The translations under genes were made by a program, and so were the position numbers. Source: Octopus vulgaris (lineage: Eukaryota). From it: a stretch of DNA of 64,000 nt. Under the pieces are notes generated by a model. That model was given only the letters and a program-made list of their open reading frames with translations. It was not told the DNA's origin and searched no databases. Of this stretch, positions 1-64,000 are shown one piece after another (the stretch's first letter is position 1; every line of letters starts with the position of its first letter). The DNA lies in the NCBI GenBank assembly GCA_951406725.2, contig OX597823.1, forward strand, positions 114,080,001-114,144,000, read 5' to 3'.

Positions 1-158
1 CTGTGTGGTAAGTAGCTTGCTTACCAACCACATGGTTACGGGTTCAGTCCCACTGCGTGGCACCTAGGGCAAGTGTTTTGTACTATAGCCTCATGCCTAC
101 CAAAGCCTTATGAGTGGATTTGGTAGACGGACACTAAAAAAGGCCCGTCGTATATATG

Positions 159-194
<36 letters not shown>

Positions 195-440
195 TGTCTA
201 TATGTGTGTGTGTCTGTGTTTGTGCCCCCAACATCACTTGACAACCGATGCTGGTGTGTTTACGTCCCCGTAACTTAGCGGCTCGGCAAAAGAGACCGAT
301 ATAATAAATATTAGGCTTACAAAGAATTTGTCCTGGGGTCGATTTGCTCGACTAAAGGTGGTGCCCCAGCATGGCCACAGTCAAATGACTGAAACAAGTA
401 AAGCAGTAAAAGAGTAAAAGAGTAAAAGAGTAAATGAGTA
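1..440 (+). mobile_element. tRNA-derived SINE family A (internal TA/TG microsatellite, (GAGTAAAA)n tail), 5' end cut by window
   Basis: A-box-like GTGTGGTAAG and B-box GGTTCAGTCCC, followed by CACCTAGGGCAAGTG. Collinear with 50029-50432. Tail CAAATGACTGAAACAAGTAAA plus tandem GAGTAAAA. Confidence 0.85.
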
Positions 441-1475
441 TTCTATTCCGAACTTACAATGGAAATAAAAGAAAAATTTGTCAAGTGCAAATTTAAGAGG
501 ATCAAGGATCTTGGAAGAAAAGTGCTTGTGTAATTGTGAGAAGGGACGTTGCAGTGGTGAACCTAATACAAGTGAAGAGATGTGGAGACATATGTTAGTC
601 GAATGAACCTAGATGAACTAGCTTATCACTAACAACGTTGCTAGAGCAGATGCCTGGATATATGCCAAATAATCAGAGAGAAAGAGAGAGAGAGAGAGTA
701 GTCAGTCTGTGGGTCGAAAGAGAGAAAGACTATAACAATCGGTTAAATGGCTTTACCTTGATTGCAATGCATGGTCCTGGGGCCGTAGCAGCAGCGTCTA
801 CCATATGTGAGAGCAAAATCCCATTAGGGAACTTACATGAGCATTGTAAATTATTAGTCATTGATGGAGGAATTGAGTATTTTCACTTACTAGATATAAA
901 GACCAGTAATGGTGAAGTATTAGTTATTCTTAGAATGGTCATTCTTGAGGAGGAATGTTCGAGAATACTGAGACACTGTAGCATTCTGTCTGTATTTGAA
1001 AGAAAAGAGTAGATACATTTTTAAGACCGGAATAATATGGAAAGTGACTGAATTATTTTGTTATTGAAGATAATATTGGTCGGAATCTCTCTTCTTGGAA
1101 ATATCTCAGAGCTTCTTAGGGTGCATGGAGATGATGTTTTGGGAGTGAAAATTTAAAGTAATTAATGACAGTACCATTAGTGTAGAACTGTACGTTACTG
1201 GACGTGACGAGTGGGAAGTTTTTGATGTAAAGAAGAAAGAGTGCAGAATCAAAAACGAACATTGAAGCACGCCGGAATTGTATGAATACAGGTGATAGAG
1301 TGTGAGAAAGTGAAAGAGAGAGAGAGAGAGAGAGAAAGGAGCGAAACAGGGGAAAAAGCGAACAGGAGGCAGGAGGAGTGAGAGAGAATAAGTGAGAGAG
1401 AGAGAGACAGAGAAAGAGAGAGAACATCGTCTGTACATGACACAATGGTGCGATTTTATAGTAAAAAGATAAAAT

Positions 1476-1698
1476 CACACACACGCTCTTTATTATCAAA
1501 CTTTACCAACAGAAGCTGGGAAGGTGTCGTTGCACGTTCAGCCAATCTGTTCGAGAAAGGTTAAACAAACTCCATCGACTTATTTCCTAACTTCTCAAAA
1601 ATTGAAACCACATATTCGCTATATATTAATCCAGTATTCGCCAAGGGTTAAACTATAATAACATTAAGCATATACTTGTCCGCTGTAAACACTGTCGT
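1476..1698. repeat. ~222-bp direct repeat, copy 1 (copy 2 at 3707-3929)
   Basis: CACACACACGCTCTT...CCGCTGTAAA(C/T)ACTGTCGT aligns end to end with scattered substitutions (roughly 90% identity by eye). Confidence 0.9.
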
Positions 1699-1830
1699 AT
1701 CTAAAGAGACAAAATCTGTAAACAGGCAGTTTTGCCAGTATATGAACGCGACAGAGAGCGTTGAAAGCTTTGACGATGTCGAAAGAGAAGATCATAGTTA
1801 AAGGGCAATGAAAGAGTGGATATGCACCTC
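1699..1830 (-). pseudogene. Decayed non-LTR (Jockey/CR1-like) reverse transcriptase fragment
   Basis: Minus-strand SFDIVKAFNALCRVHILAKLPVYRF resembles the RT motif (L)DISKAFDRVWHxxLLxKLPxYG. Confidence 0.5.
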
Positions 1831-2103
1831 GCACGATGCGGTTTATCACCACTGAATGGTTCAGAATAGTTAATTCAGTTTGTAGTGTTGAGGCGAGGAA
1901 AAACGTTTCCGTCACGATTAGATTTGTTTTACAAAAGTACAAACAGAGTGTCAGATGAATCAATCTTTCCAGTACAGAGAGTGTTTTGACAAATTACGAG
2001 TGCTCTCCCTTCTCTCAAGATTAAGTCATACAAACAGAAATACGATATATTAACAGGAAATTAAAAGAAAATACTGGCGCATATTTAGTATAGAGCGAGA
2101 CAG

Positions 2104-2224
<121 letters not shown>

Positions 2225-2228
2225 ATGT

Positions 2229-2284
<56 letters not shown>

Positions 2285-3257
2285 CGGGATGAGCGAGAAA
2301 GTGAAGAGGGAGGAAGTATTTGTAGAACGTCCCTGTATACGAGTTTCTCAGATTGGTTCCATCTAAATATCCAGATATGCTGTAATCAGAATACAATCTT
2401 CTTGCCATTTTACTGAACTCTGTGTTATCGTCTGTCACTACCACTGAAATAAATACAAATATTATTTTAGAGTAACTAGATTCAGATATACAAAATAAAA
2501 GTAAAAAGAAATAAAATTCTGCTGAGCAAAACAAAAGCAGCATTTTGTATGGAGTCAATGATATGAAACAATACAATATTTATTTTCAGATAGCATAGGT
2601 ATTTCCTTTATATTTTTTCTACCTGTATTGTTTTCCTTGTCAGTCAACTCATGTTACACATTTTTTGCAGCTCTAAATTTATTCACAAATGTTCCTATCT
2701 TAGAAGTGATTTTACAAAGGCGATCAATATGGAAAACTCCTATATCTCACGGAGATTTTTTAATGATTTTTTTTTCTGTTGGTGTAACCTTTTCACAACA
2801 TAAAGGAAATCGTAATATTTACATTATGCCATCTGAATGTGTGGCTGGCATAAAGAAGAAACTAAGAGGCTGAGCGTTCATATCCTCTAAATCTCTAAGA
2901 CTCTCTGTTTTTTTTTTGTTTTTTTTTTTTTTGAGAACATGATTCTTCAAATTATAAACGGTCGTATTCACCTTAGTGAAAGTAGATACTTTATGTTTGG
3001 TAAAAAAAACAGTAATCAGAAGCAGTGCTTTTAAATAGAGGAGAATTTCGGTGTATAGAATTTCTTTGAGATTCAAATACAATTTAGATAAAAGTTAAAT
3101 GGCGAAAGAATTTATTTCCTGCAGACATACACTCGTAATCACACATTCATTTATCCATGCACGCGCGCAACGCACACCTACCCACACTCACACTCGCTCA
3201 CACTCAGATGAAAGAGAGAGAGAAAGAGAAAAGGTTAGACAGACACATACATACAAT

Positions 3258-3641
3258 GTGGAAGCACTCCATCGGTTACGACGACGAGGGTTCCGGTTGA
3301 TCCGATCAACGGAACAGCCTACTCGCGAAATTAACGTGTAAGTGGCTGAGCACTCCACAGACACGTGTACCCTTAACGTATTTCTCGGGGATATTCAGCG
3401 TGACACAGAGAGTGACAAGGCCGGCCCTTTGAAATACAGGTACAACAGAAACAGGAAGTAAGAGTGAGAGAAGGTTGTGGTGAAAGAGTACAGCAGGGAT
3501 CACCACCATCCCTGTCAGAGCCTCGTGGAGCTTTAGGTGTTTTCGCTCAATAAACACTCACAACGCCCGGTCTGGGAATCGAAACCGCGATCCTACGACC
3601 GCGAGGTCGCTGCCCTAACCACTGGGCCATTGCGCCTCCAC
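3258..3641 (-). mobile_element. tRNA-derived SINE family C, full length with target-site duplication (TSD)
   Basis: Minus strand starts GTGGAGGCGCAATGGCCCAGTGGTTAGGG (A box) ... GGTTTCGATTCCC (B box). 12-bp TSD CATACATACAAT at 3246-3257 and 3642-3653. Its 5' ~310 bp match 61323-61636. Confidence 0.9.
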
Positions 3642-3706
3642 CATACATACAATACATACTCATAAATATGCAAGATATACCTAAATCACATCCGAACCCA
3701 GATAGC

Positions 3707-3929
3707 CACACACACGCTCTTGGTTATCAAACTTTACCAACAGAAGCTGGGAAGGTGCCGCTGCAATTTCAGCCAATCTTTTCGAGATTGGTTAATCAAA
3801 CTGCATCGAATTATTTCCTAACTTCTTAAACATTGAAACCACATATTCGCTATATATTAATCCAGTGTTCTCCAAGGGTTAAACTATAATAACATTAAGC
3901 GTATACTTGTCCGCTGTAAATACTGTCGT
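3707..3929. repeat. ~222-bp direct repeat, copy 2
   Basis: See 1476-1698. Confidence 0.9.
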
Positions 3930-6170
3930 TTTTGCAATTTGAACAGCTGAAATGGACTTGTGCAGCTCTTTATCTAAGCCTCTTGTAGATAATTTCCGCT
4001 GTGTTTACCACCAGAAGGTACATAGAGAATAAAACCGTGGAAATTTCCACATTTGTCCCAATAAGATAAAGGCATGCATTTTAGAAATTGCACAACACAC
4101 TTCAAACAACCAGTGATACAGTGTGTACTGATAACTATTTCTATGCCACAGAGTACCATCAAGGAATACCAGTGTGTCATAGGAATACTCGATAATGTCT
4201 GGTTAGGAGTTTCACGTTATCTAATTCGCAACGAAAACCATTTAACTATTCCAATGCTCGCTCTCGCTATTAAAGTGTGTTAGCAAAATATTTAACACGA
4301 ATTTAAGTAGCATTTGATGAGCTTGTTATAGACGCGTACGAAGAAGCAATGGATCTATTAGCCAATAAATTGTCACAAACATTCTACTGAAATATATAGG
4401 TAATATGTGTGTGTTCATGTATGACTGTAGTAGCTCTATAAATCTACCAATTGACAACAATAGAGACGGTGTATGATTAACAGTGGAATAGCAAATCTCC
4501 TTCCTTTACAGTTCATTTTCCTTTATAGATCAGGAACAATGAACCACAGCATTTGCAGCTTTGTTTAAGTAATTCGGAGAAATGCAAGAACTATTGATTT
4601 GATCGCTTGGCAATATCATAAGGGGATTGGACGAATTGCTTCCTTTTTTATTCTGAATGTTAGTCCTAAGTTGAAATGCAACTGATATTAACTTTATCTT
4701 TCATACACCTGGACTATGAAATTAAGTCTTAAATACTGATGTGATTCTCTCTCAGTATCCCCTGTTTATAGCCATTCAAGTGACAAAGCCAATTGTTAAG
4801 AAGCCTAGCTAATAGAAGATGGTTGAGACACTCAATATTAACTTTATCTTTTACATATATATAATAATAATCCAATTTATAACAGCAGCAATCCAAAGAA
4901 ACCGAGTGAAAAAATACTTCGCAAAACAGAGGCAGACTGATTGGTCGTCGAAGGATCGACGTGCAACGTATCACGACGTATCACCTAAGATCTAATGACT
5001 AACAGCTCTTGTCTTATGTTAGACAACTCTAATTTCATTCAACATATGGTGCTGTATTTGTATACGGACGATATATGAGTGTGAACTGGTCGATTTGGTG
5101 TGTGTCACAGTATGGGTAATTACGTGCAGAATACCAAGGTAATGGACATTGTTAGAAAGCTTTAATGATAAGTCATGTTGATAATTTGTGGCTTATAATT
5201 ACATTACAAGAACAACATAAATAACAATATGACACACTGATCCTTTATCCCTTCGGTCTAATGTAATTTCGTAAATCTTCATTACTAGGAAATTATATTT
5301 CCACCTTTGCTAAAGTTAAATGTGTCATAAGCTAATTACCTAAATTAGAACAAATCAACTAAAGAATACTTACGTGGTTGATCCACCTGCTTAAGATAGC
5401 AGCTATATTTTCCTCATATAACATCGGACTGTGTTATAAAATGAAAGAAGACACTAGATAATGGTCATCCAGCATGTCCCTAAAATATAGAATGGCGGCT
5501 GATCTGCGTTAATGAAAATAAAGTCCTTAGTTGAAATGGCAATTGGCTTTGAGATTAGACTCACTAAGTTTAACGAAGGAAAATCGCTCTAAAATTTAAG
5601 ACAATGGAAATGGGAGATATCGATCAGTTTCTAGAATGAAGTAACAATATAAATGAAGAAAACCGCTTCAGCCTGTAAATGTTCAAATCCATGTTAAGTT
5701 GAAGTACAATAGTTTGCTATCTAAGGACATTGCAGATCATTTCGCTCGAAGGAGTTCGTGACAAATTTTCAGTAATATTAACAAGTATTCTCTAATTAAA
5801 ACTTAAAAACTTTGGATTAAAGGAGGTTTGAATAAGTTAATTTCGAGCGTCGATTCTAATTAAATAGCAGCAATTAATTTACCATGAATTTCCTTTGTTA
5901 TATCCCTGTGTGAGAAGGAGCGCAGCTGTATTGTGCACATTTTATAATTTAATCAATAAACTTCACTTATACGTAGGCCCAATACTGCGACTTCCAAAAA
6001 GAACTTTTGAAAACTTGTACTAATTCCTTTAGTAGGTTCTTCCTGCTGATACATAGTTCTCTGATCGAATCCCACCTTTACCTTTGGCATATATCTGTTG
6101 CAAAAACCATCGCAATAATATCAGGCTGACAAAGATTTGTAGGACAAGTGTAATGACATACAATACCAAT

Positions 6171-6541
6171 AAGGTGGCGAGCTGGCAGAAACGTTAGCAC
6201 GCCGTGCGAAATGCCTAGGAGTATTTCGTCTGCCGTTACGTTCTGAGTTCAAATTCCGCCGAGGTCGACTTTGCTTTTCATCTTTTTGGGGTCGATTAAA
6301 TAAGTACCAGTTACGTACTGGGGTCGATATAATCGACTTAATCCGTTTGTCTGTCCTTGTTTGTCCTCTCTGTGTTTAGCCCCTTGTGGGTAGTAAAGAA
6401 ATAGTTATTTCGTCTGTCTTTACGTTCTAAGTTCAAATTGCGCCGATGTCGACTTCATCCTTTCGGGGTCGATAAATTTAGTACCAATTGCATTCTGGGG
6501 CCGATCTAATCGACTGGCATTGTGCCTAGAGTAAAAAGATT
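6171..6541 (+). mobile_element. SINE family B, dimeric (one full unit plus a shorter terminal unit)
   Basis: GGCGAGCTGGCAGAAACGTTAG (A box), GAGTTCAAATTCC (B box), core GTCGACTTTGCCTTTCATCCTTTCGGGGTCGATAAATTAAGTACC. 13-bp TSD ATACAATACCAAT at 6158-6170 and 6542-6554. Confidence 0.9.
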
Positions 6542-8434
6542 ATACAATACCAATCGTTATTTAACTAAGCCTAATAACGTGTTCTTATTTCAAATTCTAC
6601 CGAAGTCTGTTCTCACTTGAATTTGTACAGGCTTGATAGAATATTCCTCAGTCAGCTGATGGGGCGATTCAGACACTGATGTTCTCTTCCTCATTGTGCC
6701 CTTATTTCTAAAACAGAGACCAGTAATGCAGTGGAGTTGATAGTCATATATACTTAATACTTCATGTTCATAAGAGAAATCCTGATTTCATTGTATCATG
6801 TGAGGCAGCGGAGACAGAAAAGCATTGTACTAACTCTTATATCTATAAGAGAAACCAATATTTCTAAATATCAGTGAAGTTGCAAACGTGATAGAGTGCT
6901 GTAATCAATGCTGTGTGGTATCTATTTGCGCCAATATACTTTCTCAGTTCAAATCCCACTGAGATTGCTTTTTGACTTTCATCATTTTTATGGTCGATAA
7001 AATTAATGCGTGTTAAGAATCAGGGTCGTTTCTATCAACTCTAGCCTTTGTACTAACCTTGTGATCATGTGCCAAATAGCATCTCTAATTCTGTTTCTCT
7101 GTCTGTCGTTCTTTTTCTCATTCCATCTCTCACTCCATATGTCTCTCTCTCTCTCTTATTCTCTCTCGCATTCAGTATTCCGTCTCACATTATCTATTTC
7201 TCATTCTCTACGACGTGTTTGCTTTTTGTCTGTTTTTCACTGTATGTCTTCATCCATATCTAACAAGCCCACTCATAAACCCGCACGCTCTCTACCTCCA
7301 ATTTCCGCTCTCGTCCTCTATTTGTCTATACTTTTCTGTCTGAATTTACCTTTCTAATTCTGCTATTCATTCTGCTTTCCGCTATCATCGACCATATTAC
7401 TCGCCTTTCGTTGCTATATCTATGTAAACAGATCAATCCTACTCTGTCACCATTAACCACTCGTCCTGCCACTCTCAACAAACCTTACATACAAAGTCTT
7501 TCTAGTCGAGATCAAAGGGATTTGAAGTCTCAATGGACGCTGGCCATCTTCCATTGATCTGAACATTAAAGAACCGTATATATTTTAATGGAAACACAAG
7601 TTTTATGGTGCCGTAATATAGCTGGCTAAATCAATATATTGGTATATTAGTGATTAAATTTGTGATACTACAGCCGTAGTACATAATGTTTTTGTACGCA
7701 AATTCACGAAGTACACCCCGGGAAGATTTGAGCCCGAAACACAGACGTAAATAGCCAAGCTATCCTCCAACTCATGTGGTGATGATGTTGTTAAGTTCTT
7801 GTTATTCGTGATGAAAATGTGCACAATTGGTATGTTCAAGCAGTGTGTATTCCATTTTACACTCTTTGATGCTATAACTGTGATATCAGTCAACGTTTCT
7901 GTGTCTCAATTTCTAAAAACGCTGCAATGTAATTTCTTGGAGATGACGTTTGGCTGCTATGGCTAACTGAGTGTCCACACTATAGAGACTCCGTTAGCAA
8001 TCTCCTGTTATAATTATTTGTTTTCCGTAGAGACTCTATTCTAAATGCTCTTTGAGATGTATAATCGATAAAATAGAGAAATGTAATTCTGATAGTTATG
8101 AGGGATATAACTAAGACGTTAAAAATGCACTAAATATTACTTCTCGTTATTCCACAGCCCTAATGACAATTAATATCCTGCAGGTAAAGGAACATTACTC
8201 CCTAATATTTCATGTTTGTAATTTAGTGGAAATATAGCAAAGCAATGTGAACTTCGATAAATTCATGCAAAAAAGAATACGATTCAACGCCGCAGCCAAT
8301 TCAAACATGCTTCAATCTATCGATAAATACTGTTTGATAATAAAGAAAATCCTATCATTTAGATGCTGTCAAATTTGAGGGAGAATGTGCGATAGAAAAT
8401 TGTTGTTAGATACAAGCAAAATCTTATATAATGT

Positions 8435-8572
8435 CATACATACATACATACATACATACATACATACATACATACATACATACATACACACATACATACA
8501 TACATACATACATACATACATACATACATACATACATACATACATACATACATACATACATACATACATACA
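8435..8572. repeat. (CATA)n tetranucleotide microsatellite
   Basis: Read directly from the sequence. Confidence 0.97.
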
Positions 8573-9793
8573 CACAGAGACAGACAGAAGAACATTTACG
8601 AAAGCATTATCATTGCTCTTTGAAACAGCTGAGACTTCGTACATGTCAGGTACTGAATTTTCTGGCTACATTTTTCAACAATAAAAATGCTTTTGAAAAT
8701 GCATAAAAAAATAGCTCAATTTAGTCTCCCTGATTTAAGATACATGCCTCTATCTTAAATGCATCTTCTTGCTAATTCTAGTAGGCGCAGTGACTACCAA
8801 AAGCTCCCATCGCAGTTTCTGAAAATGCAAGAGATTTGGGAGTTGGAAAGAAGCCAGAGACAACAAAGCACAGCATAGTCGCGTATCCTAGAGTTCTGAA
8901 AGAAATACAATTTGATAGAGAGATAGACAATAATGCCTAGCGGGTTGTTTAGGAACTGGCATTCCTAAATTGATACATTACGGTAAGCACAAATAGAAAT
9001 GAGGGTTATTCCTGGAAGTCCTTTGAAAATGAGGAAGAAAAATAAATAAGATGAGAAAAAAGAAACAAAATTGTCCATAAGTATGAATATCATCTATAAA
9101 CACTCACATGAACACACACTTATACATGTGTACATTTCTGTGGGGACATACGCGTGGGTATATGCGAATATAAACGTAGATATTTATTAGGTGTGTGTAT
9201 AGGAAAGAGTGTTTATGTTGGGAAGTGTCAGTGTACAGAGAATGTGTTCCTGTATGTGTGTACGATGTACGTGTGTGTGTATAACACTACCGTCATAATC
9301 AAATACACGTGAGTAGATAAATTCTTTCATTGAAACGAGTGCAGATTGATTTAAGTAAGTGAAAATAAAGATATTAGAGTGGAAAATTAGCGAAGTCTCC
9401 TCCAAAGCCACACTTACAGAGAAATTCTAAAAATATTTCGATTTCCCAGACTAAATGACAGATACTACACAAGAAATTAATTGAATCAATAGAGCTAATC
9501 AATAAAATCGATAAATGAACGAGACAGGCATAATCAGATCTTCAAAATTATAAAATCATTTGCTTAAACATCTTGTTGAAAACGAATACGGATGAATTTA
9601 ATGGAGATAACCAGATCTGGTTAGAAGCTTGTAAAAGTAGCCGAGAGGTCTACAGCTTTGGTTTTAGGCACCTGCCTCTGGAGATTTTGTAGGTTTAAAC
9701 ATATCATTGTCAGCGAGTGAATATTTATTAGCAGAGACTTTTCAGAATAATTAGTGCATTGGACAAAATACATTACGGTATTTATTCTTTGTA

Positions 9794-10393
9794 GTCGGTG
9801 AGCTGGCAGAAGCGTTAGCACGCCGGGAGAAATGTGTAGCGGTATTTCGCTTCCCGTTACGTTCTGAGTTCAAATTCCGCCGAGGTCCACTTTACCTTTT
9901 ATCCCTTCCGGGTCGATAAATTAAGTACCAGTTACGCACCGGGGTCGATATAATCGACTTAATCCGTTTGTTTGTCCTCTCTGTGTTTAGCCCCTTTTGG
10001 GTAGTAAAGAAATAGAAATAGGTATTTCGACAGCCGGTACGTTCTGGATTCAAATTCTGCCGAGGTCGACTTTGCCTTTCATCCTTTCGGAGTCGATAAA
10101 TTAATTACCAATTACGCACTGGGGTCGATATAATCGACTTAATCCGTTTGTCTGTCCTTGTTTGTCCTCTCTGTGTTTAGCCCCTTGTGGGTAGTAACGA
10201 AATAGAAATAGATATTTCGTCTGCCTTTACGTTCTGGGTTCAAATTCTGCCGAGGTCGACTTTGCCTTTTATCCTTCGGAGTCGATAAATTAATTACCAG
10301 TTACGCACTGGGGTCGATGAAATCTACTTAATCCGTTTGTCTGTCTTTGTTTGTCCTCTCTATGTTTAGCCCCTTGTGGGTAGTAAAGAAATA
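9794..10393 (+). mobile_element. SINE family B, trimer of ~180-bp units
   Basis: Three tandem units GTATTTCG...GTAAAGAAATAG. GGTATTTATTCTT flanks the array at 9777-9789 and 10394-10406. Confidence 0.9.
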
Positions 10394-10949
10394 GGTATTT
10401 ATTCTTCGTTTTTACGTTCTGTGTTCAAGTGATAATGGGATAAACTTTGTGTTTTTTGTTGATAAAATAAGATAACTGTACCAACACGCATCTGATTTAT
10501 GTGACACAATAGAAGTAAATTAACGCCAAACTGTGGGAATCCAACGAAGATTGGAGCGGTCCATCAGCTGTAATAAATACCCTGCTATGATATCACCATT
10601 GTATAGTTATTTCACTCTATATTATAGACAACTCTCTTCCGCACCTGGCTCCAATAGCAAGAATAATGCAAATAGAAATGACGAATTCGATACAGAATAT
10701 TTTGGTTAATAGATGTAGATGATCTCACGCGCTGCTTTAAATCAGTTTTAACGAACATGTATCATACCTTTATTATATAGCACACGTACTGAAATGAAAA
10801 AATGCAGTTGATTTCTTGATGTAATCCTTAACGGATGTTCGAGCCAATGCAGTCCTATTGCTTTTGAAAAATACAGTAGATTATATGGACTTTGATTAGA
10901 TTTTATTTTAAGGATCTCGAAGGTCGAAAGATTAACTTGGTTTCTGCAG

Positions 10950-11018
10950 GGTTTGAACAAGAATCTTAAAGTGCCGGAAATCCCCATGTCTGATACTTTA
11001 CTGATTTTACCACCTGAG
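10950..11018 (+). other. Candidate 69-nt exon followed by a 77-nt candidate intron
   Basis: Acceptor TTGGTTTCTGCAG, open frame GLNKNLKVPEIPMSDTLLILPPE, donor GAG|GTAAGA, next acceptor TTGCTTTTTTTTCCGTAG ending 11095. No recognisable homology. Confidence 0.25.
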
Positions 11019-12191
11019 GTAAGATCAACAAATATTTTAATCGTACTTGAATGGTGAATCTGTCAAGATAATTGCCTTTGCTTTTTTTTCCGTAGGCATG
11101 TCAACTGACTCGTCAACCTTAAATATGTAGTGTGTGGTTAAGTAGAGCTTATTGCATTGAATGTTAAATGCTGCTTTCATATTAGCTATATACAAAAACC
11201 ACGACAGTAGGTACGGCATCAATGGAACAGAGTGTAACATTTGCTGAAGAGGAGTTTTCTATGCCAAGTGTTCTTTCTTTGCATATCTCAAAGCATCCTC
11301 TCAAATGTAGAGCAACTATTTCATTATGAGGCTCACCTGAGGTTTGTAGAAGGTTAGAATTCGTTTGGGAATGTATCAGTCTGTGGCTCCGAGACTGTTT
11401 GCCCGCGTTTGCTCAGTCGAGCAGAAAATATGCCTCGTTATGGTGTAACACAGTATTTTGTAGCAACCGCGGTGATTGAATAGGTAGGATATGGTATTGC
11501 TTCCTTGATATCTAGTTACTGAGTATTTGTGCAAGTGACGATATTCTCACGACCCCACTACAGAGTGATTTTGAGGTGTCAGTTTATGAAATCAGCGGAG
11601 GTTTAATGTGAAATATATCGATTTAATATGGATCACTCTTAGATAGTGAAGGTCAGAAGGGTCATCGGCTTTGGTGTGGGAGAACGTGAAAGTAACGAGA
11701 ATGAGGGGGAAGAATGCATGAAAGAAAACCGAATATTTCGTCGTATCAATGTTCACTGAATATTTCTCAAACACGTGACAATGATGAGTTAGGAAGGAAC
11801 AGCTATACCGAGAGATTAATGAGCCAGAAACGACCGAATGCTTTGGTAATAGAACGAACTAGTATGAACCTGGTTGATTCGATGTGATTTGATTAAAATA
11901 TTGATTCTACGATGGACAGCAAGGGCACATATGAGAGGATAGAATGGTAGTTGTTTATAACACCACCGTGTCTCATTGATAGTTATGTTACTGACTGTAC
12001 GAATATGAAAGCAAACTTGATACCACCTTAACTACAATATTACTATTAATGGTTTATTTTATTTTGGCCATCATCTTAAGTTCAAAATGATAATCTTCGG
12101 TTATGAACTGAAAGTAGTTTGTTCTCTCTAAAACTCTACCTTAGTTTGCATGCAGGTATTTTGAGTAAACACACACACACACATACACACA

Positions 12192-12261
<70 letters not shown>

Positions 12262-12738
12262 CATAAATGTCTGTGGCTGCGTCTGTGTCTGTGTGCGTGT
12301 GTGTAGTATCTATGATATAGAAATGTAGGTATTTATATATGTACATATAAATATGTGAACACATACACAAATATATATATATATATATATATACATTTAG
12401 ATATGCAGAGTGTATATGTGCATACGTATGTATAAATGTCAGATTTTGAATAAGTAGTTACGAAGTTAACTTTTCAATGATGAGGTTCCTAGTTTGGTCA
12501 TACAACGTCGTACATTGGACAAGATAATTTTTATAACAATCATTAGTGAGCAGGCCTTATTACTAATCTCTCTCTACCTTCAGTGAAACTGTGTTCAAAT
12601 TTGTTGGCTGGGTGTACTTAGAAGTCAGAAAACCCAGCCCTGGCGCACAATGTGCTACACAAATTTTTGTGGAGAATTACTCTAATGTTACAATGATTGG
12701 GTGAAACGCTAAGCCACATATAATAAAAATCCTCTATT

Positions 12739-13076
12739 TATAGTTTAGTATGCAAAACTGGTGGAATATTCATCTTCGAAAGCGGTTGAAAAACATTCTA
12801 TGTGCATGTGTGTATGAGAAAAATTACTCAAATAAATAACTATATATATATCGTTAATCCAAACATGAAAACACAAAGAGAAAATACAACAACTGATATA
12901 TATATATATATATATATATCAGTTGTTGTATTTTCTCTTTGTGTTTTCATGTTTGGATTAACGATATATATATAGTTATTTATTTGAGTAATTTTTCTCA
13001 TACACACATGCACATAGAATGTTTTTCAACCGCTTTCGAAGATGAATATTCCACCAGTTTTGCATACTAAACTATA
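12739..13076. repeat. Perfect 338-bp palindrome centred on (TA)n
   Basis: The two arms are exact reverse complements about position 12907.5 (AACTG-(AT)n-CAGTT). Confidence 0.95.
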
Positions 13077-13292
13077 GTTTTTACTGAGATCTCCTTTTTA
13101 GTAGAAGAAATAGCTATAACTCTTTGACTGCTATTTCTAAATTCGGTATGTGGTAAGGCAATTCGTTGCCAAACCCTTTATTGCTTAGTATTACTTAAAT
13201 TTTCCTCGAATGAGGCTTTTACATGCCGAAGACTACTTGGTGTAATTGATAATTATTCCAAATTAATTAATTTCACCCTTCATTATTACGGA
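13077..13292 (+). mobile_element. PLE terminal-repeat-like fragment with degenerate hammerhead motif, ends in (TA)n
   Basis: GACTGCTATTTCTAAATTCGGTATG...GTTGCCAAACCCTTTTA...GAATGAGGCTTTTACATGCCGAAG. Homologous to the reverse complement of 21121-21330. Confidence 0.55.
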
Positions 13293-13296
13293 TATA

Positions 13297-13327
<31 letters not shown>

Positions 13328-13346
13328 CAGTCGGTCTGTCTGTGTG

Positions 13347-13410
<64 letters not shown>

Positions 13411-13467
13411 CCAATCTCCATCTCTCCAATCAGCTAGCTATCTGTCTGCCTATCTATTAATCTCTCT

Positions 13468-13514
<47 letters not shown>

Positions 13515-13574
13515 AGCGTGTGTGTGTGTGTGTTTGTTTATGTATATATATATATATGTATATATGTATATATG

Positions 13575-13650
<76 letters not shown>

Positions 13651-13671
13651 ACACAGATAGAGACACACACA

Positions 13672-13709
<38 letters not shown>

Positions 13710-13750
13710 TAAAGAGAGAGGAAGAGAGACAAATACATAGACAGACAGAC
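13293..13750. repeat. Compound (TA)/(CT)/(TG)/(CTAT) microsatellite cluster
   Basis: Read directly from the sequence. Confidence 0.95.
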
Positions 13751-14420
13751 AGTGAGAGGAAGATAGGTCTTGTATTCTTCAATTCAGAACTGTTATAAAA
13801 TAACTTGTAGCATTATTTAATATATCATTTGCTGAGGGGGGAAATGAAGATGAACATTTCTACAAGTAACTACGTAGCTTTTTCTCTCTGTTAAATATCT
13901 CTAGCTACAATCATTTCTATTCCATTTAACCAATATGGAAGACTACATTACTTGACAGTTGGGTTTATTTCAACGATTTTACAGAAGCAATATTTATTTC
14001 AAGATGAAGCACTACTGATCTTTGAAGAGTAAATCAATTTGATCACTCGGAGGGGATTTGGCTGATAACTTACAGTGTCAGCAGTGAAAGTTCACGAAGG
14101 ACAATTAGATTTGGCAGATTCAATATTCTGTCCACCATTCAAGAGAACACAGGGTATTGTGTTGCTTCTTATCGCTACGTTAATGAACACTCTTAGTTTT
14201 AGAAATGCGTGAAAAGTTACTATGGAAACAAAGACCAGATGATTGAAAGATGAGAGATCATTTATGGAATAAGGAGATGAGAGAGAGATTACGCCGATGG
14301 TTATAACTCCGAATTGAATATTTCAAAAAATATTTCTGACGTTCAATCATTCAATTACATTTTCTACTCGCTGCTCTCTCCATCTCGTTTTCACATTTTT
14401 CTTTTCGTGCATTCTCTTCA

Positions 14421-14479
<59 letters not shown>

Positions 14480-16189
14480 ACTCTCTTTCTCTCTCTCTCT
14501 TTCTCTGCATATCTGTATTTATGCACGTATCTATATACATACAGAAACACTGAAAGCATGCACACGTACAATATTAACACACAGGGAAACACACTCAATA
14601 AAAGACATACACATACTCTTACGTTTATATCTATTTATATATATATATGTACACACATGCATACATACATACATACATACATACATACATACATACATAC
14701 ATACGCGTGCACACATATGTGTGTGTTTGTGTCAGTGTCTGTGTTTGTGTGTGTAACGATTGAATTTCGTTACACTGTCATGGTATTAGTTTCACGCAGG
14801 AAAGGTGAAACGTCGAAAGCTGTTCAACGTTTAGGATTGCTTTTCCTGCATGAATGAAAACAGGTAAAGAAAAAGGAGAGAATGGAAAGAAAAATATTGC
14901 ACAAAGGAGGATTTACGTTCTGTTTGTTTGAGATGCTGTGAACTAAAAGGTGACATGAAAGAGGCACATTGGGTAAAAAAGATAGATTTTGGCAGACTAA
15001 TAGAAAAGAGCAGATATCCGTTCCCAAGTTTGATGTGTGTCTATAGCACATTACGTATGTGTATAAGCATAGGTCAACCGATGTGTGTACATGAATGGCT
15101 TTATGTGTATTTTGTGTTTGGAAATATATGTGTTTATTAGTGCGTAAAGTGAACCTTGCTGGATAATCGCATGGGTAAGATGTACGTACTTTTGTATCAC
15201 CAGTCAATTGGTGATTGCGAACGGTCACTTTGGGATCCATTTTAAATATAATAATTTCCCAATGTCGGCAACGTCTCCTTAGGATAAATATGCATGAAAT
15301 TCAAATGAGGCTTTTGCACTTCAGTTGCGAGGAATTCTAAGATGGAAGCAAGATCTGAGATGCAGAAGTCCCGCATGTATCCATACTTACATGGTGTGTC
15401 TCAAATACAGAAGTTAATTACAAGAAATTCCACTGGAAAACCCTGTTTCTAGTATCATGGCATACATGCATAGTACCATATGAAAAGCAAAATGTAAAAA
15501 TAGGTTTTGAAATATATAAATATATTACAATAAAATAGTAAAACACAAGGATAGCTGTAGAAAAAAATAGATTTTTATAATATTCTTAATAATACTGATG
15601 ATAACAATGATAACAATAACAACAGCAACAAAGAGAAGTATAACGAATAAACAGTCAGGCAAATCGAAAATATGTATTCATTTAGTTATTGATTAATCTT
15701 TATTAGCATGTCTGCGTTATATCGGTAACATCGTCTGAGTGAGTTCACATATATTTGATAATGAAATGTAGGAAAACAAGAGAAACAGAAAAGAAGAAAA
15801 AAAAAGGGAAATACACGATGATATGTGAAAGAATGAAACAATAAAAGAAACGACATTTATAAAACTATACACATATAGGTACGTACTTAATTTATTCATA
15901 CATGCATTCATATATATGTGTATATGGACATGTATGTATATGTTAACACACACACCGCATATATATAATATATATATGTATATAATATATATATATGCGA
16001 TGATAAAAGTATGATGCGTAAACCAGAGAGCACACTCGAGGGTAAATGCGTCAGTGGTTGCAGTGAAAAGTGATATGGCGGCGATTCCAGAATTGGAATA
16101 TTTTCTTGCGTCAATATTCTTTAAGCAAAGTAGAACATTTAGGAAATTTCCCTTGGGCTGTATTCTTAGAGAGTTCGATTAATATATTC

Positions 16190-16780
<591 letters not shown>

Positions 16781-17292
16781 GAAACGAATTCTCTCTAGAC
16801 TTACGCAATTTTGTTATTTCATGAAAATCTTTTGGAGTGTATGTGTATGTGTTTGTGTCTGCACGCACTGCTGCACGCCTATTTGTGCGCGCGCATGTGT
16901 GTGTCTGCATGTATGTGTGCTAGAATGCCGTATTTTACTGGAATGCCTATCTACCGAGCAAATGTATAACCATATGTCAAATATGTAGCTATTTGTTCTT
17001 CATATCATTATACTTATCATTAAAGTTACCTAATATATTTTCACCTATGCATATATATGTGTGTATATATACACATACATACACACACATGCAGATAGAT
17101 AGATAGTTAGATAAATAGATAGATAGATAGATGTACAGAGAGATACATACATATATATATACATATATATATACATATATGTCACCGTAATGACCAGGCT
17201 ATCCGATGTTGCCACACATCGCTGGTCACAATGCGCTTCGCATTGTTTTAGCCTTCAAATGACGCCACCCCGCTGGCTAAGCGACTAGACCA

Positions 17293-17349
<57 letters not shown>

Positions 17350-17352
<3 letters not shown>

Positions 17353-17538
17353 AGAGTTTACGAAAAAAAACAACAAAAGACGAAGACAGGTGGTGTACAA
17401 ATCAGACAGATGTATTAGTATAACGTTCAGGAATAGAAAAAGTATTTTACGTTTCGAGCCTACGCTCTTCTACAGAAAAGGACACAGAAAACAAGGAGAG
17501 AAAAAAATGTGTGTAGTAGCTAACGATTTATCATGGCG

Positions 17539-17540
<2 letters not shown>
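17350..17540 (-). mobile_element. ~190-bp PLE terminal-repeat-like element with minimal hammerhead motif, flanked by (TA)n
   Basis: Minus strand CTGTAGAA-GAGC-GTAG-GCTC-GAAACGTA. Homologous to 48205-48420 on + (shared CTAATACAT...ACCTGTCTTCG). Confidence 0.65.
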
Positions 17541-17580
<40 letters not shown>

Positions 17581-17656
17581 TGCATATATATATTGATACA
17601 CCTATGAATAAATCTACTTACATATATATTATATACAGTCACATGTCACATATATG

Positions 17657-17736
<80 letters not shown>

Positions 17737-18769
17737 CAGAGGATGTTCTATAAGGGACGGATAAGGAGCTAGACAGCGACAGGGACAACAGATGTTCGTG
17801 TGTCATATGTTAGTGTGATGCTTTTGAAAAATTAGGCCGGTGCAATGTGATTGCTTCTCTTACGGATCTATTTAGTTGGTTATTATCTGAAATTCTCAAC
17901 ATTAAATAATCGTGAATGTGCTGCATAAAAGCATCCAAATACATCCTTCATTTATTCCGTTTTTGTAACAATGTTTTAGTCTTCAAGATATTCTCTTTAG
18001 CAATATGGAATTCTTCCCTGCGAAATGTAAGTTAATGGAGGAAATTATATTTTATAACGCAAATATCTCAGCACACAATAAATCGACCAAATATTCTAAC
18101 ATAGATATTACCAGTTTATTATTTTTTTCATGTACAAGTGATAAAAGAATTACTGCAAATTGTAAAGGCAAATTTTGATTAAAATCTGTAGTATAGAAGT
18201 AACTCAATCTCTTGTATGCAAAGGAAGACTATATGATCCCCATTTATTTCGACTTACTATTCATCTCAGACTGTTGGCAGATGAACACAGTTACATCTTG
18301 TTACACTTGAACCACACTATATTCTAATAAACACACAGCTACATCAAAGTCCACGTAACCTGCTGAATGTGCCAAATGCAATCCAAACATTTCCGTCACA
18401 TGTCTTCTCTAGACCGTTATTAATTACATTGGACGACGATCTGTAATTCTGTCTGCATTGCTCGCGGTTAAAAAAATCAATACAGCCTACACATATTGAA
18501 CATGATGGTGTGATATGTATTCTTATGAACTGTGCAAGACAAATCAAACAACACATATATATTAGTGTAAGTTCTGGAAGACATACATTTTTATATGGAT
18601 AGAGATCGACCGAAAGAAAAATCATTTGAGTGAACCCCTAGAACAAAATGTAGAAAGGTTTCGTTATGTGAGTACGTATGCGTGTGTATATGTGTATGTA
18701 GTACTTCTACTGTCATCAGTTTTTTCAGTGGCCATTCTTATGCGATTGGCTTTTGGTGATGAAGGGAGT

Positions 18770-19390
18770 TCAACATAGCTGCCTGCTTTTCAGATTCTTG
18801 CAGTAAATTCTTTTCGGTTTCTGATACCTTAGACAGAAGGAGATCAATTTGCTTCTTGAGAACATCTACCCGTACATCATAAAGATCCCTCGGATATTTT
18901 GGAAAGGCATTAAATAGCTATGAGTCCTTGAATCCCGAGCTGTTGCAGTACATGGTCCTCACTCTAAATTGGATAGATGGAACATTTGGAAAAGTACAGT
19001 GACGTCCATTTCGGGGGTTAGTATAGCTCTGGATGCCAATGTTTGGTGCCAGCCCCTCCAGGATATTCCATCCCTATATTGCTGCATAACTCTCCTGTCA
19101 TCACTCCAGGGAATAGAGTTCTTTCAGTCTCTCCCAGTAGCTTACCTATTTCATTAATGCAGCGCCTGAACTTCCTCAAGTTCCGCTATAAATTTGACAC
19201 AACAGGAATGACCATAATTGGTAGTAGTAGTCCAGCCGACTGAGTAGAAATGTTTTTCTTATTACTAGCAGAGTCTCCTGGTCCACTGTTCCGAAGGTTC
19301 TCAGAATCCATCCAGCCATTCACTTATACATTGCGACCATCTTGGTGATGTGAACGTGAAACGAGACTTCATTGCTCATGTCCATTCCCA
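18770..19390 (-). pseudogene. CR1/L2-group LINE ORF2 C-terminal remnant
   Basis: Minus-strand translation with frameshifts gives MAGWILRTF..LSRLDYYYQLWS, SYWERLKELYSLE and WNILEGLAPNIG, typical of the CR1-group ORF2 C-terminus. Confidence 0.75.
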
Positions 19391-19604
19391 GATCACGTAC
19401 TTTTCTATTTTGTCTGCCTACTCCATTACCACTCAATTTGGTCCTAACTATTGTTGCTGTTGTTGCCGTTGCGGCATGTGAGCACTGGGTATCTGAGAGG
19501 GGAGGGCTCGCAATTTACTATTATTAAATCGCATGTTGTTTTCCTCAACCCATTTATGTTACATCTAGGTATTTCTGTAACGATATATGTGTGTGTGTAC
19601 ATAA

Positions 19605-19703
<99 letters not shown>

Positions 19704-19707
19704 TATG

Positions 19708-20120
19708 AGGCGGCGAGCTGGCAGAAACGTTAGCGCGCCGGGCGAAATGCGTAATGGTATTTCGTCTGTCGTTACGTTCTGAGTTCAAATTCTACCGAGG
19801 TCGACGTTGCCTTTCATCCTCTCGGGGTCGATAAATAAAGTACCAGTTTCGCACTGGGCTGATGTAATCGACTTAATACCTTTGTCTGTCCTTGTTTGTC
19901 CTCTCTGTGTTTAGCCCCTTGTGGGTAGTAAAGAAATAGGTATTTCGTCTGCCGTTACGTTCTGAGTTCAAATTCCACCGAGGTCGACTTTGCCTTTCAT
20001 CCTCTCGGGGTCGATAAATAAAGTACCAGTTTCGCACTGGGTTGATGTAATCGACTTAATCCCTTTGTCTGTCCTTGTTTGTCCCCTTTGTGTTTAGCCC
20101 CTTGTGGGTAGTAAAGAAAT
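19708..20120 (+). mobile_element. SINE family B, dimer
   Basis: Head plus two near-identical ~180-bp units, directly after a (CA)n tract. Confidence 0.9.
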
Positions 20121-20941
20121 ATATATATGTATGCCGGTATATATATATATATATGCCGGTATATATACTGTGTGAGTGTGTGTATTTAATGAGTTTAGCA
20201 TGAAGGTTTTGATGTATATACCTTAGGGAATAAGTAAATTTCTCCTTCATATTCAGAGAGTGATGGCGAAAGTGAGAAAGATTTGTATAAATTCATATAC
20301 GACAATGGAAGCAACAGACATGAGCGGCAAGTTCTTAAGATCTTTGTAATTTCAAAAGAAGATAACCTAGAACCATTATTAGTCATCGAAGTCTTTTCGG
20401 ATTTCCCTGTGAAGTTAGTATATGGAATATACCATTTCTCAATTCTGACTTTAATAATCTATATATTCTAAAAAATATATGTAATGAATGAATGTTAATT
20501 GGAAGGTAAATAACTAGTAAAGAAAGAAATATGAGAGAAGTTGTAATGAATTTGAAGACAAGATAAGAATCGAATGATAATCGTGAAAACAGAAAATGAT
20601 CTGCGAGAAAGAAGCGAAGAAAATGGAAGAAGGAATAACTGAGAAGTTGGCAAAAGAAAGGTTTGGAAGTAAAATACTATAAACTTCAAGAATAGTTTAC
20701 TGAGAAATAAGATGTCGAAACTGTATAAAATATAATGAAATGTATTGAAGACTAGTAAAAAGAGGGAGAGAAAAGAAACATACATATAAATAAATAAATA
20801 TATATATATATATGTGTGTGTATGTATATATATAATTTGCGAAGGTGTCATTAATTCTATTATTATCCAATGTAACTATGTTAAAAATGATATTAACAGA
20901 ATCAATGGCACAGGCGATAGCAGGCCAAAAATTAGCATTAA

Positions 20942-21072
20942 ATAGCCGAGGGATTTAGAATTAATCAAAGGACATACTAAGTATGTCTACCTGCTGGAAA
21001 TAACAGTTAAAACTCTATCAAACAGGTAGACATACTTAGTATGTCCTTTGATTAATTCTACAAATCCCTCGG

Positions 21073-21076
<4 letters not shown>
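20942..21076. repeat. Inverted repeat, ~52-bp arms, 29-nt loop, abutting (TA)n
   Basis: ATAGCCGAGGGATTT...GTCTACCTG versus CAGGTAGAC...AAATCCCTCGGCTAT, with one 2-nt indel. Confidence 0.9.
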
Positions 21077-21120
<44 letters not shown>

Positions 21121-21437
21121 AGAAGAAGAAGAGTAAATAATTTATTTAATGGTTTTTTAACAAACTAACAATTATTTACTGGTAGATTTCGGCATGTAAA
21201 TATAACCATTAACGGTAGAACTTCTGTAAAATTCAGTATATATATATATCTATATAAATAAAAGGGGCAGGCAACAGGTTGCTTGGCCGCATACCGAAAA
21301 AAATTAGAAATGGCAGCCATAGACTGTTTATTTCTATTTTCTACAAATGGGACTATTTGTAGAAAATAGAAATAAACAGTCTATGGCTGCCATTTCTAAT
21401 TTTTTCGGTATGAGGCCAAGCAACCTGTTGCCTTCCC

Positions 21438-21444
<7 letters not shown>
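21121..21444 (-). mobile_element. Fold-back element in (TA)n: ~90-bp arms (21258-21348 / 21355-21444), 6-nt loop, unpaired extension with HHR-like remnant
   Basis: Near-perfect hairpin. The extension on the minus strand reads ...TTTACATGCCGAAATCTACC and is homologous to 13077-13292. Confidence 0.8.
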
Positions 21445-21500
<56 letters not shown>

Positions 21501-21550
21501 GTAGATAGCTAGATAGATAGATAGATAAATAGATAGATAGATAGATAGAT

Positions 21551-21591
<41 letters not shown>

Positions 21592-22121
21592 TATGTATGT
21601 ATGTATGTATCCCCATGTGTGAGTGTTTGCGTTTGTATATGCGTTCTTGTATGTGTGTTTGTGTGGATACGTCTTTGCAAGTTTGTCAGAATGAAGAGTA
21701 GGAGCCTGTGGCAGTGCAGACCTCCGGCAACCTCAGACCCCGGTCCGTGACGCTGTTCACCCTTTAGCCTAGTGAAGATATCTGTTCGCATGTGCAAGCC
21801 TGGTGAGTCACAGTGAGCTGTTGCTGCTCATCTCCTTCGTCTTTTCCATTTTGTCTGCCGAGATCACGAGTCCGTCTAACTTACAGAATATTCTACTTTC
21901 CACTCCTTTAGATAAAGTTACTTTATATGTGTGTCTGTGCGTGCGTGTATGTATGTGTGTTTGCGTGTGTGTGTTCGTGTGTATGTAAATGTGTGCGTTT
22001 TTCTGTTTAAAACAAAATATATATAACCATAATCTTCAACGGAATAGTGAGAAGGAATAATGTATGGATGGATTGAGAAATAATTTATAAAAGAAACAAT
22101 GTGAAAGAAAGACAGAAGATA

Positions 22122-22532
22122 AGCTGGCGAGCGTGCAGAATCGTCTGCACACCGGGCGAAATGCTCAGCGGTATTCCCTCTGCCGTTACGTTGTGAGTTC
22201 AAATTCCGCCGAGGTCGCCTTTGCCTTTCATTCTTTCGGGATCGATAAATTAAATACCAGTTACTGGGGTCGATATAATCGTCTTAATCCGTTTGTCTGT
22301 CCTTGTTTGTCCTCTCTGTGTTTAGCCCCTTGTGGGTAGTAAAGAAACAGGTATTTCGTCTGCGGTTACGTTCTGAGTTCAAATTCCGCCGAGGTCGACT
22401 TTGCCTTTCATCATTTCGGATCGATGAAATAAGTAACAGTTACGCACTGGGGTCGATATTGTCGACTTGATCCGTTTGTCTGTCCTTGAATGTCCCCTCT
22501 GTGAGTAGCCCCTTGTGGGTAGTAAAGAAATA
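22122..22532 (+). mobile_element. SINE family B, dimer
   Basis: Head plus two units, as in the other family B copies. Confidence 0.88.
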
Positions 22533-22559
22533 AGAAAAACTAAAGTGGATAGCAAGTGA

Positions 22560-23010
22560 AAAGTGTGGAGGTAGGGGGAGTAGGAAGAGTAAGGTGAATA
22601 GGAAAAGGAGGAGGAGAAGATGAAGAAAAAGAAGAAGGAGAAGAAGAAGATAATGATGATGATGATGATGAGGATGATGATGAAGAAGAACAAGAAGAAG
22701 AACAAGAACAAGAAGAAGAACAAGAAGAAGCAAAGGAGAGGAGGAGATGGAGGAGATGGAGGAGCGGACGAGGAGAAGTGGCGGAGGAAGAAAAAAGGAT
22801 ACGAAAAATAAGAAGAAAGCGAGGAGAATGAAGAAGAAATGGAAAGATAAAAAAAAGTAGATGAAAAGGAAGATGAAAGAGATGAAGATGAAATGAAACA
22901 TTAAAGAAGAGGAGTCGAGGAGGTAGAGCAGGAGTGTTGAAGAGAATGAGGGTTGTTGTTGATGATGATGATGATGTTGGAGGGAATGATGATGATGACG
23001 ACGACGATGG
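22560..23010. repeat. Purine-rich GAA/GAT/GAG trinucleotide low-complexity tract
   Basis: Read directly from the sequence. Confidence 0.9.
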
Positions 23011-23387
23011 TGAGTGAAAAGTATCTATCGAAGTGAATAGATGGGGAAAAGAAATTTCCAACGATTGAAAATATGTAAAACGAAAGGAAGTCCGTAAGAA
23101 AAACATAATGGAATTATCTTGAAAGAATAAAAGTAAAATTAAAATTTTGAAAAGAAGGAAAGTGAAGAGTATATTAAATGCTTAAAAATCTTAAAACAGA
23201 AGGGTTTAATACAAGAAAAGATGACATAAAGAAAGGAAAGTGCAATTAAAGATTAAACAAATAAAAGTAGAAGGAAATAAATAAAGTTAAGTGGGAAAAT
23301 AAGGTGTACTCATGGGATATATATATATATATATATATATATAGATAGATAGATATATATATATATAGATAGATAGATAGATAGATG

Positions 23388-23424
<37 letters not shown>

Positions 23425-23444
23425 ATATATATATATATATATAT

Positions 23445-23479
<35 letters not shown>

Positions 23480-23669
23480 TAGATAGATAATATACATGTG
23501 GGTGTGTGTGTATGTGCATACGTATATAATATGTACATGTATGTAATACATATATGTATATATGCATATATATATGTATAAAAATATAAATATATATATA
23601 TTCATAAATAAACCATATATTTATTCATATATATTTAAATGTATGCATGCACATATGTATGTATGTGTG

Positions 23670-23700
<31 letters not shown>

Positions 23701-24107
23701 AATAAATGAATAACATAAAGAAAAATAATGAAAGTCTAAATAACAAGAAAGCATCGAAGTGACTTGAATATTTATTTTGTGATACGAATATTAAATTATT
23801 ATACTCTGTGTTGATAGGAAATGTAACATATATTGTATTATTTTAAAAAATGTGCTTCAGACCGCCTCTATTTACTTCAAGTTCATTTATAGCACGTGTC
23901 TCTTTTATTAATTACTCCGATTGATCTCTATCAGCATATCTCTCACTGAATAACCCCGTATGTTGACAACATCTGTATTGAGGGCATGATAACTTCATCT
24001 GCTATCGTATGAAGAAATTGAAACTATAGCATCCTGGAAGAATATTCGAAACTAAAATAGAATAATCTTTTATATTCGAATTCATATAAAAGTTTATGTG
24101 CATATAC

Positions 24108-24437
24108 ATGGCACAGTGGTTAGAGCATGGAGCTTTAGCTCGTGAGGTTGTGAATTCAAAACTCGGACCGGGCTGCGTGTTGTGTTCTTGAGCAAGACAT
24201 TTTATTTCACATTGCTCCAGTTCACTCAGCTGTAGAATTGAGTTGCGACTTCACAGGTGCCAAGCTGTATCGGCCCCTTTGCCTTTCCCTTGGATAACAC
24301 TGCTGGCGTAGAGAAGGAAGACCGATATGCATGGGCGACTGCAGGTTCTTCCATAAACAATCATGCCCGGACTTGTGCCTGGGAGGGTTGCTTTGTAGGT
24401 GCAATCCCATGGTCAGTCATGACTGAAGGGAGTCTCA
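24108..24437 (+). mobile_element. tRNA-derived SINE family D (CORE-like middle)
   Basis: TGGCACAGTGGTTAGAGC A box, then GTGTTCTTGAGCAAGACATTTTATTTCAC. Its 3' half matches 61637-61832. Confidence 0.8.
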
Positions 24438-24489
<52 letters not shown>

Positions 24490-24491
<2 letters not shown>

Positions 24492-24965
24492 TTATATTTA
24501 TAATAAGATTAGCTCGTATACGAGTGGGTATATATTTGTAAAAAATGAAGTTTGAAAATGCTGCTATATTAGACAAATTTTAATTTTTATATATACATTA
24601 TTTACTTAACATGTTTCGGTTCTTGAAATGACGAACCTTATCAAAAAAAATATATATAAAAAAGATAGTTCATGCTATCAAATATAAAAAATTCATATAT
24701 AATATTCAATAGAGTCAGACATAAAAAATTCATATATAGTAAAGCGAGTCCATGCTATATGTTTAAAGAGTATGGTGTAGTAGTTCATAGTGGTGATATG
24801 CATTCAATATAAAAAATTCATGTTCTTGAAAAAGCGAGGAATTCATTTTAGATTTTACCTTGTGTTCCAATGGGAGCAACTGCAATGACTTTTGGTTGGT
24901 GTCTGTTCGTATAGTTTTGGTGAATCTTGTGAATTGTTTGGGTTTTATATCAGTTCAGCTTAGCT
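24490..24965 (-). mobile_element. PLE terminal-repeat-like remnant with hammerhead motif at 24606-24646
   Basis: Minus strand TTGATAA-GGTTC-(GTCATTTCAA)-GAACC-GAAACATGTTA, with palindromic stem III. Bounded by (TA)n and (TC)(TA)n. Confidence 0.55.
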
Positions 24966-24990
24966 GTCTCTCTCTCTCTATATATATATA

Positions 24991-25706
24991 TCATATCAAA
25001 AGGGTAATGGAATTTAATTAAATTTAAAATATTCAATCAAAATTTACATTTCCAGTGGTCTAACGTGCAAAAAATTTGTCAAAAAGACTATATATTAATT
25101 ATATGATAGTGTAAAATTATACACATAAGGAATCTACACCTAGGGTGAAGATTCAGCGCCTTAGAGAGCCACAAATTAATGGATAAGATTCGACAGGAAC
25201 AAAAATTTGAAAATGAAAATCATTTAACATTTATTACCCCGGACCAATATTGGTTTCTGATCTTCTTTTAGCGAGTCATAGGAACTTACAAGGTCTGATC
25301 TTTCTCAACGAGGGCCAACCTGGGGTTAAAACATGTAAAACAGAAGACAGGGAACAGCTGTCTGCCTGCTGACTACACGAAGTAACTTTTCAAAATTTCT
25401 CTGCGCAATCACAGTCCTATCGACAGCCAAAACAAACCGCCAATGTTAACCCTGTCTTCTATTTTACATGTTTTAACCCCAGGTTGGCCCTCGTTGAGAA
25501 AGATCAGACCTTGTGAGTTCCTATGACTCGCTAAAAGAAGATCAGAAACCAATATTGGTCCGGGGTAATAAATGTTAAATGTTTTTCATTTTCAAATTTT
25601 TGTTCCTGTCGAATCTTATCCATTATTTTTGTGGCTCTCTAATGCGCTGAATCTTCACCCTAGGTGTAGATTCCTTATGTGTATAATTTTACACTATCGT
25701 ATAATT
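24991..25706. mobile_element. Fold-back element in (TA)n: ~256-bp arms (25097-25352 / 25450-25706), ~97-nt spacer, ~100-bp unpaired extension
   Basis: Arms are reverse complements with few mismatches. Each carries GAAACCAATATTGGTC (HHR GAAA, palindromic stem III, GUC). Confidence 0.85.
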
Positions 25707-25782
25707 CAAATACATATATATATTTGCAGACACACATATATGTATATATATACACACACACACATATATATATATATATGTA

Positions 25783-25821
<39 letters not shown>

Positions 25822-25906
25822 TAGATAGATAGATATATACATTTATATATAGTATATATACACACATATATATGTATGTATATATATGTATATGTGTATG
25901 TATGTA

Positions 25907-25971
<65 letters not shown>

Positions 25972-25978
25972 ATTTGGA

Positions 25979-26112
25979 TAAATTAAGAAATGGAGTCAAA
26001 CGCTGCTGTTATTCAAATCAGTTATATTTCCAACATATGTTTCGAAAAGACCGTATGTTTGAAGTACACATTTTTTTAATAAAACCTGCGTTTGACTCCA
26101 TTTCTTAATTTA
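25979..26112. mobile_element. 134-bp MITE-like element with 25-bp perfect terminal inverted repeats (TIRs)
   Basis: TAAATTAAGAAATGGAGTCAAACGC versus GCGTTTGACTCCATTTCTTAATTTA. Confidence 0.7.
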
Positions 26113-28844
26113 CTTATGTTATGCAAATACATTTCACTTAACCCTGGAATTTTTACCTTTATAAACGGCTGTAGTATCCTTAGCACTTACCTGAATTTTT
26201 GCTACCTGATAGCTATTTATTTTTTTTTCCTTTTTATTTGAACACATTGAAAAAATATACATATATTTATATACATACATATATATACGCACTCCGATTT
26301 TTCTATTCATATGTGTGTGTATATGCATGTGTGTGTGTCTGTAGATAGAGGAAGAGGAGGACGAAAATATGATGATGATGAGGAGGAGGAGGAGGAGGGT
26401 GACGACGATGATAAAGAAATGATAGCATTCATATTTTATCGACATCACAATGAAGATAGGCGATGTTCACATTTGCGGGATTTGGACCAAATGCTAACAG
26501 ATCTGGTACAAGTCTCTGAAAATGCATTCAACCCGAAGATCTTCTATTTCACAGCAGTTAAATTATAAATCGATTATGCATATATACACACATATATATA
26601 TGTGTGATTATTCACCCACAGATTATATGTAAATATGTGTTTGTATGGTGTGCGTATGTTTGTATATATACATGTAATCAGTATTTGAATGCTTACACAC
26701 ACACACACACACACGCACACACACATATACTTGCATGCACATACATATGCATACATATATGCATACGTGTGTGTACCTTCATTTTGTCCCTTTTTTTCCC
26801 TCTTTTATTCATGTTTTTCTTTTGTCAGTTTTCTACCCATTGAATGATATTTCGATTCCCTATAACTCCTGTATTTGACAGCTTTACAATCCCAGAATTA
26901 AACATATTAAAATACAAAACATAGATAATTTAATATATGATAATATCTTCCCCCACCCACCCCCGAAACTCTTTCATCTCTTCACCTTCCATTTTTCTGC
27001 CAATAACCTCTCCATCGATCTAATCTATTTACACAGGAAAAATAGAATAATTCCTTTTTAGTTTTAGTTCTTTGACTACTACATTAACTTAAAGATCTGT
27101 AGAATCATACGTTTGAAGTCGATAAATATGTTTGGTGTTGGAATATATTGAGATATGCTTCCATCTCCTTATGTATGTTATCTTCTTCCTGCATATATAT
27201 TCTTCCATAGGTTCGTGTTTGCAATTCGATTGATGTTTTTGTGTGTATATATCTTCCTATAGTTTTCATTAAGTAGGGATTAATTTATCTTGACTATTTT
27301 CCCTTTTGATCCTAATATTCTTTTTGGCTGTGATAGATGATGTGTATCTCCTGTATATAATAGATGCTGGATATATGTATGTACATTATCTAATTAGTAT
27401 TGGATCTTGATATTCATATGATGTCCCAGCAATTCGTACTTTGTTTTAACTCATGTTATTATTGAGTTCTTAACTATAATATATATATATATATATATAT
27501 ATTATACTGGTGTTATCAACATAGCAATAGAAAGCTAATGTGTGAATTCATAATCTCCACGTATGTATGCGAAATCATAAACATTGAGGCACATAGACTC
27601 ACCAAAAGTTTTAGACTGCTTTTCAAATTCAATTTTAAACTTGTGGAAAACCCGTGTTTTAATCTTCCTACTGTGAAAGTCTCTGTTTGGTTGTTGAGTT
27701 TATCTGCTGGATGGTGATCATGATGAAAATGTTGATGATGATCCGTCTTCATTCCCACACGATATGTGAATTACTGATCGTCTGCATAACACAGGATATT
27801 TAGAAGTGTCTGGAAGTCTACTCACTTCCAAATATTACTTGAAATCTTAAATGTTTTGAAAAATCTGTGACAAATGTGAAAAATAATACCTCGAAGAAAT
27901 TGGCATTTGGGTTAACATCATCTTCCTTGGCGTCCTTAAACTAGTATGAATATAGGGATGACCACGATTTATTAAATCTTCGGGCTATCGGCTAAAGAGA
28001 AGGTAAACACGAGTGCTAAATAACGCTAGACAAGGAGTTTTAATACACTACATAATAACGCGTCACGGACAACACAGAACTCATACATATCAGAATAATT
28101 CCTCTCACAAAGAAATAAAATCACTGAGTTCTCAGTAATTAATGCGAAAATGCCATTTCCGACCAGCAACAAAACTCCACACAACGTACGATTATCCTTT
28201 CTGGGAATTTGATCACTTGAAAGTTAACTGAAAGGTAATCGAGACTCACAGAAAATAATTGTTTAAAAATCGATATGGCCTTTTCAGTCTGCTCAATGTG
28301 GCCAGCGGAGCTGATATCGGTACAAGTGCATATTTCTTTAACCATATTTCCGAATTGTCCTAAACCTACTTTGAGCTCAGCGGCTGGTTAATGATAACAT
28401 TTTCTATGAGAGACCAGAAGCTGAATTTGACATTCTACAAATCCCTTTTCATGTGCGGGTTGGGATACTCTTCACGGCTAAAGTCTCCTCGAAGCTCGTG
28501 GGTTTAAATATAAGTTTAGAGATTGGAAAAAAATCGTTTACCCGAAATGTAAACAATATCAGAGAGTATTGGAAATATTACTGTTTATACAAATCATGGT
28601 ATATCGACAAGGATACACTATAAAATACATGTTTGAGTGTAAGTCGAGATATCCGGCACAAAATAGGGAAGTGAAACCACTAAAGCATTAGAAAGTCTAT
28701 GTTAACCGAATTCATCCACCTTCAAACACACGTAAGGAAATATTCAGTCACAACTTGACATTCAAAGGTCATTTGTTGTAGAGTAGCCTATTACAACTAC
28801 AACCAAAGTTGACAAAATTTTTTCATTAAACTTTAAAATATACC

Positions 28845-29434
28845 TATTTCTTTACTACCCACAAGGGGCTAAACACAGAGGGGACTAACAAGGACAGACA
28901 AACGGATTAAGTTGATTATATCGACCCCAGTGCGTAACTGGTGCTTATTTAATCGACCCCGAAAGGATGAAAGGCAAAGTCGATCTCGGCGGAATTTGAA
29001 CTCTGAACGTAACGGTAGACGAAATACCCATTTCTTTACTACTCACAAGGGGCTAAAAATAGAGAGGGCAAACAAGGACGGACAAACGGATTAGGTCGAT
29101 TATGTCGACCGCAGTGCATAACTGGTACTTATTTAATCGACTCCGAAAGGATGAAAGACAAAGTCGGAATTTGAACTCTGAACGTAACGGCAGACGAAAT
29201 ACCTATTTCTTTATTACCCACAAGGGGCTAAACATAGAAGGGACAAACAAGAACAGACATAGGGATTAAGTCGATTACATCGACCCCAGTGCGTAACTGC
29301 TACTTAATTTATCGACCCCGAAAGGATGAAAGGTAAAGTTGACCTCGGCGGAATTTGAACTCACAACGTAACGGCAGACGAAATACCGCTAAGCATTTCG
29401 CACGGCGTGCTAACGATTCAGCTAGCTCACAGCC
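28845..29434 (-). mobile_element. SINE family B, trimer, with 17-bp TSD
   Basis: Three reverse-oriented units. TSD AAACTTTAAAATATACC at 28828-28844 and 29435-29451. Confidence 0.92.
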
Positions 29435-31285
29435 AAACTTTAAAATATACCGATAGAATATTGAAATCTAATATTGTGGGTGACACTGCATGCTTTTGTT
29501 TATATAACTAATAAGGCATAATTCAAAAGAATGAAAGCAACAAAAGTGCACAGAGACAAAGCTATGCAGAGTTCTTGCTTAGCTTGAAGCTGCCGATAGC
29601 AATCGTTTGTGTGCATAGTTAAGATAAATACACTTAGTAAAAATTTTAGCTTACGCTTCTATACATATTTACTATACGGTGTGCTGTGAATCGAAACCAA
29701 CAACTTCAATACAACATAATATTCTACACAGTATACAGTGGCGGGGGGGGGATAAATATTCGTAGATGTCAAAATTCTTTATTTATTTAATTTCTAATGA
29801 ACATAAATGGGATATACCAATACTATATATGCATACACATGCATAAACTAAGAATATGCAAATTATTTTAACAGTATTTTGTGGCATAGAAAATCATAAA
29901 TTTATTCTGTACGAATACACTTTCTGCCCTAAACATTTGTAATTGTATATAAATTCCTTAGTTACTATAATTTATGAGTTTCTTTTGCATATATTCTTAG
30001 TTTATGCATGTGTATGCAAATATAGTATTGGTATATCCCATTTATGTTCATTAGAAATTAAATACATAATGAATTTTGACATGTACGAATATTTATTTCC
30101 CCCCACTGAATGTATGTATATCCATATATACGCATACACAAACACACATACACACACTCACACACACACGCATACAAAAAGTGAGAGAGGGAGCGAAAGA
30201 AAGAATGAGAAGGGGAAGAAGGAAGAAAGAAACAAGCAGAAGCAGTTCCCATAACAGTTTATGAAAGATTTCAAAATATGGCGTCCATTACTTGCTGTTA
30301 ATACAAGAGCGCATAGCGTATTGTAATTAAAATATCGCAGGAGAAACTGTGAGAGTAGATGCTTATGTATATGTGTGTCTATGTATATGTTTGTGTGTAT
30401 GTATACGTGCTTATCTCACTGTGACTCTGCTGAAGCGCCCACGCGTGTGTGTGTGTGAGTGTGATAATGTGTTTACGCGTGCAAATGCATGTGTTTGTGA
30501 AGGTGTATCTGTTTTATGGTTATGTACATGGAAATAGAATTACGAAGCTGGATGCTGTGTGATATAAATCAGAGAGCGAAACAACGAATGGACACTTAAG
30601 CTGTGAAAATCAGCTGGCAGCAGCTTTAGTGATGATAAAAACTGTTAGGTAATTGAGAGTAATACCCGCAAGTGGTGTAAGTAGGTGTTGTATAAGAGTA
30701 CAGTGGACTGTATTGAAATCTTTAGGAAGCCAGAGAAGTAAGAGGCAAGGTGGGTGAGAAATAAATTGACCACCGCAGGCGTAGAAACAAGTGTGTTGTG
30801 TGACCGTGTATAAGTTAATACATACTACAAATGGTGTTCTTTACAAAAGCAAAGATCTGCATGCACATACGAAGCGTCACATGTGTATTGATGTGAATAT
30901 GTGACAGTAGGCTCCTCTGGCATTGTTCACCTTCTCTCCACTTCAGTTTTTCTTTCTCTCTCTCTCTTTCTCACTATCTCTTTCTTTCTTTTTTCCCTCT
31001 CTCACTTTCTATCTCTTTCTCTCCAGGTATATGTGCGTGTGTGTGTGTTCATGCGCGTGTGTCTATCTGCCGTATTAACAAGCACATAAGCACATATTTG
31101 CGCCTGCATATATATATATATGTGTGTGTGTGTATGTGTGTGTATACCTGCGTGTATGTATATGTATAGATATATAGATATAGATAGATAGATAGATAGA
31201 AAGATAGATTCAGATGAATATAGAACGTAAGTGGAGGCACCAGAATTTAGTGCAGTACTATCTATACAATTTCAAAGTAAGGTGA

Positions 31286-31360
<75 letters not shown>

Positions 31361-31389
31361 AAATAAGCAACAAGCATATCCAGAGGTAA

Positions 31390-31475
31390 TGCAGTACGAT
31401 CGTTTCATGCAACTCCATTTAATTTTACAATGCAATCATTACATCAATTTAAATGCAGAGCAATCCTCAGTTGCA
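31390..31475 (-). ncRNA. Type I hammerhead ribozyme (predicted)
   Basis: Minus strand TGCAA-CTGAGGA-long stem II-GAAA-CGATCG-TA-CTGCA: intact CUGANGA/GAAA core and GUA cleavage triplet. Confidence 0.7.
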
Positions 31476-32392
31476 CAAAGACATGAAACTTAATTAAATT
31501 AAAACAGATGGACATATTAGTATAATTATACCTAAAATCTCCAAGAAGTTAAGGAGATAGACAAAGAGCAGGCTGCCTTAACACCAGCATAGAAACTACT
31601 AAGCTATCAAGAGGATATACATTGTTACAGACTCTGCCTGTAACTGATTCTTTGTTTTTGTGGAGTCAGTTTTAATTTATAGACTAGTTTATCAAATCCT
31701 TGTGTATCTAGGGCTCAGAGAACAAAAGGCAGTGTCTGTTAGGGGTAGGGTTGAGGGAACAGACAGAAATCATAGTTGGTATAGTCATAAAGATCAACGT
31801 TTATTTGAAGCAATACGTTTATTTGAGGCTTGGTAAACGAAAACATATAACAAGATGTTAGCGGACAATTAAGGGGGTCGCCCACTAGCAGACCATTCAT
31901 AATGAAACAAGGGAAGTCATGTAGTACTAAAGTTAAATTTTATTTTAAACAATGTTGCTATATTGTATACATTTAAAGTTTAGGGTTATCCAGGGGATTA
32001 TTAAGAAGAATATTATAACAAGAGGATAGAAATGTTTGAATACTTTTGAGTATATACCAAACATTTACCACAATAGTGGAAGGAAAAGAAATTATCCAGA
32101 AATAGTTGCCTTGTCTATAGCGGAATACGACCAAGAAATTACTCTTCTCAGTCCTGTAAATTCGGCACCATTTAATAGAGAGAATAATGATAGTTTGAAT
32201 AATAGAAATTTTACTAACTTACTTACTTGTGAAAAAATACCAAATGATATCCAATCCTACAAACCTAACATTTCAAATAATAATAATAATAGAGTATGCC
32301 TCAATAGGAGACAGGATACTAAAATGGGTAAGAAGCGTAGGTTACATAAAAAAAAGTGACGAGGAAAAATGTAATTAAGTACCTTGTCTTTG

Positions 32393-32478
32393 TGCAACTG
32401 AGGATTGCTCTGCATTTAATTTGATGTAAGGATTACATTGTAAAATTAAATGGAGTTGCATGAAACGATCGTACTGCA
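32393..32478 (+). ncRNA. Type I hammerhead ribozyme (predicted)
   Basis: CTGAGGA at 32398-32404; stem II TGCTCTGCATTTAATTT / AAATTAAATGGAGTTGCA; GAAA at 32462-32465; palindromic stem III ACGATCGT; predicted cleavage after A32473; stem I TGCA/TGCA. Confidence 0.72.
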
Positions 32479-32529
32479 TTACCACTGGCTATCGTTGTTG
32501 CTTATTTTGATATATATATATATATATAT

Positions 32530-32600
<71 letters not shown>

Positions 32601-32739
32601 TATATATATATACGTTTCTGCTCCAGCATGGCCACATCAAATGACTGAAACCAGTAAAGGAATAAAAGATTATTTATATATGCACACATATATATATATA
32701 TATACATACATACATATATATAGATATGTATATATGTAT

Positions 32740-32770
<31 letters not shown>

Positions 32771-32775
32771 CATAT

Positions 32776-32824
<49 letters not shown>

Positions 32825-33629
32825 CATAAATTAGTTAGACGCAATATAAAAAAAATTAAATACAAAGTTAAATGAAACAAAATTTGATTCAACGTGTCGA
32901 ATACCAACAATACAATCCCGATCGCTAGTGACAGTATGAAGATCCAATTCCATTGCAGTTGCAATAAAGGGGATCCATGCAAACTAAATATGATGCTTCT
33001 ACTTTATAAATCACTATCAACTCATTTGCAGGACATAAATTACTGAAGCGCAGAATCTTCATGAAGATTATTGAATATAATCTGTTGTTGCTATAAAAAG
33101 TTCATTATTGGTTTGTGAAAGAATCATCGCTACGTCTTCATAAGTGGTTTCGCGTGAATTATTTGTCGTTGCTAATCGCAGTGAATGGTAAAGAGTTGAA
33201 GTGATGATTGTATCAAAATGGATAGAGTCACCAAGTAAATACTGCAAAGGTAACTACGAATTTTGAACTTCTTATGTTGTCAGCTCACGCAAATGGTGAC
33301 AGTTGATAATAAATTTAGAAAAAAAACTCTTGATCAGCAATAATGGTAGCGTGACACACACTGCAGATAATGCAGTTGATGCAGAATGTGAGATATCTGC
33401 AAGGGAAGGTGTTCGATAGCCATAAATATAGAAGTGACAGAAGACTGGATAAACAACGATGAGTATATCTCAAAATAGGTAATAAATGAATCAGAGGTAC
33501 TTCATTTTTGTGAGGATAGTATGTAAGAAATTTCTGAAGTGTCATCATTTCATCACGGGAGATAACAACAAATGGAGGACAGAAGATTAGGTTGGCAAGG
33601 AAACTGAACACGCATGAATGCATGTGTGT

Positions 33630-33636
33630 ATGCGTG

Positions 33637-33680
<44 letters not shown>

Positions 33681-33777
33681 CGTGTGTGGGTGTAAACACT
33701 TCAGTGGTTTTTGAATCAAAGTCAGTTTATAGTCGTCATTTGTTACACATATACGTGTGTATTAATGCATATATGTA

Positions 33778-33814
<37 letters not shown>

Positions 33815-34030
33815 GGGAGAGAGAGAGAGCATATACGTATATGCGTAAACATGTATGTAATTATATAGATAGAAATGTATGTGTGTGCGTGTGCATGCAA
33901 GACTGTTATATATATATATATATACAGAGAGAGAGAGAGAGAGAGAGACAGAAAGAGAGAGAGAGAAGAGAGAGAGAGGAGATAGATAGATAGATTGATT
34001 GATAGATAGATATATCCATATATATAAATG

Positions 34031-34105
<75 letters not shown>

Positions 34106-34190
34106 TTTTTGCGTAATATGATAAACCGAGGCTGTGTAGATATTAGGGCATTTATATATATATATACATGTATATATATGCGTATATATT

Positions 34191-34245
<55 letters not shown>

Positions 34246-35082
34246 ATGTATATATATATATATACTTATATATTAAAATCTATATATTTTAGCTCTATAA
34301 GAAAAGGTTTTACATCTATATTGCATCTGTATAATTAAATAGTGGCACATTATACTTGCCATTCACTCGTGATTTCGCATTCACATCAATGTGCATGAAT
34401 ACATACATATATATATATATACACATATTTATATGCTTGTGTACATACACACACACACATGTATATATATACATACATACGTGCATACATAGGAATATAT
34501 GCATATATGTATATATATATATACAATTATATATATGTGTATATATATATATCCATACATGCATGCATACATATATACATACACATACATGCATACATTC
34601 AAGCATACATAGATGCGCTGGAGGAAATTGTGTGTCGCTCTATATTTCTCTTTAGAACGTTATATTAGATGAGAGCCAGCGCAAAAGGAAATACCCATTC
34701 GCCATAATGAAATAACTGTTGCTTGATATATTTCTTTATCTGATATTACAATGTAAGATATCAGCCTCAATACCCAAGGGCTTCTGTCGCAACATGTCCA
34801 TGTTCCCCGGACCTGGGGATGTTAATATATTTTCGTACATGCTTTCATATGTTATATTGAAATCACATTAATGTGGTATTTCTCATGTATTATTACGTGC
34901 AACATACATGCATACATACGTTCGTACTTCAATACAGATACAGACATACACATATATACGTACCTACGTATGTATGTATATGTATGTCTCTCTATATATA
35001 TTCATATATATGTTTAAATATATATATATACATATATATATAAGTGTGTACGTACATATATATATACATATATATATATATG

Positions 35083-35147
<65 letters not shown>

Positions 35148-35270
35148 ATATATATATATATATATAATTATTTGTATGCATCATATAAGTTAATTTTACT
35201 TATACATGTGTGTGTGTGCGTGCGTGGCTGCGTGTGCATGTCTATATATACATGTCTTTATATCTACATA
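33630..35270. repeat. Extended TG/GA/TA/CATA compound microsatellite field
   Basis: Read directly from the sequence. Confidence 0.9.
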
Positions 35271-35939
35271 GTTATTACCTTTATAGATATATGAATCCAT
35301 ACGTATTCATCGTATGTATTACTGTGAGTACGCACATTATCAGGATACGAACAGAAATGTTTAAATCAGCAAGTGTCCGCAACTCTATCTTTGCGTATAC
35401 TATATCTGTATATGTGTGTTTGTGTTACTTCTCATGTGTCATTTAAACAACTGTGCGCGGTATTATTTCATATTTCATTCGTGTTCTTAAACGTGTAAAA
35501 ACATAAATATTTCTATAATCCATCTGTCTTGTTAGCACTCGGTCTATCTTTCTCTCAATCTGAATATGTAATTAGCATATTCGTGTACATTTGGACAAGG
35601 AAAAGCGTCGCACTGCAGAAGTTGTGTCAAGAGAAGTGATTGTTTTTATAGCGAATATATAGTGAGGCATAATGTCATTCAGCCATGAATGACGTTATGC
35701 TTCGTTAGCTACGCCTGCGCCCATCTTCATGGCCACTAAGTGCATTAATATCATCCACAACTAATCAAAAGTTGACATTCCTATCAAACTTCACGCTTTA
35801 CCTTGCCAAATGAAAACAGAAAACCCAATGATATTCTACTGTGTATGTATATGTATGTGTGTCTGTCTGTATGTGTGTACATACACATAAGTCTAAACTT
35901 GTAACACAATTTTAAAGGAAATACAATTATGATACTACC

Positions 35940-36720
35940 ATATTTATTCGATATTGCCACCTCTGTTACAAATCACAGTCTTAAATCTATGTACGAATGC
36001 TTCATACACGGCACGCAGCTGTTCTTGCGGAATGGAATCCCATTCTTAGCGCAGTTTTGCTTTCAGAGCTTAGCATAGGAAGTGTTCGAAACTCTTCTCT
36101 CCAAAATGGCCCAAACAGAAAAATCCAATGTGTTGAGATCACAGCTTCTTAAGAGCCGTACATCATTGTCTATGAAGGATTTAATGTTTGTTTCTGAATC
36201 CAGTGTTGTGTCTGTGTGTAGCTGTGGGATGGTGACGAGTCCTACTGGAAGCTCCCAGAATCGCCTTAAAAATGCTCATAGAAGCAGTTCAACTTCCAGA
36301 ATGTCGCTAATCTATCGCTGGTCGTTCATTTTAAGAGTCGAGGGCACAAAAACTAGGTGTGACATTCAAGTGGCTGCTACAGACGCCCAAATCATAACAG
36401 ACTGTAGATTTACACATCGATTTACGAGACAACCCTTGACGGAACCAGATACATTCCAAAGTCGGTCGCTCTGATGGTTTAATGTGTGTTCGATGTCAAA
36501 TTTCTTTCCAACAATATAAACTTGCATGGGTTCATCACGATAGATCATCTTGTTGGAGTGAGAGATCTAGTATTTTTCATTCGCAAAATGAACCCTCTTT
36601 AATTTTGCTCAGATTGCTTTCAATTTTGCTGTTGAACCCACGATCTAGCCATCATGGTTTCGAGTCCCAGACGGCGCCTTATGTTCTTGAGCACAACAGC
36701 TCTTTTACCGTTGCTCAAAT
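35940..36720 (-). pseudogene. Decayed Tc1/mariner (DD37D/maT-like) transposase
   Basis: Minus-strand pieces KRAVVLKNIR, KKFDIEHTLNHQSDRLW...SVMIWA, DLNTLDFSVWAILE and EWDSIPQEQLRAVYEAFVHRFKTVICNRGGNIE*, with stops and frameshifts. Confidence 0.8.
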
Positions 36721-37057
36721 CCTCCCCTTCAGTCGGGGCAAATGTTGGTCCTAGCCAGCGGGATGACATCGTTCGAAGGTTAAAAATAGAAAACGCATTG
36801 TGACGAGCGATGTATAACAACATCTGACGGTCTGGTCGATGAAGTGGACACGTGATATGAGAAAAGTGAACGAGGCATGATTGTGTATTTGAAACAACAA
36901 ACGTGAGACAATCCAGGCCCTAAAATCAGCACACTGCTTTAAAACAAAGGGGCATTTTACACAATATATATCAAAATACACTGTTCCCGATAGAACGGTA
37001 GGCTCACATGACTAGAGAACTTCATGCATATGTACAAGCAGTAATGAAGTGAAAATG

Positions 37058-37397
37058 TGGCTGTGTGGTAAGTCTTCTTCCCAATCAAACTGCTCTCGGT
37101 TAAGCCTTGAGCCTTTTACCCTAGCTCCAGGCCAACCAAAGCCTTGTGAGTGGATTAACTAGACGGAAAGTAAAAGCTGTCCTTCGTATATATAAATGTA
37201 TATACTTGTGTGTCTGTGTTTTCGTGTTAGTGTTAATCTCTCACTACAGCTTGACAAGTGGTAATGGTGGTTTAAGTCCCCATAACTTAGTGGTTCGGGG
37301 AAAAGACAATAATTAAATAAGAATCAGACTTAAGAAAGAAATAAGTACAGCGTAGCTGCATTCAAATGATTGGAACAAGTAAAAGAATTAAAGAATA
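37058..37397 (+). mobile_element. SINE family A, old diverged copy
   Basis: GTGGCTGTGTGGTAAG ... CCAAAGCCTTGTGAGTGGATT..AGACGGAAA ... CAAATGATTGGAACAAGTAAAAGAA. Confidence 0.7.
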
Positions 37398-38324
37398 GTT
37401 TTGAACATTATATATGGTGGTTACGAAAGTTCAACAAAGATAATGAATTCCAGCATTTCTAAAGTTTGGTTTATAAGAGGTCGATGAGAATTATAAACGG
37501 TGTATTGTTATAAATAAAATTTCTTCATTAGTTAATTAGTTCTATATTTGGGCTCTACTACCTTATGTAATGTCTTCAGAATGCCTGTGTTAGTGACATT
37601 CCAAGAACAGTTGCGTGACATTTTGTTTGGGTGGACTACATTGGACTACGGAATGATACATATTATACACACTCACACACACAGATATATATAAAACTCT
37701 GTGTGTGTTTGTATGTGTGAAATCTTTATTCTATGTTGTGTTATAAAATAATTTTACGTTAATTTGGTGGGTTACGCTATATTTTTGTAGAGTATATGTG
37801 TTCGTGTGTGTGTGTGTATGTGCGTCTTTATGTTTATATAGAAAGAAACACAGACGTTTATTTATTTATAGATCAAGGAGATGTTTTTCTGTTTTGTTCC
37901 ACCATTCCGATAACAAAAACAACATTTTCTTATAAGTATTAGAGAATTAAGTGCTAAGCACTGGAATCAGCGTGAAAGAAGTTTTCACTTGAAATATTAG
38001 AAAAGTTTTGCCAAGGCGGAGGATAAAGCAGATGTTTGACATATCTTTCACTATCTAAACGGTTGTTCTGCTATGATTACATTGTAGTACAATCTCAGGC
38101 AATAGTGAACAGCTGACAGAGATTTCTGCATTCAGTATGGATATACTGCCTAATGGGAATCAGACAGGAGAAAGCAGAACATGTGTTTAGCTAGAGCTAG
38201 ACGTTAAAGATTCTAATTACATACTCACTAAGACGAGCATACAAGAACACATATATACATGCATACATACATACATACAATACATACATACATATATGCA
38301 TAGATACATACATATACATACATA

Positions 38325-38900
38325 TATAGTGGAATGACCCAGTGAAGACCTCAATAAAATGTAAGCACAACAGACCTGATATAATGATTTGGGATAAGAA
38401 GAGAAACTGTGTATAACGGATGTTAACGTAAAGCTGAAGATCAGTGAAAAAGAGAATACTCAATGTACTATTGAGAAATCTGCAGTTACTCTATCCAGAT
38501 TACAAGTTTAGGTTTATAACTGTAATTATTGGGACCCAAGGATACGTAACACACTACCTAATTACCAATCTCGAAGAACACACTGCCTAATTACGATTCT
38601 CGAGGAAAACCAGAAAAAAGAAAGCTAATTCGAAGACCACAGATCCAATCCATCACTGAAACTGTAAACATTTATAAAACTTTCCAGAAGTCTATCATTT
38701 AAACATATATGAGCATGTCTAGATATGCAACTATATGCATAAGAATACATATATAAAACAAAACATACAAACCTGCACTTATACACACATACATACAAAC
38801 AAGAATACTCTGCTGTTGAAATTCCACTGATGGAGACTTGGATCTAAGTCAGAGACCGACTCTTTCTTTATTAGCAAGAAATCTTGAAATAAAACTGAAG
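38325..38900 (+). pseudogene. Old RLE-type non-LTR retrotransposon 3' end (PD-D endonuclease region and 3' UTR)
   Basis: WNDPVKTSIKCKHNRPDIMIWD, LLRNLQLLYPDYKFRF..VIIGTQGYV. The 3' UTR contains CTGATGGAGACTTGGATCTAAGTCAGAGACC. Confidence 0.7.
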
Positions 38901-39408
38901 AATGACATACATACATACATACATATATGCATGTATGTATAAATGTAAGTATATACATAATCTTTTCAATAAAAAGAGACGACGCTAAAAGCAATAATGA
39001 TATTCTGATTTGGGTAGAAATCCAGCAATTCGAGTGCAGAATGTTCCTGAACACCGTCGGTGTCAATCGTGATTAATACTTTATTTTATCGACCTCGAAA
39101 AGTTGAAACGTAAATTTGACGTTGGCAGCTCTTGTACTAAGAATGTAAACACCAGGAACAAATGACGCAAGCCATTTTAATCTAAGTCTCCAAATATTCT
39201 GCCAATCCGTTGCTCTCAGACGTAATGTACAATAAGATGTGCATATCTATCGTCAACCACCAAGGGACATGCTCAACTGGTTAAGGTCAAACAACTGACA
39301 AGCAAATCTGTAGTATTGAGCAGAATATTTACTGTAGACCATCTGTAATACAAAGACTTCCAATCAGTTATGATCAGAAGCCATGGGAGCCACTGCCTGG
39401 TGTTGTTG

Positions 39409-39456
<48 letters not shown>

Positions 39457-39689
39457 TTATTATTATTATTAGATTAAAATTGTAAAAAGAGTGCCACTGT
39501 CATCTTTTGAACGATATTTCAAAAATAATTTTTTCAATCTACTTCATTTTGGTAAATATATAAATAATTGAGGTAACTCCACCAGAAGATTTATGGCCAA
39601 AATTACAAGAAGAGTGCCATTGTCATCTGGTGAACGATATTTCGACATCTTGTGTGTCTTCAACAGGTTCAAAATATAATTATGTCTAT

Positions 39690-40128
39690 ATAGGTGACAG
39701 GGGTGAAACAATGTGGCACATTGTTAGTCAATGCCTGAAATTTGTACGTGAATACAGAAGGTAACATGACAATGTGAAAGGAATGAGCCAAGAGGAGCTC
39801 ATGGAAATTCTGGCCGAGACAGATCAAAGACATGTCTTGACCAAATCTCAGAAAGAGTTACTGAAAATAAGGATCGCAAAATCTTGTGGAATGCAATAAC
39901 TTTGTGACCATCAGACACATCGGAAACCTGAAATTGTTGTGATGAAGCGAAAAAAAAAAAAGAAAAAGCCATCTCTGATAATTGACAAAACATGTCCTGG
40001 TGACAACAGAATCAAAGAGAAAGAATAAAAAGTGAAAAAATATGATGATCTGAAATGGAAAATACAGAAGTGAGAGCTATAAAGAAAGTGGATGTCGTAC
40101 CAGTAGTGATTGGCATGCTTGGAAGTAT
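39690..40128 (+). pseudogene. Old R4/Dong-like RLE LINE remnant
   Basis: Fragments ETMWHIVSQC, ERVTENKDRKILWN, KPEIVV, LIIDKTCPGDNRIKEKE, KYDDLKWKI and VVPVVIGMLG. Confidence 0.7.
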
Positions 40129-40180
40129 TGGTTGATTCTAGTTTCAGCTCACGAGCTGTGGCCATGCTGGGGCACCGCCA

Positions 40181-41381
<1,201 letters not shown>

Positions 41382-41545
41382 TAAAGCAGAGGGCTGGCAA
41401 AATCGTTAGCATACCGGATAAATTACATAGCGGCATTCATCCTAGTTTAATGTTATAAACATAAATGTCTCTAAGGTCGCATTTGCCTCTGATGTTTCGA
41501 GATCGATAAAATAAGCACAAGCTGAGCAGTAGTGTAATCAACTAG

Positions 41546-41550
41546 CAGTG

Positions 41551-41629
<79 letters not shown>

Positions 41630-41790
41630 CGGTGATGGTGGTGGTGGTGGTGGCAGTAGTAGAATCATCATCATCATCATCATCATCCTCATAATCACTA
41701 TTATTACTGCTACTATCATTACAGAGACTGTGCTTTCTATCTTCCTCATGATCACTATTATCATCATCATGAACATCATCATCATAACAT
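41546..41790. repeat. (GTA)n/(GGT)n/(CAT)n trinucleotide tract
   Basis: Read directly from the sequence. Confidence 0.9.
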
Positions 41791-42439
41791 CTGAAAAACT
41801 GCTAATCGTTTGTCTGCAGCAATCATAAATATACACATATTAATATATAAACTTACAATATTTACAGTTCTTACCAAAGTCGACTGTATGAGTAGAAATG
41901 ACCGTATAAGTTTCAATAATACTAATTAAGAAGGTACCGAGTGTACATATTCTATGCAATTACAAAACATTTCATCTAAGTACAGCTGCTATTGTTGATA
42001 TTTATATTTGTTTCGCGATAAATGCACTTTTACTTAGAATTTCACGTTGCTTTTATGCGTGTCTTTCCTGAATGCAACTTTCTGCCGCCACAATACACTA
42101 TTCTTTGCTTGTAAACATCTCGAAGCGATTCACTGTCAAAGTAAACAACACTGAAACATTATTACGTACATGTTATTGCCGTCATGCTATTTCCATGCTT
42201 ACTTATTTCATTTCACACATTGTTTAGATAAATACACTTAGTGAATATTCGAGAGGTGAAAGATTAATGCATTTGACGGCAGTTTTCGCTGTATGTCTGC
42301 CTCTATATTTGTTGTGCGCATAATACATACCTAGGCATTTTTCCCCATTATTAGTAGTATTGTGGTTTGTCTCAGGTTCGGTGTTATTCCTGATAGGGAT
42401 TACGTGGAGGGCTGTTTGGTGCCCGTAACATTAGGTATC

Positions 42440-42748
42440 CACTAGTTTTCAGCATTCTTTCAAGTGCTTAGAACCCTCCTAATAGTACTTAACTGTCCCT
42501 AAGAGACAAACTTTCTGTAGGAGCTTTACAGGGCATTCTGAAGCCATTTGTCGGTATCTTGGCTTACTAATCCCAGCACACCAATTATTATAAGCACGAT
42601 CTTTACTGTTCGCATCCTCCAAATTCTTCCTATTTCAAACTTTAGGGGATTCTATTTTTCTGTTTTTCTTCCTCTTTCTTTACGATCCCGGAATCAAATA
42701 GGCATGATAGTTCGATAAGTAAGCAAGTCCTTCTTTCCTGATCTATCA
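42440..42748 (-). pseudogene. Old R4/Dong-like RLE 3' remnant
   Basis: Minus strand TCLLIELSCLFDS, LKFEIGRIWRMRTVKIVLIIIGVLG, LLQKVCLLGT and IRRVL. Confidence 0.7.
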
Positions 42749-42766
42749 TTATTATTATTATTATTA

Positions 42767-43832
42767 TTCAGTAGTTTTATTTTTATAGCATGCTTTCACT
42801 TCACTACCGAGCGCAGCTCTGTGTGCCTTGGGTATGTGCTGTGATTTGTTGTGATGCTCTGATGGTTATTGTATGGAAAGTGTTCTGCGTAGGATGTGTG
42901 CAGTGCCTAGTAGTGCAATTTTCTGTATGTTATATGTGTTTGTAAGTCCTGGTGTTTTTGTTATGTATTTGTCTGAATTTGTTTTTATCATGCCTAATGC
43001 ACCTACTATGATAGGAATTGTTTCTGTTTTCAGGTTCCACATTCTAGTTATCTCTATTTCCAGGTCTTTGTATTTTGAGAGTTTCTCCATTTCTTTTAGA
43101 GACACGTTGTCATCTGCCGGTATTGATACATCAATTAGAAAACATTTTTTTCTTCATGATCTCTGACAACTATATCTGGTCTGTTGGCCTTAATTTGTCT
43201 ATCTGTGTGTATCGGCATATCCCAGAGTATGGTTGCTTTCTCGTTTTCTGTGACCTTTTCTGGTGTGTGCCTATACCATCTTTTTTCTGTTGTTATTCCA
43301 TAATGTTGGCATAGCTTCCAATGTATGTAGGTTCCAACTCTGTCATGTCTGTGAATATATTCCTTCTTAGCCAGGACTGGGCAGCTAGAGATAATATGAT
43401 TTATTGTTTCTTGTCCATCTCCACACATTCTGCAGTTACTTGTAATATTTCTCTTCATTACATGTTTTTGGTAATTTCTGGTGGGGAGGCTTTGGTCTTG
43501 TGCTGCAATTAAAAATCCCTCTGTTTCTGCTTTGACTCCTGAGCTTCTCAACCATTGCTGGGATTTTTCTTTGTCTATTTCTTTTGCGTTTAGTTTAGTG
43601 CAGTATTTACCATGAAGGGGCTTTTCTTGCCATCGTTTTATCATGGCTCGTTGCTGTTCTATTTTTAGTTTGGATTTCATTTGTTTTATAGCTTTTGTTG
43701 TTTCTTCATCTTCTTCTTCTTCTTCATGTGTTTATTAGGTGGTATGATTTCTTGTTTGTATTTGTCAGCTTCCTTAAATACTGAGAACAGTTTTTTGTTT
43801 TGCTCGTGTTTTGCTGCTATCTGGATCAGTTT
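42767..43832 (-). mobile_element. Young 5'-truncated Dong/R4-like RLE LINE inserted in (TAA)n
   Basis: ORFs 43135-43680 (WQEKPLHGKY, WLRSSG..ETEGFLIAAQDQSL, CRMC..H....C, RHD, RPDIV) and 42866-43105 (KLSKYKDLEIEI..LGTAHILRRTL). Near-identical to 40433-41163. Confidence 0.92.
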
Positions 43833-43843
43833 TATTATTATTA

Positions 43844-43911
<68 letters not shown>

Positions 43912-43930
43912 GTTATTATTGTTATTATTA

Positions 43931-43993
<63 letters not shown>
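43833..43993. repeat. (TTA)n microsatellite
   Basis: Read directly from the sequence. Confidence 0.97.
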
Positions 43994-43994
<1 letters not shown>

Positions 43995-44645
43995 CAAGAA
44001 CATCATCAAGATCTTTCTCCTTATCATCTGAGTTGTTGGGAAATTTTTTTTGTTGCTGTTGACTGTTAGATTTTTAAAACTTTTTTCCAACCTGTGTTCG
44101 TGAACTTGCTGCAGTTTGTTTATAAGAGAACTGAAGAAACTTGAAGGAACATTAAAGAAATAAAAACTATCACAAACTTCGTCATCCTCATCTGGCACCA
44201 TATACACCACATTCACAACCATACACCCACTTACACACAAACACACACATACGCCCTCTTACACGCATATCCACAAAAATGCTCGTTCACACACACACAA
44301 ACACATACACACACACACACACACAAACAGAAATACACCCAAGCACTCACATATACATACATGGGAACATGCTCTTATTTAAACATGTAACATCGAATAC
44401 ACGACTGTGATTTAGGTTTATTTCTTGGAAATTATTTTTATTTTCTTGAGAATTCTTGACTGTTTAAGGTAGTAGCAAAAAAATTTTAAAAAAGATATCT
44501 AAACTAGAACATGGTCATGTCTTAATCTTGGCGTTTTCAAAGGAACAGCTGCTTCCTTTACACACATACTTAAACACCACCATAGTATTATGTGTGTGGT
44601 TGTAAAAGTGTGTGTATATGTAAATACATATATATGCATATGTAC

Positions 44646-44703
<58 letters not shown>

Positions 44704-46553
44704 TTGTATGCGTGTATGTATATATATACACACATGCATATGCATCCATATTTACATATAAATAAAAGGATTTATGTTGAATATAGATTCAACATATCTA
44801 CGTGTAATTTTCTCTATGTGTGTTTCGCTGAATCGATCAGTTAAAGTAATCTCACAGTTACACGAGTTTTACATTTATCGTTTAATAGGTAATAATACCT
44901 TAAAATACAAAGGTAAGCCAACGTTTTCGGATAATTTTTTTAAAATAAATTAGCTTTGAATAACCGTAGGTGAGTTGTGAAACATATTTGATTTTATTTG
45001 AGCCTCATTCTGTGTAACTGACTTTTGAGTCTATCAAACGGGTTTGTTAATTTGTATAGTTTATGTGGGATGTAGTTTTCCCAGTAACCATCAGAAGCCT
45101 GATTGACGCGCAATATGTTGATGTATAACTTGTGATGGTGAAGCATCCGGAGACACGGATTGGTCAGAAAAAGCGACCAGTTTGGGGCCGGGAGAGGAGA
45201 GAGCAATATGGGAGTTAAGAAGACAAGAAACTGGTGAATTTAACAGGATTACGCTAAACTTTTACACAACCTGTTTAGATACATTGAAGCACTGCTAGAC
45301 AAGGCAGGGTGGGAATGCAGCTCACGCGTAAGTTAGAGAGAGAAGAATGCTGGTTAGCGATTACCTATTCGAGAGTTTTTATTAACGTGATGGAGCATGT
45401 GTAGAGGTAGAGCCAGTTTGTGTGAAATATTTTACGCACTTTTCTTACGGCAACAGCTGAAGGTAGAATCACTGTGACGTCAGAAGAAATAGCTCGTGGC
45501 GTTCACTCATCTCCGCATATATTCAGAACTGTTGTTTAAAACACTCTCCGGTGTTATACATGTTAATTTTAAGAAATAAATAAATGAATGAATAACCAAC
45601 TAACTAACTAAATAAATAAATAACGGTTTCAATAAAATGCATTCAACTGATTCTCTTAGCAATAAAATAAATTCATCTTATTCTGTTAGCAATACACAAC
45701 CTCTTCAATTCCAGTTTACATGACCAATACTGAGTGCTGTGTAATCCATGGGTTTAGAATACGGTTTATCTTTTATATTTATACCAGTTTTATTTATCTT
45801 TCTTAAATGTGTTTATAGTGGATTGGTGAAAATTTTGATAAGGTTCGATCTGAACGGTCCTTTCTCTGTCCTCAGACCCGTAAAGGCGAAGATGACCTCT
45901 GGATTGCAAGATTAAATAGTGCAAAGCGCTCTAACCGACACCCTAATAACTTTACCGATATGCCGCCTTAACCAGCTTTAATACATTATAAACTACAGGA
46001 TAATATTTGCTGAATAGATGTCGCAATTCATAACTTTCAAATTATGGCCACACTTTGGAGATTGCAATGCATTCAATTAGACCCGCCTAAATATATTACT
46101 ACTTTTATTTTATCGATTCCGAAATGGTTGAACGCAAAACCAAACAGAGCCGTTTATATTCAGAAGAGTCATGAAGTAAAGGAACCAAATATCGAATGTC
46201 AGGTTGAGTTCTGATAATTTTGCCCTTTAGACCCGCTCAATGCGAGCTAAATGAATGCACAAATGAAAAACCTCGATGTATTAATGGGATGAATGACGGT
46301 CTTCAAAAGAATGGTCTCTTAACTGCATTTAGTATTCTTTACCCTGCATATTAAAGGATAACGAAGTGAACTTGTACTGCAGTGAGAGGCAAGCGAAGCC
46401 GAACATGTTCTGTTGTATCAAAGCTGTATACGCTAGCGGATTTATTGATGAAAGATGGCGAATTACTTGTGATATCCAGCCCATAAATTATGTCCGGAAT
46501 ATCAGCCAAAGCAAGTTGAATACGTTAAAACTTCCCCAAAATATATGTACAAG

Positions 46554-46612
<59 letters not shown>

Positions 46613-46639
46613 ATATGTATGTATATCTCTTCTGTATTT

Positions 46640-46900
46640 AATCATTTAAATTCTTCCTCTGAAAAAGCGCTGGTTTCTAACAAAGATACAAAACTCCATC
46701 ATTGGAAAATAGATAACGAAAACATAATCAACATTTAAAGCTGAGGAAAATCTTGAACAGTTTTACAGGTCCTCTTACAGAATGTATTTGTAATTTGTGA
46801 ATAAGCTGGTTGATTTCTTTTTCTGAAAATCCCAGCTTATCCAGACCGACAGTAAAATATTTACTTACAAAATCAAGCGCTCCATTTGGTATCTACATAA
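46640..46900 (-). pseudogene. Old RLE LINE 3' end, related to 38325-38900
   Basis: Minus strand GALDFVSKYFTVGLDKLGFSEKEINQLIHKLQIHSVRGPVKLFKIFLSF, then UTR CCAATGATGGAG...TTAGAAACCAG. Confidence 0.65.
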
Positions 46901-47076
46901 TACTTGAGAAAGCTGCTTATTAATTAGGTGTATGGCAGTTACTAAAAGTACTAAAAGAAAGCAACTATTAAAGGCTTGACCATCTGAAAATGTTTTTTTA
47001 TAAATTCATGTTCTAAGGAATTTCTTATAATTTGGATTTCTGAAGTTTATTGAATTTTTAAACCTCATTTTCCCTC

Positions 47077-47188
47077 AAATTTAAATATTCATTGCATTCA
47101 CAGCGTGCAATTTTTCATAAATTTAAATATTCATTGTATTCACTGCGTCCAATTCTTCGGAAATTTAAATATTCATTGCATTCACTGC
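47077..47188. repeat. 42-bp minisatellite, ~2.7 copies
   Basis: AAATTTAAATATTCATTG(C/T)ATTCAC at 47077, 47119 and 47161. Confidence 0.85.
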
Positions 47189-47929
47189 AGGGTAGATGTT
47201 TAATAATAAACATTATTAATTCGTTGCGGGTGACACTTTCCGATTTCATTTGCAATAGTCTCCCACTCTCTCACTCTCTCTCGCCTCTATTGTTATTAAT
47301 GATAATTTAATAATAGCTGTATAACTTTAGTACGAAACACAATTTCCTGGGGTCGATTTGGTTCACTAAAATGTGGTGCCCCAGCATGACCACAGTCAAA
47401 TAACTAAAACAAGTAAAAGAAAAAAGAAAGAATAAAAGAATATGTATACATATATGTACACTTATGTAAGTTCTACAAATTATTAATGATAAATAAATAT
47501 AACCGATTGACTCAGTTACGTATCTGCATATAAATTTCTGTGATATCTCTTAGTTAGTTAGTCACACCCTCCATAATAGCCATATTACAGGTTTGACTCT
47601 ACAGAGAATTTTTATAAGTTCCTCTCTTAATATATATCGATAAAATGGCACTTTCGAATGGTCTGTTATTACATACTATCACAAATTTAAATATTCGTTG
47701 CCAAGCTTTAGGTTCACTGCAAAGTAGCTTTTAACTTTCCACTTATTTCTCATTTTTATTTCCACTATTTCTTATTGTTATTTTACTATAAGAATAAGAA
47801 GTGGAAATTTTACCGGTGAGTGTGTTAAATTATAAGACACAAAAAGAAAATGGCTCTCCCAAGACACAACAGTATATACACATATATATATTTCTATAAG
47901 AAGAAATTGACCCTATGGCTTATTATTTG

Positions 47930-48197
47930 CAAGCCTAGTTCTTATTTTATCGGTTTCTTTTGCCGAACCGCTAAATTAAGAAAACATAAGCACACTAACA
48001 TCGGTTATCAAACGATGGGGGTAGAACAGACACAGGTACACTAACATAAAAACATACCTATATATACGATAGGCTTCTTTCCGTCTACCAATTCCTCTCA
48101 CAAGGTTTTGGTCGGCCCGAGACTATAGTAGAAGATACTTGCCCACGGCACTACGCATGTAGTTGGGAAGCAAGCTTCTTACCACACAGCCACGCCT
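47930..48197 (-). mobile_element. SINE family A, diverged reverse copy
   Basis: TTTTGCCGAACCGCTAA ... CCGTCTACCAA..CTCACAAGG.TTTGGTCGGCCCGAG.CTATAGTAGAAGA ... CTTACCACACAGCCAC. Confidence 0.75.
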
Positions 48198-48204
48198 ATG
48201 CTTT

Positions 48205-48420
48205 CCATCATGTTGAAACGTTAACAGCTACACATTGTTTCTCTCTTTTTGTTTGTTTGTTCCATTCTCTCTCCGTTCTTTTTCTCGCAATCCTTTGAAT
48301 CAAAGAGCGTACACAAGAAACGTCAAAGACTTAGCCATCCATCCGAACGTCAAACTAATACATTTGTTTGTTGTTCCCATACCTGTCTTCGCTTTTGTCT
48401 TCTGTAAATTTGAACTATAT
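48205..48420 (+). mobile_element. PLE terminal-repeat-like element (same family as 17350-17540)
   Basis: AAGAGCGTACACAAGAAACGTC ... CTAATACATTTG ... ACCTGTCTTCG, ending in TATATA. Confidence 0.55.
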
Positions 48421-48424
48421 ATAA

Positions 48425-48456
<32 letters not shown>

Positions 48457-48520
48457 TGTGTGTGTGTGTAAATATCAGGAAACAATAAAAAACATTATAG
48501 TTGAAAACTAGCTAAGTTTT

Positions 48521-48559
<39 letters not shown>

Positions 48560-49056
48560 ACACACACTCACAGATACACGTTTGAAAAAGAAAAAATAAT
48601 ACGTTTTATTTTTTAACGTCGGAGTTTAATATTTACTTCATATATTTATATATGTGAAAGTAAAAAGACGAATATTGTTCACATAAAAGTTTTCGTATAA
48701 AAGTTACACTGGGAAAGTATTGTATGTTTTCAAAAGGTGAATTTTATATGCACCACACGAAAAGAGACAGAAAAGAAGGTCTTGTATAAAAAATAGGGTT
48801 ACTGAATATATGTTACTGCATGTTTTAGCTGAAAGGGGTTTTGTAGTAAAGAAAAAAACAATCGTATTTTACTGTGAAAAATCGTTTTACTGGTCAGATC
48901 CAGTTTTTGTTGTCGTTCATATTTTATTTTCGATGCGATATAAGATCATGTGGTCTTTGTTACAATATATATACGTATATGTGAGTGTACGCGTGTGCGT
49001 TTATGTGTGTGTCCATCTCTGCAGAATTATATGGTGTGTGTGTATGTGTGTATATA

Positions 49057-49120
<64 letters not shown>

Positions 49121-49146
49121 CATATACTACATATACATATACATAC

Positions 49147-49437
49147 ATAAAATAGGAATTAGAGATAAAACCACTATTATGTAACTCAAACAGTGATGAA
49201 CATAAAAAAATATATATATATATATATATAGATATATATTATATATTATATTAATTATATTTATATTATTTGTTATTTATGTATTGGCTTATGTCTATCA
49301 CTGTTTGAGTTGCATAATAGTGGTTTTATCTCTAATTCATATTTTATATATTTATACAGTGAAATTTGATTTAATACTAAATCGTGTCTTTCCCTGTAAG
49401 TTTGGAGCTATACTCCCTATTATTAATATTATTATTA
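49147..49437. mobile_element. Fold-back element: 59-bp arms (49147-49205 / 49289-49347) plus unpaired extension, in TA-rich tracts
   Basis: GAATTAGAGATAAAACCACTATTATGTAACTCAAACAGTGAT and its reverse complement. Confidence 0.8.
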
Positions 49438-50028
49438 TATACATACATATATATACTCAAGTACTGGTGTATATACGTATAAGCAGTCATGCATGTATAT
49501 TGGTATACACATGTATACATGCAGAGTAATACCTATTTGTTAGTATATCAACTTATGTTTAAAGCAAATGAAATCTAATTTAGTCTCTAACCATTCTATA
49601 AAGCACACTTCAAATAGTTATATTTCAATTAACATTATAGGATGAAGTTAATATTTGATTTAATTATATTTTAATATTATTAGATAAGCAATTTCAGTTA
49701 TCCGAAATTATATTTTATCGGTTTGTGGACAGATTTACGATGAAAATGATAAATACAAACATCTGAACGCACGGGTGGTTTACCCAACAATGGAAAGAGA
49801 GAGAGAGATAGAGAGAGCCTGAGTTGACTTTGACTTCTGTTAGATTTTGTTAAAGCCATCGGAACTCGTTTAACTCGTGTCTGATTACACAGTAACACTA
49901 ATGATTGCCTCTACGTGCATGTGAGATGTGCGACCAGACTACATTATGTACACAACTGCGCAAATTTATTTGTACGGTTAAACCTTCTTGAACGCCAATA
50001 GAATTTATATGGAATTAAAAATAATTTG

Positions 50029-50432
50029 AAGGAGTGGCTGTGTGGTAAGTAGCTTGCTTACCAACCACATGGTTCCGGGTTCAGTCCCACTGCGTGGCAT
50101 CTTGGGCAAGTGTCTTCTGCTATAACCTCGGGCCGACCAATGCCTTGTGAGTGGATTTGGTAGACGGAAACTGAAATAAGCCTGTCGTATATATGTATAT
50201 ATATATATATATATATTATTGTATGTGTGTGTGTTTGTCCCCCTAGCATTGTTTGACAACCGATGCTGGTGTGTTTACGTCCCTGTCACTTAGCGGTTCG
50301 GCAAAAGAGATCGATAGAATAAGTACTGGGCTTACAAAGAATAAGTCCCGGGGTCGATTTGCTCGACTAAAGGCGGTGCTCCAGCATGGCCGCAGTCAAA
50401 TGACTGAAACAAGTAAAAAAAGAAAAAAAGAA
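50029..50432 (+). mobile_element. SINE family A, full length
   Basis: AGGAGTGGCTGTGTGGTAAG...GGTTCAGTCCC...CAAATGACTGAAACAAGTAAAAAAAG. Confidence 0.9.
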
Positions 50433-50770
50433 AGATACATCTTATGACTAATATACATCGCTGGTGACGAGGTCAATTTAGTTTAAAATTTCATCTACAG
50501 CTGATGATAAGCAGTGACCTCGGTTCATGAACACCCCCGGGAGACGGTGGGGTTTCAAAGATTGGTGTCCGCAGGTGCGAAGTCTATAAGTCAGAGTCAC
50601 TCTTCGTATCTATCCTCCGGGTCAGCGCCTTTTCCATTTTGTCTGCTGTTGGCACGAGCAATTGTTCCATACTGTGAGACACAACATTCTCCGGTAATAC
50701 AGCTCTATATAAACACGATAAGATATAGTTAAAGTGAAATAACTTCAGTCGCGAACCGAAACCAGAACTA

Positions 50771-51187
50771 AGGCGGTGAGCTGGCAGAAACCTTAGCACG
50801 CCGGGCGAAATGCGTTGCCGTATTTCGTCTGCCGTTATGTTCTGAGTTCAAATTCCGCCGAGGTCGACTTTGCCTTTCATCATTTCGGGGTCGATAAATT
50901 AAGTACCAGTTACGCACTGGAGTCGATGTAATCGACTTAATCCGTTTGTCTATCCTTGTTTGTCCCCTCTGTGTTTAGCCCCTTGTGGGTTGTAAAGAAA
51001 TAGGTATTTCGTCTGTCGTTACGTTCTGAGTTCAAATTCCGCCGAGGTCGACTTTGCGTTTCATCCTTTCGGGATCGATAATTTAAGTACCAGTTACACA
51101 GTGTGGTCGATATAATCGACTTAATCCGTTTGTCTCCCCTTGTTTGTCCTCTCTGAGTTTAGCCCCATGTGGGTAGTAAAGAAATAG
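50771..51187 (+). mobile_element. SINE family B, dimer
   Basis: Head plus two units. Confidence 0.9.
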
Positions 51188-51834
51188 TTATTTCACTTTA
51201 ACTGATTTACTAGGGTGCATCACAGAAGCAATAATGTCATACATATGATGAACACACTCTTCCTTATGTAGTATATTTGCCACGGGGCTACTTAAGTTTT
51301 GAAAAGAAAAAAAATACCAGCAATTATATCAATAAGGAAACTAAACATTGTAGTATAACTGTTCTGACTTGCTGATAAGATTCTACTCGGCTGATTAATC
51401 ATTAAAATATCTAAAGTTTAAAAACTTTACTCCAAAACATTAATCACCAGTTTAATTTCTACTCAAATGAGACTGATAAACTCGTCAAAAGAAAAAGAAA
51501 AATCCGACATGATCTTTTAAGATTAGAAACATTAGAACGAGATTATGATTTCTCCTTGGTTCTCTAACACTCTGTCAGATAATCGAAACTTTTGAATCTC
51601 ATTTTGTTTCTTTTCGGGATAACGGAGTTATATTCTAAAAACCTTATCAGCGACTTTCTTATCAAAGAAATGCCAGTAAAACACGAAAGCCGCCAAACTT
51701 TATTTGATATGAGGACAGAATTATAGGCTGTGAGCTTTACGTTTTGTAATAGTAACTTCAAGATTAGCAAAAATGTATTGAGTACTAACTATATGCTAAA
51801 ACTGAAGGTATCATTTGGAAACCAGATTTACCTA

Positions 51835-51869
<35 letters not shown>

Positions 51870-51870
<1 letters not shown>

Positions 51871-52208
51871 CCAAACTAACGTGGCAGTGTCCAGAGAAAT
51901 AGGATGAATGCTGCTGTTGATTAGCTCCGAGAGGCGAATCTCCACTATCTAGCTGTATGACGAACAAATTTGCATCCATAAAACTTCGAGCAGGGGAGGT
52001 CATCAATTTCCCCTTGCTGGCTCGTCAACCATAGACGGGTTTCGGGATAGTTGCCCCTTATCAATGTAGAGCACCCGAGTCTAGCAAGAGTCGTGTTTTA
52101 CAAGCCCGGTCTGTAATTTCTCTGGACTGCCACGTGAGTTTGGCAATAAATTTCAAGACCCAGTAGTGCTGCTGTATATCTCCTTCAGATAGATTTGGAA
52201 ATTATAAC
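51870..52208. mobile_element. Element in (TA)n with ~30-bp inverted repeats (51870-51900 / 52116-52144) and an internal hammerhead-like motif on the minus strand (52029-52069)
   Basis: GCCAAACTAACGTGGCAGTGTCCAGAGAAAT versus ATTTCTCTGGACTGCCACGTGAGTTTGGC. Minus strand TTGATAA-GGG-GCAACTAT-CCC-GAAACCCGTC. Confidence 0.7.
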
Positions 52209-52411
52209 ATATATATATATATGTGTATGTGTGCGTGTGCGTAGTGTGTGTGTGTGCGCGCGCGGGGATGTATGCATGTGCTCCATCATGACTACAGTCA
52301 AATGACTGAAACAGATAAGAAATTAACGAATATATATATATATAAATGTATGTACATATATGTTTCGTTTATACATAATATATATGTATATGTACATACA
52401 TATTTACGTAT

Positions 52412-52558
52412 ACTCTTTTACTCTTTTACTCTTTTACTTGTTTCAGTCATTTGACTGCGGCCATGCTGGAGCACCGCCTTTAGTCGAGCAAATCGACCCC
52501 GGAACTTATTCTTTGTTAGCCCAGTACTTATTCTATCGGTCTATTTTGCCGAACCGCT
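52412..52558 (-). mobile_element. SINE family A, 3' fragment
   Basis: (CTCTTTTA)n-CTTGTTTCAGTCATTTGACTGCGGCCATGCTGGAGCACCGCC. Confidence 0.85.
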
Positions 52559-52792
52559 ATAAAATATAATGATATGTATTAGGCAGAATCATGTATGCAA
52601 GTGTGTATGTTCAAATGGCGTATAGTAAACAAAACAAATAAAAAAAAACAGGTAGGATGAGTTCACAATCAATGATTAAACTTCAAGCTTGGGAGGAGGG
52701 AAAAAATTTGATAGTTGCTATTTTTCAGAAATTATCCCCTGTATGTTTGTGTGACTGCCTGTACACATTTTTCTGGTATATTCTATGTATGA

Positions 52793-52945
52793 TTACGTTC
52801 TGAGTTCAAATTCCACAGGCAGCTGACTTTGCCTTTCATCTTCTCGGGATCGAAAAATTAAGTACCAGTTCCGTAATGGGGGTTAATCTCATCGACAGTC
52901 CCCTCTCCCGAAATTTCGGGCCGTGTGCCTAGAGTAGAAAAGAAC
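52793..52945 (+). mobile_element. SINE family B terminal-unit fragment
   Basis: TTACGTTCTGAGTTCAAATTCC..GACTTTGCCTTTCATC..GTGCCTAGAGTAGAAAAG; same tail as ~6522-6540. Confidence 0.75.
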
Positions 52946-53495
52946 ATTGTTTATGTGATGCAGTAATATCTTTGTCAAAGTTTACTACGGTCTGAATAAT
53001 TGTTCTGTAAGTGTGTATGATCGTTTATAATTATGTGTATGTATGTGAGCATGTGTACGCTTGCAGTAATAAATGTCTGTTATATCTAGTTGTCTGTGGC
53101 TATTTACACGCACATGCGGGTGCCGAAGTGCGTCCAGAGTGTACATAGGAATATATGTATGACGATACAAATTCACATACAGACATCCGCTTACTCCACA
53201 ATGTAATCCAATACAGTAAAATGTAGTGTATCCATGCAATTGAAATCCAGTAGATTTGGTCAATGAAATTATTTAATGAGGACTGTATACCATAAAATTT
53301 TGGAAATACGAGAGCTGTATATATACACATATTTCACAATGTGATGTCCTTAGGGGTACGGCCGTTTCGCAAACTTCTTCATCCGGTATGCATTTCAGTG
53401 TAGAAGAAAATTATGATCAAATCTCATAGGGATGTCATGTGGTTGAATAAATGAATATATATTCACTTATCATACCTCCTGGCTTTTATTGTTTA

Positions 53496-53545
<50 letters not shown>

Positions 53546-53556
53546 ATTATTTTTAT

Positions 53557-53630
<74 letters not shown>

Positions 53631-54511
53631 AAATGCATACATATATGCGTTTGTGTATAAATGCACGTGTGTGTATGCGTGTGTGTGCGCGTGTACACGT
53701 ATTATTGTTATTGTTTAGAATTTATTCCAGTATGCAGAACTTTGTAAGCATATGTGTATTATTAGGTGAATTACCTTTGTGAGTTACGCACAGAATATGT
53801 CGGAATCCTTAGTTCTTTTTGCTTTAATCAGTTTTAATTCTTTGCTTTGTCACTAACTTCGATAATTACATATATATAGGAGCTACAGCACACCAGTCGA
53901 AGCCAACATACAACAAACAAATGCACACTCTGTAACCTAATCATGAAGGATGATGCAGCACCATTGAAATATATATAGCAATTAAAATCAAAATATACCC
54001 CGTTTAGCACCCAAGTAACAAGAAACCCTGCAGGATTTGTCTTAATTACTCCTATCAAATTCTAACTTTCATGGACGAAAATCTGAACCGAAACCCAGCA
54101 TTGGTCTATTCATAGAAGTACAAAATCTTAAAAGCACTAAATCGTTTTAAACCAATAATTTATATCCAATGGCTAAGCATGTTAATATCTCACTAACCTC
54201 CCCATCTTCCATGTTTAGCATTATCTATCTCCATAATATATATAAAATACAGTTTTACCACTTTACTCCAAGCAAGTATGCTAGAAATAATTTAAATGTT
54301 TCTTTATCTCCAACTTAAATCCTCATTAAAGGTTTTCTAATATAAGTAAACAAGCCTACATACACACATAATAAATATATATCTATATGCAAGCAAGTAG
54401 GAACAGCCTTTTCTTTTACAGTCCTTTTCATTTTTCCCATTCCTTTTTAGAATCTGAAATTTCAAAATTTCTAATTTCTAAAACACTTTTTTACCTATAT
54501 TTTATTTAAAC

Positions 54512-54554
<43 letters not shown>

Positions 54555-54639
54555 ATTATGTATATGTATATATTATGTATATATATATATATATATTAGT
54601 ATGAATGAATATATATATATATTTATATATATATATATC

Positions 54640-56200
54640 AACATTCTGCTTAGAGATTTCCTCATTCTCTGAGAGATTAGGAATTCTTTTGGAAATATTT
54701 TCAACCAATTTGTGTAATATTTCTGGTTACTATTTACGTTAATGTACATTAGACCAATATTCGGTTTATGGCAATGCTTATATTTTCCTTTTTCTAGATC
54801 TAGGTTAATGCTCCAATAATTTGAATGAGTTATGTTCATTTTCGATAGTGATAGATAATCCTATATTTTTCGAAAAATTTATAAAATTTCTTAGAGATGT
54901 TACCGAGGGTAAAAAAGTGCGTCATCCTTTTATAGACCCCCTCCAAGTTCCGGAAATTCCCTTCCTAATTTAAATAGTATGTATGAGTCAGTAGATCAAA
55001 TTTTTATTTCAAAACTATCACTAGTGTCCATTCTTACCCAATATTTTTACCGAATTTCATAATATACTAGCAGTATCGCCCGGCGTTGCTCGGGTTTGTA
55101 AGGGAAATAGATATATAAGCATTTTTAGAGAGTTATACCCAAAAAATAGCAAAAAATGCATTAAAAATGGAAAAAAAATTATGGTAAATTTTTTTTAAAT
55201 CGTTGACTCTTCGTAGACATTTTTAGAGAGTTACTTCCCTTATATAATAGCAAAAAATGCATTAAAAATGGGAAAAAATGATGGTAATATTTTTTTTAAA
55301 TCGTAGACTCATCGTACACGCGCGCTAATACCCAGAAGGACTCGATATGAATCACGACTATAAGATACCCGGTTTTGGTTAAACTGCACCGCAAAATGTG
55401 GGAGTAGTTAGGAATCTAAATCGTACGAGACAGACACACAACTTCACTTTCATATATATAAAGATTTCCGAACTGCAAATATTACGCTGATTTCGCTCAT
55501 ATTTACATTTGAATTCTTTTTTGCAAATAAGTGGGCCTTATTTATTAGTATATGATTAATAGAAGAGTAGTAGCCATCAATATCTATTTTATAACAAGTC
55601 ATTATTTCCTTAAGCTTTTTGTTAATCATTTTTCACGTTTTATTATTTCTTATCTTATATTTCTTAGTTATTTCGTTTCCACCAAATGATGTCAATGGTC
55701 ATCTTCGAACTCGAAGGACGAACATTATTATTATTATAATTTGTGAAAGTGTATATTGAGATTATAAACGTTACCGGTCTTATCCGCGTGAACAAGAATT
55801 CCGTCTTTTCCCTTAAGGTCCTTGGTGATAGAGTAGAATCTTTTTAAATGTCCATTTCTTCTTACTGGTAATTTCTGGAACTTAATGTTTTTAACGATGG
55901 TCCATAACTCTCCCTCGAAAGCCGTTAAGCGATTATTTGGTGGTGAGTATTTCCTAGTTTTGAAATTCCTCTGAAGGAGTGATGTTTCCTCTCTATTAGT
56001 ATTCTTTGGTGCTTACTTTTTCTTATCATAGAAGTAGGCTCTCCATCTAAATCTGTGGATGGATGCCGTTGTTTTTCGAGTAGGACTTTCGTATATTCCC
56101 TTTAGATGGTATTAGAATATCTTTCAATGAAAAGTCTATGTAAATCCTCTCCACTTTGCGGGTGGAGACACTTATTGTGGCTGCGTATATCATGAGTGTT
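54640..56200 (-). pseudogene. Decayed Penelope-like element reverse transcriptase (interrupted by a Helitron)
   Basis: Minus-strand motifs in order: FEGELWTIVKNIKF (55878-55919), ILVHADKTGNVY (55764-55799), IDIDGYYSSINHILINKAHLFAK (~55520-55588), GL*KDDAL (YxDD site, 54915-54938), LDLEKGKYKHCHKPNIGLMYINVNSN. Confidence 0.8.
55067..55464 (-). mobile_element. Non-autonomous Helitron, 398 bp
   Basis: Minus strand begins TC after A and ends CCCGAGCAACGCCGGG hairpin ... CTAG before T. No TSD. Internal ~100-bp tandem duplication. Confidence 0.85.
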
Positions 56201-56605
56201 AAATAAGTTATTAAGACTCCTCTCTACACCATACACCTGAGGACGGTTTTCACTCAACAGAGATTATATAAAGCTAAGATTAACTTCAATACATCGCAGT
56301 CCGACGATGGCTTAACTGTCCGAGACTTCGTAGTGACCGTCAAAAAGTTTGTTGATTAAGAATAATAAATTTGTACTCTACAAAAGTATAGAGTAACACT
56401 CAGATAAATGTAAAACTTTATATAATGTAACTGTACATTAAAACAAGCATCAATACATACATACATGCATATATATACATATATGTGTGTGTGTATCTAT
56501 GTATACATTTTCGTATATTCATAAACACAAATATATATGCGTATGCATGTATGCGTGTATGAATGTGTGTATATATTCATACACACACACACATATATAT
56601 ATATA

Positions 56606-56656
<51 letters not shown>

Positions 56657-57613
56657 TCACTCATATATGTACATATACACGCACATACATTAACACACAT
56701 ATATAAACAGCCATATAGACATCAATTTAGGTCTGTATTTCATTGGATGTCTTATGTATTCGTATACTGAATGATGATTAATAAATGTATCAATTTTATG
56801 TATATTGTGATAAATCCCAATAATTTGTATCCGCGACACATTGGCATTATTATATTTTCTTCACTTAACATCTGTCCCCAAAGCAGCAATAACTACTTTA
56901 TTTCTATGATGATTTATCTCAAACATAGACGACTGATTTGTTTCATATTACTGATTGCGAACATTCAATAAATGTGTACGATCATTTGATTACATGCTAA
57001 GTGCGTGAAATAAAATCATTTATCAGTTACTTCAGCGAGTTATAGACTTATCAGGTGATAAGCTATTTTGAGAATGTAATATCAGTATAACATAGGAGAC
57101 ATGTATTCGTAGGATTGGTTAACGTGACTGAGTTTAGGATAAATTAATGTGACCAAGTGAAGTATGTAGTAAGTAAACAGAATTTATAATTGACAGAAGT
57201 ATGGTTCAGTATGAATAGATAATTCGATATTTCTTAATTACGGGATTAGTGAGGTTTAGTTAGTGGTAATAGAGTTCTTGGTAACTGTATTTCTGATACT
57301 CTTCCCTAAGTTACGGGGTCGGTGTTTGAAAGAAGTATGAATCCAGAATGGTGGATTGTCGCACTTGTGTAACGAAGGTTGTTTGGCCGTATACCCTAGA
57401 ACGCTTTGTATTCCGCATAAAGTTGATATCCGCGGGTAACTATCCTGCACAGGATCGTTCAGAGAGAACCTGAGGTTGGGCAGTGTGAGCAAGTAAAACT
57501 AAAGCCATCATAGAGACTTGGCAAACAGGATGTTGGAGCTTGCATCCGGCTATCACTCATCAACAGATCTGAAAAGAATACTTTTTGTTTTGCGTTAGGT
57601 AACGACATAGAGG

Positions 57614-57963
57614 TGAAATGTCTATCAAATTTTCGTTTCCAAATAAGTTCTTTGGTGAAGTCATGGCAGTTCTTCTCCAATTGTGAATATGTAAAGAATC
57701 AAAACCGAATATATTCCTCATATTCATGATATCACGTGATCACGTGAGCCACTAGGCTAGTAGATACTGTTACACATCGCTGGTTACAATGCGCTTTTGC
57801 TTTGTTTTAGCATGTTTGAAATGACAGCATCCCGCTAACTAGGTGAGCAGGTCAACATGCCCCCCACTGAGCGAAGGGGAGGAGAGCAACATGAAATGTC
57901 TATTAAATTTTCACTTCCAAATAAGCTCTTTGGTGAAGTCATAGCAGTTCTGCCCCAATTGTG
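57614..57963. repeat. 72-bp direct repeats (57614-57685 / 57892-57963) flanking a ~206-bp repeat fragment
   Basis: TGAAATGTCTAT...CCAATTGTG occurs twice. The insert is similar to 17182-17293 and to the reverse complement of 59310-59424. Confidence 0.85.
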
Positions 57964-58078
57964 CTCACGTTCTAAAATGAAACCGTTTTTTTACATTTAT
58001 ACTCGTAATACGGCTTTGATGTAATCAAATTAGATTCTGTCTGCCAAGGTTCAAGTGTTTTATTTCCCTGCAAAAAGA

Positions 58079-58138
<60 letters not shown>

Positions 58139-59231
58139 GAGTATAAATGCACATCCATTTACAATATTATATTAAGAACGATATCAAAGTCAAGGAAATC
58201 ATTAGAAACCATTTTCTTGTCCTAATGTTACATTCTTAGAATATTCGAGAAAAATTATCAGATCATATATTTTCTACGTTCACCCGACTATATTAATTTA
58301 CTCAATACAGACTATAGTGTTTTCATTGATGTTTTTTTTTAACACAAACCAATGATAAGATTAAAAAGTTCTCTTAAATAACACCTAGCTTTGTGCTGTA
58401 ATCGGTTTCGTATAATTACTATGAACATAATCTACATATTAATTCATACTTGGTGATAAGACAGGTTTAACTTAATTACTGTATAAATCATCAAAGCGCA
58501 ACTTCGTTCTTAATTGAAGGTTTTTCTTAATTAACGTGCAATTTTTTCACCGCTTGGTAATGAAGAACATTTAAGTGATGTATTATAATGAAACATGTTT
58601 TACTATCGATTATATCGTCAATTTTCTTTGCAATATAATTTATGTTGAATATTAAATGACAACAGAATATATAAAATATTAATTCTACAGCTATTTTTGT
58701 GTTATTTAAATCGATGTCAACTTCGAAACTATGAGAAAAAAGAAAAACAAATAAACAAAAGAAATAAAGGTGTTAGTTTGATATTACACCATTGTCAACT
58801 AGTTAATAAAAATTTCAGACAGTATTCAATATCCAATACCACGGCTAATTAGCACCTAGCCAACTATTTGCTATTGATTTTTTATGTTCCATGTTGCGCC
58901 TGATAGAAATTCTTAACTCTAGACTAATGCCAGTATTTACCATTCTACGTTGCTTTCTATGAAAGTTTGCCCTTCTTTTCTATCTTTCATTTAGAATTAC
59001 AATTTCTATGTTGCTCATCTTTTTTATCTGTTCTACTGCCAAGTTTCTGTACGACGGGTGTTCGTTCATTGCCAAAATGAAAGACATCTCAGAACCAAAA
59101 CCGTTTCCACCCGCACTGTGTCAAAATTCTTCGCTGCGCAATATATTTTTAAAATTATAAAATTAGTTTCGGTTTACATTATTTACATTATTTACAATTG
59201 ACTGATATTTGTCCTCATCTTGTTTATTGTT

Positions 59232-59277
59232 AACACAACGTTTCGGCTGATATACCCTCCAGCCTTTATCAGGTGTC
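59232..59277 (-). ncRNA. Minimal type I hammerhead ribozyme motif (PLE-type; G8 changed to A)
   Basis: Minus strand GACAC-CTGATAA-A-GGCTG-GAGGGTATAT-CAGCC-GAAACGTT-GTGTT: stems I, II and palindromic III all present. Confidence 0.65.
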
Positions 59278-61321
59278 TTGGAGCATTGCAACCAGGTGCC
59301 AGGTCTTAGGCGCATTGCAACCAGCGATGTGTAACAGTATCTACTAGCCTAGGCGCTCACGTGATCTCGCGATATAATGCATATGAGGAACATATTCGGT
59401 TTTGTTTCTTTACGTATTCACATTTTCAATTCTATTATCGTTGTTCTCGTTGTTGTTGTGACTGTTACTGTTGTTGTGACTAACAAGCAGTATTATAGAA
59501 TATTGCTTTGAAGTGTTTGTTTAAGTTAATATCTATGCAAGAGTCTGACTACAATTATCATACTGATATGTTCGTAGCCTCCTTGCACATATTGCTTCCA
59601 GCATGCTCCCCCCGACGACAGCTCCATACACGGTGCGAAGCACTGCTACATAAATATTTTTGTAGTTAATTATTGAACAACTAGACTATTTTTTAATATT
59701 TATTATATATTATACCTAATCAAATAACACACAGAATACTAAAATTTTGTTATATGGTTTTTATATTCCAAGTGCTGCTGCCGTACTATCCACCGTGTGT
59801 ATTTAAAAATCTAATCCAAGTACTTTGATATTGTTTATGATATAAACACATTAATTTCAAACTTTTGCACAATGCCAGCAAGTTAGGGGCAGGAGGTAAG
59901 TTCATTACATCAACCCAGGCACTAAAGTGGTATTTATTTTATCGATCCCGGCTTCAAAACGATTCTGCCAGCTCACCACCATTCGCTGCCTTTTAATATT
60001 AGCATATATTAAAACATATTATATAAGGTATAATAACTGACATATTTGATTATACGAAAGATATATCTTTTTATTCACAATATTCAACAAACTGGATCAC
60101 ATAATAACGTGATGGTCCATGTTTCATGGAACATAAAATACTTACTGTCATCACAGTACAACATTTTGTGGGGAGTAATCCTGGTTTTGATACACCCAGT
60201 TCTAGGTTAGACTGGAGATCGAGTTAACTGACCATTTTATTCCGTTCGCATTATGTGAAATTATTTCTGTTAGATATTTCAAAACTTTTGCAGGGAAATT
60301 TTTTTGGTATATTAATGCTTGAAGTGTAGATACTTTGTACTATATCCAGTGTTCAAATAAAACCAATGATTAAAACGTCCTTAACATTCCTTCAGGAACT
60401 TCTTCATAATGACATAATTGGGATGCGTTTCACAATGCAGCACTCAGAATCAACATTTTCCCCAGAATTATTTTAAGTAGACTACCAATTTCCTGTTTTG
60501 TATCTCCACCAATAACATGAATGTAGTTGGATGATGGTCATTTATTTTGGGTGCAGAGGAAACCAAAATACATCTGATATGAAGTTTGTTCAGTAAGATA
60601 ACAATCGTCAACTAACGTGTCCTACGTTGCGCGATAACAGAAACAGTGGAATTTATTTAATAATCTATTTTGATGTTGGCCTCATGCCATGAGATGTTCT
60701 TAGCTCTCATGAGAAGCCTGTTGTATATATCATCAAGAACATCTTGAAGGTCCCTCTTCATAATCTAGGATTTAGCTCTATAGAAAAATAACGCATGCTC
60801 TGAAAAATGCAAGACTTGTTAAGTCTGAAGTACATGATAATTCTGAAGCTTTCGAACTTTCTTTGTAGCAATAAAATATTAAGATACACGCTCTTGAATC
60901 AACAGACTTAAATATATTTCTCTCATAAATTGTTGAATCTGTACTGATCGAGAGAAATTGATATCATTACCTCATTATATACTCATGTAAATGCTGTGAA
61001 AGTAAACATTAATATCGATCTATTCTAGATCGATACTGCAGTTTTCTATGTATGGATTCTTCCGATTCTCAACTAAGATGATAACTGATTTTAAAATCTC
61101 AACTGTAAATCTTTAGCAAATAAAAGTCACAGTTTTATGAGTTGCTAGCTTATGAGGTAAATATACTAGAACTATAACTCACTGTATAGAGTGATAAGAA
61201 CTTGACGTAACTTGTTTAACGCCTATACTTTTAATACTTCTTGTACTATTGCCCAAAGTTATAGATGAACGACCGGTAGTGTGTAAAGCTAAGAATTCTA
61301 TTTGCTGCTATTATAGTCGTC

Positions 61322-61841
61322 TGTGGAGGCGCAATGGCCCAGTGGTTAGGGTAGCGGACTTGCGGTTGTAGGATCGCGGTTTCGATTCCCAGACCGGGCA
61401 TTGTGAGTGTTTATTGAGCGAAAACACCTAAAGCTCTACGAGGATCCGGCAGGGGGTGGTGGTGAACCCTGCTGTACTCTTTCACCACAACTTTCACTCA
61501 CTCTTGCTTCCTGTCTCTGTTATACCTGTATTTCAGAGGGCCAGACTTGTCACACTCTGAGTCACGCTGAATCTCCCCGAGAACTAAGTTAAGGGTACAC
61601 CTTGCTTGTGGAGTGCTCAACCACTTGCACGTTAATAAATGAGATGCGACGTCACTGGTGCCAAGCTGTATCGGCCTTTGCCTTTCCCTTGGATAACATC
61701 GCTGGCGTGGAGAGGGGAGGCCGGTATGCATGGGGGACTGCTGATCTTCCATAAACAACCTTGCCCAGACTTGTGCCTCGGAGGGTAACTTTCTAGGTAC
61801 AATCCCATGGTCATTCATGAACAAAGGGAGTCACAATCACA
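61322..61841 (+). mobile_element. Chimeric SINE: family C 5' part fused to family D 3' part
   Basis: 61323-61636 matches the reverse complement of ~3329-3641; 61637-61832 matches 24235-24435. AGTCGTC flanks the element at 61315-61321 and 61842-61848. Confidence 0.85.
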
Positions 61842-64000
61842 AGTCGTCAACTACAAACTCATACCGTTAGAAGGGATTTCAACCGTGAATGCAAGTCAAC
61901 GCGGTAGCATCTATATGGTCAGTTACCCTATTAAAAATTTCAGTGAATTTTTATGAAGTCACATGTTACAATCTTACAAAAAGAATGACGCGTATGATTA
62001 ACAGTTGGATGATATATATTTCTAGATCAATGAAACGTTGATGGAGATAACGTGGCAAAAATATTATCATGCACGATATTTTGAAAGGTTTTTCGTCCTT
62101 ATTCCCAGGAATACTTTCTCAGCAACTCATTATATCTGTCGACCCGTATATAAGTACCTTGTTATGTGGTTGCACTTAAAGAATATAACTGATTTTGGTG
62201 AGACCTATTTCTTTTAAAATTTACGAAAAAAATTATTTTATCATTTAGTGGAACGTATCAAATATTTATTAACGCTTTGAAAAACATTATTTGAGAATTA
62301 ATTAATATCGTTGTTGGGGTTCACTTTACTAGTCATAGTTTTATATCCGTGGTAACGGATTCTGTTATTTTCATACGAAGGTTGTTTTTGTTCTTCGTTT
62401 GTTTTACGTAAAGTCAAAATGTCTCAGCAGATTAAAGAAATTCTGCTATTTATTTAGTATCACATGGAATTAAGAAAAAACATCAAAGATAATTAGAGTA
62501 AAATTAATATAATTATTCTGTCAGCGTTTCATGTTGCTTTTCAATTTAAATTTTTGCTTTGTTATAACGAAATCTGTTGTTACAGTCGCTTGCTCAGCGA
62601 TGTTGTGATTGTTATCTCTGTACTGGCGTCTGATATTTTTATCATTCTATACTACAAGTTTAAAATACTCCAAAATTAAACAAAGCTTGAGTAAAGAACA
62701 AATAAAATAAAGATAATTATATTCAAACAGTTTCGTGCTGAGATGACAGCACTTAAAAAATATGATTAGCGAAAGATTTCAGTTTCCAGATATAGACAAG
62801 GAGCTTTTGTCATATGTTAACTGTATCAATTATCACGACTGTCAACCTTTTCCTCATCGACGTTTCCATTAGAATTTCTACAATGTTTCAATGTTGTTGT
62901 TGTTGATCACATCGTAGTTGATGAAATTTAAATAGTTTATTCCGCCTACATGTCATTTCAATCAAACTGAATATTTTTAATGACTGACGCAAGTCACCCA
63001 GGGACGTCATCTGCACGAAAAAACATTAGTTGAATGATTACTTTCGAACAAGACAGGTAAATAGCAATCTGATTTGTTTCCCCTGCCAGCCTCGATTAGA
63101 TTTAGACACTCAGTTAACATTTTTCTCTCCTCATCACAATAAAGAGAGCTATGTCTAGCTAATTATTTATTGTCCATAACTACATTGGATATGTTAATAC
63201 AGACGTAGCTAAAAAATGTTATTTATTGTAATTCGATAAAATTAAAAGCCACATGGGGATGGAATCACTGAACTTTAGCTGTACTTACCACCACACGATA
63301 TTAAGCAACAGAAATTATCACAATAAACAGCCATTTGAATAAATATATCCATGAATGTTCTCTAATACATAATGTACTTTACCGTAAATCATTCTGTCAT
63401 GGAGCAGCTGAATCCTCTTGCTGGTTCTAATATCTACAATGTTCTAGAATCTACTTGAACACCTTCAGATATTGTGTACACAAGTTAAACGTTGTGTAAT
63501 CAGATCCAACGTTATGTATTTCATTGACTTTGTGGGATGACTGGTCAATTCTACATGGCTCGTAAATATGGTCAACAGATATCAAATTCTCTGGAAATAC
63601 TACTTAGGTAGACTAGTGTTATTTCCATGGTAAATTAATACTATTTTACTTGTTAAATACAACTGTTCGAAATTAAATATTTTAAAGAACTATTGTGAAC
63701 TAAGGAACCATATTGATATAATATAGTGTTCCGCACAAGACGCCTTGAGGTGGTCAGAGATGTTTCTTTACCAAAATCCGTTTTAGATTTCATACACCAT
63801 GTGTCGATAATATAAAGAGCTGCTCAAGCACTGGGGGTGGGGTTCATCATAATAGAGCTACTCTGTCGCTCAGAATGTGTACCCTGCCTTTTTAAAGATT
63901 CTAAATCATGGTGAGCTATCTTACTAAGTAGGTATACGGTGTGGAAAAAAATTAGGCATTTCCAATGTGTCACGTAATCATTCCATCAGCAGGATTACTA

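Follow-up and report, generated by a model that had tools for sequence, protein, structure and literature searches.

The window analysed here is a stretch of 64,000 nucleotides of Octopus vulgaris contig OX597823.1 (positions 114,080,001 to 114,144,000), in which a composite insertion occupies positions 31207-32510. Its most conspicuous features are two inverted arms, at 31358-31500 and 32368-32510, which are complementary at 132 of 143 bases (92% alike). The left arm, on the minus strand, corresponds to the 3' terminus of an inverted copy of a PLE family, and the right arm, on the plus strand, to the 3' terminus of a sense copy without a tail; each carries a type I hammerhead motif. Toward the outer end, each arm presents in order a stem I strand, CUGAGGA, a 57-nt insert, GAAA, ACGAUCGU, A and the second stem I strand, with the 8-mer of stem III being the palindromic ACGAUCGU in both. 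In the left arm (minus strand), the core lies at 31464-31470 and GAAA at 31403-31406, with cleavage predicted after 31395. In the right arm (plus strand), stem I is formed by 32392-32397 and 32474-32479, the core lies at 32398-32404, stem II at 32405-32461, GAAA at 32462-32465 and the palindrome at 32465-32472, with cleavage predicted after 32473. The core elements CUGANGA, GAAA and UH are intact and in type I order in both arms; the original prediction of one motif per strand, comprising CUGAGGA, an unusually long stem II, GAAA, a palindrome and GUA, is thus borne out. Its proposal that the GUA site is closed by stem I holds in part, i.e. GUA is present, but closure is incomplete, as A at position 2.1 lies opposite C1.1 (A·C) in both arms.

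Inward from the left arm, the inverted AT-rich 3' UTR of the PLE family extends over 31501-32107 (minus strand); in other copies, this UTR runs on for more than 1.3 kb beyond the extent seen here. The left arm makes up only the outermost 143 bp of an inverted 3'-end copy that measures 749 bp, and the arms, although inverted as originally described, are not true TIRs. A 265-bp PLE ORF fragment follows at 32105-32369 (plus strand), covering the end of the RT thumb and the start of an Asn-rich linker, and overlapping the left part by GTT and the right arm by AA; the statement that no RT is encoded inside therefore has to be corrected. Between the ORF fragment and the right arm, ∼4.1 kb is absent, as measured on locus L063 (4606 bp minus a 433-bp foreign insert). 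A nuclear signal in the Lys/Arg-rich end of the interior frame was considered and rejected; this end is decayed linker, past which the frames of relatives read on.

On the left, a (TA)35 microsatellite at 31289-31358 separates the arm from a PLE tail of ∼82 bp (31207-31288, minus strand), which is homologous to the tails of other copies. On the right, a (TA)n(GATA)n microsatellite at 32509-32612 is the likely insertion target, given the (TA)n preference of the Hydra clade of PLEs (PMC8557442). The proposed insertion into (TA)n is in keeping with both flanks, but family sequence goes on to the left of (TA)35 in the form of the tail. In tandem copies, and in the intact relative L086, the hammerhead is followed by the same tail block, which leads into the ORF start, whereas (TA)35 intervenes at the focal insertion. 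Such a (TA)35 tract occurs in none of the 28 loci compared, the other tailed copies joining directly; the tract may have expanded in place, or the element may have inserted next to a tail that was already there.

Using a 132-aa RT piece as query, 150 matches were scored of 7061 candidates, some of which lie in frames of 950-1091 aa. Twenty RT-bearing relatives, picked for long frames and a spread of identity, were fetched; they represent five families, the proteins of which are about 50-80% identical to each other, and have open frames of 835-1091 aa and 3' UTRs of 1.5-3 kb. Near-identical genome copies with open frames of 976-1091 aa exist. Full-length relatives carry RW(K/R/A), DKT, YRDD, CxCx5C, CxxC and, at the C terminus, a GIY-YIG-like motif, and a corresponding set (with RW(K/I)) is seen in decayed members of the focal family; by motif, the relatives have a single ORF with RT and a C-terminal endonuclease (YRDD, then V/I-I-Y...Y-x-G near the C terminus). 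Intact relatives read RIRWK or RIRWR and ADKTG, and the decayed copies of the focal family RVRWI and ADKTG or ANKTG; the linker CxCx5C and terminal CxxC read CKCRIKSKC and CQLC in L082, and the former CICRAKSCC in L061. The reported marks of the Hydra clade are RWK, DKT instead of DKG, CxCx5C, CxxC and (TA)n targeting (PMC8557442), and the insertions are likewise of Hydra type, i.e. with a (TA)n target, inverted or tandem 3'-end copies and a one-sided tail. The element thus likely belongs to the Hydra-clade PLEs, judging from motifs read against that paper, with its references compared by eye. The domain and clade assignments rest on motifs because Pfam gave nothing above threshold, neither RT nor GIY-YIG, with seven fragments (the coordinates of that from L080 being unchecked) and two intact ORFs, and a PDB sequence search gave 0 matches even with intact ORFs. 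The single match that a protein search returned, from 103 candidates, is to an uncharacterised protein from Octopus bimaculoides (73% identity).

To place the focal insertion within its family, the whole 1152-bp element was searched against the 2.8-Gb genome and 40 of 2950 candidates were scored; all 40 of these long non-self matches end at or before query base 749. Fetched matches to bases 1-749 go on into other AT-rich family sequence of varying length. With the interior (32090-32400) as query, for which all 35 candidates were scored, the 34 non-self matches of the ORF piece fall within 32105-32375 and none crosses a junction. Comparison of the 60-bp junctions with 111 loci gave no non-focal match across the middle, except one 31-bp hit at 77%. 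The genome copies sharing both ends and the interior that had been anticipated were therefore not found among those scored. The junctions themselves are not specific to the assembly, since a 413-nt contig of run X15 covers both with 3 differences and 3 gaps, unless X15 is the assembly's source run.

Copies of the family are polar, with a fixed 3' terminus and a variable 5' extent; outside the shared terminus, 10 of 28 loci have the tail (∼85 bp) and 18 a microsatellite. Two inverted arms are present at 11 other family loci, with spans of 342-6775 bp and interiors that all differ, in a comparison of about 65 distinct loci, many with only 1.5-kb flanks. Elsewhere, the 265-bp piece is preceded by the RT thumb and followed by more ORF. 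Across 20 extended loci, the order is ORF, long AT-rich 3' UTR, arm and tail, often with an inverted arm or tail on the 5' side; L063, which is 64% identical over aa 87-525 to the intact 980-aa ORF of L082, has the complete form, with inverted arm, ORF, 3' UTR, arm and tail. At L073 and L074, the ORF is joined straight to a truncated arm, as in the focal insertion. Separately, at 32105-32107 and in L073 (oriented position 3520), which are unrelated insertions, the inverted arm joins the ORF at positions that coincide to about 2 bases; with two cases, this may be chance or an RT stall site. An internal direct repeat, with a spacing of about 870 bp and about 73-75% identity, was also observed in the 3' UTR of L017, L013 and L007.

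Taken together, these results argue, with a probability of roughly 0.9, that the focal insertion is a rearranged, protein-dead PLE insertion, made up of an inverted 3' end, an ORF piece and a second 3' end, the junctions of which occur in no other copy examined. With similar assurance, we regard the locus as a known kind of PLE insertion product: inverted 5'-truncated copies are reported to flank PLE insertions, with the tail at one end (PMC8557442), and Penelope-13_HM has a 5'-truncated inverted copy, with its hammerhead listed on both strands in the same paper.

The likely route of insertion is modelled on the mechanism published for PAc, a Poseidon element of the lizard Anolis (Frangieh et al. 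2024, PMC11167929), for which cleavage and extension of both strands at AT-rich targets are described, together with two RT start sites on the RNA, which yield the tail. Both-strand extension and two start sites would explain the outward-facing ends and the single tail of the focal insertion. By analogy, the GIY-YIG endonuclease of the element would nick both strands of the (TA)n/(GATA)n repeat, and RT would initiate at each nick on a single RNA, close to its 3' end, with one start site taking in the tail and the other not. The left cDNA would extend for about 0.83 kb; the right would keep 143 nt of the 3' end, lose about 4.1 kb by a template jump or a later deletion, and resume in the ORF for 265 nt, the two cDNAs then being joined at overlaps of 2-3 bases. 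Any target-site duplication is masked by the microsatellite flanks. As each 3' end bears the family hammerhead, the opposite-strand pair follows from this geometry, with no function of its own needed; in active relatives, the motif probably cuts a tandem precursor RNA, either as a dimer or with the element's protein. PAc belongs to a different clade and differs in that its ribozyme overlaps the ORF start and cuts only with protein present; this ribozyme is reported to be dispensable for insertion in vitro (PMC11167929).

The focal arms have five rare variants in common. Two of them fall in a 31-mer that occurs at 3 sites in the genome, two of which are the focal arms, whereas the family-majority version of this 31-mer occurs at 609. 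Rare variants common to both arms suggest one insertion event in which one template was copied twice, which is the simplest reading. In the opposing proposal, the inverted pair goes back to two PLE insertions that arose independently, as was also envisaged for the arms originally, or to a deletion or gene conversion that later took place between such insertions; it could draw on the 12 private differences from the family majority in the right arm versus 2 in the left (8 and 2 when counting from 32381 onward, inside the 143-bp arm), on the separation of the tail from the left arm by (TA)35, and on the reported tendency of PLEs to land beside older copies (PMC6765202). Given the shared variants, with the 31-mer at only one other site, and the presence of one tail per unit, which is the published signature of a single event (PMC8557442), we consider such independent origins improbable.

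The principal claim of the original prediction was a MITE-like, ribozyme-capped, non-autonomous element with inverted termini, copied as a 1.15-kb unit by a PLE. Both ends do stop at the same family-terminus base and both have the hammerhead motif, and retrozymes have been argued to derive from PLEs (bioRxiv 10.64898/2026.07.22.740005). Metazoan non-LTR retrozymes (PMC7229834; bioRxiv 2026.07.22.740005) are likewise non-coding, PLE-linked and equipped with type I hammerheads, but are described as 150-450-bp head-to-tail tandem repeats with circular RNAs, whereas the focal locus is inverted, single-copy and contains ORF sequence. There is one motif per strand and no tandem unit at the locus, and a transcript would have one sense motif with an antisense partner, as against the tandem sense motifs of retrozymes. 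No second copy was detected, as none of the 34 interior holders crosses a junction, the 111 loci lack a full junction match and all 40 scored whole-element matches stop by base 749; moreover, the interior consists of PLE ORF and UTR. The claim of a 1.15-kb mobile unit is accordingly abandoned as highly improbable, while the link to PLEs and the identity of the hammerhead, which formed part of the same prediction, are upheld by the conserved core and stems and by the RT-bearing relatives. Under another reading, the element would be a TA-targeting DNA-transposon MITE that resembles a hammerhead by coincidence; this would account for inverted ends next to TA, but can be dismissed as barely credible, as most family copies are single-ended and 5'-truncated, the same end is attached to RT ORFs, and core bases are kept and stems covary over five families.

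The case that the hammerhead is a genuine family feature is made by its conservation. A covariance model built from 27 family arms found the motif in 20 of 20 RT-bearing relatives (E values of 1e-25 to 0.84, the weakest being confirmed by reading of the core), and same-family hammerheads lie on opposite strands in 8 of these 20. All five families keep CUGANGA, GAAA and UA, with A, G, U or C at N7, and their stems change in step. For stem I, 33 of 35 pairs are Watson-Crick in seven family or subfamily representatives, compared with 60% when strands are crossed, and 12 of 5040 permutations reach 33/35; for the base of stem II, the values are 20 of 21 pairs, 59% and 24 of 5040 permutations. Because the representatives are related, these permutation counts are not strict probabilities. 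Covariation inside the focal family is slight (1 of 35 pairs altered on both sides). The 8-mer of stem III is self-complementary in all seven representatives, with −5.8 to −10 kcal/mol as a dimer; as a monomer, stem III is unstable (3 bp with a 2-nt loop), this being the usual dimer design of PLEs. Retention of core bases and stem pairing across five diverged families argues that the motif has not arisen by chance.

The most distinctive feature of the motif is its stem II insert, which is 48-60 nt in all five families and all 20 relatives. It folds better than shuffled sequence in all nine cases tested, strongly so in only three (z −1.25 to −5.5). Of separate note, private changes in the right arm at 32420, 32430 and 32435 give its distal stem II hairpin a z of −4.1, versus −1.9 for the family form; these stabilising changes are probably chance. 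A search against Rfam, close to the check that had been put forward, yielded 25 matches at E ≤ 5 for the focal region and 14 for L092, none of which is a hammerhead, the matches at both loci being microsatellite-driven or sub-threshold. No description of the long-stem-II variant was found in the literature searched, mostly non-subscription papers, and as far as that literature shows, this is a known ribozyme in a form not described before. Since Rfam missed the long stem II and the published PLE search used a core spacer of 7-17 nt (PMC8557442), counts of PLE ribozymes may be too low; at least 609 exact copies of the majority 31-mer come from the focal family alone. In addition, downstream of a PLE at L083 (3217-3317, minus strand), a further hammerhead motif was observed in which stem II measures 43 nt, the palindrome of stem III is shorter and the poly(A) hexamer is missing; a second similar motif lies upstream in the same locus.

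Comparison with published hammerheads reveals both kinship and divergence. Within the Hydra clade, Penelope-13_HM in particular shares RWK, DKT and CxCx5C, (TA)n targets and a hammerhead near the 3' end (PMC8557442). Stem II is flanked by U in the way seen here (CUGANGA-U ... U-GAA) in 14 of the 26 Hydra rows of File S2 of that paper, counted by eye; in most rows, stem III is a near-palindrome with a loop of 1-3 nt. By contrast, loop 2 of Hydra elements is published as 3-10 nt, versus the 48-60-nt stem II insert here, and published Hydra elements are mostly shorter than 3 kb, versus the frames of 835-1091 aa and 3' UTRs of 1.5-3 kb of the octopus relatives (PMC8557442). The one published octopus family in that paper, Hydra-1_Obim, has a short hammerhead of another kind, and its protein is clearly distinct when compared by eye. 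Long inserts do have precedents in the same source, i.e. loops of 29-35 nt in two spike-moss PLEs and eight Naiad half-cores 35-50 nt apart. The PLE hammerheads described by Cervera and De la Pena (2014, PMC4209133) are also of type I, with a palindromic stem III thought to be dimeric and low activity in vitro, and opposite-strand pairs 100-700 bp apart are already reported there; their consensus has G10.1-C11.1 and a helix II of 7-8 bp, whereas the motif here has a U·U base and a stem II several times longer.

At the focal locus itself, the hammerhead is probably inactive or of low activity, as predicted from the need of stem III for a second molecule, the A·C closure, misfolding and the duplex between arms. 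Position 2.1 is G in 35 of 36 main-subfamily arms and the 2.1-1.1 pair is G-C in all seven family representatives; A at 2.1 is, however, common to a small subfamily (8 exact matches) and also present in L066, L077 and L018; the substitution may therefore be tolerable and is not necessarily a sign of decay. In the right arm, the most stable fold buries the CUGA box and is 9.8 kcal/mol lower in energy than the active-like fold; the gap is 4.1 kcal/mol in the left arm, versus 3.4 kcal/mol in typical copies. The arm-to-arm duplex is computed at −198 kcal/mol, and a read-through transcript would make the antisense arm first, which could then pair with the sense arm. That transcription in either direction would meet a predicted self-cleaving site is a matter of geometry. 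No RNA dataset is listed for the focal stretch, and contigs of presumed-RNA runs derive from other family copies, none extending over the right junction. For the young relative L086, with four such runs, no poly(A) loose end was seen among the 15 listed of 16, and some contigs continue across the predicted cut; contigs cannot show RNA ends, and this pattern speaks neither for nor against cleavage or polyadenylation. The family-level motif matters modestly, and the focal locus is ordinary PLE debris; intact copies are suitable material for working out the role of PLE hammerheads, as the one examined in a transposition assay was dispensable in vitro.

A hexamer lying 10-30 nt before the site and a GU-rich block beyond it are the marks of a poly(A) site. 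A candidate poly(A) signal, AUUAAA, lies in stem II of both focal arms, 23 nt ahead of the predicted cleavage site (31418-31423, minus strand; 32445-32450, plus strand), and AAUAAA or AUUAAA is present in the 3' strand of stem II in all five families, 17-26 nt before the predicted cut. In shuffled sequences, a hexamer falls at such a place in 0.3-6% of cases for the family representatives and 7-9% for the focal arms, the families sharing ancestry. The hexamer is mostly predicted to be paired. A U/GU-rich block, UUGUUGCUU, follows about 20 nt after the predicted cut in four of the five families; it could instead serve an internal promoter or an RT start site. We tentatively raise the possibility, on balance unlikely, that the long stem II carries the polyadenylation signal of the element, such that host 3'-end processing and ribozyme cleavage would compete for one site. 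If so, the RNA might switch between two states, serving as a message for translation or, when unpolyadenylated, as the template that is copied.

Beyond the focal family, loci L081-L099 (e.g. G000:C4:96405000-96414900, C9:84176900-84186800 and C31:5963100-5973000) comprise young PLE families of the Hydra clade. Their terminal copies, inverted or in tandem, are up to 99-100% identical, and their Asn-rich linkers are long; these families were likely recently active. Elsewhere in the window, a repeat of 183-189 bp forms short tandem arrays, each of 2-3 units, at five places (9843-10394, 19756-20121, 22170-22530, 28840-29387 and 50820-51194); the arrays apparently belong to one dispersed family, presumably a common octopus SINE-like repeat.
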